Below, piece by piece: positions 1-64,000 of a stretch of 64,000 nucleotides of DNA. The position numbers were made by a program, and so were the translations under genes. Source of the stretch: a virus (lineage: Duplodnaviria; Caudoviricetes); IMG/VR virus record IMGVR_UViG_3300023174_000047, positions 128,001 to 192,000 of that record; one strand, given 5' to 3'. The first letter of the stretch is position 1, and every line of letters begins with the position of its first letter. The notes under the pieces were generated by a model. That model was not told the origin of the DNA. It saw only the letters and a list, made by a program, of their open reading frames with translations, and made no database searches.

Positions 1-1
1 G

Positions 2-427
2 CACTGTATTTTTAATTGCTTCACGCTTTTTAGCATAAAATAAACAAATTTCTTTGAGCTTGCGTGCATAAAACGGAATTGCAATGGCAAGATCCGAAGC
101 ATCATCATAATTAAGATTGCTTAAAAAACGTTTTTCATCAGCAGTTGTAAAATTAAGAGCAATATCCTTTAATAAATCTACATAACGCTGCCTAATTACA
201 TCTGTATTATTTGATGGTGCTTCATTAACAAGTGCATACCACTGCTGCAAATAATTATTATAACCCTCTGTAAATTGTTCTGGTGTTGCAATTTGCTTTG
301 AATATTTTAAGTATTCAAAGAAAGAAAAGGGCTGAAAATTATCCTTTGTATCTACAGCATCAACAGCGGCGTTGGTTATTGAATAATCAACTGTTGCAGA
401 ACCAAAGCTTGAAAAATTAGATGGCAT
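2..427 (-). CDS. Hypothetical structural protein, 5' part only (runs off the window)
   Basis: Manual translation from ATG at 427: MPSNFSSFGSATVDYSITN...FSFFEYLKYSK..., open to position 2; TAAATA just upstream on the - strand. Confidence 0.7.
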   Translation of the reverse strand, partial: MPSNFSSFGSATVDYSITNAAVDAVDTKDNFQPFSFFEYLKYSKQIATPEQFTEGYNNYLQQWYALVNEAPSNNTDVIRQRYVDLLKDIALNFTTADEKRFLSNLNYDDASDLAIAIPFYARKLKEICLFYAKKREAIKNTV

Positions 428-459
428 TTATATTATTTACCATGGCTCATGTATATTGG

Positions 460-936
460 TCATTTATTCCAACTTGATATGCATTTATCAAGCTGTTTTT
501 CCAAAACATTTTCAACAATCTCCATCTCCTCTGGGGAGAGATTCTCAGTAATATTAATTTTATTTTTATTAGGCTTAGGCACATTATATACCTCAACATC
601 TTTAAATTCAATGATGTTGTCTACAAAGTATGTGTTTGACATGTTAACATCATCACGTTCTTCTACTACTGTAAAGATGATTTCACCTTTAGCAGTACAA
701 ACACCAGGTCTTGTGTTTAGTTTTACATCAACATTAGTAAATTTTTCACGATATTTTTTGCTGCGCAACAATTGATCCATATCTTCGTGCTGATAATAAT
801 CCATATCATCATCGTCTGTTTCTTCTTCTGCCTGTTCTACTGAAGCAGAGTGATCAAACTGCTCCACATCCTCTTCATGTCTTTTTTTATGTTCATTAAT
901 ACTAGCTGCACGTTTAACTAAAAGATCAAATTTCAT
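460..936 (-). CDS. Acidic hypothetical late protein
   Basis: 158-aa ORF; TATAAATA at 942-949 on the - strand. Confidence 0.75.
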   Translation of the reverse strand: MKFDLLVKRAASINEHKKRHEEDVEQFDHSASVEQAEEETDDDDMDYYQHEDMDQLLRSKKYREKFTNVDVKLNTRPGVCTAKGEIIFTVVEERDDVNMSNTYFVDNIIEFKDVEVYNVPKPNKNKINITENLSPEEMEIVENVLEKQLDKCISSWNK

Positions 937-940
937 AGTG

Positions 941-1399
941 CTATTTATAATTTACTTTTTGTATTTTAGTCAAAACTTTATATATCCTCATCATTGAGAC
1001 AACTTGTTTTTCAAATTTGCGACACATTCTCTCAGCACGGCATTTATAATAATCATCAGGAGCAATGGTGTTTTCAGACCATTTATATATGTTAAATTGC
1101 AGCCAATGCATCATTTCATGTAAAATTGTAGCAAACAACTCTTTTTGGGTAAAATTATTCTCATTCATTAAGCCACCACACAAAGTAATTGCATTATCAT
1201 AATTATAATACCCATAATGGGAGTTATTTCTTTTGTCTGTGCGAATGGTTATGCTGTGATGTTTTGTATATTTAATATCATCAATAAAATGCGTGTTATA
1301 AAATGATGTAAATGCATTGCTAAACGCTTTTGCATCAAAACTACATATGCTTAGTGCTTTTTTTGCTGCAGCTGATAGTTTAAAATGGAATATTCGCAT
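941..1399 (-). CDS. SprT-like zinc metallopeptidase-domain protein
   Basis: HExxH motif (ATILHEMMHWLQ). Confidence 0.6.
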   Translation of the reverse strand: MRIFHFKLSAAAKKALSICSFDAKAFSNAFTSFYNTHFIDDIKYTKHHSITIRTDKRNNSHYGYYNYDNAITLCGGLMNENNFTQKELFATILHEMMHWLQFNIYKWSENTIAPDDYYKCRAERMCRKFEKQVVSMMRIYKVLTKIQKVNYK

Positions 1400-1442
1400 A
1401 GTCAGAGAATTTAGATATAAATATATTCAAATATTATTTACA

Positions 1443-1847
1443 ATGAGATTCCAAACATTTGAAACATTTTTCGAAACTACATCATCTGATCCAAGTACTC
1501 AAAAAATAGCTAATGATGTTGGCTATGGCAACTCATCACATGTGAGAAACAGTCGCATCACCGGATCAAGCGCTAATCAGCATATGGTTTCACAGAGCAA
1601 TATAAACACACAGAATGCAACAAAAAATAATAAAATTGACAAGGTATCAACTAATCCTGCTGCACAAGAAGTCTTGAATGACATGGATCTTCAAGAAATT
1701 CAAAATACACATGGCATTAATTTGAGTCAAATGCAGGACGATCAACCCAAACAAATAAATTCAAAAATTAATGCCGCAGTTGTAAAATCCAAAGATGCAG
1801 CCGGCAAACCAATGTTCAAATTAATCCATTACAAACCAATTTTATAA
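1443..1847 (+). CDS. Hypothetical late protein (start moved from 1317)
   Basis: TATAAATA at 1416-1423 precedes ATG 1443 (MRFQTFETFFE). Confidence 0.7.
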   Translation: MRFQTFETFFETTSSDPSTQKIANDVGYGNSSHVRNSRITGSSANQHMVSQSNINTQNATKNNKIDKVSTNPAAQEVLNDMDLQEIQNTHGINLSQMQDDQPKQINSKINAAVVKSKDAAGKPMFKLIHYKPIL

Positions 1848-2647
1848 TGAGCTATTACTCAGGAGCATATCAAGCACCAACCTGCGGTGTTTTTTATTCA
1901 GGTGCTAACAATGGCAACCTTGATTGCCAGGTAAATGTAAACGATCTTAACAGCAATGCTTCAGAACGCGAAACCATTTCTAATTCTATTCGCGAAGCCA
2001 TCAATAGATTTGGATCAACAGTGGCATATTATGTCAATACATACAATGTAAACAATGCAAACAACATATATGGTGAAAATCCAACTAGTGCATTCTATGG
2101 CCCAACAAACATTGTAATGTATGTTCAGCTGTCAGAAAATTCAGTAACACTTCGTAGATTTGGCTTCGATAGCGGTGATACCATCACAGCATATGTTCAC
2201 ATCAGTTCCTATAGCGCTATATTCTCTCCGTTGAGTGTTTATCCGTCACTCAGCCAAGCCATTGAGCCAAAAGCAGGTGATGTATTCCAGATGATCCAAT
2301 ATGGTGCAACACGCCCTGGTGATCGCAATGGTAAATTCTTTGAAATTACAGAGCGCGTTGATCAAGAAATGGATGATACAAGTATGAATCCATTGGGCGG
2401 ACATTACATGTGGAAGTTGCGCGCTCGACGCCTTGACTTCAGCTTTGAACCAGGATTATCCGGTGAAAAAGGTGCAGCACAAGTATTTGATAATGCTCTC
2501 AATGGTATTCTTTCAGGTGGCAGTGGCACTCAGGCTCCATCTCCGAGCAAGAGTTATCCTGGTAGTGCTGATGCAGAAAGCATCAATATTTTTGACCAAA
2601 GAGTAAATAATACAAGTGTTTATGGAGAGTATGGTTATAACACTTGA
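1847..2647 (+). CDS. Neck / head-completion protein, T4 gp14-like
   Basis: NIYGE...RFG...EPKAGD...FFEIT...YMWKLRARRLDFSFE pattern resembles gp14; morphogenesis context. Confidence 0.7.
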   Translation: MSYYSGAYQAPTCGVFYSGANNGNLDCQVNVNDLNSNASERETISNSIREAINRFGSTVAYYVNTYNVNNANNIYGENPTSAFYGPTNIVMYVQLSENSVTLRRFGFDSGDTITAYVHISSYSAIFSPLSVYPSLSQAIEPKAGDVFQMIQYGATRPGDRNGKFFEITERVDQEMDDTSMNPLGGHYMWKLRARRLDFSFEPGLSGEKGAAQVFDNALNGILSGGSGTQAPSPSKSYPGSADAESINIFDQRVNNTSVYGEYGYNT

Positions 2648-2676
2648 TTTTTATGTTGCACCATCCATAATATATA

Positions 2677-3390
2677 ATGATTACGTTTGATGAAGCCAAT
2701 CACAAATACCACAATGAGACTGGCCAGGAATATATAAGTGTAACAACTTTTCTAAATACATACAAAAAGCCTTTTGATACTGAGTTGCATGCTTCGCGTG
2801 TGGCAGAAAAAAATAATACCACACCAGAATCAGTTAAAGCAGCTTGGAAAGCATTAACCGTTGAATCACAGGATAAAGGCAAGGCTTATCACAAAGCTAT
2901 GGAAGATTACATCAAATTTGGCGAGATTGATTCAAAATATGAAGATCTCATCAAAAGTCTCAACAAAGCAAGTGAAGGTTTCAAGGCAACTAAAAAGACA
3001 GCAGAAGGTTTATTGTGGAATGATGATGCCCAAATTGCAGGTACTGCAGACCTGGTGCTTGAAAATGACAATGAATTCTTAATTCTTGATTTTAAGACCA
3101 ACAAAAAATTTAAATTCACTAATGATTTTGGTGAAAAATTACTTGCACCTTTAGATTATCTAGACTATTGTGAGTTCAACATTTATTCGTTGCAGTTGTC
3201 CTTGTATGCTTATATGAAGCAACAAACAACAGGAAAACATTGCAAAGGCTTAAAAGTTTTATATCTTACCATAAATAACTACAACAATTCAAAATACTGG
3301 AAAGAAATTCCAATTATTTACAACAAACACACCATAGAAAAACTAGTACAAATACGCAAAGCGTTCTTACAGCATGCAAACACACGATAA
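2677..3390 (+). CDS. PD-(D/E)XK exonuclease, Cas4/RecB-like
   Basis: AGTADLV...ILDFKT...YSLQLSLYAY motifs; sigma70-like TTGATT/TTGCAC and TATAAT upstream. Confidence 0.85.
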   Translation: MITFDEANHKYHNETGQEYISVTTFLNTYKKPFDTELHASRVAEKNNTTPESVKAAWKALTVESQDKGKAYHKAMEDYIKFGEIDSKYEDLIKSLNKASEGFKATKKTAEGLLWNDDAQIAGTADLVLENDNEFLILDFKTNKKFKFTNDFGEKLLAPLDYLDYCEFNIYSLQLSLYAYMKQQTTGKHCKGLKVLYLTINNYNNSKYWKEIPIIYNKHTIEKLVQIRKAFLQHANTR

Positions 3391-3793
3391 TGCAAATAGT
3401 CGGTTCTCAAAAACTAAAGTTGAAGAGTTTTGGAGATTGGTTGATAGTATCAAATGGGAAGATGGCCGCAACGCCGAGTCTGTAAAAACAGATTTGATGA
3501 AATTGGTCTCTTCTACAACTGCAGAAACAAACAAGCGTATTGCAGTTTTCTATGCATTGCAATTGGTAGATGCCTTTAGACAGTGGCATGCAAGCACTCA
3601 GGCAACTGAGCGTTATGATGCTGTTGATCTTGAATTTGCAGCAAGCAATGCAGTGGGTGGAGGCAAATTCAACTACAATCAATTCATGGCAGAGCCCCGA
3701 TGCCTTGCTAGTGAATTAAGCAACACATCAATTGAAGATAATTTTCTCAAATGTCTTCCATCAGAAGATGATTATTATGCAGTAGTCTCTTAA
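3374..3793 (+). CDS. Hypothetical protein (DUF4240-like N-terminus)
   Basis: EEFWRLVDSI start motif; 139 aa. Confidence 0.5.
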   Translation: MQTHDNANSRFSKTKVEEFWRLVDSIKWEDGRNAESVKTDLMKLVSSTTAETNKRIAVFYALQLVDAFRQWHASTQATERYDAVDLEFAASNAVGGGKFNYNQFMAEPRCLASELSNTSIEDNFLKCLPSEDDYYAVVS

Positions 3794-3809
3794 CTATAAA
3801 AAAATAAAC

Positions 3810-3843
3810 AAAAAAAGAGCAGCAATAAAGCTGCTCTTTTTTT
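3810..3843. terminator. Bidirectional intrinsic terminator
   Basis: AAAAAAAGAGCAGC-AATAAA-GCTGCTCTTTTTTT between convergent genes. Confidence 0.9.
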
Positions 3844-3864
3844 TAATCTTAATTGCTCTTCTTA

Positions 3865-4662
3865 TTAATCGAAGATTGATTTGCCGGTTGTAAGGTTGCC
3901 TACCTTGTTGTTTTTACCCATGAGAGCCTTGCCTTTGTCACCTAAAGGCTTTGGCTCGGGCTCAACTTTAGCGCCTTTTGCTGATGTATCTGCTTTGCCG
4001 CCTGATTTGCCTGTGACTGTGCTTCTGACTTTGAAACCGCCTTTGCTCATCATTTTGTGACCTCTGTTGCCAACTGGCTTAGGCTCTGGCTTGACTTCGA
4101 TGCTTTCAGGGAATGTATCCTCATCTTCATCTTCATCTTCAAATTCATCTACATCTGCACCGAGATCCTCAGCACCCATTTCTTCATCAGTCATTTCATC
4201 TTCTGCACCACCTTCAAGTTGGCTCATGAGTGCATCGTGCAGTCTTTGTGCAAGTTCACGTGGAAGTGAAATTGTGATTTCTGATTCATCGCCTGCATCG
4301 TCTGAAATATCAATATCAAGAGCATCAATGTCCTGTGTATCTTGGTCCAAATCAGAGGGATTATCCATTACTTCTTCGTATAGAGTGTCAAAAAGAGATT
4401 TCTTTGTCATATGAGTATTTAGGGTCTGTGGCTCTGCTTTTTCAACTCCTAATGAAAATCTTTGTGGGTCATACAAATTATTTTTCTTTGACTTTTTTGA
4501 ATCAAGAGGTGATACGTATCCCGAAGCATTTGCTGGTCCACCGTGATTTTCTACGTCCATGGTTTCAGCACCCATGGTTGGTTTCTTAATTTTAACTGTA
4601 GGAAGTGGTTTACCGCCATGACCTTTTTTGGTTTTGAATTTGACTCTAGTGTTGCGTTGCAT
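3865..4662 (-). CDS. Acidic, low-complexity late protein (possible head scaffold/core); start probably 4662
   Basis: D/E-rich core, repeated KPEPKP; TAAATA at 4668-4673 on the - strand; longer start 4707 overlaps terminase start. Confidence 0.65.
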   Translation of the reverse strand: MQRNTRVKFKTKKGHGGKPLPTVKIKKPTMGAETMDVENHGGPANASGYVSPLDSKKSKKNNLYDPQRFSLGVEKAEPQTLNTHMTKKSLFDTLYEEVMDNPSDLDQDTQDIDALDIDISDDAGDESEITISLPRELAQRLHDALMSQLEGGAEDEMTDEEMGAEDLGADVDEFEDEDEDEDTFPESIEVKPEPKPVGNRGHKMMSKGGFKVRSTVTGKSGGKADTSAKGAKVEPEPKPLGDKGKALMGKNNKVGNLTTGKSIFD

Positions 4663-4680
4663 GTTTCTATTTAATAAGCG

Positions 4681-4688
4681 TATAAATA
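4681..4688 (+). promoter_or_regulatory. T4-type late promoter for terL-N
   Basis: TATAAATA 9 nt before ATG 4697. Confidence 0.8.
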
Positions 4689-4696
4689 AAAACAGC

Positions 4697-6199
4697 ATGG
4701 CAAACAAAAAAGGCGATTATTATCTCAACAATCCTGCTCTACCCACAAGTAAAGCAGAGTTTGAGTATACATCTGAGATGATTAAAAATATTAAGAAATG
4801 TGAACAAAATTTGCTTTTCTTTGCAGAGAATTATTTTTACATCATAGATCCAGATGAAGGTAGAACCGTAATTAAACTATACAAGTATCAAAAAGATGCA
4901 CTGAGAATGTTGCGAGACAATAGATACAATTTGCTACTTGCAAGTCGTCAAATTGGCAAAGCTCTTGATGTAAATACACCCATCCCCTCACCAGATGGAT
5001 GGAAGACCATGGGCGAACTCAAAGATGGTGATCAAATATATGCAGCAGATGGTAGCATTTGCAATGTAGTAAAAGCACATGATGTGATGCATGATCGCAA
5101 ATGTTACAAAGTTGTTTTTAATAATGGTGAGGAGATTATTGCTGATGCGGATCATTTGTGGTTTACGCAGAGTCGATTGGAGCGACGCGCAAAGCAACAA
5201 GGTACTACAAAAACAACACAACAGTTGTTGAATACTCTTAAGACACATGGTGATGAGCCGAATCATAGAATTCCAGCATGCATTGCTGGTGTTGTAGGCA
5301 AGCACCAGCAATTACCTATGGATCCATATGTATTGGGACTATGGCTTGGAGATGGATGCAGTGATAGCAGATGCATTACAGCTAACAACCTTACAAACAA
5401 TAAACATATTCCTGATGTTTATCTCATGGCTTCAAGAGAGCAAAGATTAGAGCTGCTTAGGGGTCTGATTGATAGTGTTGGATACATGACGAAGTCAGGT
5501 GTTTGTCAGTTTTATAATACAAATCATACACTTGTTGAGCAGACCAAACAACTTGTAGAAAGTTTAGGATATAAAGTAACATCCAAGACCCATGTACCAA
5601 CCTTAAATGGTGTTGAATGCGCTGTTTGTAGCAGCATTACTTTCACTCCCATTGAGCCTCATATAAACAGCTCAAAACATAGAGCACAATGGCACTACAT
5701 CAAAGATATTCAGGAAGTTGAATCAGTTGCTGTTCGATGCATTACTGTTGATAGCAAGGACAATCTCTATTTGTGTGGAAAGCAATACATACCTACACAC
5801 AACACCACCCTGCTAACCATCTATGCATTGTGGATTGCATGTTTCAATCAAGATCAAAACATTATGATTGTTGCTAACAAAGAGAGCACAGCCATTGAAA
5901 TCTTCCGAAGAGTGCGTCTTGCTTATGAACAAATGCCAAACTGGCTCAAGCCTGGTGTTGACGAATATGGCAAGACGAGCATGATGCTCAACAATGGATC
6001 AAGAATTGGTATCAGTACCACAACTGGTTCTGCTGCTCGTGGTACATCTCTAAACTGTGTTAATGGTAATAGCATTATTACGGTTAGAAATAAAACCACG
6101 CAAGAGGTTGAAAATATAACAATTGCTGAGTTGCATCAAAGATTAGAAAAAAATACCTGGAAAACTAATTTAGTGGAAGATTCACCCAGTTTGATATAA
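4697..6199 (+). CDS. terL: Terminase large subunit, N-terminal fragment (cis-intein plus C-terminal split-intein IntN)
   Basis: gp17-like N-terminus (FAENYFYI...LYKYQ...LLASRQIGK), ANKESTAIEIFRR, SAARGTSLN; ends in an intein block A. Confidence 0.93.
   Translation: MANKKGDYYLNNPALPTSKAEFEYTSEMIKNIKKCEQNLLFFAENYFYIIDPDEGRTVIKLYKYQKDALRMLRDNRYNLLLASRQIGKALDVNTPIPSPDGWKTMGELKDGDQIYAADGSICNVVKAHDVMHDRKCYKVVFNNGEEIIADADHLWFTQSRLERRAKQQGTTKTTQQLLNTLKTHGDEPNHRIPACIAGVVGKHQQLPMDPYVLGLWLGDGCSDSRCITANNLTNNKHIPDVYLMASREQRLELLRGLIDSVGYMTKSGVCQFYNTNHTLVEQTKQLVESLGYKVTSKTHVPTLNGVECAVCSSITFTPIEPHINSSKHRAQWHYIKDIQEVESVAVRCITVDSKDNLYLCGKQYIPTHNTTLLTIYALWIACFNQDQNIMIVANKESTAIEIFRRVRLAYEQMPNWLKPGVDEYGKTSMMLNNGSRIGISTTTGSAARGTSLNCVNGNSIITVRNKTTQEVENITIAELHQRLEKNTWKTNLVEDSPSLI
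4961..5803 (+). mobile_element. Class 3 cis-intein (281 aa) in Walker A, degenerate LAGLIDADG domain
   Basis: GK|ALDVNTPIP...ADHLW...VRCITV...IPTHN|T; Ala1 plus Trp-Cys-Thr triad; LGLWLGDG and LLRGLIDSVG blocks. Confidence 0.9.
6056..6196 (+). mobile_element. Split intein N-half (IntN, 47 aa)
   Basis: GTSLN|CVNGNSIITVRNKTTQEVENITIAELHQRL then stop at 6197-6199. Confidence 0.88.
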
Positions 6200-6202
6200 A
6201 TA
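6195..6202 (+). promoter_or_regulatory. Late promoter for the intervening endonuclease
   Basis: TATAAATA overlapping the terL-N stop codon, 6 nt before GTG 6208. Confidence 0.7.
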
Positions 6203-6207
6203 AACTG

Positions 6208-7872
6208 GTGGTTATAGAAATAAAACAAACTGCAGATGCAGCTGCAAAATTAAGCAAAAAGAGTTTCGATGACCACCAGCTTAGTTTTATAGTAAAACAT
6301 ACACTATACAGTGATGACATAACTTTTGCACAAAATGTTTTTAATATCATCAACGGCAATGTTGTTTGGCTCTGCAAGAATTGCAGCAATGCATTAAAAT
6401 TTAGAGGATACAAAGATGGATATGGGTTGTTTTGTTCAACGAAGTGTGCAAATACAAGCAATGTTGATAAGATTAAACAGACACACATCAACAAATATGG
6501 CAAACCGTGGATAGGTTCAAAAATTTGCAGAGAGTATCAAGCTAAGTTAAACTTGCAGAAGTATGGTACGGAGATTTACCAACAAACTAATGAGTTTAAA
6601 CAAAAATTGCAAGACACATGGATCAACAAAGATAAAGAAGCATTGATGGCAAAGATGGTGCAAAAAAATTTAGAAAAGTATGGGACTGATCACTATTTTG
6701 AAACCGATGAATTCAAAAACAAATCACAACTCACATGTCTTAAAAAATATGGTGTCAGTAATGCAATGCAAAGTGCTGAAATTCAGAACAAAGCAAAAGC
6801 CAACAGTGCACTCAAATATATTGATGATATTCAAGAGCAGTGCAATGTAAAGTTGATTGATGAATATAATGGTTGTGCAAAGTATACAAAATATCAGTGG
6901 CAATGTTTAGTATGCAACAACAGCTTTTATGCAGATATATCCATCGGTCACCGCCCCCGGTGTTTCAATTGCAATCCCAGACAAGGAACAAACATTGAAG
7001 AGCGGTTGTTTGAATTTTTAAATGAATGTGGTATTTCATATATTATTCGCAGCAGACAGGTGATATCGCCCTATGAGGTGGATATTTTTATTCCACAAAG
7101 CAATGTTGCCATTGAAGTCAATGGATTAATTTGGCATAGTCTTAGATCTGGTGGCAAAGATAAATTGTATCATGTTAATAAATTTCAAATGTGTCTAGAC
7201 AAGGGCATAAAACTCATACAGCTATATGAGGATGATATACTTGATGAGGATAAATTTAACATCATCAAAAGTAGATTGTCTGTTGTTCTTAATATGCAAG
7301 GCATGCAGCGAATTTATGCTCGTAAATGTGAATTTAAAAAAATCAATGCAACAGATGCAAAAACATTTTGTAATGAAAACCATCTTGATGCTTACTGCAA
7401 TGCCCAATTTAATTATGGGTTATTCCACAACAATAAACTTGTTTCCGTTGCTTGCTTCTCAACAGTTAAATCGAGAATCATATTTCGCCAAAGCAATCAG
7501 CCTGCTGCACATGAATTAATTAGATTCTGCTGCATAAAAAATACTCAGGTCATAGGTGCATTGAGTAAATTTGTTAAAAATCATGCAAACCTACACCAAA
7601 CCAACATTATTTCATATTGCGATTTGAATTGGGGTAGAAGTACATCTTATATTCATGCAGGATTTGAATATATAAAGCAAACTAGCCCCGGCTTCTACTA
7701 CATTAAAAACAACAAAAGACATCATAGATTTACTTTTGCTAAGCACAAGCAAAAGCAATTATTTGAAAACTTTGACCACAATTTGACAGAATTTCAAAAC
7801 TGTTTTAACAATAATATTGATGTATTGTTTAATGTGGGTTGCGATAAATATATGTATAAATGGCTGACCTAA
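6208..7872 (+). CDS. Free-standing putative homing endonuclease (Hef/Vsr-like PD-(D/E)XK domain plus C-terminal GNAT-like domain)
   Basis: N-terminal KYG repeats and CxxC motifs; YEVDIFIP...AIEVNGLIWHS...IKLIQLYEDD; HELIRFC...ISYCDLNWG...AGF. Confidence 0.82.
   Translation: MVIEIKQTADAAAKLSKKSFDDHQLSFIVKHTLYSDDITFAQNVFNIINGNVVWLCKNCSNALKFRGYKDGYGLFCSTKCANTSNVDKIKQTHINKYGKPWIGSKICREYQAKLNLQKYGTEIYQQTNEFKQKLQDTWINKDKEALMAKMVQKNLEKYGTDHYFETDEFKNKSQLTCLKKYGVSNAMQSAEIQNKAKANSALKYIDDIQEQCNVKLIDEYNGCAKYTKYQWQCLVCNNSFYADISIGHRPRCFNCNPRQGTNIEERLFEFLNECGISYIIRSRQVISPYEVDIFIPQSNVAIEVNGLIWHSLRSGGKDKLYHVNKFQMCLDKGIKLIQLYEDDILDEDKFNIIKSRLSVVLNMQGMQRIYARKCEFKKINATDAKTFCNENHLDAYCNAQFNYGLFHNNKLVSVACFSTVKSRIIFRQSNQPAAHELIRFCCIKNTQVIGALSKFVKNHANLHQTNIISYCDLNWGRSTSYIHAGFEYIKQTSPGFYYIKNNKRHHRFTFAKHKQKQLFENFDHNLTEFQNCFNNNIDVLFNVGCDKYMYKWLT
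7843..7850 (+). promoter_or_regulatory. Late promoter-like box for terL-C
   Basis: GATAAATA 10 nt before ATG 7860. Confidence 0.6.
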
Positions 7873-8201
7873 ACAATCATATTTCTGTTTTTAATTCTGA
7901 GTATGAAATTTTAACACATGAAGGTTTTAAGGATTTCAAAGGCGTAATTAGGGGCGATAATCACAACAAAATTGAGTTGGAATTGTCAAATGGACGCAAT
8001 TTGATATGCACACCCAAACATAAAATATATAAGCACGATATGCAAATTGCATTTGCAGAAGATTTGCATGCAGGTGATGAATTGTATAATGGCATTGAAA
8101 TTAAGAAGAAAACCCAATTTACAGACAGCAACAGTGTGTATGAAATAATACACATACAAGATAATCATTCATATTTGGTAAATGATGTTTTGTGTCATCA
8201 A
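7860..8201 (+). mobile_element. Split intein C-half (IntC, 114 aa) ending His-Gln
   Basis: EILTHEGFKDF...ICTPKHKI (block B TxxH)...VYEII...HSYLVNDVLCHQ|C. Confidence 0.88.
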
Positions 8202-9404
8202 TGTCTCATTCTAGATGAGCTTGCATTCATTGATCCACCTTCCATCATGGATGATTTTTGGCGATCAGTGTGGCCAACCATTTCTCGATCCAAACACTCC
8301 AAAGTCCTCATTGCCTCTACACCCAAAGGCACAGATAACCTGTTTTATCAGCTGTATGACGGGGCCATCAAAGGTGAGAATGGCTTTGCAAGCATGACCA
8401 TCAAATGGGATGCAGTTCCTGGTCATGATGAAAAGTGGAAACGTGAACAAATCAAACAAATCGGTAGCGTGGAATCATTTATGCAAGAATATGATTGCCA
8501 GTTTCTTCAAAGTGGTGAATCGTCCATTGACTTGAGCACATTTGATAAACTCAGGCAATATTGTACAACACCTCAGTTTTTTCTTGAAAGCGACAAATAT
8601 ATGATATGGAAATCACCACTACCAGATCGTCTGTATGCAGTTGGTGTTGATGTTGCTGAAGGAGTAGGTCAGAATTATTCTGTTATTCAAATTCTTGATA
8701 TCACCGATTTGACCAGCATTGAGCAAGTTGCTGTTTACAGAGATAATACCATTGCACCAGCACAATTTACAACAAAATTGCATGAAATAATGCAGCAATG
8801 GGGAAACCCCTTGGTTCTCATTGAAAGAAACAACTGCGGTGCTCAGGTTGTTGATAATCTGCGGAATATACATCAGTATGAAAATATTGTAAGCTATGGG
8901 GCTGAACTAGCTGGCCGCAAAAAAGATTTTTTAGGTGTTGTTGCTCACACCAACACCAAACAGCGCGGTGTTCGCAACATGAGATACTGGGTCAATACAC
9001 TCAACTGTGTGCGTTTCAATCATTTACAGACTATTCTTGAGCTCAAAGACTTTGTATGCAAGCCCAACGGAACATGGAGTGCGCGTGGCAGTGGAGTGGA
9101 CGATTGTGTCATGAGCCTCATTTGGGCACTGGTGTTGCTTGATAATGACCCACAGTATGGCATATGCGGCAATTATTTTGAAGTTGTTGATTTGGATGAA
9201 AATGGCAAACCTAGATCCATCAAGCCTTTGGATTACGGCTTAAAGTACTTCACATCAAACAATAAAAAATATGATTTGTTTGGCAATGCATTGGAAGCCA
9301 CTAAATACTCAGATGCAGCAAGCTTGCCCATTGTGTTTGGCAGTTCTACCAATCAAAGCAGCGAAGTAAGTGACCTTGAATTAGAGGGCTGGACAATATT
9401 ATGA
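7860..9404 (+). CDS. terL: Terminase large subunit, C-terminal fragment (IntC, Walker B and nuclease domain)
   Basis: CLILDELAF (Walker B), IASTPKG, FMQEYDCQF, GVDVAEGVGQNYS, LIERNNCG, DDCVMSL. Confidence 0.93.
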   Translation: MADLNNHISVFNSEYEILTHEGFKDFKGVIRGDNHNKIELELSNGRNLICTPKHKIYKHDMQIAFAEDLHAGDELYNGIEIKKKTQFTDSNSVYEIIHIQDNHSYLVNDVLCHQCLILDELAFIDPPSIMDDFWRSVWPTISRSKHSKVLIASTPKGTDNLFYQLYDGAIKGENGFASMTIKWDAVPGHDEKWKREQIKQIGSVESFMQEYDCQFLQSGESSIDLSTFDKLRQYCTTPQFFLESDKYMIWKSPLPDRLYAVGVDVAEGVGQNYSVIQILDITDLTSIEQVAVYRDNTIAPAQFTTKLHEIMQQWGNPLVLIERNNCGAQVVDNLRNIHQYENIVSYGAELAGRKKDFLGVVAHTNTKQRGVRNMRYWVNTLNCVRFNHLQTILELKDFVCKPNGTWSARGSGVDDCVMSLIWALVLLDNDPQYGICGNYFEVVDLDENGKPRSIKPLDYGLKYFTSNNKKYDLFGNALEATKYSDAASLPIVFGSSTNQSSEVSDLELEGWTIL

Positions 9405-9979
9405 CTGACATCGTACAATCACCATTTAATAAAGCACGTGTTGATAAGTTTACTATGGTAATAAACTTACCACCTGCATTAAAAAGCATCAACAGCAAAT
9501 TCACACGCAGCAATAAAAATGTAAACATTGATGCTCTGCAATTTTCTGTGTTTGGCACAGTAATTCCTGACATTGTTGTGCCTGCAGTTGAGACAAGATT
9601 TGGAGGCAGCACTATTTATGTATCATCTCACAGCAGACCATCATTCCCGCCTGTAACCATCAACTTCACCATTGATAATGAATTTAATAATTATTGGTGC
9701 ATATATCAGTGGCTTAATTTAATGCGAGATGAGAGAGAAGGTGTATTTGGAGTTGTGAATAGCAGAGGACTTGCAGGTGCAGAAGCCGTTTTAGATGAGT
9801 ACACCACAACTTTTACGTTGTATGCTAAAAATGAATTCAACAACAACATCATTAAATTTGAATTTCTCAAAGCTTTTCCTACAAAATTGGGCAGCATTTC
9901 TTTAAACTATCAAGATAGCAAAGAAATCCCTTGCTCATTCGATTTTGTATTTTCCAACATTACTTCTACTCTGCTTTAA
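9401..9979 (+). CDS. Tail completion / sheath stabiliser, T4 gp3-like
   Basis: Tube-fold pattern (LQFSVFGTVIP...VTINFTIDNEFNNY...AFPTKLGSISL); upstream of sheath. Confidence 0.75.
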   Translation: MTDIVQSPFNKARVDKFTMVINLPPALKSINSKFTRSNKNVNIDALQFSVFGTVIPDIVVPAVETRFGGSTIYVSSHSRPSFPPVTINFTIDNEFNNYWCIYQWLNLMRDEREGVFGVVNSRGLAGAEAVLDEYTTTFTLYAKNEFNNNIIKFEFLKAFPTKLGSISLNYQDSKEIPCSFDFVFSNITSTLL

Positions 9980-10009
9980 ATTTATGCTTGATTTTTCATA
10001 AATATCTAC

Positions 10010-12682
10010 ATGGCATCAAGAATTATCAATTCCCCCGGGGTACAAATTAATGAAATCGATGAAACAGCTATCCAAGCCAATATTACTGGCACAGATATTC
10101 TGATTACTGGTTTTGCAAGCAAAGGTCCGACAGATGAAATTATCAGCGTCTCTTCTATTACAGAATTTGAGCTAATTTTCGGTGCACCAACTAATGCTGC
10201 AGAGCGTTATTTTTACTATTCTGTAAAGCCCTTGTTTGGTACTGGAGCTAATTTGCTACTCAGCCGTCTTCCTTATGGTGGAGGCAATGGTGATGGTTTT
10301 GGCTCTCAATACAGCGCAATTGTTTATCCAGTTGTTGCAGTATCTGGTAATCCTGTCAACATTAATCTTGCTGATATTACAGCAACAGCTACAGCAGGTA
10401 CTCCACTCACTGTTGCTGGTGGCGTGTCAGCTGTATCAGTGGTATCATCAGGTCGATATTATGCAACTGCACCTGCGGTTACAGTATCAGCACCACAGAC
10501 ACCTGGTACAACAGCAGCATTTACAGCAAATATAACAACTGTTGGTACAGTATCATCACTTTCTATTACACAAGCTGGATCTGGATATACAGCTGCACCA
10601 ACAATAACAATTGCTGCACCAAGCTACAGCAACATCGGTGGTATTGTGTCTACACTTAATTCAACAAGTGTTGATTCATATGTTCTCGGCAAGCCAATTC
10701 ACTTTACGCTAACTAAATCACAATACTTGTCATGCATCAATGGTGAAGCATTCACATGGCAGTCTAATTCACTTGCATCTTCTTCTTTTGGTAGAACAGC
10801 GACTGGTTCAACATCTGGTACAGCAGCTAACATCAGCACATTTGCTGACTTTGGCAAGGCAGGCTTGATCATCTTCAACAAAGCACAAACAACCATCAAT
10901 GACAAGTATGAAGGTTATTACATTGGCGTAATTGACAATTCCAATGCAAATCCTGCAACTCAGTTTGATGGCATTGTAACAGCAACTACTTTTAATACTA
11001 CTGTTACAAATACAGGTAGTGCAGATATAGGCACACCAATTCCTGATGCTCGTCTCAACTTTACACTATCAGGCAGCAATTTAACAAATGGATCACTTTC
11101 TCAGATTATTGAGAATGCTGCATCATTCAACATTGGTACAAAACAATACAACGACTACCTCACAATAGGTGTATTCAAGCTTCGTCAGAGCATCTTCTCA
11201 ACTAATACAGTCAAGCTCGATTACTTGCTTGAAGAGAGGTTTGTTGCAAGCATGGATTATTACCGTCAGCGCACACCAGAGAACGGAGGACCAATTGCAT
11301 CAGCTTACATCGGCAATGAAGTGGAAGATGCATCCCGCAACATTACGGTTATGGTTAATGATAACATATCAAATCGCACTTCATCCACATGGCTTGATGC
11401 AAATGGTATACCAACCAAGAGTGTGAGAATGTTATCACATGAACTTGAAACACAAGTCACAGACAGCACTGTTTTTAATCAAGTATCAGGTACAGTTGGA
11501 ATCACTGCTGCTGCATTCAATGCTGCAAAAACAGCACTTTCAGGCAAGTATGCTGATGATTTAATTGGTCTTGGTGCATATGTAGATCCAACACCAACAA
11601 CCAAGACAATTGGCAGCTTGCCTGGTAAGCTTGATCGTATTTTTCAATTGCTTGAAAATGATGAACTGTATGACATTGATATTTCCATTGAGGCAGGTCT
11701 TGGCACAATTTATGCAACAACATGCGCAGCTCGTACGCCATATTATGATGATACATTGATGAATCCTACGCTGCAGCAAGCAATTGGCTACTTACAGACA
11801 ACCTTCAACTACTCAGCACCAGCAGATGATACTTTGGATTTGAGAGGCAACTACAATACTATATTTGCTAGATTTGCTGACTTTGCACGTGATAGAATGG
11901 ATCACATTTTCATTGCTGACCCAATTCGCCACATTCTTGTAACAGGCATCAACTCAAAGACATTGTATGATTCAAACAAGAGCTGGTCTCAGTATGTGTT
12001 TTCACCGCTGCGTCATCAGTTTGAGCTTGCAAACACAAGCTATGCAGCAGCATATGCTAACTGGGCACGTGTCCAAGATACGTTTGCACAAATAAATGTG
12101 TGGGTGCCATTTTCGGGATATGTTGCAGCAGATTATGCACGCTCGGATAGAGATTTTGCGTATTGGTCTGCACCAGCAGGATTCCGCCGCGGATTAGTAA
12201 GTGAAGTTGATGACATTGCAATCACACCTAATCAGAAACAGCGCGATGATTTGTACAAGTTCAATCTCAATCCAATTACACAGTTTGTGAGAGAAGGCAT
12301 TGTGATATACGGTCAAAAAACTATGCTCCGCACACCAAGTGCATTTGATCGAGTTAATGTGCGCCGCTTGTTTATTATACTTGAGAAGCAAACAAAAGCA
12401 ATTGCACGTTTTTATGTATTTGAACCAAATTCATTATACACACGCACTCGCTTGGTAGATGACTTGACGCCAAACTTTGAAGCTGCCAAGACTGCAACAA
12501 TCAATCAAGGTATTTATGATTACATAATTGTATGCGACGATAGGAATAATACACCTGCAGTCATTGATGCAAATGAATTGGTTGTCGACATTTACATCAA
12601 GCCAGTTCGTACCGCAGAGTTTATCTTGGTAAACTTCCATGCATCAAGAACTGGAGCAAACTTCCAGGAAATCTTACGATAA
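10010..12682 (+). CDS. Tail sheath protein, gp18-like, with inserted Thr/Ala-rich domains
   Basis: SPGVQINEID, GFASKGP, WSAPAGFRRG, GQKT...SAFDRVNVRRLF, IYIKPVRTAEFI; CATAAATA at 9997-10004. Confidence 0.95.
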   Translation: MASRIINSPGVQINEIDETAIQANITGTDILITGFASKGPTDEIISVSSITEFELIFGAPTNAAERYFYYSVKPLFGTGANLLLSRLPYGGGNGDGFGSQYSAIVYPVVAVSGNPVNINLADITATATAGTPLTVAGGVSAVSVVSSGRYYATAPAVTVSAPQTPGTTAAFTANITTVGTVSSLSITQAGSGYTAAPTITIAAPSYSNIGGIVSTLNSTSVDSYVLGKPIHFTLTKSQYLSCINGEAFTWQSNSLASSSFGRTATGSTSGTAANISTFADFGKAGLIIFNKAQTTINDKYEGYYIGVIDNSNANPATQFDGIVTATTFNTTVTNTGSADIGTPIPDARLNFTLSGSNLTNGSLSQIIENAASFNIGTKQYNDYLTIGVFKLRQSIFSTNTVKLDYLLEERFVASMDYYRQRTPENGGPIASAYIGNEVEDASRNITVMVNDNISNRTSSTWLDANGIPTKSVRMLSHELETQVTDSTVFNQVSGTVGITAAAFNAAKTALSGKYADDLIGLGAYVDPTPTTKTIGSLPGKLDRIFQLLENDELYDIDISIEAGLGTIYATTCAARTPYYDDTLMNPTLQQAIGYLQTTFNYSAPADDTLDLRGNYNTIFARFADFARDRMDHIFIADPIRHILVTGINSKTLYDSNKSWSQYVFSPLRHQFELANTSYAAAYANWARVQDTFAQINVWVPFSGYVAADYARSDRDFAYWSAPAGFRRGLVSEVDDIAITPNQKQRDDLYKFNLNPITQFVREGIVIYGQKTMLRTPSAFDRVNVRRLFIILEKQTKAIARFYVFEPNSLYTRTRLVDDLTPNFEAAKTATINQGIYDYIIVCDDRNNTPAVIDANELVVDIYIKPVRTAEFILVNFHASRTGANFQEILR

Positions 12683-12696
12683 CAAGCAAATTGAAG

Positions 12697-12732
12697 GGAG
12701 CGGAGCTAACAAAGCTTCGCTCCTTTTTTTTT
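12697..12732 (+). terminator. Intrinsic terminator after the sheath gene
   Basis: GGAGCGGAGCT-AACAA-AGCTTCGCTCC followed by a T run. Confidence 0.88.
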
Positions 12733-12776
12733 GTTAAATCTTTATGTTTATATAGTATTATGCAATAAATAGCAAT

Positions 12777-14534
12777 ATGTCTTTGATAGAAGAAATACAG
12801 AGCAATTTATACACAAAAACAAACAAAATTAATACTGCCATAATAAGGCAAGATTGGTTTAAAAAATCTAATTTGTATGCAGATATAATGAAAGAGACAT
12901 CCTTTCTTGACAATGACGTATGCTTTGCAGCGCGAATATTTTGCATAGTCAATAATATCAAGAGCATGCCAGCGTGCCCTGTAACCGGTAAAAGTGTTAA
13001 GTGGTTACCTACAAAACATAGATTTGCCATTGCTGCTGGCAGATCAAATGCATCTAAAATTAAAAAAATTGATAATGCAAAACTATCTCAAAGCCTCAAA
13101 GCATCAAAAGCATTAATCAAAAGTAACTTCTACAGCCTATACAAAACAAATAAATTTAATATTGTCAGTAGAGAAAAATGCACAGACTTTATAAAGAGCA
13201 GATTGGAACACACCGATCACGGAAGAAAGCATAATTTTGTAGATACATCTATACTTAAAAAATATCATGATGAGTGTTGCAGCATTATTCTACATACACA
13301 GCATCCATTATTAGATGATAATGATATAAACTGGAGTGAAAGGTTTTTTCTTTTGTATAATAATGATGTCCCGAAACTATGTAATTATGATCCCACACAA
13401 AAGGCAAAATTTTGCAATTTCTTAGCTGGGTACAATAACAATAGTTCTGCACAGGCAAGGAATAAAAACACATTAAAAATAATCAAGCAATCCATTGAGT
13501 ATCAAAACTTCTCTATTTTAAATGATATAAACTCACATCAACAAGAGTATCAATTGAGATGCAATGTCTGTAATAGTATTTTACAGCGAAGATTGACAAA
13601 TGCGCGCTGGAAAGATATATTTTGTGCCAAATGCAACAATGTTACCGTGGGATCGTCTCGTGCAGAAGCAGAGATATCTGCTTTTCTGCAAAATGACTGC
13701 AACATGCAGGTTGAGAGATTATATGACTTGCCACCTAGTGGAATAGAAATCGATATATTTCTACCACAGAAAAACGTTGGTATCGAGCATCACGGCTTAT
13801 TGTGGCATAGTTTTGGTTCTTGCTTCCCCGACAATGCAGATGTTGAAAGTGTAAACAAATTTAAGCATAGAAATAAGCGGGATATATGCATGAGCAACAA
13901 TGTACAGTTGTTGCAGATTTTTGAAAATGAATGGATTGATAAAAGAAACATTGTTGAGTCAATGATGCGTAGCAAGTTAGGAATATTGCAAAATAAAATC
14001 TATGCTCGCAATTGCACAATACAATGCATCACAGCAAAACAGAAAAGTATTTTTCTTAATAATAATCACATACAAGGCAATGACAATTCACAAATTGCAA
14101 TTGCTCTAATTCATGAAGGTGACATTGTTGCAGCAATGACTTTTGGTAACCGCAAAATAACTGCAAATAAAACTTTTGAACTCATAAGATTTTGCTGCAA
14201 AACAAACACAAGCGTTATTGGAGGTGCCTCTAAATTATTAAAATACTTTACAAAAAAACATAATGTATCATGCATTACAACATATGCTGATTTGAGATTT
14301 TGCTTTGATGGTTCGTTTTACAAAAACTTAGGCTTTAAGCACATCAGAACAACACCACCTGCATACTGGTACACAGATACAAAGACTGTGATGCACCGCT
14401 CCAACTTTCAAAAACATAAATTAGTAAAACAGGGTGATGATTTGAGTCTTACAGAATGGGAAATTATGAAAGAGCGTGGGTGGCGTAGAATATGGGATTG
14501 TGGTCACATGGTTTTTGAATATAAATATTCATAA
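12777..14534 (+). CDS. Second Hef/Vsr-like putative homing endonuclease with GNAT-like C-terminus
   Basis: EIDIFLP...GIEHHGLLWHS...LLQIFENEW; IYARNC...FELIRFC...ITTYADLRF...GF; same architecture as 6208..7872. Confidence 0.82.
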   Translation: MSLIEEIQSNLYTKTNKINTAIIRQDWFKKSNLYADIMKETSFLDNDVCFAARIFCIVNNIKSMPACPVTGKSVKWLPTKHRFAIAAGRSNASKIKKIDNAKLSQSLKASKALIKSNFYSLYKTNKFNIVSREKCTDFIKSRLEHTDHGRKHNFVDTSILKKYHDECCSIILHTQHPLLDDNDINWSERFFLLYNNDVPKLCNYDPTQKAKFCNFLAGYNNNSSAQARNKNTLKIIKQSIEYQNFSILNDINSHQQEYQLRCNVCNSILQRRLTNARWKDIFCAKCNNVTVGSSRAEAEISAFLQNDCNMQVERLYDLPPSGIEIDIFLPQKNVGIEHHGLLWHSFGSCFPDNADVESVNKFKHRNKRDICMSNNVQLLQIFENEWIDKRNIVESMMRSKLGILQNKIYARNCTIQCITAKQKSIFLNNNHIQGNDNSQIAIALIHEGDIVAAMTFGNRKITANKTFELIRFCCKTNTSVIGGASKLLKYFTKKHNVSCITTYADLRFCFDGSFYKNLGFKHIRTTPPAYWYTDTKTVMHRSNFQKHKLVKQGDDLSLTEWEIMKERGWRRIWDCGHMVFEYKYS

Positions 14535-14971
14535 TGCAAAAAGAATATAGACAAGGCATATACAAACCCATCAACAATCAAAAATACATTGGTGATAAAT
14601 TACCTTTTTATCGTTCTGGATACGAGCTCAAATTTATGCGCTGGGCTGATGCAAATCCCAATGTAATCAAATGGGGAAGCGAGAGCATCATTATTCCATA
14701 CAAAAGCCCCATTGACGGAAAAATGCACCGATATTTTGTCGATAATGTTGTCATTATTAAAGAAGGTGAGCAAATTAAAAAATACCTCATTGAGATCAAG
14801 CCATACAAACAGACTCTACCTCCCTCGGAACACGGCAATAAAAAACAATCCACAATATTATATGAGCATGCAACATATGCCATTAACATGCAAAAATGGA
14901 AATGTGCTAAAGAATGGTGCAAGCAACACAATTGGGAATTTTTAATATTAACAGAAAAAGAGCTGCCATAA
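14534..14971 (+). CDS. Head completion nuclease, T4 gp4-like
   Basis: YRSGYELKFMRWAD...WGSESIIIPY...HRYFVD...IEIKP...FLILTEKEL. Confidence 0.9.
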   Translation: MQKEYRQGIYKPINNQKYIGDKLPFYRSGYELKFMRWADANPNVIKWGSESIIIPYKSPIDGKMHRYFVDNVVIIKEGEQIKKYLIEIKPYKQTLPPSEHGNKKQSTILYEHATYAINMQKWKCAKEWCKQHNWEFLILTEKELP

Positions 14972-14979
14972 ATAATATT

Positions 14980-15888
14980 ATGCAGGATTTTAAGAATTTT
15001 TACAAACAAGAGGTTATAAATGAATCAATAAAGGATTTTATTCGCAACCCCAAAGCACTCATTGCAACCGCGTTATTTCTCGGCATTGTTGATCAAGCAT
15101 ATGTTATTCCAAGTATAAAAAGAATCAGCAAAGAGGTGCAGGAAAAATTAAATAAAATGCCACCCGAACGAGCTGCACAGATTCAGCAAAAAGCTATTAA
15201 GACTACCAATACACCATTAGTTGATAAGCTGCTCAAGCAAGCCATTGAAGCATCAACAATTAAAAGAGAAACACCGCAACATGCCATGCCTATAAAAGAT
15301 ACACAACAAATGTCACAACAAATATTACCCATGGATAAGCAAAAGAGTCAGCAGTTCTATAAAGATGCATTGAAATACATCAAACAAAATGAACTTGGTG
15401 GTACAAATATTAATTACCGCATGCCATATAAAGACCACAAAGGTTATGAAACCATTGGAGTAGGACACCTCGTAACAAGCAAAGAGAAAAAAAATAAAAT
15501 ATTTGATAACGGCATTTCCGAGCAGGAAGTTTTAGATTTATTTGAAAAAGATATTCAATCAAAACTAGCAACAGCGCGCCGATTGTTTAAAACATATGAT
15601 GAATATCCTGATTATTTAAAAATTAAACTTTTAGATGGTATTTTTAGAGGTGATGTATCTGGATCCCCAAAAACCATTGCGCTCATCAATGCAGGCAAGT
15701 GGACACAGGCAGCAGCTGAATTTCTAGACAGCAAAGAATATAAAGATGCAGTCGAAAATGGATATGGAACAGGTCCGCGCATGAAAAAAATTGCAGATGC
15801 AATGTTGAGCATGGCAGAAGAACAAAAATCACCTGATGTACCTGCAACAAATTCACCATTACTACCAGAAACAACCCCATTTTTCTAG
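14980..15888 (+). CDS. Phage lysozyme-family protein with long N-terminal extension
   Basis: YKDHKGYETIGVGHL, AAAEFLDS motifs; CATAAATA at 14967-14974 supports start 14980. Confidence 0.8.
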   Translation: MQDFKNFYKQEVINESIKDFIRNPKALIATALFLGIVDQAYVIPSIKRISKEVQEKLNKMPPERAAQIQQKAIKTTNTPLVDKLLKQAIEASTIKRETPQHAMPIKDTQQMSQQILPMDKQKSQQFYKDALKYIKQNELGGTNINYRMPYKDHKGYETIGVGHLVTSKEKKNKIFDNGISEQEVLDLFEKDIQSKLATARRLFKTYDEYPDYLKIKLLDGIFRGDVSGSPKTIALINAGKWTQAAAEFLDSKEYKDAVENGYGTGPRMKKIADAMLSMAEEQKSPDVPATNSPLLPETTPFF

Positions 15889-15909
15889 TAAGCAACAATA
15901 AATACTAAC

Positions 15910-16461
15910 ATGGCACAGACTAACCAAACCATTGGAAACTTTTATGAACGCGCAGTATCACGTGAGTTCTCACGTGATTTCTTGTTCCGAGTCCTCAGCA
16001 TTAATTTTGCAGGTGGAGCAGTCTTCAACGAAGACGAGCTCATTTATGCAAAGACAGCAAAGCTCCCTGCTCGAAATATCACTAATACGCAAGCTAAATT
16101 CATGGGTCTCAACTTCAACATTGCAGGTACTGCTACATATCCAGGAAGCGAATCTTATATAATTACCTTTTACTGTGATGCTACTTCTTCACTTAGAAAC
16201 AAATTTTTGCAAGAATCACGTAGAGTGTTTGATGATGCAACCAGTACAGGTGATTACAACATTGCAGGCCGCGCCAGCGCAATCACATTGCTGCAGTTAG
16301 ATAAAGCACTCAACCCTGTCTCAACATTCCGTTTAGTTGGTGCAAGCGTAAGAAATGTTGGTGAAATTGGATATAGCATGGCAGATGGAACTGGCCAGCC
16401 TGTTACATTTGATGCAACGATTGCATATCACTTCTTTGAAGAGAATGCACCTGTGCAATAA
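15910..16461 (+). CDS. Tail tube protein, gp19-like
   Basis: YAKTAKLPARNI...FMGLNFNIAG...ITFY...TFDATIAYHFFE; AATAAATA upstream. Confidence 0.85.
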   Translation: MAQTNQTIGNFYERAVSREFSRDFLFRVLSINFAGGAVFNEDELIYAKTAKLPARNITNTQAKFMGLNFNIAGTATYPGSESYIITFYCDATSSLRNKFLQESRRVFDDATSTGDYNIAGRASAITLLQLDKALNPVSTFRLVGASVRNVGEIGYSMADGTGQPVTFDATIAYHFFEENAPVQ

Positions 16462-16469
16462 ATAATTAG

Positions 16470-17177
16470 GTGCCACAATCACCTAGAGAAACGTATCTTA
16501 GTCTATTTGAAAAATGGGAATACAATCTTGCGCTAAATTCGCAGTGGATTCTTATTATTCATGATTTGCCTCGCATCAGAAACATTGTTAGTAAAGTATC
16601 AACACTAGAATCATGGGTTCCAAACACAGATTGGAACATAAACACAGCAACATATGAAGCACTCACCAAAGAACAGGTGCAGAGTACAGATGCAATGGGT
16701 TGCTTTTTTGTAGATAATGTTGTTATTCCTGGTGAAGGCTACAACCAAGAGGAAGCAACTATAAACAACAGTGGCGGTTTCATTAATGTTGGGGTATCAG
16801 GCAAGAGATCGACTTTTTCTGGCAAAAGAATAGCCACATCATTCAGAGAAACAAACATCGACTTTGTGGAGACTGTTTTGAGGCCATGGGTTATTGCATG
16901 CTCACACATTGGATATTTTGCTTTTCAATCTGCGCAAAACAATGTTAAAATTCCGAGAATGCAGCTTATACATTTTTCCCGCCTAAAACACACACCCATT
17001 GCACCATATAGTGATGAAACATTTAGGCCCATCAGAAAAATTTACAATTTTTACAATGTAGCACCTGTTGAGGTTGACGCAAAGACATATACATATGCTG
17101 AAGATCAAGGTACCCCACAGTCCAGACAAGTGGGGTGGATTTTTGATAGTTACAGCATACAATATTCTAAAAAATAA
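16470..17177 (+). CDS. Tube-fold baseplate protein (gp54-like)
   Basis: VDNVVIPGE...TSFRETN...YNFYNVAPV tube-family pattern; follows tube gene; GTG start. Confidence 0.6.
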   Translation: MPQSPRETYLSLFEKWEYNLALNSQWILIIHDLPRIRNIVSKVSTLESWVPNTDWNINTATYEALTKEQVQSTDAMGCFFVDNVVIPGEGYNQEEATINNSGGFINVGVSGKRSTFSGKRIATSFRETNIDFVETVLRPWVIACSHIGYFAFQSAQNNVKIPRMQLIHFSRLKHTPIAPYSDETFRPIRKIYNFYNVAPVEVDAKTYTYAEDQGTPQSRQVGWIFDSYSIQYSKK

Positions 17178-18049
17178 TGTTATCTACTTTTTATTCTGCA
17201 TTGCATTTGCCTGCATGCAAACAAATTGTTCATCTAAAACAGATGAACAGCAATGCATTTTTGCAATTGCAGAAATACATCATTGAAGATAGTGATGAAC
17301 TTATAAACGAATTTTTGATGAATCTCATCAAAGAATGCATGAGAGAGCAGGAGATTTTTGATTCTCTCAACTGCATCGATAAGCTTGCATGCTTAATGAA
17401 AATACGCAGCATAAGCTGCGGCGATACAGTTGTTTTCAGCAACCAACAGAACGTGCAAGGACAAATAAGCATGAATCATATCTTAAATTGCATGCATGAT
17501 ATCAATTTCAATGTAAGTGCATTGCATAACAACAACCAAGTGCAGGTAATGATATCCTTGCCGCATACACTTTTGCTGCCAAACATTTCATCAGTAATTC
17601 AAAGCTGTTTGAATGCAATTATTTTTAATGATTCAAAAATTGAAATGCAAAAAATGCCCAACGAACATGTCGTAGAAATACTCAACAATTTAGATTCACA
17701 CACAGCCAGTTATATTTATAAATTTATTAATAATTATGCTGATGATCTCACTTTAACTGTATTTACTGGTAATGCAACGTTGCAATTGGAAAGCATCATA
17801 TTATCCCCATTCAATAATTCTATGCTAGATTTTTGTAAATTTATTTTAAAAGATGATTTGCTAAATCTCTACAAAAACATACACACACTCTGTAGCAAAT
17901 CACATCTAACACCTGAATTTTTAATGAATATTCCACCCATTGAACAGCAACTCTACACTAAATTATTAATAGATGAGATTGAGCAGACTAATAAGCAGTT
18001 GACAGAGGAGCACGGAGGAATAAATATGCCAGCATATGGACAAGTATAA
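17177..18049 (+). CDS. Baseplate hub assembly protein, gp26-like
   Basis: CIDKLACLMKIRSISCGD motif; position. Confidence 0.6.
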   Translation: MLSTFYSALHLPACKQIVHLKQMNSNAFLQLQKYIIEDSDELINEFLMNLIKECMREQEIFDSLNCIDKLACLMKIRSISCGDTVVFSNQQNVQGQISMNHILNCMHDINFNVSALHNNNQVQVMISLPHTLLLPNISSVIQSCLNAIIFNDSKIEMQKMPNEHVVEILNNLDSHTASYIYKFINNYADDLTLTVFTGNATLQLESIILSPFNNSMLDFCKFILKDDLLNLYKNIHTLCSKSHLTPEFLMNIPPIEQQLYTKLLIDEIEQTNKQLTEEHGGINMPAYGQV

Positions 18050-18752
18050 CAGTGTTTTAAGTCACCTCAAAAAAATTAATGAAGAGACAGTCATCAGCTG
18101 TTTTATTCCATCTTTATTGAGAGAAGTAAATTTTAAACCCATGAATGTTGCGCAACAGCAGCAGCTCATTAAAAACATTTCGAATGAAGCAACTGATAAT
18201 CTTAAAATTGCCAACAGCATCAATGATATGCTGCAAACAAACTGCATGGAAGATATTGATTTGTGTGTGATAGATAGAGAGATTGTTTTATTACAGTACA
18301 GAATGCATGATGTATCCATTGATGAAAATGAGCGCACAAAAATTGCAGAAGCAATTGAAGCAATCAAGCAAACTAATGATTTAAACACTAAAAAAACAAT
18401 TGAAGCATACGGCATCACTGTCAATTGCAGCGCACCATCACTCAGACGCGATGCTGTTATCAATGCTGCAACCATCAAAGCCATTGAATCAAATAATAGT
18501 AAAAAGCAGCAAGATCTTATACCATTAATATATACACACCAGATAATCAAATACATAAACAACATACACATAGGTGAAGATGTACTTGTTTCTTTCGATG
18601 ATCCCACTGATCTCCCCAATTTGACTACAATTGTTAACAACATACCTGTTGATATAAACAATGGTGTTATTTCTTTTGCAAACAGCATGCAAACAATGTT
18701 TAAACACGTGCTCAAAGACAAAAACATCTCTTTGCAGACCCCAACCATGTGA
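18036..18752 (+). CDS. Baseplate hub assembly protein, second gp26-like paralog
   Basis: VNFKPMNV...IDREIVLLQYR motif; position. Confidence 0.55.
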   Translation: MDKYNSVLSHLKKINEETVISCFIPSLLREVNFKPMNVAQQQQLIKNISNEATDNLKIANSINDMLQTNCMEDIDLCVIDREIVLLQYRMHDVSIDENERTKIAEAIEAIKQTNDLNTKKTIEAYGITVNCSAPSLRRDAVINAATIKAIESNNSKKQQDLIPLIYTHQIIKYINNIHIGEDVLVSFDDPTDLPNLTTIVNNIPVDINNGVISFANSMQTMFKHVLKDKNISLQTPTM

Positions 18753-18772
18753 GTGTCTCATAAATAATCTGG

Positions 18773-20755
18773 ATGACCCCAGAGGAGATCCAGAATATCC
18801 TTGATACACTTAAAAAATCAATTGAGAGCTTTGCTGCTCAAATTGGTACCATTGCTACTGGCGTCGAAAAACCGAAAACAGTACAATCTGTTATCACAAC
18901 GCAAGATCAAGGTGATAGTAAAGAGCAAACTGCACGTCTAAACGATAGTATCGGGCTAGGTGATGTAAAATTCATTGATGCTCTATACAAAAAGTTTCAG
19001 CCCCTGCTTGAGAGTCTTGTTCCCAAAACCGCAGCACCTGCAAATCAATCAGAAGACTCAGCTAGTGATACTGCTAGCGGTGCAGGGTTTATTGATTATT
19101 TTAATAAACAGTTTCAACCGATACTTGAGAGGTTTTTTCCTAAGACAGCTTCACCTGTTAATGAAAAAGAAGACTTAGCAGATGTTTTAGCTGGTGATGA
19201 GACAGAAAAAGTTACAAAAGTTTCTGTTGTGGGTATTAGTAGTGATGTACTCAAAATGCTCAATGGTGTTACAGCTCCACCAACCCCCGAAAAGGGTGGT
19301 GGCTTTTTAAGTGGTATCATGGGGTTATTAGGCGGTGTTGGTGCAACTGCTGCTGGCGGCGGCATACTTGCAATGATTACTGGTCTACCTGCTGCAATAC
19401 CAGGCATCTTAACAGCGCTAGGTGCCATTGTTCTTGGTGCTGCTGCATTAAGTTTGGCTATTGGCATTGTTGTTAAAACAATAAGCTTATTAAAGGATGA
19501 TTTTATAGAAATATTTCCTATCATTGATAAATTCGCCGAATTATTTATTAAGGTTGCTAAAGAAATTATTCCTGTAGTGTATAAAGCATTGGCTGATTTT
19601 GTTGCTACAATATTACCACCGCTACTTGATGGTCTCACAAAGTTTGCTTCTGTTGTAATTCCTGCAATCATTGGTGCAATAGCTGAACTTATTGGCTCAC
19701 CTGGCTTTAAATTTATTACCGGTGCACTTGTTCCGGTGCTTTCTCAAATCATTGATGTTATTAGCAATTTGCTGTCTGAATTAATAGGCGGTATAAAATC
19801 CATTTTTACAGATACAAAAGACTTTTTGGTGAGTCTATTTGAAAATATTAAACAAATTGTTGTGCCGATTATAAATGGCATCAGGGATATCATCGTTGCC
19901 ATTGCAGAGCCTGTCAAGGAAGTGTTTATCTCTAGTTTTGAGAATATTAAAAAAGTGGTTCTTGCTGTCTTGCCCGTTGTTTCATCTGCCATTGACAGGA
20001 TTTTTGATACCTTTGATAATTTTGTTGGCAAGGCTAAAGAAATACTTGAAGGTTTGCCCACCATCTTAGATAAGATTCTAAACAGCATTAAAGATTTTGC
20101 AAACAATGTTATAATTGGCAGGATTGGCGCAGTTGCAGTAGAGTTAACAGCACTTGGTGCTGCACTTATAGGCTTAACTGGAGGTAGCTTAGTCGCAAGC
20201 ATTACAAATTTCTTTACCGGGGGAGGCCCATTTGAAAAAATCATTGAGTTTCAAAACAATTTAAATGAAAGCAAACTCAAATTACTCGAGAATTTAGCAC
20301 CATCACTGCAAAAACTTACAGACATTGATATAAGCCAACTCAAAGGCTTGTCTACAATCTTAAATGAATTGATGGATCAAAGCTTGCAAGTTGCATCAAC
20401 AGTAGAAAAGATTTTTGCCGGAAAAGGATTATTTAACAAGTCAGGTGGAATTCTTGAGTTAGTTGACAAACTCGAAAAATCAAAACAAGGCGCCGAAAAC
20501 ACCATCTCTAATGTTATTATCAAGACATCTGAAGCACAAAAGCAGATTGCTGAGCTACACCTCAAAGAAGCGATGATAACCAACAAAATTCTGTCCGAAA
20601 TTTACAAAAAGATGGATGCTTTTGCAGATATGCCGCAAAAAAGCAATGTTACTGCAAAGAAGCTTGCTGGCCTCGATATCGATGCAACCATGGCGCTGCA
20701 ATTTACATCCAACAACACCAGACAACAAATAGTGCAGTCTGGTAATAGCATATGA
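18773..20755 (+). CDS. Probable tape measure / baseplate hub protein
   Basis: 660 aa with long hydrophobic and amphipathic helical stretch; between hub and tube-cap genes; CATAAATA at 18759-18766. Confidence 0.65.
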   Translation: MTPEEIQNILDTLKKSIESFAAQIGTIATGVEKPKTVQSVITTQDQGDSKEQTARLNDSIGLGDVKFIDALYKKFQPLLESLVPKTAAPANQSEDSASDTASGAGFIDYFNKQFQPILERFFPKTASPVNEKEDLADVLAGDETEKVTKVSVVGISSDVLKMLNGVTAPPTPEKGGGFLSGIMGLLGGVGATAAGGGILAMITGLPAAIPGILTALGAIVLGAAALSLAIGIVVKTISLLKDDFIEIFPIIDKFAELFIKVAKEIIPVVYKALADFVATILPPLLDGLTKFASVVIPAIIGAIAELIGSPGFKFITGALVPVLSQIIDVISNLLSELIGGIKSIFTDTKDFLVSLFENIKQIVVPIINGIRDIIVAIAEPVKEVFISSFENIKKVVLAVLPVVSSAIDRIFDTFDNFVGKAKEILEGLPTILDKILNSIKDFANNVIIGRIGAVAVELTALGAALIGLTGGSLVASITNFFTGGGPFEKIIEFQNNLNESKLKLLENLAPSLQKLTDIDISQLKGLSTILNELMDQSLQVASTVEKIFAGKGLFNKSGGILELVDKLEKSKQGAENTISNVIIKTSEAQKQIAELHLKEAMITNKILSEIYKKMDAFADMPQKSNVTAKKLAGLDIDATMALQFTSNNTRQQIVQSGNSI

Positions 20756-20789
20756 GCCGCGAGTTACATATGATGTTATAAATATATGC

Positions 20790-21890
20790 ATGGCTTTATT
20801 TAAAATCGAACCCGCAACAATGCCTGTTACTAAACTGCAATATTATGCAGCAGTACCAGACTCAGTAAATGCAGGCACGAAATCTGTTGCCTCACCTGTC
20901 AATGGACAGCCCGTCATTGCAAGAAAAGTGCCTAGAGCTTTATCTAAAATAGGAAGCATTGATGTATATAATACTTTTGACTGGACTGCTTCACCTATTA
21001 ACAATGCTGGCTTTGCTAATATAACAAAGCCTCCATTTGCTAAATTAACAGAATATAGACTGGATGATAGAGCCGTAATTAATTCAATCTTGTATTATGT
21101 TCAAGCAGCTGGTGATCAAATTGGAGCAATTGCTGGTGTAGTTGCGCCTAGTGTAGCGGGCACAATTAAAAATTTAGCAGATACAGTGCGTGACGGTGTT
21201 CTAGGAGCAACTGGTGTAGATGTTAACAAGGAAAAAATAGAAGAAGCATCGGCAAGCCCATGGATTACACCATATGAAGGGCTATACTTGATGAAACCAA
21301 CACAATTTACTTACTTCTTGCCATACTTCGAGAATGATGCATTTGCACCTGCAAGAAGCTCATATAGTGAAATGTCATATCCTGGTGTATCAATAATACG
21401 CGGAGCCAGGGATACAACTACAGAGATGAGCAGAATAGTTTCACCTGGGCAGTACATTGAATCACCCAAACTCTTTACATTGAGTGACGGAAACTCTCCA
21501 TCCTTAGAAATAAATTTTCCTTTACTTAACACCATTTCGTTTGAGAGTGCAGTTAGGAATTATCAATTTCTGTGGTTGTTAATGTTTCAGAACACACCGC
21601 AGCGTGTAACAAAGTCCGTTGTAGAGATGCCTCGCATGTATGATGTACAAATTCCCGGTGTAGCATTTTTAAAATATGCATACATTGAAAGCATGGTGGT
21701 AAACTTCATAGGTGTTCGTCGCCGTGTAATCATTCCCATGCCAGCATGCCCTAACAATCCTCCAGAGGTTGAAGTTATTATGCCTGATGCCTATAGTGTC
21801 AAATTGACTGTAAAATCTTTAGTCATGAATGCAAATAATATGATGTTAGAAAATTGGAGACTGTCGGACACAAAATTCAAAAGCCCATGA
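20790..21890 (+). CDS. Baseplate tail-tube cap-like protein (gp48-like)
   Basis: Position; LEINFPLLNT, PRMYDVQIPG, YIESMVVN; TATAAATA at 20777-20784. Confidence 0.5.
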   Translation: MALFKIEPATMPVTKLQYYAAVPDSVNAGTKSVASPVNGQPVIARKVPRALSKIGSIDVYNTFDWTASPINNAGFANITKPPFAKLTEYRLDDRAVINSILYYVQAAGDQIGAIAGVVAPSVAGTIKNLADTVRDGVLGATGVDVNKEKIEEASASPWITPYEGLYLMKPTQFTYFLPYFENDAFAPARSSYSEMSYPGVSIIRGARDTTTEMSRIVSPGQYIESPKLFTLSDGNSPSLEINFPLLNTISFESAVRNYQFLWLLMFQNTPQRVTKSVVEMPRMYDVQIPGVAFLKYAYIESMVVNFIGVRRRVIIPMPACPNNPPEVEVIMPDAYSVKLTVKSLVMNANNMMLENWRLSDTKFKSP

Positions 21891-22264
21891 GTAATTTTAT
21901 TACAGATAGACCCATTGATGCACTAACAGTTCCCGATATTCCAACTGTAGCTGGGGAGTATTATGAAAATATACTCAACATGTATCAGACTCAAGATGAT
22001 AGCAATTACTACTACTATAACATAAGTAACAAAGTAGTCATTAATATTGCTAATATTAATGCTGATTATATCGATTATTATTATTTGGATACACCGATGC
22101 CTCTTACAACACTGAGCTACAGAATTTTTGGAACACAACACTTGTGGTGGCTCATTGTTGCAATGAATAAACTCAACCCCATTGATATTCCACCTGCAGG
22201 CACAGTCATTGTTGTGCCAAAGACGCAGTACTTGGCAAATGTCTTACAAACCATCAAGCAATGA
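21887..22264 (+). CDS. Baseplate wedge protein, gp53/LysM-like
   Basis: LTTLSYRIFGTQHLWWLIVAMN motif; ATGA overlap supports start 21887. Confidence 0.75.
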   Translation: MSNFITDRPIDALTVPDIPTVAGEYYENILNMYQTQDDSNYYYYNISNKVVINIANINADYIDYYYLDTPMPLTTLSYRIFGTQHLWWLIVAMNKLNPIDIPPAGTVIVVPKTQYLANVLQTIKQ

Positions 22265-23703
22265 GCAATATTAACGTTGAACGGTTTAATGATACGCCAT
22301 ATAAATTCAATGTAGCAATTTATGATGCGGATGGTAATTATATGACTTTAAATGCAGGTGCATTTCAAAATCTGACCATTGAAGACAGTATTTTTATTCC
22401 ATTTTCCATTGGAACAATGAGTGTCGTTAATGTCAATGAAGTATTGCAATCTTCATCTACTCCTGATTTACCTGCACTCAATTTTGCAGGTAATAATCAT
22501 GATTTACTTGCCATTGACATTATGCCTACCATAACCAGCCAGGGCATTGATGCAGACGCATCAAATGAAAAATTGATGAAAATTTTTAATCTTAATTCTC
22601 TGTATTGCATTAATGAATTGCAAGACTCTGATGAAAAAGCTGGTCGAGTCAATAATGTAATGAATTTCCGTGATGCATACCAGCAAATAATGTTAGAAAA
22701 CTCCGCACAGATTAGTTCTGTTGATGTTTTGCAAAAACTAGGCAGACTCAAAGGAGATGTTGAAAATCTCAACAATTCCGAGCGTGCTGTTGAAATGGGT
22801 GAATTGTTGATGTATTTGCTGGAAAAAACTTTCCCTGATGCTGATGTTATTGATAAACCAAATTTTGACATAGGATATGGCAAGCTATTGTTTCACAGCC
22901 AAGGCAATTCCAATGCATTTCAGGATATGATGCACATCAACTCCTTACAGATGTCAGAGCAAAATCACGATGCATGCATCATTAATCTTGATAGATATAC
23001 CAAAAAATTTACTAACATAGCATTTAGCAAATACTTCGAACTACAACAAACGAACCCGCAGGAGTATGTGCTTGAAACTTTCATTGTGTCAGATGGTCAA
23101 AGCGGTGCAGGTCAGAACAAGCCACCAGCAAGTTCAGGTGGTTTTGATACAACAAGTAACATCATCGAATATAAACTATCACCCATCAATGGCAATGAGT
23201 TTACCCGCAAGATAACGAATGCTGTTTATAATGCAACTGCAGGTGCAGATAAAAATCATTATGTCGGAATGAAACAAAATAACATGAAGACAATTTTAGA
23301 AAAATACAAACAATTGTATGTTGAACCTTTCAACAGCATTGCGCCTAATGCTACACCAAGCATTGATTTTAATAAATTCATTGATCAAGGTGACAAAAAA
23401 CAATTGAGACCGCGTGTTGTCAATGCAACGTTGCCTTTCAAATACGAAGAGCAACCAAGAAATTCCATGTTCATTGACTTGCTTATATCAGGTGGTGATA
23501 ACATTGTGTTTAGATCATTAGGCTCAACTCACCGCCGCAGCGGTCGGTTCATTGACATTACTTCCTTGTCTCAAATTGCTGATAACAAGCTCGCAGATTC
23601 ATTGTTGGGTAGATGGTTTGTTGTAAAGGTCAAACACATCTTCTCAGGCAATAAATACTACAACATAATAGAGGCAGTAAAAACCTACAAACAATCAAAA
23701 TGA
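22261..23703 (+). CDS. Baseplate hub protein, gp27/VgrG-like
   Basis: C-terminal HRRSGRFIDI...LGRWFVVKVKHIF...IEAVK; position after gp53. Confidence 0.65.
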   Translation: MSNINVERFNDTPYKFNVAIYDADGNYMTLNAGAFQNLTIEDSIFIPFSIGTMSVVNVNEVLQSSSTPDLPALNFAGNNHDLLAIDIMPTITSQGIDADASNEKLMKIFNLNSLYCINELQDSDEKAGRVNNVMNFRDAYQQIMLENSAQISSVDVLQKLGRLKGDVENLNNSERAVEMGELLMYLLEKTFPDADVIDKPNFDIGYGKLLFHSQGNSNAFQDMMHINSLQMSEQNHDACIINLDRYTKKFTNIAFSKYFELQQTNPQEYVLETFIVSDGQSGAGQNKPPASSGGFDTTSNIIEYKLSPINGNEFTRKITNAVYNATAGADKNHYVGMKQNNMKTILEKYKQLYVEPFNSIAPNATPSIDFNKFIDQGDKKQLRPRVVNATLPFKYEEQPRNSMFIDLLISGGDNIVFRSLGSTHRRSGRFIDITSLSQIADNKLADSLLGRWFVVKVKHIFSGNKYYNIIEAVKTYKQSK

Positions 23704-25250
23704 TTCTCATCAAGACCAACGCACCGTATTTGATTGAAGCTACTGCGCTGCATAGCATTGATTTTGTGCAGAACAATACCAATCTATGTACATTTACCAA
23801 TGTGTTGAGCGCAGAATATGATCTTGCATTTGCATACAATGCAATTAATTCATCTCCTGATCCAGTTGATGCATTAAGAAAATACATGCAAAAAATAATG
23901 CTTGTTGGAAATCAACTGGATCCACAAACGCTCATTCTACAGATTAATAATGTCCTTGCATATCCATCTCAGATGAGAGATCCTCTCATAAGAGAAATTG
24001 ATGAAGCAATTGCAGCAGCTCAAAAATATAGAAAGCCGCCCGATGATACTGAATTTCCAAGCCTATTATCAAGAATCATCAATGACTGTTCTAGCCCATG
24101 CAATTACTTCAGCACACTTGGTGATGTTTTAGGACTTATGGGTGCATCCACACAGATGAACACCGACAACACAAATGTTGCATGGGATAAAGACTCTACA
24201 TTTATGCATGCTCCTCTAAACGTTGCTAATACAACGTTTAATAAAATCGCAAATACCACTCAACTAATTTTAGCTGGTGCTGCTACTGCTGTAAAAAGTA
24301 TATATAGCAATGGACTTGAGCCGCTATTCAATAACACCCGCCGCGAAACGGAGGAAGAACTTGTCACCCAAGGTAAAAGCATGAGTTTTGTTTCACATGG
24401 CTCGTATCTCGCAACTGATCCTTTTCCATATTTTCAAACACAAAACAATGCAAGTAATATTCTTGCTCGCGCAAAATCATCTCTTAGAGATTGTGCTAGG
24501 CTCAGTGAGTTTAAATACAGATATAATCCTGCAGATCCAGAGATGAATCTTTCTGTTGTATCTCCTGTTACCATATCTGTAAATACTGAAGGAACAACAG
24601 TACAGGTTGATGCATTTGGCAAGATTATTTTGCCCGACAAAAAGCCTAATAAGATGAGCATCAAAGAAGCACTTGACTACAAAGAAAGCAACTATGAAGT
24701 TGACGACGAAGAAAATTGGAATACAAACCCTACAACTGGCATGACAGAAAAAGAACCATCTAACCCCAATGCAGCACAAACTGCGCCTGCCGCAGCTGCG
24801 CAAAAAGAACCACGTGCAAATGTGCGAGGCAGCAGGGTAACAGATTACGGCCAGCTAACAGATCCTTATCTTGATGCCAACACTGCCAAAGGCATAGGAA
24901 TTGCAGGCATCGGTGAAGGCAACGGACCAGCAAGCCTGCAAGGAGGCAATTATTTACTCAAAGATTACTCCATGGCTGTATCACCAGATGTAGAGGCACA
25001 AATGAGATCTACTGGCATAAAGCCTGGCGATTGGGTAAGTGTCAGTACATCCAGCGGACAGACACTTACCAAGCGATGGGATGATGTAACGTCTAGCTCG
25101 CTTGCTGGGCGTGTAGATTTTTACAACCCGGTAGGCAAATCACCGCAGTTGGATGCAAATGTTGTTACCATTGTCAAAGCATCTGGACCACCACTTGGGT
25201 ATGTGCAGCCGCCGAGATATGTCTATGGTAAACCAGCAGGTTTTAAGTAA
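23700..25250 (+). CDS. Baseplate-associated protein with C-terminal 3D-domain-like muralytic module
   Basis: SMAVSPD...GDWVSV...WDD...GRVDFY resembles the 3D double-psi barrel. Confidence 0.55.
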   Translation: MILIKTNAPYLIEATALHSIDFVQNNTNLCTFTNVLSAEYDLAFAYNAINSSPDPVDALRKYMQKIMLVGNQLDPQTLILQINNVLAYPSQMRDPLIREIDEAIAAAQKYRKPPDDTEFPSLLSRIINDCSSPCNYFSTLGDVLGLMGASTQMNTDNTNVAWDKDSTFMHAPLNVANTTFNKIANTTQLILAGAATAVKSIYSNGLEPLFNNTRRETEEELVTQGKSMSFVSHGSYLATDPFPYFQTQNNASNILARAKSSLRDCARLSEFKYRYNPADPEMNLSVVSPVTISVNTEGTTVQVDAFGKIILPDKKPNKMSIKEALDYKESNYEVDDEENWNTNPTTGMTEKEPSNPNAAQTAPAAAAQKEPRANVRGSRVTDYGQLTDPYLDANTAKGIGIAGIGEGNGPASLQGGNYLLKDYSMAVSPDVEAQMRSTGIKPGDWVSVSTSSGQTLTKRWDDVTSSSLAGRVDFYNPVGKSPQLDANVVTIVKASGPPLGYVQPPRYVYGKPAGFK

Positions 25251-25722
25251 CTGCAGTTGTTTCTGCCTCAATGATGTTTGTAGAGTGCTGCTCTTTTGCT
25301 GCATCAGTAAGCATTTTCATTACCTCATTGCGAGTCAGCATTAGCCGTGTTATATTGTCACGCTCATTGTTTTGATTGCGTGATGCAACGTCCATCTCTT
25401 TAATTTTAATGGATGTTGCTGCTTTCTTATTAGTTGCCATCACCCTGTTTAGAGTCTCAATTGCTGAAGAAGCAGCAGTAATGAGACCTGCCATGGCTTC
25501 AGCTGATTCTTCAGAAGGTGATGCTGTTAATACAGTTTGGTAATCATCCAATACAGATAAACTTTTGTTGATGAGTTCGCTTGCCTTGTCAATGACAAAT
25601 TGTTCTAAATTCTCCGGTAAAACTTGTTCCACAGGCACAATCTGTGTCTCTTTTTTTGTATCAATGCCTTTGAGTTGACTCAAAATGTTGTCTACAGCAT
25701 GCTGTGTATCCACATCACTCAT
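25243..25722 (-). CDS. Possible terminase small subunit (gp16-like)
   Basis: Helical hairpin (SAEAMAGLITAASSAIETL) and C-terminal LMLTRNEVMKML resemble gp16; start probably 25722. Confidence 0.5.
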   Translation of the reverse strand: MSDVDTQHAVDNILSQLKGIDTKKETQIVPVEQVLPENLEQFVIDKASELINKSLSVLDDYQTVLTASPSEESAEAMAGLITAASSAIETLNRVMATNKKAATSIKIKEMDVASRNQNNERDNITRLMLTRNEVMKMLTDAAKEQHSTNIIEAETTAVT

Positions 25723-25786
25723 TTTTTTATTATCTTTATTTATTTTTATATCTTGAAAACTCAAATGCATATATTATATTGTATAG

Positions 25787-26236
25787 ATGAATAAAATCAA
25801 ACTACCAAATAGTGCACTGACATTTGTTAAAACTCATGAAAATGCAAAGCTACCACAGAAGAACAATCACAATGACACAGGATATGATGTTTTTTGTGTA
25901 GAAGACAAGGTAATTGCAGCTCGTGGATCTGCAGTTGTTGATGTGGGTCTGAAATTTGCAAACATTCCTGAAGGTGTTTGGATTAAAGTAGAGGGCCGCT
26001 CCGGAATTGGCTTTAAACATGGCATTACACCCCATCCAGGAATTATTGACAATGGCTATAGATCTGATGCGGGAATTAAATTGTACAATTTTACAGACAC
26101 TGACTATCACATTAAAGCCGGTGATCGCATTGCACAATTTGTTCTATATCCCCTAATTCATGCATCATCAGTTGAATTTGGTGAACCAACTGAATCAAGT
26201 CGTGGTGAAAACGGTTTTGGATCTTCTGGGAAGTAA
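25787..26236 (+). CDS. dut: dUTPase (trimeric type)
   Basis: TGYDV, GRSG, GIIDNGYR, DRIAQ, RGENGFGSSG. Confidence 0.97.
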   Translation: MNKIKLPNSALTFVKTHENAKLPQKNNHNDTGYDVFCVEDKVIAARGSAVVDVGLKFANIPEGVWIKVEGRSGIGFKHGITPHPGIIDNGYRSDAGIKLYNFTDTDYHIKAGDRIAQFVLYPLIHASSVEFGEPTESSRGENGFGSSGK

Positions 26237-26359
26237 TATTATGTTGACACAACAACAAGCAAAAGGAATTGTTCGCATAGGCGATCGCACAGGAGATACA
26301 GGTACTACTACAACGACAACCAAGCCAGTATAGAAAACTAAAATACCTCAAACGCAAGC

Positions 26360-27289
26360 ATGAATTTACAAGGACTGTGGATCGAGAAATATCGCCCCAA
26401 ACGAATGAATGATTTATGCTTGAGTGATGAGCTCAAGGATCTCATCATCAATTATACCAACAAGCAGGAAATTCCTAATTTGCTGCTTGTTGGTAAGCCT
26501 GGCATTGGTAAAACAAGTCTTGCACGCATCATTGTGCAAGACTTGTTGGACTGCCAGTATCTATACATCAATGCTTCTGATGAAAATGGCATTGATACTG
26601 TGCGCGGCAAAATCATGAATTTTGCTCAGACCAAAAGCATTGATGGCAAGATCAAAGTGATTCTACTGGATGAAGTAGATGGTTTTACCGAGCAGGGCCA
26701 GAATGCATTGCGCAACACCATGGAGGAGTATGCAAAGTATACTCGATTTATTCTGACTGCAAATTATTTGCATCGCATCAAACCTGCATTGCAAAGTCGT
26801 TGTCAGAGCATTCACGTTGAAACAACCATTGCTGATGTAATTGCTCGCTGTGCACATATTCTCCGGCATGAGAACATCAAAATTGGCGAAGATGCCAAGT
26901 CACTCAAGCACATCATCAAGTCTCAATATCCTGACATTCGCAAAATTATTGGAAGCCTGCAACGCATGTGTGCCTCTGGTGAGTTGATTGTTGCTCAAGA
27001 CAATGCATCAAGCATTGGTATAGATTTAGTCAATAAAATCATTGCACAAACTGACTGTACAACCATCAGACAGTTCATCATTGATAATGAAGAAAAGTTT
27101 GCAAGTGACTATAGCAACCTACTGAAACTAATGCTCAATGAAATTTATGAACATCGACTTTTGCAAGAAAACAAAAAGCAGATGTTAATTTGCATCATTG
27201 CAGATCACATGTATAGATCAGTTAGTGCCATGGATGCAGAAATTAATGCATTTCATTGCTGCTTAAACATGATGAATGCTCTTACTTGA
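26360..27289 (+). CDS. Clamp loader AAA+ subunit (gp44/RFC-like)
   Basis: WIEKYRP, GKPGIGKTS, INASDENGID, LLDEVD, LQSRC. Confidence 0.95.
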   Translation: MNLQGLWIEKYRPKRMNDLCLSDELKDLIINYTNKQEIPNLLLVGKPGIGKTSLARIIVQDLLDCQYLYINASDENGIDTVRGKIMNFAQTKSIDGKIKVILLDEVDGFTEQGQNALRNTMEEYAKYTRFILTANYLHRIKPALQSRCQSIHVETTIADVIARCAHILRHENIKIGEDAKSLKHIIKSQYPDIRKIIGSLQRMCASGELIVAQDNASSIGIDLVNKIIAQTDCTTIRQFIIDNEEKFASDYSNLLKLMLNEIYEHRLLQENKKQMLICIIADHMYRSVSAMDAEINAFHCCLNMMNALT

Positions 27290-27845
27290 GGTACTTAACA
27301 TACCCTTTAGCAGAAGATGCTGGTATTTTCTCATTCTTATTTTTGAGTGAGTCATCAGAATCTTTTATTTTGCCACCCTGATCTGTCATGCGTGTCTGCT
27401 TGTATGTGTCAGTATTAGCATCCATTTCAACTGGCTCTGGTTTAATGGTAATCATGTTGTCTCTCTTTAATGCAGCTGGAAGCGGTGCATAATTTACACC
27501 ATAATCTAAGCGAGTAACAACTCCAGTTGGAACAGTAATGACATTGTAGTAACGACCACCACCATAATCCAATGCGATATCAAGAACTACGCTGCCGTTT
27601 GTATTAAATTCATTGCCGGGTGCTCTGGACGGGCTTTCATTCTTTACAGCAACAACACGAAGATTCATATTTTTGCCCATGTCAGCAACATCGTCAATGG
27701 CTTGTTGCATGGTTGGAGGCATTTCCTTGTAACATTTGGTAGATTTATAATTATCAGCAAATTTAACATAATCACCCATCAAATAGCCTGCAATTTGATA
27801 GCGTCTTTGATGGTTTTCTAATAGACTTAGATATCTGCTTTTCAT
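27282..27845 (-). CDS. Hypothetical late protein
   Basis: ORF; CATAAATA at 27852-27859 on the - strand supports start 27845. Confidence 0.75.
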   Translation of the reverse strand: MKSRYLSLLENHQRRYQIAGYLMGDYVKFADNYKSTKCYKEMPPTMQQAIDDVADMGKNMNLRVVAVKNESPSRAPGNEFNTNGSVVLDIALDYGGGRYYNVITVPTGVVTRLDYGVNYAPLPAALKRDNMITIKPEPVEMDANTDTYKQTRMTDQGGKIKDSDDSLKNKNEKIPASSAKGYVKYLK

Positions 27846-27882
27846 TAACATTATTTATGGTACTGGCTGTTAAATAATAGCA

Positions 27883-28359
27883 ATGGCCAATGTTAATATT
27901 ACATTTCCTAAAGTGGAAAAAGTGAATGATAATTTCACCTTTTCTGATTTGCATCTCGATTTGCAAATAAAACAGCTTGTCACCAATGAAGCTGCAAAAA
28001 AAGTGCAGCAACAGGATATTGTTGCTGATTATGATTTAGGTGCAATTCGCAACAGCATCGTCAACATCTTTCTTACTTCGCCAGGCGACAAACTGCTCAA
28101 TCCGGTATTTGGCATTGATTTGAGAGATTACTTGTTTGAAGGTGTTACTGACACAATTGCATTTAGCATTTATAATGATATATACAATAACATTACTAGA
28201 TTTGAGCCTAGAATCACACTCAATAACCTTCAGGTGATTCCTGATTATAATAACCATCAGTATACGATAAATATGTCCATAGGCGTCCCTTTTCTGCGTG
28301 TAGATGAGTATATTCTTAACTTATACCTCAACAGCCAAGGATACGTTGTTTTTGCATAA
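27883..28359 (+). CDS. Baseplate wedge protein, gp25-like
   Basis: AIRNSIVNIFLTSPGDKLLNPVFG...ITRFEPRI. Confidence 0.92.
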   Translation: MANVNITFPKVEKVNDNFTFSDLHLDLQIKQLVTNEAAKKVQQQDIVADYDLGAIRNSIVNIFLTSPGDKLLNPVFGIDLRDYLFEGVTDTIAFSIYNDIYNNITRFEPRITLNNLQVIPDYNNHQYTINMSIGVPFLRVDEYILNLYLNSQGYVVFA

Positions 28360-28361
28360 TT

Positions 28362-30179
28362 ATGGCTGCTCAAAATTTCACAGAATTTAATTTACCTAAA
28401 AACGCTTATGCAGCATTTGATGCAGTAAGTTTAAAAAGCCTCATCATTAATAGGCTTAAAACTTCCAATGTGTTTACGGATCAGGCATATGAAGGCAGTA
28501 ATTTGTCGAGCATCATTGACATCATTGCATATGCTTATCACGTCTCTTTGTTTTATCTCAACAATCAAGCATCAGAAGCATATTTTAATCAAGCTACTTT
28601 GTATGAGAATATGAACAAGCTTGTTGCACTCATTGGTTATAATCCGCTTGGATCTCAAACTTCCATTGCACCCTTCAAGGCAACAGCACTCAACGGACTC
28701 GACATTGGATCTTATATGATTCCAAGATATTCTTTTGTTGCAATAAATGGCGCAATCTACTCCATAACACAAGACATTTTCTTTGACAAGACCATTGCTG
28801 GCATTGAAGCAATTGAATCCATTGGTGATCGAAATTTATTATATCAAGGGCAGATTAGAGAATATGCCACACAAACAGCCATTGGTGAAGATTTTGAAAT
28901 TGTAACTCTCACTGTCAATAGTCAAGTTACGACTAATGAACCATTTGTTGACAACAATAGCATTTTTGTGTTTATAAAAGATGCTAATACTAAAAAATGG
29001 AGTGAATGGAACGCAACAGCTTCCATCTATAGCGAGTCTCCATATGCTAAAGTATTTGAAAAAAGACTCAATGATCAAGGTTTATTTGAGCTTAAATTTG
29101 GTGATAACATCACAGGTAAAAAGCTAAATGCAGGTGATGAGATAGCGATATACTATTTATTGAGCACAGGATCTGCAGGTGTAATTTCTGCTGAAGCAAT
29201 TAGCGATGCAAGATTTGTGAGATATGTTACTCCCAAGTATAGAACCATCATAAGTGACATCTATGATTCTGATGCTCCTGTGGCTACACAGACACAACTC
29301 AATGCTGTAGCAATCACTAATACCAACAGATCAACTGACGTCAAACCACTTGAGAGCATTGCAGACATTAGAATAAATGCACCTAAAACATTTGCTTCAC
29401 AAAACAGAGTTGTAACAGAAGCTGATTTCAATGGCTACATTGAGCGCAATTTTACGAACATCATTAGAGATGTTCAATCCATCAACAACAGCACATACTT
29501 GAATGAATACATCAAGTATTTCTATGACATTGGATTGGCGCAGCCTAATGATGATTCAAATGTATTGCTGAATCAAGTTACATTTGCTGATGCATGTGAT
29601 TTCAACAATGTTTATGCATTTGTTGTACCAAGAAACTTCCTGGTAGGTGAAAGTATACCACAGACATTACCAATTGCATTCAAGCAGCTCATTGTTAACA
29701 GCTTGCAAACTGTCAAGATGCAAAACATTGAAGTTGTTCCATCTGATCCAGTTTATATTGCTGTTGATATTGGCGTTGCAGCAATAGGAGAGGCATTAAA
29801 TGAAACTGTGCGGAATGATTCTGTTTTAGTCATTAAAAAGAATTCAAATTCAAGAATTTCGAGCAATCAAATTAAAACAAGCGTATATAATGCAATTGTG
29901 CAGTATTTTTCTGTTGATTCCATGAGACTTGGTCAGCAACTCAATTTTTATGATTTAACAAGAAATATTCTTAACATTGAAGGTGTACAAAACATTACTA
30001 CAACAAGAACTACAGCCAATGCAAGTGCTTCTACACCAGGGTTGAGTTTTGTTTTATGGAACCCACAATATGCGAAAGAAGATGTTGTGATTACTACACA
30101 AAACATCAAGTTACCCCTGTTTAAGTATCCATTTTTGATAAACAAAACAAGCCTACTAAACAAGATTCGTGTTGAATGA
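28362..30179 (+). CDS. Baseplate wedge protein, gp6-like
   Basis: FTDQAYEGSNLSSIIDIIAY, FGDNITGK, QNRVVTEADF. Confidence 0.92.
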   Translation: MAAQNFTEFNLPKNAYAAFDAVSLKSLIINRLKTSNVFTDQAYEGSNLSSIIDIIAYAYHVSLFYLNNQASEAYFNQATLYENMNKLVALIGYNPLGSQTSIAPFKATALNGLDIGSYMIPRYSFVAINGAIYSITQDIFFDKTIAGIEAIESIGDRNLLYQGQIREYATQTAIGEDFEIVTLTVNSQVTTNEPFVDNNSIFVFIKDANTKKWSEWNATASIYSESPYAKVFEKRLNDQGLFELKFGDNITGKKLNAGDEIAIYYLLSTGSAGVISAEAISDARFVRYVTPKYRTIISDIYDSDAPVATQTQLNAVAITNTNRSTDVKPLESIADIRINAPKTFASQNRVVTEADFNGYIERNFTNIIRDVQSINNSTYLNEYIKYFYDIGLAQPNDDSNVLLNQVTFADACDFNNVYAFVVPRNFLVGESIPQTLPIAFKQLIVNSLQTVKMQNIEVVPSDPVYIAVDIGVAAIGEALNETVRNDSVLVIKKNSNSRISSNQIKTSVYNAIVQYFSVDSMRLGQQLNFYDLTRNILNIEGVQNITTTRTTANASASTPGLSFVLWNPQYAKEDVVITTQNIKLPLFKYPFLINKTSLLNKIRVE

Positions 30180-32305
30180 GTGAAGTACTTTACAGATATG
30201 TGTATTTTGACACATTAAATTTTACAAATGCCTCTTCTACAACAGGATATGCATTGAGTATTTGTCCTTTTACATTTTCACCAAGAGTACAAAACAGTGT
30301 GACGGTATCCAACAAGAGAATTCTGTGGGATTTTGGTGATGGTACAACCTCAACTGCAGTCACTGCACAGCATGCATATAGTCTGCCGGGTACATATCTT
30401 GTTACCATGTATTTGTATGATGCAGAAGGTAATGCTTATTACAATGCATATGACTCAGCAGTTACTGTTTACAACTATATAAGCGATTCAATTGTTCTAT
30501 CAGCAGGTAATCTCAAATACATTGTTTCTGACATTGACAGCAATGCTTTTGATGTGTATAGATTCAATTCATGGCAGGGTGCAGACAAAGCCAATTCAAC
30601 TGTTTTATTGTATGTGAGTGGCAACAATGCTCCTTACATTGATGAGCAGCAATACAATCGAGACAAATACAGTCACCTTAAAAAGTATAGCCAATTCTAC
30701 CAGCTTCGTTTTAACAATAATCTTCAAATTTATGAACATGTTCCTACAAACAACATCATTACAACATCTGTTGATTTGTATGCTCGTTTGTCAGCAACAG
30801 CAATAGTACCATGCGCAAAGCATGATGCAGGAGCAATCTTTGTGGGTACATCTGGCTATGCATCATGTGCTTATCGTGACGATATGCCAACAGGTGCATA
30901 TCCGACATTAATTTTTGCTTCATTTGAGAACATTGATTTTAAGGATCCAAACAATGATGCTTTACCGGTTGATGTAAATGCAAAACAAACGCTGCAGACT
31001 AATGCGCAATCATTTTACTGCACACTCTCTACGCTTGCACCCAACAGCATTTTCATATCTAGCATTGGTCTGAGTGCTGTGCCTGTTAATGCAGTTCAAT
31101 TTACAAATGCACGCATACCCTTTGTTGTGCAAATATCCAATGCAGCAGAGGCACCATGCAAATATTGCACCAATTTGAAGCGCGTCAATGCAGTGAGCAG
31201 TCTTTCTGCAAATACAATTAAATTGTATGCATTTGATGCAACTACTAATGCATCTCTGTCAGTCGCCGTTGTGGATGATTTTGGCGAATTTACCAATTAC
31301 AACACAGGAATATACAAAGGATATTGTGCATTCTCTGCACCCTTAACTGGTGTAAAACTGGCTGCCGTTGCAAGCGTTTCATCAATTTTTGGCATTGCAA
31401 CATTATCAGCAACAACCAATGCACTTGAAATTATTGACAGTGATTTTGCCATAACTAAAATAAACGAAAATTTTGATCAATCTGCAAAATATAAAAGTTA
31501 TCGCTTCCAAGAAACTCTGCTAGATAAAAATGTATTTTTTGATTCATTTTTAGGCACCATAGTTGGTAATGCTGAAGCACCACCAAATGTTCTAGGCAAA
31601 AGAATACATGAAAAGCAGGCAAATTTTGTAGATAATACACAACTCATTGATGCATGCAACATTGAAGCCTTATACTCATTAAAGAGCATGTTAAATGCAA
31701 ATGTTTATCAATTTGAGCGGTTTAATTTTGGCACACCAGCTGAGATATCACGCATCATGGATATGCTCAGCATCAAACAGAGCAAGCTCTGGGGCGCAAA
31801 AAATGAGTATGCAGAAAACTTTGATAAAAAAGGTTTAGTGCACAGCAATGTATATGGCATTAATTTGGGCAATGCACTGAATTCTCAGACCACAATTTTA
31901 ACAGCAGGTTCTGGTGCCGGCTACATTGTTGCTTATGAAAAATTTAGCGGCAATTATAAGCTCATTAACACAGACTTGTTGAGTTCAATGTACATTAGGT
32001 TCATTGACGCAAACAAACAAACATATGCATTAAGCGCATATAATAATTTCTGGGGATGGGGGTTGGTGATACCAGATGAATTTGATGCAACAATCTTTGA
32101 TCATTACTATGATTTTTATGAATATATTGCTACACCACAAGGCTCTATTTTAAATTCCATCGTCAACTGGGATGATGATGTAAACACCATCACAAGATCA
32201 CAAAGTTCGCATGATGCATGGGCTGGAGCCAATGGAACCATGGAGAAACTACTGAGACAATCTTTATTGCAGGGTCTTACAATTTTTGGTGTAATAACTG
32301 GTTAG
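30176..32305 (+). CDS. Baseplate wedge-associated structural protein with PKD domain
   Basis: ILWDFGDGTTS...HAYSLPGTY PKD motif; follows gp6. Confidence 0.7.
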   Translation: MSEVLYRYVYFDTLNFTNASSTTGYALSICPFTFSPRVQNSVTVSNKRILWDFGDGTTSTAVTAQHAYSLPGTYLVTMYLYDAEGNAYYNAYDSAVTVYNYISDSIVLSAGNLKYIVSDIDSNAFDVYRFNSWQGADKANSTVLLYVSGNNAPYIDEQQYNRDKYSHLKKYSQFYQLRFNNNLQIYEHVPTNNIITTSVDLYARLSATAIVPCAKHDAGAIFVGTSGYASCAYRDDMPTGAYPTLIFASFENIDFKDPNNDALPVDVNAKQTLQTNAQSFYCTLSTLAPNSIFISSIGLSAVPVNAVQFTNARIPFVVQISNAAEAPCKYCTNLKRVNAVSSLSANTIKLYAFDATTNASLSVAVVDDFGEFTNYNTGIYKGYCAFSAPLTGVKLAAVASVSSIFGIATLSATTNALEIIDSDFAITKINENFDQSAKYKSYRFQETLLDKNVFFDSFLGTIVGNAEAPPNVLGKRIHEKQANFVDNTQLIDACNIEALYSLKSMLNANVYQFERFNFGTPAEISRIMDMLSIKQSKLWGAKNEYAENFDKKGLVHSNVYGINLGNALNSQTTILTAGSGAGYIVAYEKFSGNYKLINTDLLSSMYIRFIDANKQTYALSAYNNFWGWGLVIPDEFDATIFDHYYDFYEYIATPQGSILNSIVNWDDDVNTITRSQSSHDAWAGANGTMEKLLRQSLLQGLTIFGVITG

Positions 32306-32338
32306 AATATAAGCTATATCCCAACCAGCTTTATAGAA

Positions 32339-32755
32339 CTAAATTGATACAACTCTTATTGCTTTAATGTGCATGGAATTATCATCGCTACAGCCGCAAT
32401 CACTATTTTTACTTGTTTCATAGTCCATATACTGAGCAACATCCGTAATGTTGTTATTAGCAATGGTAATTTTAGCCTGTACCCAGCCTGGAATGCTATG
32501 TGCCGTTCTGAGCTGATGCATCAATTGATGTGAGAGCTTTGTAATAGCTTGCAAATCTGCTAATGCCATGTGTATTTCTTTTGCTTCGCCTGTTGGCTCA
32601 CTGTTCATTTGCTCTAAATCTTCGCAGTTTTCATCAACAGCAGGTGAACCACCATATGGCATGCCTAATGCTGGATCTGCTTTGAGTGGCAGCCCACCCT
32701 CTTTGGGGCTGAGATAATTTTCCCAGATGAGATTCAATTCTTGTGTATATTTCAT
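32339..32755 (-). CDS. Hypothetical late protein
   Basis: 138-aa ORF; IPGWVQAKITIA...VAQYMDY. Confidence 0.7.
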   Translation of the reverse strand: MKYTQELNLIWENYLSPKEGGLPLKADPALGMPYGGSPAVDENCEDLEQMNSEPTGEAKEIHMALADLQAITKLSHQLMHQLRTAHSIPGWVQAKITIANNNITDVAQYMDYETSKNSDCGCSDDNSMHIKAIRVVSI

Positions 32756-32781
32756 TAATTTAAAATTAGTGAGGTGTTTTA

Positions 32782-33126
32782 TTATTCTATAATTTCTACC
32801 TGTGTTGTTAATGCAGCATCAAGTTGATTTTTTACTGCATTGGCTTGAGTTTGCATTACAATTCCATAATATTTATTAACCACAGGTGTTATGATATTCT
32901 TTAATCTTTGTGTATAGTCAAGAGATAAAAATGCTTTGATAAATGCATTTGATGATACATCTAAATCATCAGCATTAAACTCTACATTATCTGTGCGAGC
33001 TTTTTCTCTGGCATCATTTATAGTTGTTAGTCTCCATTGCTCGTATCCAATATCGTTGCTTACTAGAGGTATCAATGGTTTATTTTCTTCTGATATATTT
33101 AATGTTGTTGTTATTTTTATTTGCAT
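32782..33126 (-). CDS. Hypothetical, possible fibre chaperone
   Basis: Follows fibre gene; TATAAATA at 33133-33140 on the - strand. Confidence 0.6.
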   Translation of the reverse strand: MQIKITTTLNISEENKPLIPLVSNDIGYEQWRLTTINDAREKARTDNVEFNADDLDVSSNAFIKAFLSLDYTQRLKNIITPVVNKYYGIVMQTQANAVKNQLDAALTTQVEIIE

Positions 33127-33135
33127 ATTTTTTAT

Positions 33136-35706
33136 TTATACTGATGTTGCTTTAGTGTAGGTCATTCGTGTGCCTGCGTAAATTGTAGCTACGTTACTAG
33201 TAACTGTTGCACATTGCAATGTAATGTTGCCCGCAGTTGAACCATTTATGACTCGGAACTCTAAGCGGAATGTTACCTGGATACCGATACCAGTAGCAAA
33301 TGTTGTTCCTAATGTATTTATTGCAGTGATTAGAGACGGAGTTTGAAACGCCGCCAATGTAGCAAGGCTACCATATTGTTCACCACTTATAGTACATCCT
33401 GTTGGTGCGCCAATAGCAAGTTTTAAACCTGTATTCGTTGTTGCTTTTGATGCTGTTCCGGTAATAGTAACGACATAAGCTTCATTTGCCGCAATCGCAA
33501 AACCTAAATTAGTTGATACTGCTGTTGTGCTAGATGTTGTGAAGTCAGATGCTAGAAATTCTGATCCACCAGTTTGCATTAATTGTAACTGATCATAGAC
33601 TGCATTTTTAGATGGAGCTATTGCCGATACACCATTCCAACTCGAATCATATGCCGCATCACTTATCATTAATTGTAACTGATCATAGACTGCATTTTTA
33701 GATGGAGCTATTGCCGATACACCATTCCAACTAGAATCATATGTCGCATCACTTATAGCAGAACCACCTACAGATGCCCATGAGCCACCACTACTCTTTA
33801 TTTCTACCGCACCAGCATTATCTCTAAATCCATATCCTGCTGATCCATCAGTTGTTCCGAAGTTATAATAACCACTTGCAGGGACTTGAATATTTTCAGA
33901 AAATCTATGAACTGCACCAGATCCTACTGCATCATATGTCACTATACCAGTTGATCCAACATCAATATTCAAATAATTCGATGTATCATAACCTGCACGG
34001 AAAAGATTGCTTGTGTCAATTAGGTGCAGGCGTGTAACTGGTGAGGTAGTGTTGAGTCCCAACTTTCCGCTTATGTAATTTTTACCACCCGTTGAGTATA
34101 AAGCATAACCTGAAAGACTATATTGCTCTGCAAACAAAGCATAACTATTTGCCGCAATTGCCACGCCTCTAACACCTGTACCAAATTCTCTTTCAGATCG
34201 GCCTCGCACACCATCGCTTGCACCAAGACCGTATACTCCAATCTGTGTTCCAGCTGAACTTGTAGGGCCAACAGAAGTTCCTTGAACACCATAAGCAGTT
34301 CCATTCCAATTAATATATGCTGAACCGTGAATTCCAGTAATTATTCCAGAAGGTTTAGAGCTGTTGTCGATTGCCTCTACTCGTAATCCAGTAACATATT
34401 CTTCATATAATTCTGGATTTGTCTGTTGTGCTAAAATGTAGGCACCTCTAAGCGATTGGTCTGTGCTATTACCATAATAAAATCCCGTTTCAGGATCATA
34501 AATCCCTGTTACGTTTTTTATATTTTGAGTTGAGAATTTATAATATTCTTGGATACCACCAACACCTACCTGTTGATTAGTTGTATCAACTGTAACAATA
34601 TCAGTTGTGCCGTCAGCTTTCAGAATTCTGACTGCTGATATACTATCTGTTGCTGGATATATTTTAGGAGTAATCACACCAACACCATGCACAGTTGACG
34701 CAGAATTAAACGTTTGTTGACCTGTCCATGTATTAGCCTTTGCAAGGTTTATATCTGCCGTAAATATACCTGATCCAGTGATGGGTGTTGAACCAATTGT
34801 AAGTGTTGAATAAACTGAAGACAATCCTACTGATGTAACAGTTCCTGGTGCCCAACCTGCACTATTACTATTAACGGTGGTGTATACACTTATATTCTTA
34901 GCAGATTGCGTAGAAAAATTGGTGTACGTACCCTGCCAGTTACCTGTTAAACTTTTTATATCTGTTCCTTGATAATTCCAATTTGTAGCACTATTAGTTT
35001 GAACAGTAGTATAAACAGAAAGATTATTAGCAGATTGCGTAGAAAAATTAGTATATGTATTCTGCCAATTAGCACTATTAGAATTTACAGTTGAGTATGT
35101 ATTTTGCCAATTGCCTGTTAAAGCTTTAATATCTGTTCCCTGGTAATTCCAATTTGTAGCACTACTAGAATTTACAGTTGAGTATACACTTAAATTATTA
35201 GCAGATTGCGTAGAAAAATTAGTATAAGTATCCTGCCAGTTACCTGTTAAACTTTTTATATCTGTTCCTTGATAATTCCAGGCAACACCACTATTTGTAT
35301 TAACAGTAGTATAAACAGAAAGATTATTAGCAGATTGAGTAGAAAAATTAGTGTATGTATTTTGCCAATTACCTGTTAAAGCTTTAATATCTGTTCCCTG
35401 GTAATTCCAATTAGTAGCAGAGTTAGTATTAACAGTAGTATAAGAACTATTCCACTGGTCACTGTTGCCACCGTTTGCATATATTACATTTGTTGTGGAT
35501 AAAACACCTGTTAATGTACCACCAGATAACGGTAAATAAGCACCAGATCCACCACCCCCACCACCTAATGCAGTTTCCACGCCAGTATCATCCTTAGTAT
35601 ACAAAAACCCATCAGTTTTAGCATAAACAATCACCAATCCAGCATCAGGAGTTGCTGTAGCAGATACTTCCTTAAAAGCAGCAAAAGTTGAAAAGTTGGG
35701 ATTCAT
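33136..35706 (-). CDS. Tail/head fibre-like protein with repeat stalk
   Basis: YLPLSGGTLTG, four NYQGTDIK repeats, Gly/Ala-rich beta-helix-like stretch, KLGLNTTSP. Confidence 0.75.
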   Translation of the reverse strand: MNPNFSTFAAFKEVSATATPDAGLVIVYAKTDGFLYTKDDTGVETALGGGGGGSGAYLPLSGGTLTGVLSTTNVIYANGGNSDQWNSSYTTVNTNSATNWNYQGTDIKALTGNWQNTYTNFSTQSANNLSVYTTVNTNSGVAWNYQGTDIKSLTGNWQDTYTNFSTQSANNLSVYSTVNSSSATNWNYQGTDIKALTGNWQNTYSTVNSNSANWQNTYTNFSTQSANNLSVYTTVQTNSATNWNYQGTDIKSLTGNWQGTYTNFSTQSAKNISVYTTVNSNSAGWAPGTVTSVGLSSVYSTLTIGSTPITGSGIFTADINLAKANTWTGQQTFNSASTVHGVGVITPKIYPATDSISAVRILKADGTTDIVTVDTTNQQVGVGGIQEYYKFSTQNIKNVTGIYDPETGFYYGNSTDQSLRGAYILAQQTNPELYEEYVTGLRVEAIDNSSKPSGIITGIHGSAYINWNGTAYGVQGTSVGPTSSAGTQIGVYGLGASDGVRGRSEREFGTGVRGVAIAANSYALFAEQYSLSGYALYSTGGKNYISGKLGLNTTSPVTRLHLIDTSNLFRAGYDTSNYLNIDVGSTGIVTYDAVGSGAVHRFSENIQVPASGYYNFGTTDGSAGYGFRDNAGAVEIKSSGGSWASVGGSAISDATYDSSWNGVSAIAPSKNAVYDQLQLMISDAAYDSSWNGVSAIAPSKNAVYDQLQLMQTGGSEFLASDFTTSSTTAVSTNLGFAIAANEAYVVTITGTASKATTNTGLKLAIGAPTGCTISGEQYGSLATLAAFQTPSLITAINTLGTTFATGIGIQVTFRLEFRVINGSTAGNITLQCATVTSNVATIYAGTRMTYTKATSV
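33577..33756. repeat. Tandem 90-bp duplication (2 mismatches)
   Basis: Encodes ISDA(T/A)YDSSWNGVSAIAPSKNAVYDQLQLM twice. Confidence 0.95.
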
Positions 35707-35709
35707 AAA

Positions 35710-36033
35710 TTATGGGTCTGAAATTACTACTGATCCATCATCCGCAAATACATATGCATAAGGAGGAACTGTATATTTTTCTTCCAATTCAATGCCTTGT
35801 GATGTAAGAAATGCAACCGTTTCTGCATGTTGGGTAAATGCGAATATTGCATTATTCCCGAATACATCAGCAATTTGCTGAGGTGTTACACCTTCATTTG
35901 GATACCAAAAACTATTGAATAAATCGGTGGTAGTTTTTTTAAGTGCATCTAGTGCTGATCTACGACGCTCTTCAATAGCAATAGCCTGCTTAGTAGCAAG
36001 CGGAACTTCTGGAGGTTCAGGTATTAGGTTCAT
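35710..36033 (-). CDS. Hypothetical, possible fibre chaperone
   Basis: 107 aa within the fibre cluster. Confidence 0.6.
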   Translation of the reverse strand: MNLIPEPPEVPLATKQAIAIEERRRSALDALKKTTTDLFNSFWYPNEGVTPQQIADVFGNNAIFAFTQHAETVAFLTSQGIELEEKYTVPPYAYVFADDGSVVISDP

Positions 36034-36046
36034 AATGAGTATTTAG

Positions 36047-36985
36047 TTAAAAAGCATGTCGATTGAGTCCTGAAATGATGCATTTCCATTTCCAAGTTTC
36101 AGCAGTAACTCCTGTGACAGTAATGGCTAATGCATCATTGGTATCATCAGCAGTGAGTGTGACATCTGGTGTTGGCACATCTTTTATATCAGAGCCAATT
36201 GTTTCTACTGTTCCAACAATAGAAGTTGTTGAACCCACACGTTTAATACAGAATTTACGTGCAAACATACAGACTGCACTACCATCTGATTTAACTCCTG
36301 TGATTGTCGCAATACCAGAAACAACTGTGCTGGTATTGATGCTTAGTCTTGTTGAAGTGCCATTAAGGAAAAGTTCGGTTGGTGTTGTGCCAGTAGATGT
36401 GTTAGTCAACCCGACTGAGTTACCTACAGAATATTCATTACCCGCCCCGTCCATGGTGTGCATTTCAGCGGTCCCATTAATATTTTTAGCGTATATTTGT
36501 GCACAATCTGTCAGCGGGTTACTCGGTGTGCTTTGCTGTAAAAATTGATGCGGAGCCTTGGAATAAATATTTGAGATGTATCTAGAAGAACCTGAACTCT
36601 GTCCTAAATCTAAATTACCAATCAATGGATATAATTGACCGCCCAATACGGTAGTTCCTCCACTATGAGTAAAAAGTATATCTGCTGATGTTGCTTGTAT
36701 TACCAAGCCATAATTGGTCCACCAATAAAACTTGGCAGAACGGGATAGTGCAGGAAAAGAAAAATTAATCAAATCTACATTCACGCCAGTTGTAACATTA
36801 ATGAATGAAATGTTTACGGGTGAAATTGTGATGTTGTTGGCGGATGATTCGTTTGGTGTATTTCCGATAATTATTCTTGAATTTTCTGCTAGTTTTGTAT
36901 AGCTTTGTCCTTTAAATCGGCCCAATCGACTTTTCACTGTTTGTAATGGGGCAGTTCCCAATGCACCTAGTATTCCACTATTCAT
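36047..36985 (-). CDS. Fibre-associated structural protein
   Basis: Thr/Ser-rich beta-type protein within the fibre cluster. Confidence 0.6.
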   Translation of the reverse strand: MNSGILGALGTAPLQTVKSRLGRFKGQSYTKLAENSRIIIGNTPNESSANNITISPVNISFINVTTGVNVDLINFSFPALSRSAKFYWWTNYGLVIQATSADILFTHSGGTTVLGGQLYPLIGNLDLGQSSGSSRYISNIYSKAPHQFLQQSTPSNPLTDCAQIYAKNINGTAEMHTMDGAGNEYSVGNSVGLTNTSTGTTPTELFLNGTSTRLSINTSTVVSGIATITGVKSDGSAVCMFARKFCIKRVGSTTSIVGTVETIGSDIKDVPTPDVTLTADDTNDALAITVTGVTAETWKWKCIISGLNRHAF

Positions 36986-36988
36986 AAA

Positions 36989-37447
36989 TTAAAAGTCTTC
37001 CACATTGCATGTAATATACAATGTTCTACCTGATGTAACAGCAGCAGTAATAACACCAACATAGATTTCTTCATTAGCTTCTAGTGGTAAAATGGGTCTT
37101 CCGCTCTGATCAATGGGTAATCCCTGAACAAATGCATTATTTAAAACATCAACATTAATTGTTGTTCCATTAACACCAGAGGTTGCTGCAACAGGAACAG
37201 TAAACAACAAAAATTTTGTAGTTCCTGCATTTGTTGAAATGTAAAATGATATACTGCGAGCAGAAGAATCATCACTTGCAACAATAATTGATTTAACAAT
37301 GCTGCCTTCACTTCCCGCTGTTAAAAGTTTTGTTGTATTAGTAGGAGCTGTTCCGCCATTTGCAGCAATAAATGAGTTAGCATTAACAAGAGCAAGAGCA
37401 GGAGATTTAACTGTTTGCGTAAAAGGATTTGATGTAGTTTTAGCCAT
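36989..37447 (-). CDS. Fibre-associated small structural protein
   Basis: 152 aa; AATAAATA upstream on the - strand. Confidence 0.6.
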   Translation of the reverse strand: MAKTTSNPFTQTVKSPALALVNANSFIAANGGTAPTNTTKLLTAGSEGSIVKSIIVASDDSSARSISFYISTNAGTTKFLLFTVPVAATSGVNGTTINVDVLNNAFVQGLPIDQSGRPILPLEANEEIYVGVITAAVTSGRTLYITCNVEDF

Positions 37448-37479
37448 TGTTTATTTACTTATTTATTAAAGGTATTATA

Positions 37480-40400
37480 TCAAGACCAGATTGCAGAGAT
37501 TAAAGGTATTGGGTCTGATGTTGCTGCATTCCCCAGCGTGCTCTGCATTTGCATATTGGTCCCGTCATAAACCAAATCTACCCACTGACCTACCCTAATA
37601 TCATTATCAGCAAGTGTCGTAGTAATTCCACCAGCCGCTTTTACAATAGTTTTAGCACCCAGAGAATTAAAATTGATGGTAGCAGCACCAGTATTGGCTG
37701 TATTTGCTTTGAATCTGTAATGAGCACCAGTCGTATAAGCTGATGGAGCGGGGGATAATGTAGCTGCATATGCATCAGTGCTTCCTGCATCTGCGGCGAA
37801 AGCAACGAGCCGAGTATCATTCGTATTAACCCAACTAGCACTATTTGTATTAACAGTAGTATAAACATTTAGATTATTAGCAGATTGAGTAGAAAAATTG
37901 GTATATGTATTTTGCCAATTGCCCGTTAAACTCTTTATGTCTGTTCCCTGATAATTCCAATTTGTAGCACTATTACTATTGACAGTAGTATAAGAATTAT
38001 TCCATTGGTCACTGTTGCCACCGTTTGCATATATTACATTTGTTGTGGATAAAACACCTGTAACAGTTCCGCCTGAAAGAGGCAAATATGCACCTACTGT
38101 TGGAACAAGCTGAACATTAGTAACTTGTTTTACTGTTACAATAACACCAGGAGTATCTGGAATTGTTGGGTTGGTATGTGTAGTAAATGTTTCTACAGTT
38201 ACTTCTGTAGCATTACAATGCCAATATATTTCTATAAAATCATTAGCAGCTAGAGTAGCTATAAATGGTGTTACTGCAATTAACTGTGCAGGTATACCTG
38301 CACTTTTTCTTGCTGGTATGGTAAATACAGAACTACTGTCCGATACATCAACACCATTTTTTCTGAACCAGACATAAATATCTTCTTGAGTTGCACTTGT
38401 ATTTTTATACTGAATACTGAAAATTATTTCATAAGTACCAATATTATTGAATACAATTTTATTACTACTTAAACTAACTCCGTTAGCTTCAAATGTGTCT
38501 GCTATACTAAGTCTTTTAGCCTGATTAGCCCCAGTAAGAGTTTGCGCAGTGGTATCATAAAATGAGCCATAATAACCTGTTTGATTTGATGCAGAAGTTG
38601 GTGAACCAGTTGTCCATTTTTGTAATACACTACTATATGTTAATACTTGACCATTAGCAGGAGACGGTATATACACATCTTTAAGTGCAGATAGATAACT
38701 TACACCTGAAGATCCATTACCACCACTTAATGCTGATAATGAAACTGTATTACCATCACTAATAGTGAGTTGTGCATTACTTGCATTAAATGATAATGTT
38801 TGTCTTCCCCATGTTGCAGAAAAAGAACTAACTGTAGAGTATGTATTCTGCCAATTGCCCGTTAAAGCTTTGATATCTGTTCCTTGATAATTCCAATTTG
38901 TAGCAGAATTAGTATTAACAGAACTATATACACTATTCCATTGATTCGAGTTACCACCTGTAACAGTAATGACCCCATTAACATCCAATTTTGTGGTAGG
39001 CGTCATTGTTCCAATACCAACGTTACCGATAGTCTCTGTTAATATTACATTTTCATTAGGATTTATTATAATATTATTACTTGACCCTATACCAAAATTT
39101 CCATAGGAATTTCCTATATTTGCTGAATCTATATTAAAATATAAAGGATCGTTATTAATTCCTATATTACCATTTAATTTACCACCAGTTAAAGGGAAAA
39201 ATTTTGAATCAACATTCCATGTTGCAGAATAAGAATTAACTGTAGAATATGTACTCTGCCAATTGCCTGTTAAAGCTTTAATGTCTGTTCCTTGATAATT
39301 CCAATTTGTAGCACTATTTGTATTAACAGTTGAGTATACACTTAAATTACTAGCAGATTGTGCTAAAAAATTGGTATATGTATTCTGCCAATTTGAACTG
39401 TTAGCATTTACTGTAGTGTATGTATTTTGCCAATTAGCAGTCAATGCACGCACGCCTGCGTCAATGCTGGTACCACTTAATGCACTCAATGATATGGTAT
39501 TACCATTTGAGATAGTTAACTGAGCATTACTTTCATTGAAAGCAATGGTCTGAATCCATGTAGCAGACGATGCATTTACTGCAGTATATGTGTTTTGCCA
39601 ATTAGCGGTTAAGCTCTTGATGTCTGTTCCTTGATAATTCCAACTGCCGCTGTTAGCATTTACCGTAGTGTATGTATTCTGCCAGTTGCCTGTTAAGCTC
39701 TTGATGTCTGTTCCTTGATAATTCCAACTGCCGCTGTTAGCATTTACCGTAGTGTATACACTTATATTATTAGCAGATTGTGCTGAAAAATTAGTATATG
39801 TATTCTGCCAATTAGCGGTTAAGCCCCTTATATCCGTTCCTTGATAATTCCAACTGCCGCTGTTGGCATTTACCGTAGTATATGTACTCTGCCAATTAGC
39901 AGTCAATGCGCGTACACCTGTATCAATGCCTGTACCACTATTTGATGATGTGCCACTTAATGCACTCAATGATATGGTGTTTCCGTTTGAGATAGTTAAC
40001 TGAGCATTACTTTCATTGAAAGTAATGGTCTGAATCCATGCAGCAGACGATGCATTTACTGTTGCATATACACTAGCATTATTTGCACTCTGCGCATTAA
40101 AACTAGTATATGTACTCTGCCAATTAGCGGTTAAGCTCTTGATGTCTGTTCCTTGATAATTCCAACTGCCGCTGTTAGCATTTACTGTTGCATATACACT
40201 AGCATTATTTGCACTCTGCGCATTAAAACTAGTATATGTATTCTGCCAGTTGCCTGTTAAGCTCTTGATGTCTGTTCCTTGATAATTCCAACTGCCGCTG
40301 TTAGCATTTACTGTAGTGTATGTACTCTGCCAATTAGCAGTCAATGCACGCACACCTGTGTCAATGCCAGCACCGCCACCTGTTGAAGCACCACTCAATG

Positions 40401-41670
40401 CACTTAGTGAGATTGTATTACCGTTGGGTGCAATGGTTAATGCAGCTGTATTTGCATTAAATGCAAGAGTCTGATAACCAGATGCACCTGTTGTAGAAAA
40501 GATGTTGAGCAAATCAATGCCGCCTGATAGAATCTGACCTGTAGAGACATTAAGCGTACCGTTCATGTTGCCACCATCAGCAAACTGTACTGCTACTGAT
40601 CCTCCACCTGCATATGACTGAGCATAAATTGCAAACTTTTTGTAAAGATCTTGCTGTAAATTTGCAACATGAGCTTTCATCTCTGAAGACATTTCAGTCT
40701 TGATGTTACTAATAGTATCTTTGAATAAATTTTTCTGCGTACCACGAGCTTCTGTGACAATGACTTCAGTTGCAGGCTGTAGCGTTGTAATCTGCTCGGA
40801 AAGAACCTGATCTACACACTGCCGTACATTTTGCAAATGCTCTTGATGCAGTGTTTTCGTTTCTTCTATAATTTTATTAGAAACAGATGCAATAACTACT
40901 TCGACGTGCTCAGTTAATTTTTGAGCAAGTGAATCCTGTTGTTGCTCTTGAACAAGTACTTCAAACTGGCTTTCAATTGCATTACGCGCTTCATCAATTG
41001 CATCAATGATGTAGCTAGATATCTTAGCTTCTGCGGCGTGCTCCCATTGTGATATGCTTTCATTGAGTTTATTAGAAGTTGACTCAAGCTTGCTACCAAT
41101 GGCATTCTGTGCATTGTTTTGAATGTTAATGTATTCAGCAAGGATGCTCTGACGCGCAGCATAAAGAGAGTCGTCAATGCGGTTAGAAAGTTGCTGTTCA
41201 ATTTGCTTGATTAAACCTGCAATTTTGTTTTCATTAATTTGTCTAGACTGCTGCTTAATGCTGCTCCAATTAACTTCAGGCTGCATGCGTTCGTCAATCT
41301 CAACAGACACATCAACAGTCTCTGAAAGCAATTCAATTTGTTCCTCAATAGTTGCAACTTTTGGTTTTGCAGGCTCAAAAATACATCCATTGTCTAATGT
41401 GTATTCATCAAGAAAAACACACGGCTCATCTCCGTTTGCTGCAACAACTCTGAATTCTACATCTTCATATAATATGCCACCATATTCAACATTGAGTCTA
41501 ACAATGGGACACCCATCAATGTATTTCTCTGCAGGCTTGATGAATGAAATCTGTTCATCAAGAGTAATGTTAAAAATATTAAAAAACGCTTCTTCTACTT
41601 TACTGCAGCGAATAATATTTTCACCCGTTTTGATGAAATTGAAATTATACTCTTGATTATCCAGACGCAT
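37480..41670 (-). CDS. Large fibre-like protein: acidic coiled-coil N-terminus, repeat stalk, modular C-terminus
   Basis: Eight NYQGTDI repeats, four NxxLTIxxGNTxSLSALSG hairpins, GNVGIGT...LDVNG; TATAAATA at 41678-41685. Confidence 0.78.
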   Translation of the reverse strand: MRLDNQEYNFNFIKTGENIIRCSKVEEAFFNIFNITLDEQISFIKPAEKYIDGCPIVRLNVEYGGILYEDVEFRVVAANGDEPCVFLDEYTLDNGCIFEPAKPKVATIEEQIELLSETVDVSVEIDERMQPEVNWSSIKQQSRQINENKIAGLIKQIEQQLSNRIDDSLYAARQSILAEYINIQNNAQNAIGSKLESTSNKLNESISQWEHAAEAKISSYIIDAIDEARNAIESQFEVLVQEQQQDSLAQKLTEHVEVVIASVSNKIIEETKTLHQEHLQNVRQCVDQVLSEQITTLQPATEVIVTEARGTQKNLFKDTISNIKTEMSSEMKAHVANLQQDLYKKFAIYAQSYAGGGSVAVQFADGGNMNGTLNVSTGQILSGGIDLLNIFSTTGASGYQTLAFNANTAALTIAPNGNTISLSALSGASTGGGAGIDTGVRALTANWQSTYTTVNANSGSWNYQGTDIKSLTGNWQNTYTSFNAQSANNASVYATVNANSGSWNYQGTDIKSLTANWQSTYTSFNAQSANNASVYATVNASSAAWIQTITFNESNAQLTISNGNTISLSALSGTSSNSGTGIDTGVRALTANWQSTYTTVNANSGSWNYQGTDIRGLTANWQNTYTNFSAQSANNISVYTTVNANSGSWNYQGTDIKSLTGNWQNTYTTVNANSGSWNYQGTDIKSLTANWQNTYTAVNASSATWIQTIAFNESNAQLTISNGNTISLSALSGTSIDAGVRALTANWQNTYTTVNANSSNWQNTYTNFLAQSASNLSVYSTVNTNSATNWNYQGTDIKALTGNWQSTYSTVNSYSATWNVDSKFFPLTGGKLNGNIGINNDPLYFNIDSANIGNSYGNFGIGSSNNIIINPNENVILTETIGNVGIGTMTPTTKLDVNGVITVTGGNSNQWNSVYSSVNTNSATNWNYQGTDIKALTGNWQNTYSTVSSFSATWGRQTLSFNASNAQLTISDGNTVSLSALSGGNGSSGVSYLSALKDVYIPSPANGQVLTYSSVLQKWTTGSPTSASNQTGYYGSFYDTTAQTLTGANQAKRLSIADTFEANGVSLSSNKIVFNNIGTYEIIFSIQYKNTSATQEDIYVWFRKNGVDVSDSSSVFTIPARKSAGIPAQLIAVTPFIATLAANDFIEIYWHCNATEVTVETFTTHTNPTIPDTPGVIVTVKQVTNVQLVPTVGAYLPLSGGTVTGVLSTTNVIYANGGNSDQWNNSYTTVNSNSATNWNYQGTDIKSLTGNWQNTYTNFSTQSANNLNVYTTVNTNSASWVNTNDTRLVAFAADAGSTDAYAATLSPAPSAYTTGAHYRFKANTANTGAATINFNSLGAKTIVKAAGGITTTLADNDIRVGQWVDLVYDGTNMQMQSTLGNAATSDPIPLISAIWS

Positions 41671-41693
41671 GTCTGTTTATTTATACACCTTTT

Positions 41694-41906
41694 CTATAAA
41701 CTACACGGCAAAACCTCAAATGAATCATCATCCAGCCACTGTATTTCATAGTTTTCACGGAACGATTTTAATTGTTCTGCAGTAGGAGCTTTCTTGATGC
41801 GCATGATGCGTTCGCATTGAGCCCGTGCAACCATAAATTTGTGTGGATGAGCTACAAACTCACACCACATTACTAAATCATCATAATCAACTTTACATTT
41901 AGTCAT
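41694..41906 (-). CDS. Hypothetical protein
   Basis: 70-aa ORF overlapping the upstream stop. Confidence 0.6.
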   Translation of the reverse strand: MTKCKVDYDDLVMWCEFVAHPHKFMVARAQCERIMRIKKAPTAEQLKSFRENYEIQWLDDDSFEVLPCSL

Positions 41907-42793
41907 ACAAACGATAGATTATATGCAAGCTCTTCAATTGCAATGTTAATCGCATCTTCTATGGGAGTTAATTTTACCCCACAGCTAAGAGCATATGAAA
42001 CATCCAATGCACAGTTGGATCGCGGAGCCTTAATTGCTGCACCGATGTCTTCTAAGCTCTTAAAAAACGATTTGCTCTCAGTTACTTTATGCTTGATGAG
42101 TGCATCTACAACTTGTGCTGTAGTCATGAAACCGGGCTGCGTCATGTTGAATATTCTTTTGTTCTCTGGTGCTTCAACATTACGTGCAATGTGCACTATG
42201 CCTTGTGAAAATTCTTGCAGCTGCGAAAATGAATTTGTTACATTGAGCAGCATTTTGTAATTTTTCATTTTGCATAAATAGTTGCGTTCACTAACCTTGC
42301 CATCAAACGGAATTCGCAGTCTACAGATGTATGCTTGCTTACACAATGCTTCGCCTAGTGCTTTGGTGCCGCTATACCATGAGCACTTGCCTGTTGTGAA
42401 GCTAAAATTCGGTGCATCTGTTTCTTTGTAAATAACTGTAGGTAATTGTGCTTGTTCGCATGCATAATCATTGTATATACAGCCTGATGAAACATGAATG
42501 AATTTAATATGCAACTCATTACAAATATTCATGACTTGTAGCGGTAAGAATGCATTTGACTCAATGCAAGGCTGCTTATTTTGTTGCAGCTCACATGCAT
42601 CTATGTTTGGAAACCCTGTATAGCCTGCACAATTAATCACCACATTAATTTCATTGTTAATCAATAGCCGCTCAAATTGTTGTTTATCAAAGCAATATCG
42701 AACAGATGTGCATATAAAATTTGCATTTATGTTTGTCAATGCCCGTTTAACAGCATTGCCTACATAACCAGAGGACCCTAAAAGAAGTATCAT
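41903..42793 (-). CDS. NAD(P)-dependent sugar epimerase/reductase (RmlD-like SDR)
   Basis: LLGSSGYVG, VINCAGYTG, HVSSGCIY, YSGTK catalytic YxxxK. Confidence 0.9.
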   Translation of the reverse strand: MILLLGSSGYVGNAVKRALTNINANFICTSVRYCFDKQQFERLLINNEINVVINCAGYTGFPNIDACELQQNKQPCIESNAFLPLQVMNICNELHIKFIHVSSGCIYNDYACEQAQLPTVIYKETDAPNFSFTTGKCSWYSGTKALGEALCKQAYICRLRIPFDGKVSERNYLCKMKNYKMLLNVTNSFSQLQEFSQGIVHIARNVEAPENKRIFNMTQPGFMTTAQVVDALIKHKVTESKSFFKSLEDIGAAIKAPRSNCALDVSYALSCGVKLTPIEDAINIAIEELAYNLSFV

Positions 42794-42842
42794 ATATGAA
42801 TGATACTATTTACCGCTGCAACAAAAGAGATCAAGCTTGCAT

Positions 42843-45539
42843 CTAAAATCTAATTTTCTCAATCAAAAATGCAAATGTATTTTTTGCTGGTTTTTTGTGA
42901 GTGTATTTTTCAAACATCTGTCCACGCAACTGTTGTTCGTATTCACCATATGAATCAGCAGAAGAATATAATTCATTGCCCGGTTTTGTGAAAATAATGA
43001 TTCCATTTTCGTCAACGGCAATTTTGTTATCACCGATTGTTCCAATGACCACCATTTTTATTTCATCAAATTCTTTGCGTGTTGTTCCAGCAAGGCGCAT
43101 AATAGTTTCAAGTCTAGCATCGGAGGTGGTATCCCTGTAAGCACCTCGCAAATAAATATAAAGGTGTTGTGGAATGAAATTTTCATTGCTCATTAACAAC
43201 GTAATACTTCCAGTAAAATTATAAAATTTGCTCACATTATAAGAACGATTTAACATATCATAACAGCTCTGCAGATTTTCCGATGTTGCAGGTACTTTGA
43301 GTGTATATAAATCTGATAATATTGCCTCACTGTATGGGTCTGGCAGCAGGCGAGCATCATCTTCATCACGCTTAATACTACCATTGGGTGATTGCCGTAT
43401 AAGAGACTTAGCTGCCTGCAATCGTTTTGCTGCAACTACAGCTCTACGAATTGCACTAAATTTTGCAATATTAGGATACTGCTTATTAAACACAGATTTT
43501 GGTAAAAAAGATGCTAAGATTTGCGCAACAAATGGTGTTTTTTTTATTATGTATTTGTAATGTTTTGTAATGTCATCAGTAATATCATTATAATTTATCA
43601 AATAGTTAATTGATTCAACAGCAGTAGTTACTGATGCTTTGTTTGAAACACCAAAGATGTTATTCAACATTTTAAACGCATTACCAACGCTATCTTCAAA
43701 TGATATGTTTAGCTTTTTAGCTGATTTGTATAAATCCACAATTGTTGTGACTCTGTATGATTGCGGAAGACGTCTCATATTATTAACGTTGCCGCTAAAA
43801 AGTGTGTTGAAGAATTTTTTCTTTGTGTCATCAGATGCACCAGAGGCTAACTCAATGAGGTTTTCATGAGCAGGTGTATCGAATATTGCCTCATTTGCCT
43901 CATCTGTCCAGTTAAGCAGCCCACCTAAATTTAAATAAGTAGTAAATGATTCCATTAGTGCCTTGTATGCTGCACTGCTTGTAGCTTTAGTACTTTCTAG
44001 TTTCATAGTTGCGAGCGTTGCAATGTAACTAAGTGTAGCTAGCTCTATCTTTGATTCAAAGTATAAACGATCTTGCTCAATTAATGACGCAATCTGTTTA
44101 TCAATCTTATCACCAACTGTTGTGTTTACGTCTTTGATTATGGGTAAACTATTGTATATGAATTTGATGAGTTCTTTAAATCCAAAACCATCATTAGCAA
44201 GCAAGTCAGTATCTTGCGTAAAAGATTGTTTGAACGATGCAAGCAATTGTGGTATGTATGATGCTGCATATGATGCATAGCTGAGTTCACCTGTGAGTAG
44301 GTCTTCTCGAGGCACTGCTAGTGCTTTAATCAGAGGAAAATTGGAAAGATTGCGTGGAAATTTTTTAAAAGCAGATATAACAGCATCACTTGCTGTTGAA
44401 ATTACTCGTTCATAATCTCCACGATCCAACATTCTCCCCAATGAGTTAACCCCACTGGCTCTCATAATAACCTGAAATGCAGAAGTAAAATCTGTTTGTG
44501 CAAGATTATTAAAGATGTTTAAATTTTTAGATCTCAATAAGAACTGATGATAATCACCTGATATGCTTGGTATCTTTTTATTATCTGCAGTAGGTACAAA
44601 AATACTTATCTGCAATGACCTGAATGATTTAAATCTATCTCTTAGTATGTTACTGAACTCACCGTTATAATTTGCAATGAAATCATAAATAGAATCATAA
44701 TCTTTTTCCTCCATGGATAGACAGCTAGTTGGGGAGTTGGTACGGTTTTTTATTTCTCCCAAAGCCCACTCACCACTCTTTGGAACTATAGCATAATCAA
44801 AAAATCCATAAACATCCATGGCAAGCCATGCAGGAAAATAAGAATCGCCTATGTTCGGCAAACACCAATACCCCGAACATCTGTTCGGTTTTTGGCTCGT
44901 TTTAAAATCAGGATCTTTCAAGCCACCCAATGCAATTTTACTGCGTGCGAGATTTTCTATCAAATAAAATTTATGCTCAGTTGTTTCATAAACCATCTTA
45001 AAATCATTGTCACGCATAAACGTCTCCGTTTCAACAAGATTAGGAATTTTATTATTATAAAAATCATAAGGCATAGTAAATGCCTTCATAACTTTAAACA
45101 ATCCAGGCAATACATTTCCTTGACGATCTTTTACATTAGGATCTTCATTAAATACTTTGTAGCTATGAAATTCTTTGCTGATGGTTGGATTGTTTCTTGC
45201 AGTCTGTGCTCTATATGCTTCAAGTGTATCATATACCTCCTTAGCATCGCCTAAGCTAATATTACCACTGAACAAATTATCAAATATAAAATCCAGGTAT
45301 TTTGAATCACCACTAATAATCTCTTTTGTTGTACCGTCAGCTTGTGGTTCATTAATAATAGAAATGCTCTTGGCAGTTGGATCAAATTTTTTAGCAATGG
45401 TATTAATAAACTCTTCTCTAGTAAATGCTTCACCACCAAAAATTTGTGATGTATTTTCATCCCAAAAATCTCTAAATTGTGAGGTATTGAGAATTTTTAT
45501 TCTTTTGGTTTTATAGTCTTCTAAAAGCAAGTGATCCAT
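42843..45539 (-). CDS. Large hypothetical late protein (~900 aa)
   Basis: Long ORF; CATAAATA at 45545-45552 supports start 45539 (MDHLLLE). Confidence 0.8.
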   Translation of the reverse strand: MDHLLLEDYKTKRIKILNTSQFRDFWDENTSQIFGGEAFTREEFINTIAKKFDPTAKSISIINEPQADGTTKEIISGDSKYLDFIFDNLFSGNISLGDAKEVYDTLEAYRAQTARNNPTISKEFHSYKVFNEDPNVKDRQGNVLPGLFKVMKAFTMPYDFYNNKIPNLVETETFMRDNDFKMVYETTEHKFYLIENLARSKIALGGLKDPDFKTSQKPNRCSGYWCLPNIGDSYFPAWLAMDVYGFFDYAIVPKSGEWALGEIKNRTNSPTSCLSMEEKDYDSIYDFIANYNGEFSNILRDRFKSFRSLQISIFVPTADNKKIPSISGDYHQFLLRSKNLNIFNNLAQTDFTSAFQVIMRASGVNSLGRMLDRGDYERVISTASDAVISAFKKFPRNLSNFPLIKALAVPREDLLTGELSYASYAASYIPQLLASFKQSFTQDTDLLANDGFGFKELIKFIYNSLPIIKDVNTTVGDKIDKQIASLIEQDRLYFESKIELATLSYIATLATMKLESTKATSSAAYKALMESFTTYLNLGGLLNWTDEANEAIFDTPAHENLIELASGASDDTKKKFFNTLFSGNVNNMRRLPQSYRVTTIVDLYKSAKKLNISFEDSVGNAFKMLNNIFGVSNKASVTTAVESINYLINYNDITDDITKHYKYIIKKTPFVAQILASFLPKSVFNKQYPNIAKFSAIRRAVVAAKRLQAAKSLIRQSPNGSIKRDEDDARLLPDPYSEAILSDLYTLKVPATSENLQSCYDMLNRSYNVSKFYNFTGSITLLMSNENFIPQHLYIYLRGAYRDTTSDARLETIMRLAGTTRKEFDEIKMVVIGTIGDNKIAVDENGIIIFTKPGNELYSSADSYGEYEQQLRGQMFEKYTHKKPAKNTFAFLIEKIRF

Positions 45540-45658
45540 GCAGTTATTTATGCATGGATCATTCAAAATAAATAAATTGTGATGGACTTATATGAACTGT
45601 ATTGTCAATATTCTTTGCTCTTCTTCAGAGTTTCTAAATTAAATTTGCTACCTATTAT

Positions 45659-46117
45659 TCATATATTTAAAAGTTCTTTATTTTCCATAATATTTCCAAC
45701 CACTTCCATAGTTGGCAGCGAAGTAAGTGGCCATGAACTACTTTCCGTTCCATCAAAATGAAGAAGCACCCAACCATAATGCTCCCATGCTACTAAGTCA
45801 ACAAAATCCGCTTTTGGATCATCAAAATAGTATTTCACAATGTCACCTTCATAAATCTCAACTCCTTTGGGGTCTTTTAATCCAGTGTATTGCTGGATAA
45901 CATATCTTGGTTCTTTGATTAGTTTTCCATCTTCCCAATAATAATCAGCAGCAGGGGTAGATGTAAAGTGATCGCAGGTATATTCTCCAACATAATCTGC
46001 AACATTGCCTGTGAATGGGCAGATTGTCCAACGGCTAAAACAATGAAGACTGCTGCTGTTTTCTATCCACTTTTTATTCTGTTTATCCCAGATTCGGAAT
46101 TTAATTTCTCTATTCAT
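45659..46117 (-). CDS. YopX-family protein 3
   Basis: MNREIKFRIWD...QQYTGLKD...EIYEGDIV...EVVGNIMEN. Confidence 0.92.
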   Translation of the reverse strand: MNREIKFRIWDKQNKKWIENSSSLHCFSRWTICPFTGNVADYVGEYTCDHFTSTPAADYYWEDGKLIKEPRYVIQQYTGLKDPKGVEIYEGDIVKYYFDDPKADFVDLVAWEHYGWVLLHFDGTESSSWPLTSLPTMEVVGNIMENKELLNI

Positions 46118-46542
46118 TTATTTTTAAAATAGTCAGGATTTTCAAAAATGTTGCCAATAATTTCTGGACAAAATTCATCACCAAGAGCGAAAAACATATC
46201 ATTGAATCCTTTTAAATCAAATCCAAATTGCCCATTATAAAAATAAACAACCGACTTTAAAATTAAATCGTAGGCAGAGTCACAACGATCGTACTGGATA
46301 ATATCACCTTCGTAGATTTCTTTTTCATTTTTGTCTTTCAATCCAGTGTATTGCTGTAGAACGAAACGATCGCCATGATCTTGCAGAATAATATCTCCAT
46401 CATAAGAGCCATCTTCTCTTTGAACTCTTTCCCAAAAGAAAATTTGACCATGCGAGGTATCAAAAAATGGATCACGGTTTGTCCATTCGGCAAATTGTTT
46501 TAATTGTTTATCCCAAGTGCGGAATTTTATTTCTCTATTCAT
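46114..46542 (-). CDS. YopX-family protein 2
   Basis: MNREIKFRTWD...QQYTGLKD...EIYEGDII...IIGNIFEN. Confidence 0.92.
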   Translation of the reverse strand: MNREIKFRTWDKQLKQFAEWTNRDPFFDTSHGQIFFWERVQREDGSYDGDIILQDHGDRFVLQQYTGLKDKNEKEIYEGDIIQYDRCDSAYDLILKSVVYFYNGQFGFDLKGFNDMFFALGDEFCPEIIGNIFENPDYFKNK

Positions 46543-46924
46543 TTGTTTTAATTAGTTCAGGATTTTCCATGATATTTCCGACGATTTCAATAGGAAAGCC
46601 GCTCTCTACAATTCCTAAGAATGTTCCGTTTAAAGATTTAGAATTAAAGCAGAATCCTCCTCGGTCAAAAGTAATCTCACCAATTTCTTCGGTTTTTAGA
46701 TACACTTTCACTAAGTCGCCCTCAAAAATAGGAATTCCATTCTTATCCTTCAATCCAGTGTATTGCTGAATTATACATTTACCACTTTCAGCAGCAATAA
46801 AAACACTCTCCAAACTTAATGCAGTAGATTCATTGTGAATAAAATAACTAAATCCACCACAGTATTCCTGCATATAAAGTTTATTTTTATAAAATGCTCG
46901 AAATTTTAATTCTCTATTATTCAT
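46535..46924 (-). CDS. YopX-family protein 1
   Basis: RELKFRAF...QQYTGLKD...IFEGDLV...IVGNIMENPEL. Confidence 0.92.
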   Translation of the reverse strand: MNNRELKFRAFYKNKLYMQEYCGGFSYFIHNESTALSLESVFIAAESGKCIIQQYTGLKDKNGIPIFEGDLVKVYLKTEEIGEITFDRGGFCFNSKSLNGTFLGIVESGFPIEIVGNIMENPELIKTNE

Positions 46925-47210
46925 TTGTTTCCCCCTTTATTGGCCATTCAAACATAGAGCGGTGAAAGAAATGATCACCTTCGATTTCATCTAACCAAAT
47001 TGCACACCAGCTAGAGTAAACTTCACAATTGTGAACTGTATAAATTTCTCCAGTCTTCAAGTTGTCTTTGGCAAATTGAATGACGTTGGTGTAATGTGGA
47101 TAGAACATTCCTTCAGCATTTTTGAATTTTACTTTATCACCAACATTAGGCCATTTGCTTTCTTGCAAATGCTTAAACATTTTTAGGTTGTTATTCATTT
47201 GTTCAGTCAT
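46917..47210 (-). CDS. Hypothetical protein
   Basis: 97-aa ORF in the same operon. Confidence 0.7.
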   Translation of the reverse strand: MTEQMNNNLKMFKHLQESKWPNVGDKVKFKNAEGMFYPHYTNVIQFAKDNLKTGEIYTVHNCEVYSSWCAIWLDEIEGDHFFHRSMFEWPIKGETNE

Positions 47211-47253
47211 CGGTCAAAAGGATTAAAGTTTTTAAATTAGCGTCACAAAAGTT

Positions 47254-47643
47254 TTAAATTAAATTCGTTGTATATTTTTCTAAGATACCGGATAAACCTT
47301 CTACGTCAGTCTTATAGTCAATAAGCAACTGACTACCCTTTTTAATATCTTTTGACGCTTGAAACCTCATTATTTTTCTATTATTCCATTCAATCAAATT
47401 ATAGAGTACGTTTGCATCATCACTGTGATTAAATATCTCACCAATACCCAAGACTAAGCAGTCTTGTTTTGTATTTTTGTCAAAAATAAAGGTATAACAC
47501 TTTAAATCGGTTTCATTAACTCTTGCGGTATCATTTGGTGATAGGACTAAAATCTCACAATCTGATATAATCTCGCCTTGCTTGATGTTTCTCTCAGCAA
47601 TAATGCCTCGTCCCATGCCTTCAATTATTTGAATAGAATGCAT
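47254..47643 (-). CDS. SET-domain protein (putative lysine methyltransferase)
   Basis: GRGIIA...IKQGEII, IFNHSDDAN, DIKKGSQLLIDY. Confidence 0.9.
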   Translation of the reverse strand: MHSIQIIEGMGRGIIAERNIKQGEIISDCEILVLSPNDTARVNETDLKCYTFIFDKNTKQDCLVLGIGEIFNHSDDANVLYNLIEWNNRKIMRFQASKDIKKGSQLLIDYKTDVEGLSGILEKYTTNLI

Positions 47644-47698
47644 AAGTCATTTGTTTTTCTTTGAGTTCTCTGTTTCTGTTCATAATCGTAGTAAATCA

Positions 47699-48307
47699 CT
47701 AAGAATTATCCTTTTTTACGGGAATAAATCTTTTGTAGATCTCCGTGTTGCGAGCGTTACTTGAAAGAGTCTTATACCACCCACCACTAGAGCAAAGCTC
47801 TCCTTTCTCACCCGAAACTTCACAGGTTCTTTCACAGAGATATTCTGTTAATCGCACCATGCCCGCTACCTCTTTATCACCACCAGTGTAGTAGAATCTC
47901 AATCCTCCAAATTTTTCTTTGATCTGATTAATTTTTACAGCAGGAGGATATTCATTATAAAATTTAGCACACTTAAGCTCTTTATTTCTAATGTAGCGAA
48001 TAAATGCATTAATATGACTATTGAACCAATTTTTATTTAAACACGGTGCAATTTTTTTAATAAGTACCATATGGCTGCTTTCAACAACACTTTTAAAATA
48101 ATGCCAGAAATAATATTGCGGGTTCGCAGCTTTGCGCTTTATTACAAATACTCGTCTCGTATAGTCAGAAATGCAACCACATAATTCTTCTATATTGGAT
48201 TCCCAACCCGGCGGTACCCATACACCACCAGAACATGTAGGAGACCCATCTTCGTCTACATAAAAAAGACTGGGATAGTTTTTCATTAATTTTTGTTCTA
48301 GGTCCAT
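47699..48307 (-). CDS. Conserved phage hypothetical protein
   Basis: QIKEKFGGLRFYY...CEVSG motif; TATAAATA at 48312-48319. Confidence 0.75.
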   Translation of the reverse strand: MDLEQKLMKNYPSLFYVDEDGSPTCSGGVWVPPGWESNIEELCGCISDYTRRVFVIKRKAANPQYYFWHYFKSVVESSHMVLIKKIAPCLNKNWFNSHINAFIRYIRNKELKCAKFYNEYPPAVKINQIKEKFGGLRFYYTGGDKEVAGMVRLTEYLCERTCEVSGEKGELCSSGGWYKTLSSNARNTEIYKRFIPVKKDNS

Positions 48308-48321
48308 ATTATATTTATATA

Positions 48322-49071
48322 TTAGTTTTGAATAACATCTCTATGCTCATAATGCTCATTAATATCAAGGCATCTAAAGATGGTACCATTTGTTTCAATT
48401 GAATTGCTGTCATGAAAATGACCGTAATACCAGTATGCTGGTTTAGTTTTATTCCACAGACGTTCTACATCTTCGCTCTCTTTGATTAGTTCTTCTTTGA
48501 GAGTATCATTATTAGCAATAAACCGCTCGATGTTATCAAAACCCTTGTACATACCGCAGTTAGCCGGGCGTGTATGAGTCACTACAATGTCATACTGCTT
48601 GTATTCAAAATCATCATTATAAATAAATGGCTCATCAGCCCACCAAAGACGTTTGGCTTCGTTCTGTTGCTGCATCTTATTATTTTCAATGATGCGCCAA
48701 TTTCTATCGATGCTAATTGCACCACCTACTAACAATATATTCTTGCCAAGCATATTCAATTCTGAATAATCTTTAAGCAAAGTAATGTTGATGTAATCAA
48801 AAGGGTTGTGTGTTTCTTTAAACCATTCGGGATCATCGTGATTGCCGCGAATAGCATATAAATGGCAGTTCGCATTTTGTAGAGTCTGATCTAGTTTCTT
48901 AAAGGATTGCTCATAATAACCTCGCTTGTGGAAGCCAGCTCCAAAATCACCCACTTGAATGATGTATGCATCTTGGTAAAGGCGGCGAATATCATAAGAG
49001 AGTTGATTAAATTCACCGTGCACGTCACCTACGACAACAATCTTATTTTTTTGTGGTATGTTACTGCTCAT
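48322..49071 (-). CDS. Calcineurin-like metallophosphoesterase
   Basis: GDVHG, GDFG, GNHD, THT, YGHFH. Confidence 0.93.
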   Translation of the reverse strand: MSSNIPQKNKIVVVGDVHGEFNQLSYDIRRLYQDAYIIQVGDFGAGFHKRGYYEQSFKKLDQTLQNANCHLYAIRGNHDDPEWFKETHNPFDYINITLLKDYSELNMLGKNILLVGGAISIDRNWRIIENNKMQQQNEAKRLWWADEPFIYNDDFEYKQYDIVVTHTRPANCGMYKGFDNIERFIANNDTLKEELIKESEDVERLWNKTKPAYWYYGHFHDSNSIETNGTIFRCLDINEHYEHRDVIQN

Positions 49072-49234
49072 TCAAATAAATATATGTATGAAAAACGATT
49101 TATCAACTGAAAAATCATTCATTATTTGATCATTAAGTAATTGTGCAGCATGATCTTTGGCATATTTTTTCGCATCAGTGATGTTAGTGTGGTGGTTGGT
49201 TGTCATTTACAGGTGCATTTTTGCTTTTCCAAAA

Positions 49235-49879
49235 TCATGTCCACATGAATTCACGGTAATCAATCATCTGCTTAATGATGCGTGTATCTGTTTCGGAAAT
49301 GAGGCTCTCCAAGCGATTAACTTCACCATAAAGCTTATCATAGCTACAGTCTTCTAAATCATGAACAAGTGGATATTTCGGATAAGAGTTATCCCGCTGC
49401 TTTTCTAATTCAGGTCGCTGAGTTGAAATCCAATGTGCAGCATCATCTAGCCAGTTCTTAAACTCGCGATGACCTGTAGAACTGTCCCAGTTTATACAAG
49501 ATGCATCTGCTTCTTTTTTGAATGAAATAATCATTACAAAATTAAGGCTCACTACAAGGCTTGTAATATCAGCCCATGTGCGAGGTATTGCTTTGTGTAT
49601 TTCTGAATGTTTGGGAAAGAAAAAACACTGAATGTTGTACTTGATGCTCTTGATTTGCGCCCATTTGCGTTGAAATAACATGCGCACATTTTCTCTAAGA
49701 AAATACTGAACGGGATAGTTTTTGCGCGTTTCTTTTTCCCATGCGCCCCAGCCTATTGTTTCATCAAAAGGATTCCACTCTAAACTATTAGGTACGCTAT
49801 ACCAAAAAGGCTTTTTCATATCTTTATAATAGAGGCTGTTGGAGTGAAAATCAACTATGAAGGAACATTTTCCAATCAC
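49235..49879 (-). CDS. Hypothetical protein
   Basis: 214-aa ORF; true start may be MKKPFWY. Confidence 0.7.
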   Translation of the reverse strand: MIGKCSFIVDFHSNSLYYKDMKKPFWYSVPNSLEWNPFDETIGWGAWEKETRKNYPVQYFLRENVRMLFQRKWAQIKSIKYNIQCFFFPKHSEIHKAIPRTWADITSLVVSLNFVMIISFKKEADASCINWDSSTGHREFKNWLDDAAHWISTQRPELEKQRDNSYPKYPLVHDLEDCSYDKLYGEVNRLESLISETDTRIIKQMIDYREFMWT

Positions 49880-50510
49880 TTCTCATGTCTTCAAAGACAA
49901 GACTCTCAACACCATTGGCAGGCTTAGTTGGCTTCCACAGCAGCTTAAGACCACATTCTTCTGGTGTTCTATCGTCTTTAAATGTGTTGGTTGACTTAGA
50001 ACATGTGATTAGATTTTCCCATTCATTCTTACCGCCTCGGCTTTGCGGCAAGATATGATCTACAGAAAGCTCATGTTTCTGAAGTTTTCTGCCAGTGTAA
50101 CCGCAAGTATATTTATCACGTTTAAAGATATTTTGTTTGGTAGGAAACACTACATTCTTATACACAACACGATTGAAACGTGCACACACTGCAACACTTG
50201 GCAGGCGAACTGGTCCGCTGGTGGTATGCAAATAATCATCACATGAGCGAATGGGCAACTTGCTCCATTCTTTCCAATTTCTTATTACGGCAAATCCCTC
50301 GACTATGCCATCATCGAGGTGACCATCACTATTTTCACCATAGTAAATGTCAAGTGGATGTGCAGCACCAGAAAAAATATTGACTACAATATCATCCCAG
50401 TTACCAACGCCAATAGGAAAGAAGCTTGCATTGAGCCGCAGAATGGGACGTTTATGCTTTAAACTACTGAGCATTAGCATGTTTAGGAAAAAAAGTATTT
50501 GCATCTGCAC
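49851..50510 (-). CDS. HNH endonuclease
   Basis: IFKRDKYTCGYTG...VDHILPQSRGGKNEWENLITC. Confidence 0.9.
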   Translation of the reverse strand: MQMQILFFLNMLMLSSLKHKRPILRLNASFFPIGVGNWDDIVVNIFSGAAHPLDIYYGENSDGHLDDGIVEGFAVIRNWKEWSKLPIRSCDDYLHTTSGPVRLPSVAVCARFNRVVYKNVVFPTKQNIFKRDKYTCGYTGRKLQKHELSVDHILPQSRGGKNEWENLITCSKSTNTFKDDRTPEECGLKLLWKPTKPANGVESLVFEDMRSDWKMFLHS

Positions 50511-50973
50511 TCCACAGCATTTGCGCTTGATAAATTTCCGGAGAATTTTCTTTGTGTCTCAGAGCAATGTCCCTAAACCAGCCCATTTGATAATCGTGCT
50601 TGCGGATCTTGAGTTTTGGTCGATTTGCATCATCAAACTTAATGCTTTCCTCTTTATCTCGAGCAACAATGAGGTGATGAAGCTCATGATCAATGAGAGC
50701 AATGCGCTGCAAATCATTCATTGCATTGTATGCATCACCATCAATGGTGATTTCCGCATCAGCCATGCCCTTGATTCTGTTCTTCAATGATGTGATTTTG
50801 ATGTATGCAAGTGCGGGGTAGCCACCATGTTTAATAGGATTTTCACCCTTGTCATCAAATGCAAACATTGCATCAACAGTTACACCTGCATTATGCAATT
50901 CTTCATGGTGTTGCTCCATGGTGCTCTTGATGGTGTCAAGTACTTCAGAAGGTGGGGTATCATATGTGGTCAT
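50464..50973 (-). CDS. Putative phage metallopeptidase-domain protein
   Basis: ALIDHELHH motif...RKHDY. Confidence 0.7.
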   Translation of the reverse strand: MTTYDTPPSEVLDTIKSTMEQHHEELHNAGVTVDAMFAFDDKGENPIKHGGYPALAYIKITSLKNRIKGMADAEITIDGDAYNAMNDLQRIALIDHELHHLIVARDKEESIKFDDANRPKLKIRKHDYQMGWFRDIALRHKENSPEIYQAQMLWSADANTFFPKHANAQ

Positions 50974-51032
50974 AATAGAGTTTATACGCTAATGCACGAT
51001 GTTCAACTTTTTTAATGCATTGTATTTATGAG

Positions 51033-51908
51033 TTAAAAATCTCCCAACTGTACTTGCAGGCATTTGAGACCGATTTCACGCCATTTAGCGCAAACCGAAT
51101 TTCTATCGTCAAGTACAAACTCCACATTGAATCTATCTCTAATGAGTGTATTGTAAATTTCCTCCTTGACAATAGAATCTCGGCGATGGTCACCCTCGTT
51201 GCGCATATAGAGAGCATGATGCTTAAACCCATTTTCGTTGAGCCAGCGCTGTGTAAGCTCTTTACACACTTCTGTTCCCTCTCTACCTGAAACAAACAGA
51301 ATTGTATACCCCTTGTCATAAAAAGCATTCACAATATTTCTCACTGCAAAATCTGGCTCATCAGCCATGACTTTTTCATACTCAAACCAGTTGCGATTAG
51401 TCCTGTGAGCTGCACAGCCGTCGATGTCACAAATGATTGCATTGCCATTTTTTACATTAATAAACCGATCTTGTAGGGTTGGAAGAATGTATCGATGATG
51501 CATGTCTTTAATGACCCTCTCACCAACAGGCTTGGCTCGTAATGCATCACGCTCAATGCACGTATCGAGTGTCACATCCAAAAAGTCTTTGTATTCAACT
51601 GCAACATTAGAATAAAGCTGCGCAATATTCGTCATTGTTTCAAAATGCTTTTCTTCAAAATTAGTATCATCAACAATTACAGTCTCAACACCGTTATCGA
51701 GCCAGAGACTTACCATCTCATTACGAACCCCAATAATCATCTGCTCGCTAACCCTGGAGTAAATTCCTGCATCAATCATTTCGCGAAGCGAATCCTTATT
51801 CACTCGCTTTGCTCTGCCATTTGATTTGTTTACATATTCAATGGCCCATGTACTTTTTCCCGAACCTGGGAGCCCTCTTGTGAGTATAATTTTTTGTTGT
51901 TTGCTCAT
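51033..51908 (-). CDS. pseT: Polynucleotide 5'-kinase/3'-phosphatase (T4 PseT-like)
   Basis: GLPGSGKST P-loop; ICDIDG HAD motif; SGRE; DSIVKEE; VLDDR. Confidence 0.95.
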   Translation of the reverse strand: MSKQQKIILTRGLPGSGKSTWAIEYVNKSNGRAKRVNKDSLREMIDAGIYSRVSEQMIIGVRNEMVSLWLDNGVETVIVDDTNFEEKHFETMTNIAQLYSNVAVEYKDFLDVTLDTCIERDALRAKPVGERVIKDMHHRYILPTLQDRFINVKNGNAIICDIDGCAAHRTNRNWFEYEKVMADEPDFAVRNIVNAFYDKGYTILFVSGREGTEVCKELTQRWLNENGFKHHALYMRNEGDHRRDSIVKEEIYNTLIRDRFNVEFVLDDRNSVCAKWREIGLKCLQVQLGDF

Positions 51909-51937
51909 GCCTTACAGTATAAGCATATAGAATTTAT

Positions 51938-52702
51938 TCAACGTTTTTTTGCAATTTGTTGCAATTCAGAGAGCGGTGCTACAGTTGCTCCCTGTTTAGC
52001 ATCATATGATGCGCCTTCGAGCCAATCATTGTTGAAGAAGAACATTCCCTTTTTGTTGGTGAGAAGCTTAATTGCTGCAGCTTCTGTATAGCCGCAATTT
52101 TTAACTACATAGTCAATGACAGGAAGTTTTTCAAAGTTGTTTGCTTCAATTGGTTTAATTGTAGCAGGTACATCAAAAGCAGTATCAATGAGGTTGAGCA
52201 ACCACTTCTTTGTAATCTTGGTACCAGGGCATGTTTTGCTTGTTTTGGGATCCTCTCTGTGAAATCTTATGGTTGTTTCATTGATTGGAAGCTTTAGCCA
52301 CTCCATGATCACTTTAATTGTTTCTGCAGTCATTGACCAGCATGCTGCACCGCGACCCGAGAATGGATCTTCATAGTCATAATCACCCAACACTTCAACG
52401 CCAATGGAGTTAGAATTAAATGCAATTGCGTGCACCCCCTTTATTGTAGGTGGTGTCATGCCCCATATTTGATCATCATCTGTGTAAAAGTGCGGCCCTG
52501 CAGACCACCCCCTGTCATGCACATAACCATATTTCATGTTTTCAATGTGCTGTGCCGTATATCCCTGAGGTCTTTGCTTTAAAGATGGTGCTGCTGTATG
52601 ATGAATGCATATGCCTGTACACCATTTAGGTGGTGAAATTTTGCTAAGATACTCTTTAAGACCACTAGCAGTCCATACCTTGCCGACATTTGCAAAACTC
52701 AT
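51938..52702 (-). CDS. N-acetylmuramoyl-L-alanine amidase (endolysin)
   Basis: ICIHHTA, GPHF, HAIAFNSNSIGVE, FHRE...KTCPG. Confidence 0.9.
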   Translation of the reverse strand: MSFANVGKVWTASGLKEYLSKISPPKWCTGICIHHTAAPSLKQRPQGYTAQHIENMKYGYVHDRGWSAGPHFYTDDDQIWGMTPPTIKGVHAIAFNSNSIGVEVLGDYDYEDPFSGRGAACWSMTAETIKVIMEWLKLPINETTIRFHREDPKTSKTCPGTKITKKWLLNLIDTAFDVPATIKPIEANNFEKLPVIDYVVKNCGYTEAAAIKLLTNKKGMFFFNNDWLEGASYDAKQGATVAPLSELQQIAKKR

Positions 52703-52710
52703 GATGATGT

Positions 52711-52968
52711 TTAAACGCGCTTAGATTTTTTTCTACCTGCAGCAGGGATAGCTTTAATTTTTGCAACTGCTTTTTTAACTTTTTGATTATGCACAAACAC
52801 ATCTACATCTTTGGATTCATCTGCAGAGTTATCAACGATGGCTTGCTCGTGTGTATCCTTAGATAATGCTTTGGTTACAACACTATCAGTGATTTTGTGG
52901 CTAAGCTTATGCACTACAGCAGCAGTGATTATAAAACAAACTACTAAAAGTATAATGGCGGATGTCAT
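52711..52968 (-). CDS. Small membrane-anchored protein
   Basis: N-terminal hydrophobic segment, basic tail; within lysis cluster. Confidence 0.55.
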   Translation of the reverse strand: MTSAIILLVVCFIITAAVVHKLSHKITDSVVTKALSKDTHEQAIVDNSADESKDVDVFVHNQKVKKAVAKIKAIPAAGRKKSKRV

Positions 52969-52972
52969 ATTA

Positions 52973-53257
52973 TTATTTATAGTAAAGCTGTCGTTCTAAC
53001 TCCCTAAATCGTCGATCAGAGTGCCAAATTTCTTCTCCACATGGTGTATTTTGTGTATTATATACACCATCGCATGTTTTAATTTGCTGATAAGGTAGGA
53101 GTCGTAGCATAGGCGGCTGATATATGCTTATAGAACCGCTTTTCTTCGAGCAATTGCATTCGCATGAAGTCAGCATCATCAGCATCATAAGGACTGCGAC
53201 TGTTGCGCAATTTCTCAATCTGCAAAATATAATCTTTTTGTTTGTCGCGTGATTCAT
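52973..53257 (-). CDS. Putative o-spanin-like lipoprotein
   Basis: LMMLTS|C lipobox-like motif; overlaps upstream gene. Confidence 0.5.
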   Translation of the reverse strand: MNHATNKKIIFCRLRNCATVAVLMMLMMLTSCECNCSKKSGSISIYQPPMLRLLPYQQIKTCDGVYNTQNTPCGEEIWHSDRRFRELERQLYYK

Positions 53258-53348
53258 TTAATACCTTATAATAAAAGCTCCTATTTTTTAGCTCAAAATA
53301 TAGAGCTATAGCACGCAGCAAATTTGCAATTGCCGCAGTCCAGCTCAT
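53079..53348 (-). CDS. Putative i-spanin-like protein
   Basis: N-terminal amphipathic segment then coiled-coil; overlap with lipoprotein gene. Confidence 0.4.
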   Translation of the reverse strand: MSWTAAIANLLRAIALYFELKNRSFYYKVLNESRDKQKDYILQIEKLRNSRSPYDADDADFMRMQLLEEKRFYKHISAAYATTPTLSAN

Positions 53349-53599
53349 TGAGCTGCAATCTTAGAAGCAAGCTTAGAGAGCACAAGCTCTAACCCACCAG
53401 CTATACCTGCAATTGCTCCGGCTACGATGGTAGTAGCATGCTCTGCACCATACCCTTGCGCAACGAGCCATGTTGTAGCTGCAGCTGCACTGACTGTTGT
53501 ATATTTGAGTACCTGACGGACTATCCAACCTCTATTAGTTGAAATTACGGAAAAGATTATTGATTTCATATAAAAGTATTTAATCTCCTTTTGTGGCAT
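53345..53599 (-). CDS. Putative holin
   Basis: 84 aa with two hydrophobic segments, upstream of the amidase. Confidence 0.5.
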   Translation of the reverse strand: MPQKEIKYFYMKSIIFSVISTNRGWIVRQVLKYTTVSAAAATTWLVAQGYGAEHATTIVAGAIAGIAGGLELVLSKLASKIAAQ

Positions 53600-53840
53600 T
53601 ATTCCATTTTATTACCCAAAAATCAAATCCTCTCTCATTATTATCATAATAAACTTCATAACCGTGCGTTTCTAGCTCACGCATTATATCCAATGTAATA
53701 TTAGCATCACATGTAATGGCAGTAAGGCCCTTCAAACATGCTTCATATATTTTGTTAAAGATAAATTGAAGGGTATTTTCGAATGCATCTTCTGCAAGTA
53801 GCTTTGCTTCATATGCAGATATGTTAAGCGCTGTTGTCAT
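53580..53840 (-). CDS. Hypothetical protein
   Basis: 86-aa ORF. Confidence 0.65.
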   Translation of the reverse strand: MTTALNISAYEAKLLAEDAFENTLQFIFNKIYEACLKGLTAITCDANITLDIMRELETHGYEVYYDNNERGFDFWVIKWNNATKGD

Positions 53841-53903
53841 ATATGTTAATTTATGACAACAGCGCTATTTGCAATGTAAGGAGTGTTAATAATGATCAAA
53901 TAC

Positions 53904-54341
53904 TTAATCCAATATACTTGATGATGTCACTCGCTGCATTACATCACTAATATCATCTTCAGATGGGTTGTTATTACCTTTTAATTCGAGCAATGCTTTG
54001 GTCCATTCATATACATTTTCATACTTTTTATTATGTAAAAACCATGATTTATGTCCGTCTGCCCGTACAATGGCAGGTCCATCTTCTCTATGCCGCATGT
54101 CATTTAAATACCATGATTTACTTCCATCTGCCCATTCATCAGCAGGTCCATCTTCTCTATGCCGCATGTCATTTAAAAACCATGATTTACTTCCATCTGC
54201 CCATTCAATAGCAGGACCATCTTCTCTATGCCGTTTGCCATTGAGCATCCATATTTTATTGCCATATCTATCAACAGTCATAGTTGGCCGCTGCATTGCA
54301 TTTTCATATAACATTACAATGTTTTTACAGTCTTTGTTCAT
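53904..54341 (-). CDS. HREDGPA-repeat protein, paralog C (3 repeats)
   Basis: 23-aa MORN-like repeats; C-terminus VTSSSILD. Confidence 0.88.
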   Translation of the reverse strand: MNKDCKNIVMLYENAMQRPTMTVDRYGNKIWMLNGKRHREDGPAIEWADGSKSWFLNDMRHREDGPADEWADGSKSWYLNDMRHREDGPAIVRADGHKSWFLHNKKYENVYEWTKALLELKGNNNPSEDDISDVMQRVTSSSILD

Positions 54342-54351
54342 ATGCGTATAT

Positions 54352-54897
54352 TTAATCCAATATACTTGATGAAGTCACTTGCTGCACTACATCATTGATT
54401 TGATCTTCAGAAGGTTTTTTGATGCCTTTTAATTTTAAAAGTGCTTTAGCCCATGCAAATACATCTTCATATCGGCTGCTGTTCAAATACCAACCTTTGT
54501 ATCCATCTGCACGTTCAACAGCGGGCCCATCTTCTCTATGCACCTTGCCATGCAAATACCACGCTTTATCTCCATCTGCTTGCTCAACAGCAGGACCATC
54601 CTCTCTATGCGCCTTGTCATTCAAATACCAATATTTATCTCCATTTGCACATTCAATGGCAGGACCATCTTCTCTATGCAACCTACCGTGTAAAAACCAT
54701 TCTTTACGTCCATCTGTAAACTCAACAGCAGGACCATCTTCTCTATGAAACTCTCCATGCAAATACCATGCTCTATTTCCATTTGTATATTCATGAGCAG
54801 GTCCATCTGTTCTATGCAATTTGTTTTTGATCATCCATTTTGTATTACCATGCTTATCAACAGTCATAGTTGGCTGCTGCATTATATTTTCATTCAT
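54352..54897 (-). CDS. HREDGPA-repeat protein, paralog B (5 repeats)
   Basis: Same family; start 54897 follows TTGAAC-17nt-TATATT. Confidence 0.85.
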   Translation of the reverse strand: MNENIMQQPTMTVDKHGNTKWMIKNKLHRTDGPAHEYTNGNRAWYLHGEFHREDGPAVEFTDGRKEWFLHGRLHREDGPAIECANGDKYWYLNDKAHREDGPAVEQADGDKAWYLHGKVHREDGPAVERADGYKGWYLNSSRYEDVFAWAKALLKLKGIKKPSEDQINDVVQQVTSSSILD

Positions 54898-54904
54898 TGC
54901 TTTC

Positions 54905-54933
54905 AATATAAAGTATATGTTGTAGATGTTCAA
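54905..54933 (-). promoter_or_regulatory. Sigma70-like promoter for paralog B
   Basis: TTGAAC (54933-54928), 17-nt spacer, TATATT (54910-54905). Confidence 0.6.
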
Positions 54934-54938
54934 GCACT

Positions 54939-55307
54939 TTAATCCAATATACTTGAAGATGTTACTTGCTGCACTTTATCATTGATCTCATCTTCAGAAG
55001 GATCATTAATGCCTTTTAATTTAAGTAAGGCTTCAGCCCATGCAACTACATCTTCATATCGGCTGTTGTTCAAATACCAACTTTTGTATCCATCTGCATG
55101 CTCAACGGCAGGACCATCTTCTCTATGCCGCATGTCATGCAACCACCACGCTTTACTTCCATCTGCATATTCTACAGCAGGTCCATCTTCCCGGTGCCAT
55201 TTGCCATTGAGTCTCCATATTTTAGTGCCATCTTTATCAACAGTCATAGTTGGCTGCTGCATTGCATTTTCATACAGCATCGCAATGTTTTTGTTGTCTC
55301 TGTTCAT
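54939..55307 (-). CDS. HREDGPA-repeat protein, paralog A (2 repeats)
   Basis: Same family; TAAATA at 55315-55320. Confidence 0.88.
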   Translation of the reverse strand: MNRDNKNIAMLYENAMQQPTMTVDKDGTKIWRLNGKWHREDGPAVEYADGSKAWWLHDMRHREDGPAVEHADGYKSWYLNNSRYEDVVAWAEALLKLKGINDPSEDEINDKVQQVTSSSILD

Positions 55308-55356
55308 ATGCGTATATTTAACCTAATATGCTTGATTAAATCGCATGATATACTCA

Positions 55357-56094
55357 TTATTGTTGCATTTCGGTGGGAATTTGAATAGGCATTGGAGCTC
55401 CTGAGGCCTTCCATGCAGATATACGAGTCTCATCAGCATCAGAAATTACATAGTCTTTATCGTTGATATTGATTGCTACGATGCTTGCAAGGCTTATATT
55501 TCGAATATGTACGCCAGTCTGTAACCCTTGATACACCCCCGGGTTAATACGGTTGATGTACTGCTCATAATCAGCCTTGTCTACTACTTCAAAATTGTCA
55601 TTACCATTATTTTTAAGCAATACAGGCTTAAAGGAGGCTGCAACAGCAATGGGCTTATATCGGAGATACAACTGACCATCCAACTCGACGAAAGCATCTG
55701 TATCTGGAATGGACTTATACTTGCTGTCTTTTGCAACAAAATTAGCTTCTGCACCTTCTCGCTCGCGTTGTTTGTTGACCTCTACAGAATATGAATGACC
55801 ATACATGCCATTGAGTTGCGATACCTTGATTAGATATGTTTTACTAACTTTAAGCCCTGTCAAAACAAAAGGCGCGATGTTAGGAATTTTATTAGTATTT
55901 TCTCTGGTCACTTGAGTGACACTAAAGAAATTAGTACCAGGGTGGCTGGTTTTGAGCTGTTTAGTAAGATCAACCAAGCCCTGCTGTGTAATGCTGTGCT
56001 GCGACTGCGGTGTTTGTGCGATGCCAAATGCCATTTCAGTATATAGGTTGTAAATGTTTGTGCTGTCAGTATTATTCAGCAATGATGTATTCAT
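55357..56094 (-). CDS. Hypothetical protein
   Basis: 245-aa ORF. Confidence 0.75.
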   Translation of the reverse strand: MNTSLLNNTDSTNIYNLYTEMAFGIAQTPQSQHSITQQGLVDLTKQLKTSHPGTNFFSVTQVTRENTNKIPNIAPFVLTGLKVSKTYLIKVSQLNGMYGHSYSVEVNKQREREGAEANFVAKDSKYKSIPDTDAFVELDGQLYLRYKPIAVAASFKPVLLKNNGNDNFEVVDKADYEQYINRINPGVYQGLQTGVHIRNISLASIVAININDKDYVISDADETRISAWKASGAPMPIQIPTEMQQ

Positions 56095-56192
56095 ATGCTT
56101 TACTTATTATATGTCACTTAAAGATACAGGCAACTATAATTCTTAAATAAAAAATAGTTGCACAAAACCTGAAACACATATAAGATGCACAC

Positions 56193-57137
56193 ATGAACCT
56201 ACTCGCTGAATTCACTGCTCTTGCAACTGTATCGGATATTAATATTCCTGCTGAATATTTTAATCGAATTAAAACTAATCGCGTTAATGTTGATAATATT
56301 TTTGGTGATGGCATCCTCCCTGGCAGCATATTCACAGTTGCTGCTCCTGGTGGCACTGGCAAATCAGTGTTTTTGCTTCAAATCTGTCAGAATCTCGCTC
56401 AAAATTACCGCGTCGGTTACATGAGTGGTGAAGAAAACATTTATATGATTGCCATTGCTGCCCGACGCTTGCAATGCAATGATGTCCGTGTTGCGTCTGA
56501 GAGTCGGTTGTCAAAGATTCTTGAATGCATTGAAAATCATGATGTGTTGATTTTGGATAGCTTTCCGTGCATTGTGTATGATTTGCCAGATGCAGATGAA
56601 TACAGCAAAGTTAAACAAAGTACACGTAATCTCGAGCTCATTATTAAAGCAGCTAAAAAGCACAAGTGTGCCATTGGATTGGTACTACACATGACCAAGG
56701 ACGGCAATTTTAAAGGCAGTACTGATCTCAATCATGCTGTTGAATGCAACATCTTCATTACCAAAGATGAAGAAGATGAAAGCATCCGAGTAATTGAAAC
56801 ACGTAAAAATCGTCTGGGTGCATGCGGTACATGGCGCTTTTCATTTGATATGCACGGCTACAACTTTGATGCATTGCGTACAGAAGAGCAAGATGCATCA
56901 CAAGAATTGCAGCAAACAGCTCGCGGCAAAAATCGCAACAATCAAATCCAAATGATTATGGAAATGCGCGAGCCACCGCATATTACTGTGGAGCGTGTGT
57001 GTAATGAGCTTGACTGTGATGCCCAGCGTGCTAAGTATTTGTTGTGGTTGCTGGTTAGCGAAAATAAACTGGTTAAATTTGGTCGGGGGGCAGACTGTGT
57101 GTGGAAGCACAACATTCACGTCGAGCAATGTGTTTAA
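56193..57137 (+). CDS. RadA/Sms-like RecA-fold ATPase with probable C-terminal HTH
   Basis: APGGTGKS Walker A, YMSGEE, LILDS, LHMTKDG, KNRLG. Confidence 0.85.
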   Translation: MNLLAEFTALATVSDINIPAEYFNRIKTNRVNVDNIFGDGILPGSIFTVAAPGGTGKSVFLLQICQNLAQNYRVGYMSGEENIYMIAIAARRLQCNDVRVASESRLSKILECIENHDVLILDSFPCIVYDLPDADEYSKVKQSTRNLELIIKAAKKHKCAIGLVLHMTKDGNFKGSTDLNHAVECNIFITKDEEDESIRVIETRKNRLGACGTWRFSFDMHGYNFDALRTEEQDASQELQQTARGKNRNNQIQMIMEMREPPHITVERVCNELDCDAQRAKYLLWLLVSENKLVKFGRGADCVWKHNIHVEQCV

Positions 57138-57177
57138 TGTTGCAAATAATAGCAGCGCAGATATAAATTATGTCAAT

Positions 57178-57423
57178 ATGACGTTTGATAAATATTTTGC
57201 CATCAAGCTCAAGGACGATACGCTTGTATATGTTTCCTTAAGCATCCAAGGCATCAACATGCAGAGTGTGGATGATAGTGACTTTACATATGAATTTGAT
57301 GACGCAGGATTATCTGAGCAGCAAATCTGTGAAGCAGAAGAATATATTAATGCCAACATTAACTATTGGGTTGAATTAATCATTGCAGGAGAGGATATTG
57401 AAGATTATGAATGCATTCGTTAA
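57178..57423 (+). CDS. Acidic hypothetical protein
   Basis: Start moved to ATG 57178 (MTFDKYF), after a TTGCAA promoter-like box. Confidence 0.65.
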   Translation: MTFDKYFAIKLKDDTLVYVSLSIQGINMQSVDDSDFTYEFDDAGLSEQQICEAEEYINANINYWVELIIAGEDIEDYECIR

Positions 57424-57630
57424 TTGCCTAATGTATATAATGTGCTTGTTTGCATATTTTATAATAACCTGCCTATACAACATCATTGACGTGCTGGCAT
57501 ATTTTCTGTGGTGTGCCATTCAGCTTGTGAATACGTGCTGCGAGAAGCTTGATAGTATATTGAGTAGATATTCAGATTAACTAAATGCATTTTTAAGTTG
57601 ATTTTATAATATTCACAAGCATCATTAAAG

Positions 57631-58182
57631 ATGAAAAAAATTCTATTTATACACATTAAAGATCCCACTACTGATTTTCTTGAAACAGTATATGAAGATC
57701 GTAGAGATTGCACCATTGTACGTGGCAACCTATCCGTTACATTAATGAACGACCTCATTGATTATCATGATCAAGTAGTTATGATGGGACACGGCTCATC
57801 TAATGGCCTGTTTGGCGTAAATGGTCAATACATCATTAATTACAGTAATGCTGAAGCTCTCCGTAGTAAAAATAACAATATTTTTATTTGGTGCTATGCC
57901 AAAGCTTTTGCTAAACAATTTAATCTGCCAGGCTTTTGCACCAATATGTTCATTTCTGAAGATGCAGAGGCTCGATATATTCTTGGTAAAGACAAATATG
58001 TTGAAGCGCCTGAGAGCATTCTGGAGTCAAATAATTTGTTTGTTACACTTGTGAAGCGATATCTCGATAGTCCAATTGCAGTTATGAGTGAGAGTATTAT
58101 TAGAGAATACTGCGCTGAAAATCTTGCATCTGAATATAAAGAGGTTATCAATTACAACAATCATGGTCTAACACTTTTTTAA
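57631..58182 (+). CDS. Hypothetical protein (VMMGHG motif)
   Basis: 183-aa ORF; TTGATT upstream. Confidence 0.75.
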   Translation: MKKILFIHIKDPTTDFLETVYEDRRDCTIVRGNLSVTLMNDLIDYHDQVVMMGHGSSNGLFGVNGQYIINYSNAEALRSKNNNIFIWCYAKAFAKQFNLPGFCTNMFISEDAEARYILGKDKYVEAPESILESNNLFVTLVKRYLDSPIAVMSESIIREYCAENLASEYKEVINYNNHGLTLF

Positions 58183-58186
58183 TAAC

Positions 58187-58360
58187 ATGGCAGGCAAAGG
58201 AGACAAATTAAGAAAAGGCGCTAATATGCAAGCATTTTGGAATAATTATGATAATATTTTTCATAAAAAAAATATTAAGTTATTACCAGCAGATCATAAA
58301 ACAGAACACATCAAATATGAAAAACAACCCACATCACAACCTGCAACAAAAACCAAATAA
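58187..58360 (+). CDS. Small conserved phage protein (57 aa), absent from the ORF track
   Basis: Manual translation MAGKGDKLRKGANMQAFWNNYDNIF...; resembles the GKG...NYDxIF peptides of T4-like phages. Confidence 0.6.
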   Translation: MAGKGDKLRKGANMQAFWNNYDNIFHKKNIKLLPADHKTEHIKYEKQPTSQPATKTK

Positions 58361-58499
58361 ACTTTTTCTCTTGTTGTTTATTTGTATTTTTTCTCTATCC
58401 CTAGCCATATACATTGGATACAATTCAATCCTGCCAGTTCATATGGATCCAATCGAATTTGATAACATCTACACCAACGACATTGCACGTATATCTTAA
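58317..58499 (+). CDS. Small membrane protein
   Basis: One hydrophobic segment; start probably 58317. Confidence 0.5.
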   Translation: MKNNPHHNLQQKPNKLFLLLFICIFSLSLAIYIGYNSILPVHMDPIEFDNIYTNDIARIS

Positions 58500-58548
58500 C
58501 ATGCACATCAGTTATTTGCTAAAATAAATTTATTAAAATTTAAATTTC

Positions 58549-58893
58549 ATGAACGATCATAATACATCAGATGTTCCCACACCACCTAAAACTACTAGAG
58601 TAATGCACGGCATCCATGCAGACGCTCACTTGTGGATAGGGATTATAGTAGGTGTTTTAATATGTGTAGGTGTATACTTAAACACCGAAATTAATCGCAG
58701 TGCTCAACAGTCACCACCATATAACATTGATACCATTGTCGAATATGTATCAAAAGATATGACAGATAGCCCTTTGCGTAATAATCTGCTCATTGTATTT
58801 GGTACAGAATACAATGGCGATTCACAAGAGCTCAATAAATTGCTGAGCAAGTATGCAGAAATAAAGCTGAGCCAGATTAACCCTAGCATTTAA
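58549..58893 (+). CDS. Membrane-anchored hypothetical protein
   Basis: LWIGIIVGVLICVGVYL segment. Confidence 0.65.
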   Translation: MNDHNTSDVPTPPKTTRVMHGIHADAHLWIGIIVGVLICVGVYLNTEINRSAQQSPPYNIDTIVEYVSKDMTDSPLRNNLLIVFGTEYNGDSQELNKLLSKYAEIKLSQINPSI

Positions 58894-59019
58894 TAATACA
58901 TCTATGTCTCATACTGACTGCCCCGAATGCGCGGCCAGATCCTCCGCGCAATGGGTAAAAGCATACAGCACAGCAAACCTCGGAGTCGAGCGAGCATTGC
59001 CAGAACACGGATTAAACAT

Positions 59020-60201
59020 ATGAATTACATATCACAACACTTCTGGAATACTGAAACTAATTGCATTGATGGTTTTAAGCTATGGAGCGCTCTGCAGCTT
59101 CATATTAAAAGGGGCGAGCTTATTGTTAATGCTGGTAAAGGTGAACGTGAAGGTCTCGAGCTTGTAACTTATTCTAAAACTTATCAATATGAGCACAATT
59201 CCGTGCCTTGGGATCCTCTTGTACAGCATTGCCGTGGCATCATCTTTGATGCTGCTGATGACTATAAGATTGTAGCACTTCCTTTCTCCAAGTTTTTCAA
59301 CTACGGCGAGGGTGGTATTCATTACCCGTCTGCAGATGCAGATATTACCAGCGTATATGAAAAAATGGATGGGTCTCTTGGTATTTGTTTCTTCTGGCAC
59401 GGCAGATGGCACTTGACTACTCGTGGTTCTCTTAACTCTGATATTGGAGTTGTGGGTCAAAAGCTACTTGACCTTGCTCTTACGCGTAAAACTGCAGGAG
59501 TCTGGGATGAGACTCCTGGTGTTGAACTTGATATACATCGCACATACTTATTTGAGATCATCGATCCAATCTGTCAAATTGTCGTGAAATATAATTCGAG
59601 CATGCTTGTTGCTCTCGGTTCACGCAACAAGCATACAGGTGTGTGTTCTTATGGACGCTACAGCATTTATAATTGGCCAGACTATGCTACATCGTATCAT
59701 TTTACAAACAAAGAAGAAATGACTGCATGGCTTAGTCTGACCAAGGGAACCGACTTTGAAGGCTTTGTGGTTCATTTTTCAGACGGATCCATCTTTAAGT
59801 TTAAGTCTGAAGACTACATGCATCTACATCGCATCATTTCTCATTTCACATTCAAGCGGGTGCTTGAAGCTGTACAAAAAAATGAACAAGAAGAAATTCG
59901 CAAAGTATTGCCAGAAGAGCTCATTCCTGAGTTTGATCGTTACTGCCGAATGATTGAAGATAAAGTAGAACACATCATTGCTAATGTTGATAAGGCAGTT
60001 AGCAGTGCACCAAAAGATTCACGCAAAGAGTTTGCACTTTATATGCAGCAGTTTTATAGAGGTACAGATGCATATAAATATGCATTCAAACTCTTGGATT
60101 TTGAAATGAACATTGACAAGCTTTACAAACACATTTTGCAAAGTCTCCACAAAGATGATTTTGTAGTTGAAGAAGGCAAAAATAAAGGTGATATTGACTA
60201 A
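59020..60201 (+). CDS. RNA ligase 1 (T4 RnlA-like)
   Basis: CRGIIF...PFSKFFNYGE, EKMDGSLG (motif I), LFEII, EGFVV, FKFKS. Confidence 0.93.
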   Translation: MNYISQHFWNTETNCIDGFKLWSALQLHIKRGELIVNAGKGEREGLELVTYSKTYQYEHNSVPWDPLVQHCRGIIFDAADDYKIVALPFSKFFNYGEGGIHYPSADADITSVYEKMDGSLGICFFWHGRWHLTTRGSLNSDIGVVGQKLLDLALTRKTAGVWDETPGVELDIHRTYLFEIIDPICQIVVKYNSSMLVALGSRNKHTGVCSYGRYSIYNWPDYATSYHFTNKEEMTAWLSLTKGTDFEGFVVHFSDGSIFKFKSEDYMHLHRIISHFTFKRVLEAVQKNEQEEIRKVLPEELIPEFDRYCRMIEDKVEHIIANVDKAVSSAPKDSRKEFALYMQQFYRGTDAYKYAFKLLDFEMNIDKLYKHILQSLHKDDFVVEEGKNKGDID

Positions 60202-60213
60202 TGAAAACAAATA

Positions 60214-60298
60214 GCCGCTCCGGATCAGACACGCGAGCTCAAGACATCAATATGACAACGAAGCTCATGGAGCGTCGCCTGCACCCTGCTTGTTCGGG
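60214..60298 (+). other. Degenerate attC-like hairpin
   Basis: Arms GGATCAGACACGCGAGCT / AGCTC...GCGTCGCCTGCACCC, ending in GTTCGGG; ATG 60252 inside the loop. Confidence 0.5.
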
Positions 60299-60509
60299 CT
60301 TGCTACCATGTCCATTTTGTGGATGCCGGGCGGTTACTACTCGCCGATACATCGGATCTGACACCACCGCGGTCATCGTGCGTTGCTGCTCTCGCCGCTG
60401 CCCAGTTCATCCCGAAACGACGCCATGCGACGAGAAGGGCACCCTGCGCGGAAAGGTCGGCGCGTGGGAAGTGTGGAGCCGTAGACTGACCAATGACATC
60501 GCACGTTAA
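60252..60509 (+). CDS. Lar-family (restriction alleviation-like) zinc-binding protein on a GC-rich islet
   Basis: LLPCPFCG...VRCCSRRC; counted lines 63-70% GC versus about 38% in the flanking ligase gene. Confidence 0.7.
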   Translation: MTTKLMERRLHPACSGLLPCPFCGCRAVTTRRYIGSDTTAVIVRCCSRRCPVHPETTPCDEKGTLRGKVGAWEVWSRRLTNDIAR

Positions 60510-60608
60510 TCGATATGAATATACATCCAATTTGTTATTTTGATATGACGCAACAAGAAATTGAAACATTTTTGTTGCAAGTTTCTCAAAGACAACTACA
60601 ATAGCGAC

Positions 60609-60887
60609 ATGAACAACGAAAATATTATTTGTGGATGCGGCAAGGCCGTAGAAATCGAGCGCATTCAGCTCATCAACAGTCGCATTTGTGCATCATGCGC
60701 ATTTGAAACTCAAAAGAATCATCAAAAGCCGCGAGGTGTAATGATTTATGGTCATAAGACCGGTGCTGAAATTCAAGTACTTACGCATGAGCAATTCACG
60801 AATCACCGCAAATATAACCCATATGGCCGTCACACTGGTCATGGATCAGGTATACATCGAGTGACCAGAACTACCTCCTGTATGTAA
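60609..60887 (+). CDS. DksA/TraR-like C4 zinc-finger protein
   Basis: CGCG...ERI...ICASC. Confidence 0.55.
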   Translation: MNNENIICGCGKAVEIERIQLINSRICASCAFETQKNHQKPRGVMIYGHKTGAEIQVLTHEQFTNHRKYNPYGRHTGHGSGIHRVTRTTSCM

Positions 60888-60896
60888 TAACTCCAT

Positions 60897-60931
60897 AACA
60901 CTATTTGTAATATATAATTACAAATAGTGTT
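60897..60931. repeat. Perfect 15-bp inverted repeat with 5-nt loop
   Basis: AACACTATTTGTAAT-ATATA-ATTACAAATAGTGTT. Confidence 0.95.
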
Positions 60932-60962
60932 GATTTTATTAAAATAGACACCATCATAACAT

Positions 60963-61166
60963 ATGAATAAAAATAAACAAAGCCGTAGTTTTGATATCAG
61001 CGAAAACATTGAATTTTATCATCGCCGCTGGATTGGTGGCGGGCTACACACACTTGGCAATAATATTGCTGGAGCATTTGGTATTACAAAAAAAGAATGG
61101 AATCGCAAGATTGAAGAGCGCAACCGCAGCAACAAGACTCTCAAGAAAAAATCTGCAACTAAGTGA
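60963..61166 (+). CDS. Basic hypothetical protein
   Basis: 67-aa ORF. Confidence 0.6.
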   Translation: MNKNKQSRSFDISENIEFYHRRWIGGGLHTLGNNIAGAFGITKKEWNRKIEERNRSNKTLKKKSATK

Positions 61167-61175
61167 GCAATCATT

Positions 61176-61652
61176 ATGAATGCAATGTTTTTAGTGCTAG
61201 GTGACTGGTATAGCAATGTTTCTTTCAACTATGAAAGAATACTTGTTTTAAGCAACAAGACAGTCATTGAAATTCAAAATGCCTATAAAACATCCTGCAA
61301 GCTAACGGGTGTATCATTTCATCGCAGCAACGACCCCTCTGATCAAAAAGAAGCATATGATCATTTCATTGCTACAGACCGCGATCAGGGTTTTGAAGTC
61401 TCTGACGAGACTAAGCAAGCACTCAATCTGCATGGCTATAATTTTGATGAACATTTGGCTTTTGGATTCAATGAAGATAATATGCAGGTGAAGTTAAACA
61501 GTGCTATCTTTTTGCATCTCTGGACAGAATTCGTTAAGCTGAGTCTTCCAGATCTAATCATTACCGCATATGATGGTACAACTGCGATACCTGTAATTAA
61601 TGGGTACTGGGATGATGAACTCAATGTGTATTTTGCCCGTGGATTGTATTAA
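61176..61652 (+). CDS. Hypothetical protein
   Basis: 158-aa ORF. Confidence 0.75.
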   Translation: MNAMFLVLGDWYSNVSFNYERILVLSNKTVIEIQNAYKTSCKLTGVSFHRSNDPSDQKEAYDHFIATDRDQGFEVSDETKQALNLHGYNFDEHLAFGFNEDNMQVKLNSAIFLHLWTEFVKLSLPDLIITAYDGTTAIPVINGYWDDELNVYFARGLY

Positions 61653-61656
61653 AAAT

Positions 61657-62640
61657 ATGAAATTAGCTTCTATTGAAATCATTACTGACATTCAGCCTCA
61701 TTCAAATGCTGATAAGTTAGAGCTGGCAAAAGTACTAGGATACACTTGCATCGTTGAAAAAGGTAAATACAAAATTAATGATGCTGTTGTGCTCATTCAG
61801 CCAGATACTGTTTTGCCTAATGAACCGTGGTCAGAAGTGTTTAGAAAACGCAGCAGTAGAGTACGCGCTTTGAAATTGCGCGGCGTGTGGTCGTTGGGGA
61901 TTGTAATGCCTCTGAGTATTTGGTTTAATGATAACATCCCTACAGTTGGAGATGAAGTGTCTGACTTGATTGGTATTACCAAGTACGAAGCTCCTGCACC
62001 ACAGCAGCTAGATGCCAAGGGAAACTTGCCTTATGGACTTGGTCGCACAGATGAGGAAAGATGGCAAAATATTGTTAACCTTCCCTTTGGTGAATCAATT
62101 GATGTAACACACAAGGTGGATGGAAGCTCAGTAACTTTTTACTGTCGCAAAGATCGAGAGACAGGTGAATGGAACACTGGTATATGCTCTCGCTCTCTTG
62201 AACTCAAGCCAGAATGCAACAATAATTATACACGCATCAATGCTAAGTACGATGTTATCAACAAGCTAATGCAGTATTGCAAGGCTCATGATGATGTGAG
62301 TTTGGCTTTGCGTGGGGAGATTTTTGGGAACGGAATTCAAGGTCATGCTGCTAACCCTCATGCCAAAGTGTCTCTCAATTTTGCTGCCTTTAGTGTATAC
62401 AACTTTGACACCCTGCAGTATGAGAACTTCGGTAGTAATCATTACGTGTATAAACTGTGTTCTAAAATTGAAATTCCTACTGTAGACATCATTGAAACTA
62501 CTATTCTAACTCCAGAGCTTATCAAGAGATATGCTGAAGAGATGACTGAGATCAACGGCAAGCCCTTTGAGGGGGTAGTAATTAAACACAGTCAGGGCTC
62601 ATTTAAGATTATAAACTTGAGTTATGATGAACGCAAATGA
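61657..62640 (+). CDS. RNA ligase, DRB0094 family (Rnl2-like with N-terminal OB domain)
   Basis: MKLASIEII...NADKLELAKV, THKVDGSS, LRGEIFG, EGVV, FKIINLSY. Confidence 0.92.
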   Translation: MKLASIEIITDIQPHSNADKLELAKVLGYTCIVEKGKYKINDAVVLIQPDTVLPNEPWSEVFRKRSSRVRALKLRGVWSLGIVMPLSIWFNDNIPTVGDEVSDLIGITKYEAPAPQQLDAKGNLPYGLGRTDEERWQNIVNLPFGESIDVTHKVDGSSVTFYCRKDRETGEWNTGICSRSLELKPECNNNYTRINAKYDVINKLMQYCKAHDDVSLALRGEIFGNGIQGHAANPHAKVSLNFAAFSVYNFDTLQYENFGSNHYVYKLCSKIEIPTVDIIETTILTPELIKRYAEEMTEINGKPFEGVVIKHSQGSFKIINLSYDERK

Positions 62641-62833
62641 AATGAAAAAACATCAGCAAAATATGGAAGAATTGAAAGAGCTTAAGGATGTTGATGCCTT
62701 GCGCCTCTTGATTGCAGGACTCATTACAGCAAACATGAATCAGTTTGATCCACTTACAGAAGCTAAAATTGCATGGGATCGCACAGATGCTCTGTTCAGT
62801 GAATTTCAAAATCGAAAAACAAAAAAGAGTTGA
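62624..62833 (+). CDS. Hypothetical protein
   Basis: 69-aa ORF. Confidence 0.6.
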   Translation: MMNANEMKKHQQNMEELKELKDVDALRLLIAGLITANMNQFDPLTEAKIAWDRTDALFSEFQNRKTKKS

Positions 62834-62862
62834 TTATTCTCTATTGCAATATACAATGAGTT

Positions 62863-63093
62863 ATGTACAATCCAAGTTCAATTACACATAAAAACAAAAC
62901 ACAGTTCATTGCATTAATCCATGAATACATCGCTGAAGGTGAGCACATGGATGATGCACACTTTTGGGATAATTTTCACGACGGTCTGCAAGTTGCAGGC
63001 GACTTTAATCGATTCATTGCAGATAAAATTAAACCGCAGCTCACCGTACACGATATGAATGATTGTGTAGGCAAGCCAAGTGTTTATTGTTAA
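62863..63093 (+). CDS. Hypothetical early protein
   Basis: TTGATT...TACAAT promoter-like boxes upstream. Confidence 0.65.
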   Translation: MYNPSSITHKNKTQFIALIHEYIAEGEHMDDAHFWDNFHDGLQVAGDFNRFIADKIKPQLTVHDMNDCVGKPSVYC

Positions 63094-63135
63094 CGTCTGT
63101 GTTGCATAATTCGTAATTCATGTTACAATAAAACT

Positions 63136-63363
63136 ATGAATAAGCTTAGCTATGAAACAGAATCTGTCATTAGACTCGCCCTTGAGAATCGAATACTCGA
63201 AACTTCAAAGCGAATGACAAGTTGTTACGAAGAACAACAAATGTATGGTGATGCTGATGGCTACTGGCAGACTAGTTTTGATTTTTGGAAAAACAAGCTT
63301 GAGAAGACTCTTAGCGCCAAAGAAGAATTTATCAAATTCTGTGCATGGAGTTCGCCTCAATGA
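63136..63363 (+). CDS. Hypothetical early protein
   Basis: TTGCAT-17nt-TACAAT upstream. Confidence 0.65.
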   Translation: MNKLSYETESVIRLALENRILETSKRMTSCYEEQQMYGDADGYWQTSFDFWKNKLEKTLSAKEEFIKFCAWSSPQ

Positions 63364-63387
63364 AGAAATTAAATAGAATATTGAACC

Positions 63388-63921
63388 ATGAGTGATGAAG
63401 TAATTGAACAGGATAGCCCCACGAGGTCGGCTGCATCTGATTGGTATGCGCTTGTGCGTCGATGTAATGTATGCGGCAAGGTAAATGCTGTCGACCTTAA
63501 CGCATCACCGGAAGCTGAGCGAGACATGCACGAGCTAGACCATAGTGTGGAGAGATTAACACGAGAAGAAGCTATTGAGGCATGGAAGGGTGCCGGTCGC
63601 TGCGACCACAAGGCACTGATCGAATCTCTTCGTGCTCAACTTGCTGCGCATAACACCACGATGAGCTGCACAGCCCCGAAAGAAAAACTAAGAAAAACTA
63701 TGAAAACCACTCAAGACTCCAACGGGGCTGTGTTAGCTCCATCGACTGTTCGGCTTTCGTGCGACGGGCGATGCGGACAATACGGAACATGCAAAGGCGA
63801 GATAAGACCCGTCGCTGTGAAAAGCGCCAACGGTCGTAGAACGTGGGGGAAATACAACTATTGCGATGCGGCCAAAGCCGAGGACGAGAAAAGCGGATAT
63901 ATTGTTTTGCCGGACAAGTAA
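63388..63921 (+). CDS. GC-rich Cys-containing ORF, probably two cassette ORFs (ATG 63388 and 63700) fused through an attC-like site
   Basis: Two separate Cys clusters; internal in-frame ATG lies in the hairpin loop. Confidence 0.6.
   Translation: MSDEVIEQDSPTRSAASDWYALVRRCNVCGKVNAVDLNASPEAERDMHELDHSVERLTREEAIEAWKGAGRCDHKALIESLRAQLAAHNTTMSCTAPKEKLRKTMKTTQDSNGAVLAPSTVRLSCDGRCGQYGTCKGEIRPVAVKSANGRRTWGKYNYCDAAKAEDEKSGYIVLPDK
63648..63754 (+). other. attC-like recombination site (107 bp)
   Basis: GCATAAC...CGATGAGCTGCACAGCCCCG [loop] CGGGGCTGTGTTAGCTCCATCG...GTTCGGC; AAC/GTT core and two bulged bases. Confidence 0.75.
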
Positions 63922-63936
63922 ATTACTCAATTTTAC

Positions 63937-64000
63937 GGCTGGGTAGCCCAACGGCAGAGGCATGAGACTTAAAATCTCATAAGTGTGGGTTCGAGTCCCA
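63937..64000 (+). tRNA. tRNA-Leu(TAA), 3' end cut by the window edge
   Basis: Anticodon arm TGAGA-CTTAAAA-TCTCA; T arm GTGGG-TTCGAGT-CCCA; D loop with GG. Confidence 0.9.

Follow-up and report, generated by a model that had tools for sequence, protein, structure and literature searches.

How does a phage obtain a complete TerL when its terminase gene is broken in two and another gene lies in the gap? The locus considered here belongs to a roughly 204-kb freshwater T4-like phage, known from a metagenome record that is ~96% complete. TerL is very probably made as two precursors that are joined by intein splicing, with a homing endonuclease gene in the gap between them. The anatomy of the locus, the conserved catalytic residues, and homology to characterised split inteins point to splicing.

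Structure of the terL locus

The locus consists of three genes in three different reading frames (Table 1). A sequence-only reading of the window (the whole 64,000-nt stretch analysed) had described a terL-N ending in GTSLN/C with a 47-aa IntN and a stop, a 554-aa nuclease gene between the halves, and a terL-C with a 114-aa IntC at its start and then CLILDELAF; each of these is present. The same reading treated terL-N as half of the gene, which holds for the position of the split; however, residues 89–369 of terL-N form another intein, a contiguous one, within Walker A (RQIGK/A...THN/TT), which it overlooked.

Table 1. Features of the terL region in window coordinates (a slash marks a splice junction; functions of the gap gene and of the promoter-like motifs are predicted).
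Feature	Position	Strand	Description
Late-promoter-like motif	4681–4688	+	TATAAATA, T4-type late-promoter consensus; 8 nt upstream of the terL-N start codon
terL-N (TerL extein 1 + intein 1 + TerL extein 2 + IntN)	4697–6199	+	500 aa; ends ...GTSLN/C + 47-aa IntN, TAA
TerL extein 1	4697–4960	+	88 aa; stops mid-Walker A, ...ASRQIGK (uninterrupted RQIGKTTML in L004)
Intein 1	4961–5803	+	contiguous, 281 aa, class-3-type; Ala1, His-x-Trp block B, VRCITV block F, THN/T
TerL extein 2	5804–6055	+	84 aa, TTLLTIYALW... to ...GSAARGTSLN; 89% identity to L004, where the flanking exteins are directly contiguous
IntN	6056–6199	+	47 aa, CVNGNSIITVRNK...; Cys1 = TGT 6056–6058; TAA stop 6197–6199
Second exact late-promoter-like motif	6195–6202	+	overlaps the IntN stop codon, ahead of the endonuclease GTG
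Free-standing homing endonuclease gene	6208–7872	+	554 aa, GTG start, frame differs from terL-N; Zn-ribbon + DUF7487 repeats, EDxHD/Vsr-like nuclease domain, C-terminal Mom/GNAT-like domain
IntC-terL-C	7860–9404	+	514 aa, third frame; 13-nt overlap with the endonuclease gene
IntC	7860–8201	+	114 aa, MADLNNH...VLCHQ; blocks B (CTPKH), F (VYE...DNH), and G; terminal Gln = CAA 8199–8201
TerL extein 3	8202–9404	+	400 aa + stop; Cys+1 = TGT 8202–8204, Walker B strand CLILDELAF, remaining ATPase domain, RNaseH-like nuclease domain

The nearest uninterrupted relative (L004; exteins 66–89% identical, 66% for extein 3) is colinear with the locus across both split-intein junctions (...ARGTSLN-V-LILDELAF), hence, the layout is not due to chance. 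Its uninterrupted sequence at the split-intein site, ...RGTSLNVLILDELAF, makes the insertion point exact: the insertion is in frame, extein length is kept, and the window reads RGTSLN/intein/C-LILDELAF, with a nucleophile at +1. The insertion of intein 1 is likewise precise relative to L004. Extein 3 matches the Pfam families Terminase_6C (1.9e-07) and Terminase_6N (2e-04).

The same three genes were assembled independently in two other loci (L100 and L101), and a contig from run X11 is colinear with the region over 5101 nt, with 146 differences and 0 gaps. Since independent assemblies keep the three-gene order, an assembly artefact is excluded. A megablast search of GenBank phages with the whole region gave no match. 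It might still be argued that terL is decaying or inactive here, in a defective or mis-assembled genome that packages its DNA by means of another gene, as the genome is an incomplete metagenome assembly and intein 1 shows clear decay in its LAGLIDADG domain. We consider this highly improbable: the arrangement recurs in independent assemblies from several studies, the whole genome has a single terL match, neither intein has lost any splicing residue, and the exteins appear to be under strong purifying selection (extein 3 differs from that of L100 at 21 nt, with 1 amino acid change).

The split intein before Walker B

The two intein halves lie on separate polypeptides, given the stop after IntN, the ATG at 7860, and the different frames. 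Block A alone is found in IntN, and blocks B, F, and G are all found in IntC. The residues of a class 1 HINT domain are in place, namely Cys1, Thr-x-x-His in block B, an acid and His in block F, and the terminal Gln, and the C-terminus of IntC reads ...CHQ/CLILDELAF. Cys1 is invariant in an alignment of 27 IntN sequences; in an alignment of 21 IntC sequences, T51, H54, H103, Q114, and C115 are invariant, and E95 is nearly so. The terminal Gln is an accepted variant, and splicing of Gln-ending inteins is documented in other cases, although C-terminal cleavage is generally slower with it (PMC4031507). As the penultimate residue, usually His, also varies across the family (H/R/E/M/K/N/S/Q/L), the efficiency of splicing is uncertain.

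The sequence-only reading had proposed alignment with known TerL split inteins as a check, and this reveals homology. The profile of the IntC family matches the Cat-TerL IntC (CatC, 6DSL_B) with E 1.1e-11 and gp41-1 with 5.6e-08, and VidaL and NrdJ-1 are found too; the window IntC as a single sequence matches CatC with E 0.005. The IntN profile shows a weak match to CatN (6DSL_A, E 0.65), and a PDB search with IntN and its flank as a single sequence, where a profile is needed, gave no match.

When IntC and IntN were co-folded, the median score of three runs was 0.85, compared with 0.01 for the highest-scoring of 3 controls; the pair passes a mark that 58 of 80 solved complexes and 2 of 110 mismatched pairs also attain. 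At least 86% of contacts recur from run to run, with a partner pLDDT of at least 69. In the modelled interface, residues just after Cys1 meet block B and the C-terminal HQC; the contacts use IntN residues 1–14 and the helix, while the last 13 residues or so have no confident contacts. The result indicates resemblance to split inteins of known structure, and may have been memorised by the predictor, since a like complex, 6DSL, has been solved.

The contiguous intein in Walker A

Class 3 inteins have no nucleophile at position 1 and carry Trp at B:12, Cys at F:4, Thr at G:5, and a +1 nucleophile (PMC4031507). In intein 1, with block positions assigned by eye from the motif pattern, we find Ala1, ADHLW, VRCITV, and PTHN/T. 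The Trp/Cys/Thr signature is kept in 14 allelic inteins; the class-3 pattern is shared among the alleles, and only one (L016) has Cys1. Pfam matches are to Hom_end (E 9.9e-07) and, more weakly, to Intein_splicing (0.0014). The nested LAGLIDADG domain carries a 57-aa deletion and has LIDSVG in place of LIDSDG. Because a class-3 intein is also present in Walker A, the motor would need two splicing events, as judged from the gene structure.

The endonuclease gene in the gap

The product of the gap gene matches DUF7487 (4.1e-21), Mom (7e-10), and Vsr (0.0017) in Pfam, the Vsr match alone being under threshold (18.6 bits vs. 27), and PHROG 3339, "homing endonuclease" (1.5e-97). A PDB search with the single sequence, where again a profile is needed, gave no match, while the family profile matches I-Bth0305I (3R3P, E 4.5e-08) and a GNAT protein (2BSW, 0.006). 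The family shows little or no variation at E290, D292, E303, and H310, all of which are present in P0002. No repeats flanking the gene were found in a repeat search. A paralogue of the gene lies at 12777–14534; it is missing from a 92–96% identical relative.

We interpret the gap gene as a free-standing EDxHD/Vsr-like homing endonuclease, that is, selfish cargo. It would be dispensable for splicing, because the corresponding gap of allelic split inteins is either occupied by a GIY-YIG gene or empty. Its endonuclease activity and its target are both putative. The fractured terL, the atypically split intein, and the free-standing Vsr-like endonuclease of the sequence-only reading thus gain support from the precise insertion, the conserved catalytic residues, and the homology of IntC to Cat-TerL and of the endonuclease to I-Bth0305I.

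The motif TATAAATA has 14 matches in the window vs. 6.0 expected, several of them 4–10 nt upstream of gene starts, and both copies at the locus may act as promoters. The endonuclease GTG start lies 5 nt past the second copy and has no visible Shine–Dalgarno sequence, hence, expression of this gene is uncertain. A scan for sigma-70 promoters found no more than in shuffled sequences, and the placement of terminator-like hairpins was not meaningful.

A gene in the gap could also mean that the halves are joined at the level of RNA or translation, either through a group I or group II intron with the endonuclease gene inside it or through trans-splicing or ribosomal bypassing. Indeed, the analogous terL insert of Campylobacter phage IBB_35 is annotated as an intron in print (PMC3322345), and EDxHD endonucleases occur in group I introns too (PMC3239194). 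However, an Rfam search over 4300–9800 found no intron family at E <= 1, only a chance-level tmRNA match; the three reading frames are all different; and the flanks of the gap encode conserved intein blocks, a conserved stop after IntN, and a conserved Met-Ala-Asp start of IntC. Moreover, the gap shrinks to 2 nt in relatives or holds unrelated genes, and no intron fold would survive this. Joining by RNA or by the ribosome has, in our estimate, very little probability, and protein splicing remains the preferred explanation.

The intein family at the insertion site

The same split intein occupies the same site in at least 71 IMG/VR loci and in about 21 proteins, and the analysis brought together ~40 distinct IntN/IntC pairs. 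Family members share only 43–54% identity in IntC; invariant or nearly so are Cys1, Thr51/His54, Glu95, His103, the terminal residue (mostly Gln, Asn in a few lineages), and Cys+1. The +1 residue is Val in the intein-free allele and always Cys in the intein-bearing alleles. Among relatives, the gap contains no gene (2–155 nt), a GIY-YIG gene, or an EDxHD/Vsr-like gene. Among the loci examined, the gene-less state was seen in 8 distinct lineages (L019/L023, L020/L021, L028, L039, L041-type, L049, L059/L061, and L067). The split is kept there in the absence of any endonuclease gene, so the halves are maintained without its help; this persistence, as read from the sequences, argues that trans-splicing is needed. 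In the contigs of four runs, which cannot reveal rare variants, no endonuclease-less or intein-less joint was found.

The alternative is that the TerL fragments are never covalently joined and the intein halves serve as a dimerisation module of a two-chain motor. A functional split phage enzyme that dispenses with splicing does exist, namely NrdA of phage Aeh1, which is split by an endonuclease and whose fragments come together through protein interaction (PMC3045599). A Gln end and a varying penultimate residue hint at a last step that is slow or weakened (PMC4031507), and the co-fold supports association, not chemistry. On the other hand, docking alone would not need Cys1, the block B Thr and His, His103, the terminal Gln or Asn, and Cys+1, all of which are kept at this low level of identity, nor does it agree with the switch from Val to Cys at +1 whenever the intein is present. 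The Walker B strand lies in the core sheet of the ATPase, and a 161-aa HINT domain that stayed permanently ahead of it would be likely to disturb the enzyme. In addition, splicing is documented for the homologous TerL inteins AceL, GOS, and Cat (PMC11766414). A two-chain motor is therefore improbable, and covalent joining by trans-splicing is favoured.

The terminal Gln, on which the sequence-only reading made no remark, is typical of split members: all 32 distinct Gln-ending sequences are split, while Asn is found in all four contiguous lineages and in 5 split lineages (Fisher p about 0.001 on raw counts, phylogeny ignored). Several Gln/Asn switches occur across the tree, and Asn is the last residue of other atypically split TerL inteins (Cat, CP21, L093). 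One contiguous member (P0014) looks as though it had re-fused, for it retains internally the Met-Ala-Asp of an earlier IntC start. A tentative and rather doubtful explanation is that Gln is an adaptation to the atypical split. IntC holds a near-complete active site and Gln is slower than Asn, so slow cyclisation might block premature C-terminal cleavage until IntN docks. If so, TerL maturation would depend on the assembly of the two halves.

Proposed maturation of TerL

Precursor 1 (500 aa) would consist of TerL residues 1–88, the class-3 intein, TerL residues 89–172, and the 47-aa IntN, and precursor 2 (514 aa) of the 114-aa IntC and the 400-aa C-terminal part of TerL. Cis-splicing of intein 1 would close Walker A (SRQIGK-TT). 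IntN, contributing beta1-beta2-helix with block A, would dock into the nearly complete HINT domain of IntC; a thioester would form at Cys1, the N-extein would move onto Cys+1, and cyclisation of the terminal Gln would free the intein. The predicted product is a 572-aa TerL, ...RGTSLN-C-LILDELAF, with the junction peptide ...GTSLNCLILDELAF.

Assembly of an essential phage motor would thus involve two protein-splicing events of two mechanistic classes, at Walker A and at Walker B. The locus also gives access to an extensive natural series of alleles of the atypically split intein, with or without an endonuclease gene and with a Gln or Asn end. This series may be useful for studying the origin and re-fusion of split inteins, the gain and loss of endonuclease genes at one site, and the effect of the terminal Gln on the coupling of splicing steps. 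For protein engineering, the locus provides one more candidate pair, with a long IntN (47 aa); the orthogonality and biotech value suggested in the sequence-only reading are putative.

Comparison with known systems

Biochemical tests of atypically split TerL inteins reportedly date from 2014 onwards, with work by Thiel in 2014, by Bachmann and Mootz in 2015, and by Stevens in 2018. This kind of arrangement was described in 2009 as "fractured genes" (Dassa et al., PMC2677866), and the locus is one more example of that design, which is common in phages. The statement of the sequence-only reading that fractured phage genes and atypically split TerL inteins were already established agrees with that study and with reviews of AceL-TerL and GOS-TerL (PMC11766414, PMC13014065). 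As in the fractured genes of Dassa et al., the extein–IntN gene, the free-standing homing endonuclease gene, and the IntC–extein gene are consecutive on one strand; shared features are also a GIY-YIG or Vsr-like endonuclease gene, overlapping frames, and an origin in phage-like freshwater or marine DNA (PMC2677866). The Lake Gatun terminase locus, likened here by its description, has a 122-aa IntC that holds every motif except N1, with an unusual early split (PMC2677866). It is an incomplete metagenomic fragment, whereas the window locus is complete in a 204-kb genome, has also a class-3 intein in Walker A, and belongs to an allelic family with endonuclease-less members.

AceL-TerL, GOS-TerL, and Cat-TerL (PMC11766414, PMC13014065; PDB 6DSL) share with the window intein a T4-type TerL as the host protein, a short block-A-only IntN split after the first helix ("S2"), and a long IntC, which carries the remaining blocks B, F, and G; the Cys1/Cys+1 chemistry is that of AceL. 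They resemble the window intein only remotely in sequence; their IntN is 25, 37, and 30 aa long, compared with 47 aa in the window, which exceeds the 15–37 aa favoured by the labelling literature, and they end in Asn rather than Gln. AceL-TerL and GOS-TerL are probably inserted at another site: the window site is before the Walker B strand (N/C...Q/CLILDE), while the Cat construct, on which the comparison is based, continues with Cys-Glu. The C-extein of AceL is presumably CEFL. A third site (QEYxC/[EK]F..., HN/C[EK]F) is occupied by inteins (L093, P0152) that are much closer to CatC (2.6e-10, single sequence).

The class 3 inteins of mycobacteriophage Bethlehem DnaB and Deinococcus radiodurans Snf2 (PMC2807308, PMC4031507) resemble intein 1 in the first residue Ala, the His-x-Trp block B, Cys F:4 (VRCITV), Thr G:5 (T-H-N), +1 Thr, and the location in the P-loop of a phage ATPase. 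Unlike these, intein 1 resides in TerL, and its LAGLIDADG domain is decayed in the window copy.

The nuclease domain of the window endonuclease is homologous to that of the EDxHD prototype I-Bth0305I (PMC3239194; PDB 3R3P), with acidic and His residues conserved. The window protein is longer (554 vs. 266 aa) and free-standing between intein halves, whereas I-Bth0305I is intron-encoded. N-terminal DUF7487 repeats and Zn-ribbons occupy the place of the DNA-binding NUMOD motifs of I-Bth0305I, and the extra C-terminal Mom/GNAT-like domain is strongly conserved.

Among cultured T4-like phages, the Campylobacter phages (CP21, IBB_35, NCTC12673 group) likewise have a split terL in which a short IntN, 35 aa in CP21, ends at a stop and is followed by an endonuclease gene and then by a long IntC; the site, ahead of the Walker B strand, coincides with the window site or adjoins it (RGFSC/C...HN/CNIIVVDE). 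There, however, the endonuclease is T5orf172/GIY-YIG-like, not EDxHD/Vsr-like, and the intein ends with His-Asn; its IntC is 28–33% identical to that of the window.

Organization of the Terminase Locus

The terL products were cut into putative exteins and inteins and compared by tblastn with relatives from IMG/VR. In the nearest relative (L004; exteins 66–89% identical), terL is a single uninterrupted gene whose three extein pieces abut, with Walker A reading ASRQIGKTTMLTIYALW and the Walker B region reading GSAARGTSLN-V-LILDELAFIDPPSIMDDF; since this gene is uninterrupted at both points, the window terL has two insertions. The split intein claimed for terL by the sequence-only reading is borne out, and sits just after Asn, before the position held by Val in the empty allele and by Cys in the window (site b). 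The further insertion, overlooked in that reading, is intein 1, between RQIGK and TT of Walker A. The three open reading frames it had described are all present and match that description exactly; each is in its own reading frame, three in all, and the endonuclease gene (gap gene) overlaps IntC-terL-C by 13 nt.

Features of the terL locus and its surroundings (window positions; IntN and IntC, halves of the split intein)
Feature	Position	Length	Remarks
TATAAATA 5' of terL-N	4681-4688		exact
terL-N	4697-6199	500 aa	product P0001
Intein 1	4961-5803		residues 89-369 of P0001; contiguous
IntN, first codon	6056	47 aa	TGT
TATAAATA 5' of endonuclease gene	6195-6202		exact; overlaps the IntN stop
Gap endonuclease gene	6208-7872	554 aa	GTG start
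TATAAATA 5' of IntC	7843-7850		7/8 copy
IntC-terL-C	7860-9404	514 aa	
IntC, last codon	8199-8201	114 aa	CAA (Gln), then TGT (Cys+1)
Tail sheath gene	10010-12682	890 aa	
Extra segment in sheath gene	10361-10664	~300 nt	absent from L100 (805 aa)
Endonuclease paralogue	12777-14534	585 aa	after the sheath gene

The source record, an IMG/VR virus, has 203,774 bp and is ~96% complete; the window holds T4-type structural genes, and the stretch occurs in public metagenome runs of lake and freshwater origin, produced by several studies. The tail sheath gene carries a segment absent from the close relative L100. The exact motif TATAAATA occurs 14 times in the window vs 6 expected, many copies lying just 4–10 nt upstream of start codons, among them the starts of terL-N and the gap endonuclease. 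T4 late promoters usually lie far farther from their genes; we infer that the motifs are putative late promoters.

Intein 1 starts with Ala1, has His-x-Trp in block B and VRCITV in block F, and ends in Thr-His-Asn/Thr (slash, junction), giving the Trp/Cys/Thr signature of class-3 inteins (criteria of PMC4031507). Related contigs hold 14 distinct alleles of this intein that keep the signature; they are 279–354 aa long, with one mini form of 147 aa (L022). The nested LAGLIDADG domain (Pfam Hom_end, E 9.9e-07) has lost ~57 residues after the first motif, and its second motif reads LIDSVG vs LIDSDG in relatives, with loss of the second catalytic Asp. Intein 1 keeps its splicing residues but has probably decayed as a homing element.

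The Split Intein Family at Site b

A region-restricted protein search with IntC yielded ~21 metagenomic IntC-TerL-C proteins (505–529 aa; IntC 43–54% identical to that of the window), and an alignment-based pattern scan of IMG/VR yielded 71 loci, which were parsed by script. IntN is mostly 39–51 aa long with invariant Cys1; IntC starts with Met-Ala-Asp in nearly all loci and retains Thr51 and His54 (block B), Glu95 and His103 (block F), and Cys+1. The split point lies between blocks A and B; the canonical split site is between blocks B and F. Four lineages have a contiguous intein at site b (P0014/L022, P0147, L078, and L088–L091). One of these, P0014, keeps an internal Met-Ala-Asp (...EPQEAAMADLYNH...) and looks as if the two halves had been re-fused into one. 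In the 549-aa ENA protein P0153, TerL extein 2 joins the middle of IntC directly (...IGISTIT/CTPKHK...SNQ/CLILDE), making it either a deletion remnant of a split intein or an assembly chimera.

All 32 distinct site-b sequences ending in Gln are split, a raw count that ignores kinship; Asn ends five split lineages (L036, L037/L068, L058, and L087) and all four contiguous ones. The Asn-ending rows are scattered on the IntC tree, where, e.g., Asn-ending L036 and Gln-ending L033 are sisters; hence, the terminal residue has switched several times. Gln-ending inteins splice, and replacing Gln by Asn in the Pab PolII intein makes C-terminal cleavage 20-fold faster (PMC4031507). Terminal Gln might therefore damp premature C-cleavage by an IntC already holding nearly the whole active site; we consider this unlikely, given that Asn is the last residue of other atypically split TerL inteins and that the count leaves kinship aside.

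The IntC family profile matches CatC (6DSL_B; E 1.1e-11), the C-terminal half of Cat-TerL, a consensus of the atypically split AceL/GOS TerL inteins, as well as gp41-1 (E 5.6e-08), VidaL, and NrdJ-1. The window IntC as a single sequence matches CatC only at E ~0.005, and the IntN profile has a weak match to CatN (E 0.65). When the two halves were co-folded, with 21 extein residues kept on IntC and 8 on IntN, the median score over three runs was 0.85, vs 0.01 for the highest-scoring of three controls. Among solved complexes 58 of 80 pass the mark, as do 2 of 110 mismatched pairs; because a homologous complex is already solved, the pass is to be read as likeness. Contact agreement between runs is at least 86% (partner pLDDT at least 69). 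In the modelled interface, the IntN residues immediately following Cys1 lie against block B and the C-terminal His-Gln-Cys, and the final ~13 IntN residues lack confident contact. The predicted complex lends support to IntC–IntN binding, short of proving it.

The Gap Endonuclease and the Probable Need for Splicing

The gap endonuclease matches PHROG 3339 ("homing endonuclease") end to end (1.5e-97) and has >1000 metagenomic homologues. Pfam finds DUF7487 repeats (4.1e-21) and a C-terminal Mom-family domain (7e-10), with Vsr below threshold. A profile of 30 homologues matches the I-Bth0305I catalytic domain (3R3P; 4.5e-08), and conserved E290, D292, E303, and H310 fit the EDxHD active site (PMC3239194), in agreement with the earlier claim of a free-standing endonuclease between the halves. 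The C-terminal domain of the same profile matches a GNAT acetyltransferase (2BSW; 0.006); this domain is strongly conserved. The paralogue (27% identity, E 1e-37) has the same EDxHD residues and Mom/GNAT-like domain. It is missing from L100 (92–96% identical), which has 27 nt in place of ~1.8 kb, which is indirect evidence for mobility of the family; the copy embedded in terL occurs in the window and L100 alike.

The content of the gap varies. Eight distinct lineages among the loci examined (L019/L023, L020/L021, L028, L039, L041-type, L049, L059/L061, and L067) have no gene in the 2–155 nt between the IntN stop and the IntC ATG; 39 loci have a GIY-YIG/SegE-like gene (247–303 aa); the window and L038 have a 554–569-aa gene, shortened in L034 and L066; L035 and L047 have several genes, one TnsA-like. 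The third extein piece differs from that of L100 by 21 nt yet only one amino acid, hence, the exteins are under clear purifying selection. Independent assemblies and this selection pattern rule out a pseudogene or assembly artefact. Joining of the halves at the RNA level finds no support: no intron family of Rfam is matched in 4300-9800 at E <= 1, the gap flanks encode conserved intein blocks, and the gap can shrink to 2 nt or be filled by unrelated genes. Assembly of the TerL halves by non-covalent contacts, without splicing, has a precedent in Aeh1 NrdA (PMC3045599), but leaves unexplained both the conserved nucleophiles and the Val-to-Cys change at +1. The best available evidence, drawn from sequence comparison, suggests that trans-splicing is functional and needed, since the halves and catalytic residues persist in many endonuclease-less lineages and the exteins are under purifying selection.

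Comparison With Known Systems

The fractured terL with a split intein is real and well supported; the design itself is already known. A 2009 description of fractured genes with Vsr-like or GIY-YIG endonucleases includes a terminase locus whose 122-aa IntC has every motif except N1 (PMC2677866), and the biochemistry and structure of AceL, GOS, and Cat TerL are established (PMC11766414, PMC13014065); the sequence-only reading had rightly called both phenomena known. The site-b family shares the "atypical" S2-type split position described for AceL and GOS TerL (PMC13014065). Modestly new are the pre-Walker-B allelic family with prevailing terminal Gln, its alleles without an endonuclease gene, and the pairing of a split intein with a class-3 intein in Walker A. 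Near 88.7–90.1 kb, outside the window, this genome probably encodes at least one further split intein: two more Intein_splicing matches (G000:C1:88707-90078) stand ~1 kb from each other, separated by stops.

Around the TerL ATPase core, inteins occupy at least three sites in related contigs. One precedes the Walker B strand and is used by the window's family and by a split intein in Campylobacter phage CP21. Another immediately follows the Walker B Asp-Glu, in Vibrio phage VmeM-32 and, as a second intein, in CP21. The third is site c, QE[YF]x/C...HN/C[EK]F (L092/L093, split, 3299-5400; P0152; L035; L047), whose split or contiguous inteins are nearer to CatC (6DSL) than is the window's intein. 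The AceL/GOS/Cat inteins are probably site-c alleles, and the window's intein a member of a related, separate allelic family, because in single-sequence comparison with CatC the L093 IntC from site c reaches 2.6e-10, far ahead of the window IntC (0.005), and the Cat construct reads Cys-Glu after the junction. P0152 (L062–L064) combines a split site-b with a contiguous site-c intein.

The CP21 terL (L002, HE815464.1, 1118-5404) has three inteins: one in Walker A (PRQ/C...SHN/SSKST); a split one before Walker B, with a 35-aa IntN, a T5orf172-type endonuclease gene, and an IntC that ends in HN/C and has no visible ATG at the start of its frame; and a third, contiguous, that immediately follows VVDE. 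The Campylobacter phages have the layout of the window at the same or an adjacent site, published as "intein and intron", the insert of IBB_35, sister phage of CP21, having been called an intron (PMC3322345).

What the first reader, a model, noticed from the sequence alone, without database searches (positions are those of the whole stretch)
53904..55320. Tandem array of three paralogs with 2, 5 and 3 copies of a 23-aa repeat between conserved caps
Seen: shared N-cap (PTMTVD..G.K.W), HREDGPA repeats with variable residues between fixed positions, shared C-cap ending VTSSSILD. The DNA TTAATCCAATATACTTGA recurs at 53904, 54352 and 54939, and TTCATATGCGTATATTTAA precedes A and C. Inference: a MORN-like beta-hairpin binding scaffold diversified by unequal recombination, possibly a set of inhibitors of host defence proteins.
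Basis: partly seen in the sequence, partly recalled or inferred. Interest (0 to 1): 0.65.

Follow-up and report, generated by a model that had tools for sequence, protein, structure and literature searches.

The report
Three-gene outpost of phage binder family
Three neighbouring genes in an uncultured 204-kb T4-like phage encode small MORN-like beta-hairpin repeat proteins (2, 5 and 3 repeats); they are an inserted, inverted outpost of a family of at least 26 such genes that keeps a fixed frame and varies one surface, most likely a set of protein binders aimed at the host, though no target is known.

Summary
Three intact minus-strand genes lie at 54939-55307 (A), 54352-54897 (B) and 53904-54341 (C). 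They carry 2, 5 and 3 copies of a 69-nt (23-aa) HREDGPA unit between shared caps.

- **Family:** The window lies in a 203,774-bp T4-like phage record. It holds 26 intact paralogues plus one cut by the record end, about 7% of the genome.
- **Origin of the trio:** It is a lineage-specific insertion of about 1.46 kb. Two relatives have the flanking genes adjacent. One complete relative has only three family genes, at the main-array locus.
- **Fold:** AlphaFold models (pLDDT 90-94) match MORN proteins (Foldseek E 2e-6). No Pfam MORN model matches and the MORN signature motifs are absent.
- **Variation:** Twelve repeat positions are almost fixed. Positions 8, 10, 14, 16, 22 and 23 are hypervariable.
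- **Recombination:** Quantised lengths, a 94%-identical adjacent unit pair and mosaic units support unit-register recombination.
- **Expression:** A and C carry a TAAATA late box plus a 10-aa leader. B carries a sigma70-like promoter and no leader.

A host-directed binder role is inferred; anti-defence is untested. This scan had already flagged the main array of this genome and similar arrays in other phages.

The parts
54939..55307 (-). Gene A: 122 aa, late-type head (MNRDNKNIAMLYEN...), 2 repeats (units at about 55059-55196), C-cap ending SSSILD
   Evidence: C-cap dN/dS 0.25 against main-array genes
55315..55320 (-). TAAATA late-promoter-like box 7 nt before the ATG of A
   Evidence: TAAATA-N4-8-ATG occurs 31 times in the window against 11.2 +/- 3.3 expected.
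55318..55335 (-). Non-coding remnant (15 of 18 bases) of the family's invariant gene tail (..SSILD stop). It marks the upstream border of the inserted block.
54352..54897 (-). Gene B: 181 aa, early-type head (MNENIMQQ...), 5 repeats (units at about 54472-54816), C-cap ending SSSILD
   Evidence: C-cap dN/dS 0.30
54905..54933 (-). Sigma70-like promoter TTGAAC-17-TATATT. Its -10 ends 7 nt before the ATG of B. It is homologous along its length to the late cassette of A and C.
   Evidence: consensus match only, no RNA data
53904..54341 (-). Gene C: 145 aa, late-type head (MNKDCKNIVMLYEN...), 3 repeats (units at about 54024-54230). It has the most diverged C-cap in the family.
   Evidence: C-cap dS 0.82 against about 0.44 for the family, dN/dS 0.28
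54349..54354 (-). TAAATA box 7 nt before the ATG of C. Its first three bases are the stop codon of B.
53876..55338 (-). Approximate extent of the inserted three-gene block, about 1.46 kb. Relatives L009 and L010 have the 245-aa and 86-aa flanking genes adjacent here.

Best explanation
The three genes are a transposed, inverted outpost of one large phage gene family.

Protein architecture (predicted): each gene encodes a small, acidic, soluble protein built from four parts.
- A degenerate first hairpin forms the N-cap.
- It is followed by n copies of a 23-aa MORN-like beta-hairpin unit.
- A two-helix C-terminal cap closes the repeat stack.
- The protein ends in a short disordered acidic-hydrophobic tail.

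Fixed and variable positions (shown): H1, R2, E3, D4, G5, P6, A7, E9, G13, K15, W17 and L19 are almost fixed. Positions 8, 10, 14, 16, 22 and 23 vary freely and are rich in Tyr, Arg, His, Trp and Asp.

Inferred surface: because the variable and fixed positions alternate along the strands, the variable ones should line one face of the sheet. Repeat number would then set the length of that surface.

How the family evolves (shown): recombination in 69-nt register adds, deletes and swaps units.

How the trio arose (inferred): a block of three already diverged genes, with the tail of a fourth, was copied into a new site between a 245-aa gene and an 86-aa gene.

Expression (inferred from sequence): each gene carries its own short promoter cassette.
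- A and C have a T4-type late box (TAAATA, overlapping the preceding stop codon) and 10 extra N-terminal residues ending in L-Y-E.
- B has a sigma70-like promoter and starts at what would be the trimmed N-terminus.
- The same kind of protein would therefore be made both early and late.

Most likely function (inferred, untested): a repertoire of intracellular protein binders directed at host proteins, for take-over or counter-defence.
For: Family size and strict 23-aa length steps.

The phage is T4-like: gp23 capsid protein (E 3.5e-95) and gp21-type prohead protease (E 2.3e-36) are present.

The trio is an insertion:
- Both relatives found through the 245-aa flank gene (66% and 55% identity) have the 245-aa and 86-aa genes adjacent.
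- A remnant of a family gene tail sits upstream of A.
- The complete relative G001 has only 3 family genes, at the locus syntenic with the main array.

Fold: pLDDT 89.8 and 93.6. MORN1, junctophilin and MORN4 are the top matches.

Fixed and variable positions, and selection:
- dN/dS is 0.05 at scaffold positions and 1.76 at variable positions.
- C-cap dN/dS is 0.25-0.30 in all three genes, so they are maintained.

Recombination.

Promoters:
- The two cassette types align along their whole length. The late-type ATG aligns with the early-type -35 TTG.
- The TAAATA box is enriched before start codons.
- A sigma70-like site precedes B.

Other support:
- All members are acidic, with pI 5.0-6.5.
- The only cultured small phage with the repeat (Celeribacter phage P12053L) carries it among small genes of unknown function, between thymidylate synthase/endonuclease and primase/helicase genes.
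- Solved MORN proteins bind partner peptides: the MORN4/Myo3a entry 6jle and the junctophilin-2/CaV1.1 peptide entry 7rxq appear among the hits.
Against: - No target, binding or expression data exist. The phage is uncultured and its host is unknown.
- The variable positions were chosen by their variability, so dN/dS above 1 there is partly circular. Measured against scaffold dS, the ratio is only about 1.3.
- TM-scores to MORN structures are low (0.26-0.42), and VIA-align Z of about 6 lies within the range common for unrelated repeat sheets.
- No defence or anti-defence family matched.
- Copy numbers rest on a metagenome assembly that breaks inside the main array.
Confidence: 0.6

Rival explanations
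1. Injected internal proteins. The late-type members (A and C here) are carried into the prohead by their N-terminal leader and trimmed by the gp21-type prohead protease after L-Y-E. They are then ejected with the DNA and act in the next cell before any phage gene is expressed, as T4 IPI* does. The early-type members (B) supply the same proteins by transcription.
For: - Late box and a 10-aa leader ending MLYE|N are present on A and C.
- The early-type N-terminus (MNEN AMQQ) equals the predicted trimmed late-type N-terminus.
- A prohead protease is present.
- The capsid protein propeptide has L-S-E|A at the expected maturation point and an M-L-L-E-N site resembling the leader's M-L-Y-E-N.
- More distant subfamilies also have (L/I)-x-E near the end of their heads.
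Against: - L/I-x-E is a three-residue motif that arises easily by chance.
- There is no homology to T4 IPI-III or any PHROG internal-protein family.
- The proteins are acidic. From memory, not checked here, T4 internal proteins are basic.
- No virion proteomics exist.
Confidence: 0.25
2. Adaptor library. The constant C-cap and tail dock on one hub (the phage sliding clamp, a protease or another machine), while the variable sheet picks different clients.
For: - The tail is disordered in both models yet conserved.
- Every subfamily ends in an acidic or Ser residue plus a hydrophobic pair: SILD, DLFD, DLFS, NDLL, DDLL.
- In relative G001 the tails DLFD and DLFS repeat the start of its DNA polymerase C-terminus DLFDLFG.
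Against: - In this genome the family tail (SILD) differs from the polymerase tail (DLFDLFG).
- The last five codons show almost no third-position variation. Conservation may therefore be a DNA constraint from the overlapping promoter of the next gene.
- No gp45 Pfam match was obtained, though that search is inconclusive.
Confidence: 0.1
3. Virion decoration or self-assembling scaffold. The proteins would coat capsid or tail like Hoc-type adhesins, or polymerise into a mesh as MORN1 does, rather than bind host proteins.
For: - About half of the family has late promoters.
- MORN1 forms dimers and meshes (PMC7725318).
- VIA-align also lists phage baseplate and spike sheets at Z about 5.
Against: - Fourteen of the 26 intact genes have sigma70-like cassettes and no late box.
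- A structural part would not need 26 variable versions.
- The closest complete relative manages with three.
Confidence: 0.08
4. No function: a selfish or decaying repeat expansion, or an assembly artefact.
For: - The record breaks inside the main array.
- Repeat proteins are known to break short-read assemblies (PMC9238414).
Against: - All three ORFs are intact, with scaffold dN/dS 0.05 and C-cap dN/dS 0.25-0.30.
- Shared exact words are at most 72 nt.
- The same caps occur in independent metagenomes.
Confidence: 0.04

Closest known systems
MORN repeat proteins (MORN1 6t69/6t68/6t4d, MORN4-Myo3a 6jle, junctophilin-2 7rxe/7rxq; Pfam PF02493; PMC7725318)
   Same: - The period is 23 residues, with one beta-hairpin per repeat stacked into a single-layer sheet.
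- Both share a W..GK.H core.
- Helices follow the last repeat; the VIA-align match to MORN4 spans model residues 17-141, which include them.
- These proteins are the best structural matches.
- MORN4 and junctophilin bind partner peptides along the sheet.
   Different: - No Pfam MORN or MORN_2 match.
- The defining GxG and YEGEW motifs are replaced by HREDGPA and K.W.L.
- The proteins here are tiny, phage-encoded, hypervariable on alternate strand positions, and organised as a tandem gene family.
HREDGPA-repeat proteins of phages, giant viruses and bacteria (unnamed; partly caught by DUF6745 PF20530; partners DUF7666, DUF3310, PcfJ-like)
   Same: - They carry the same repeat unit. A profile search found 32,635 cluster representatives at E<=1e-3.
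- BFVD matches reach E 1.6e-20, including uncultured Caudovirales proteins, Mimivirus R871, Powai lake megavirus and Agrobacterium phage Atu_ph07.
   Different: - These caps (QQPTMTVD head...VTS[AS]SILD tail) were found in only 18 proteins from a few freshwater samples.
- Most other members are long or fused to other domains.
- None has a known function.
Multigene families of repeat proteins in large DNA viruses (ankyrin, MORN and FNIP expansions in amoebal giant viruses, PMC5753266; poxvirus ANK/F-box and ASFV MGF families, from general knowledge)
   Same: These are also tandem paralogue arrays that expand and contract. They have variable repeat number, constant end modules and lineage-specific copy number (3 against at least 26 here).
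   Different: This is a bacterial virus of T4 type. The genes are far smaller, each has its own 40-nt promoter cassette, and there is no link to ubiquitin-type machinery.
T4 internal proteins IPI/IPII/IPIII with capsid targeting sequence
   Same: Both have a late promoter and a short N-terminal leader ending in (L/I)-x-E before the mature protein. A prohead protease is present.
   Different: There is no sequence homology. The proteins here are acidic. Packaging has not been shown.

Membership tests
MORN repeat (Pfam PF02493) | Match to the Pfam profile at or above the gathering score | tested here: not met
   hmmscan of A, B and C at E<=1 returned no MORN hit
MORN repeat (Pfam PF02493) | 23-residue period, each repeat a beta-hairpin in a single-layer sheet (PMC7725318) | tested here: met
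   Period is 69 nt. AlphaFold2 models are all-beta hairpins. Foldseek E 2.3e-6 to MORN1. The structure is predicted, not solved.
MORN repeat (Pfam PF02493) | GxG motif, G at position 10 and YEGEW motif (PMC7725318) | tested here: not met
   The consensus of 100 units is HREDGPA.E.a.G.K.W.L; only W..GK.H is shared
MORN_2 variant (Pfam PF07661) | Profile match at gathering score | tested here: not met
   No hit for A, B or C. One distant homologue scores 25.0 bits against a cut-off of 29.6.
DUF6745 (Pfam PF20530) | Match over the 206-position domain | tested here: not met
   Only 18 of 206 profile positions match (one hairpin). B scores 27.2 bits against a cut-off of 27; A scores 16.3 and C 13.1.
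Diversity-generating retroelement target protein | Reverse transcriptase and template repeat in the genome | tested here: not met
   No RVT_1 match in the 204-kb record, while the control genomes rang
T4-type internal (ejected) proteins | Late promoter plus N-terminal leader ending (L/I)-x-E, and a gp21-type protease in the genome | tested here: met
   A and C have TAAATA 7 nt before the ATG and the leader ..MLYE|N. Peptidase_S77 is present at E 2.3e-36. Gene B lacks both the late box and the leader.
T4-type internal (ejected) proteins | Presence in virions and cleavage of the leader | not testable with these tools
   Uncultured phage, no proteomics
T4-type internal (ejected) proteins | Sequence homology to IPI, IPII or IPIII | tested here: not met
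   The PHROG scan returned only weak hits to families of unknown function
Sliding-clamp ligands (gp43/gp33/gp55-type C-terminal epitope) | Short hydrophobic and acidic C-terminus on a flexible linker, resembling that of the phage's own DNA polymerase | tested here: inconclusive
   The tail is disordered and acidic-hydrophobic. In relative G001 the family tails DLFD and DLFS resemble the polymerase tail DLFDLFG. In this genome the family tail SILD does not match the polymerase tail DLFDLFG. Third codon positions of the tail are frozen.

The most novel reading that the evidence does not exclude
The family may be a phage-encoded substrate-receptor library. A variable MORN-like sheet would capture many different host proteins. 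The invariant C-terminal cap and its disordered acidic-hydrophobic tail would plug all of them into one hub, such as the sliding clamp or a protease. Late-type members would in addition be packed into the head and injected. This would be a bacterial-virus counterpart of the poxvirus ankyrin/F-box families.
Probability: 0.1. Interest if true: 0.85.

Novelty: new variant of a known kind. Interest (0 to 1): 0.6.

Why it matters
Large arrays of variable repeat-protein genes are a hallmark of giant eukaryotic viruses and poxviruses, where they set host range. They are hardly described in phages.

Here a T4-like phage spends about 7% of its genome on one such family. A close relative has only three copies. 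The trio shows the family seeding a second locus.

The repeat type is very common (more than 32,000 cluster representatives). It has no Pfam repeat model of its own, and no paper in the searched library contains the repeat string REDGPA in this sense or mentions DUF6745.

If the proteins are binders, they would be:
- a natural, compact (23 aa per module), cysteine-poor scaffold for protein recognition;
- a new class of candidates for phage take-over or counter-defence factors.

The paired early and late promoter cassettes, a few mutations apart, would also be a clean example of how a phage retimes a gene.

Tried and rejected
- **Plus-strand ORFs over the repeats:** rejected. Codon-position statistics and homologues support the minus strand.
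- **Diversity-generating retroelement:** no reverse transcriptase found.
- **Recent copy of a main-array segment:** rejected. The best match is 81.6% over 1.1 kb and 86% over 0.7 kb, and the three genes are no closer to each other than to main-array genes.
- **Known families:** Pfam, PHROGs, NCBIfam and PADLOC gave nothing with a function.
- **Phage record collection:** no DNA match. By protein, only Celeribacter phage P12053L and Agrobacterium phage Atu_ph07 matched, all annotated as hypothetical.
- **Search for closer relatives of the locus:**
  - The junction string has no match in viral contigs.
  - The 245-aa flank gene has no relative in metagenome contigs.
  - Family-gene scans returned only 1-kb contigs or distant loci.
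- **Clamp idea:** gp45 Pfam models did not ring anywhere, so that search is uninformative. Other ORFs with similar tails gave no PHROG hit.
- **Domain partners:** Pfam scans of very long homologues gave only LRV/HEAT repeats or nothing.
- **Literature:** searches for the repeat string and for DUF6745 found nothing relevant.
- **Model coordinates:** not available in the script box, so the one-face claim could not be measured.
Full report
**What is there.** On the minus strand of the window lie three abutting intact genes (sequence).
- A is at 54939-55307 and encodes 122 aa.
- B is at 54352-54897 and encodes 181 aa from the ATG that all paralogues use.
- C is at 53904-54341 and encodes 145 aa.

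Tandem Repeats Finder reports a 69-nt period, with 2.9 copies in C and 4.9 in B. In-register extraction gives 2, 5 and 3 units of the form HREDGPA.E...G.K.W.L.....

**The trio belongs to a much larger family.** The window is bases 128001-192000 of a 203,774-bp virus record with 37% G+C. The record carries a T4-type major capsid protein (Gp23, E 3.5e-95) and a gp21-type prohead protease (Peptidase_S77, E 2.3e-36). The genome holds 26 intact family genes plus one cut by the record end.
- Nineteen intact genes lie at 194201-203736 on the plus strand, followed at the record end by an early-type promoter cassette with no gene.
- Four more intact genes, plus the truncated one, lie at 2-3193.
- The remaining three are the trio.
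- The record ends do not join cleanly, so the assembly broke inside the array.

Protein lengths follow 66+23n for genes with a short head and 76+23n for genes with a long head. Here n runs from 1 to 7, with one exception that is one residue longer. The family covers about 14.2 kb, or 7% of the genome.

**The trio is an insertion.** The 245-aa gene just upstream (55357-56094) has relatives in two viral contigs, at 66% and 55% identity. In both contigs that gene is followed directly by the homologue of the 86-aa gene. In the window, the 86-aa gene lies downstream of C. After it come the same small genes and the endolysin, and no family gene lies between. A comparison of the junctions shows three things.
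- The block starts with a non-coding remnant (15 of 18 bases, 55318-55335) of the invariant tail of a family gene.
- After the stop of C it runs on into sequence that loosely resembles the start of an early-type cassette (about 9 of 13 bases by eye, not tested).
- The ancestral spacer resumes about 25 nt after the stop of C.

The 224.7-kb complete relative G001 has only three family genes, 43-45% identical. They are flanked by homologues of the genes that flank the main array here. The ancestral locus therefore grew from a handful of genes to at least 23, and a second locus was seeded.

The trio is not a recent copy.
- The best nucleotide matches to the main array are 81.6% over 1.1 kb and 86% over 0.7 kb.
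- Its three genes are no closer to each other than to main-array genes.
- The C-cap of gene C is the most diverged in the family, with dS 0.82 against about 0.44.

**The proteins.** AlphaFold2 models were built with alignments of paralogues and metagenomic homologues. They are confident: pLDDT 89.8 for C and 93.6 for B.
- The long-head protein C has a low-confidence N-terminal helix.
- A run of short paired strands follows.
- Two C-terminal helices come next.
- The last 3-4 residues are disordered.

Foldseek against the PDB puts MORN proteins on top.
- The 3-repeat model reaches E about 1e-3.
- The 5-repeat model reaches E 2.3e-6 with probability 1.00. Nearly all of its first 30 hits are MORN1, junctophilins, MORN4 or axonemal MORN proteins.
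- An independent aligner gives Z 6.1 over 104 residues to MORN4 in its Myo3a complex. That value is not far above background for repeat sheets.

By sequence the proteins are not Pfam MORN members. No MORN or MORN_2 hit appears, only an 18-residue match to DUF6745. The signature GxG and YEGEW motifs of the structure-based definition (PMC7725318) are absent; only W..GK.H is shared.

The repeat itself is very widespread and unnamed.
- A profile search found 32,635 cluster representatives at E<=1e-3.
- There are strong structural matches among uncultured phages and giant viruses.
- The ESM Atlas clusters are mostly viral 'hypothetical protein'.
- These particular caps were found in only 18 proteins from a few samples.

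**Fixed frame, variable stripe.** Over 100 units, twelve positions are almost invariant. Positions 8, 10, 14, 16, 22 and 23 have 1.9-3.2 bits of entropy and favour Tyr, Arg, His, Trp, Asp and Ser. Variable and fixed positions alternate (x E x ... x K x W x L). From this I infer, without coordinates, that the variable side chains lie on one face.

Pairwise Nei-Gojobori estimates over all unit pairs give three values.
- dN/dS is 0.05 at scaffold positions.
- It is 0.54 at semi-variable positions.
- It is 1.76 at the six variable positions.

The last figure is inflated by choosing sites on variability. Against scaffold dS it is about 1.3. The C-caps of A, B and C have dN/dS 0.25-0.30, like the rest of the family, so the trio is maintained by selection. 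All members are acidic, with pI 5.0-6.5.

**Recombination.** Four observations support exchange in 69-nt register, within and between genes and between the two loci.
- Protein lengths step by exactly 23 aa.
- Units 1 and 2 of C are 94% identical.
- Unit 3 of B is 96% identical to the first units of two main-array genes, while its neighbours reach only about 83%.
- Several units in the main array are 100% identical within and between genes.

No reverse transcriptase is present, so a diversity-generating retroelement is excluded.

**Two heads, two promoters.** A and C are preceded by GATTAAATA or GGTTAAATA followed by TACGCAT and then the ATG. For C, the first three bases of the TAAATA box are the stop codon of B. 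For A, they are the stop-codon position of the non-coding remnant. The pattern TAAATA-N4-8-ATG occurs 31 times in the window against 11.2 +/- 3.3 in shuffles. This fits T4-type late promoters set close to start codons. The same stop-in-box junction exists in relative G001, so it is ancestral.

B is preceded by TTGAAC-17-TATATT, which ends 7 nt before its ATG. An alignment shows the two cassettes are homologous along their whole length and differ in four ways.
- The early type lacks 5 nt of the late box.
- It has TTG where the late type has its ATG.
- Its -10 lies over the late type's codons 8-10.
- It gains a new ATG further on.

As a result, late-type proteins carry ten extra residues (KDNKNIMMLY). 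In the genome 12 genes are late-type and 14 early-type. All of this is inferred from sequence; there are no RNA data.

**The tail.** The last five codons and the stop show almost no third-position variation, while other third positions in the C-cap have diversity 0.2-0.56. Part of this conservation is therefore a DNA constraint, most simply because these bases lie directly upstream of the next gene's promoter cassette and the stop codon supplies the first three bases of the late box. At protein level, distant subfamilies also end in an acidic or Ser residue plus a hydrophobic pair: DLFD, DLFS, NDLL, DDLL.

In relative G001 the DLFD and DLFS tails repeat the start of its DNA polymerase C-terminus DLFDLFG. 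The polymerase here ends the same way. T4 clamp ligands are 'hydrophobic and acidic C-termini' on flexible linkers (PMC2988020). In this genome, however, the family tail is SILD. I keep a docking role for the tail as a low-probability reading.

**Function.** Nothing known matched in PHROGs, NCBIfam or PADLOC. Among 50,697 phage records, only Celeribacter phage P12053L and Agrobacterium phage Atu_ph07 carry the repeat, in unannotated genes. In P12053L those genes lie among small genes of unknown function, between thymidylate synthase/endonuclease and primase/helicase genes.

The best-supported reading is a repertoire of intracellular protein binders. Its features are a fixed scaffold, one variable surface, variable length, rapid birth and death of genes, and expression both early and late. 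A host-directed take-over or counter-defence role is plausible but untested.

A sub-hypothesis is that late-type members are packed into the head and trimmed after L-Y-E.
- The protease is present.
- The capsid propeptide has L-S-E|A and M-L-L-E-N sites.
- The early-type N-terminus equals the predicted trimmed form.
- The motif is short, and there is no homology to T4 internal proteins.

**Caveats.**
- This is a metagenome assembly. Repeat proteins are under-recovered by short-read assembly (PMC9238414), and close relatives were found only on contigs of about 1 kb.
- Within the trio, shared exact words are at most 72 nt.

**Earlier notes of this scan.** They had flagged the main array of this genome, the two promoter cassettes and similar arrays in other phages. 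I re-derived the family count, the fold, the variable positions and the cassette homology here. New in this report:
- the evidence that the trio is an insertion;
- the synteny of the relative's three-gene cluster with the main array;
- the frozen tail codons.

Noticed in passing
window 53838-53880 (- strand); relative L009 6767-6795: A perfect 15-bp hairpin lies immediately after gene C (dG -23.6 kcal/mol, z -7.2). The start codon of the 86-aa gene is in its 3' arm, and CATAAAT sits at the arm/loop junction. The relative has a hairpin at the same place with different stem letters, again with the ATG in the 3' arm and CATAAAT in the same position. This resembles (from my own recollection, not checked in a paper here) the T4 gene e / soc arrangement, where read-through RNA hides the start and late RNA that begins inside the hairpin frees it.
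   Followed up: partly
G000 194201-203774 and 1-3193 (outside the window; loci L002-L008): The main family array runs across the record ends, and the ends do not join, so the assembly broke inside the array. One 559-aa gene (1514-3193) fuses three family modules that lack the tail to a second kind of repeat (..EYDEKGN..F E.S.G.W..).
   Followed up: partly
all family genes, last 5 codons plus stop (for example window 53904-53921): Third-codon positions of ..(A/S)SILD-stop are almost invariant across 26 genes, while the rest of the C-cap varies freely at third positions. This indicates a DNA-level constraint, probably because these bases lie just upstream of the next gene's promoter cassette and the stop codon begins the late box.
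   Followed up: partly
window 56106-56140: Divergent sigma70-like promoter pair in the 98-nt gap between the 245-aa gene (- strand) and a DnaB-like ATPase gene (+ strand): TTGCCT-16-TATAAT and ATGTCA-18-TATAAT, each 10 of 12. The trio sits just inside the minus-strand unit.
   Followed up: no
G000 89947-90909 (L036) and G001 (L037): The last DNA polymerase piece starts with an intein C-terminal splicing segment and ends in DLFDLFG, a T4-type clamp-binding-like tail. The relative has an unsplit 852-aa frame with the same tail.
   Followed up: partly
window 53963-55388 (+ strand): Long open frames antisense to the three genes (up to 133 aa, for example ...AGPSSLCR... repeats) arise because the repeat has no stop codons in the opposite frame. 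They are not genes.
   Followed up: yes
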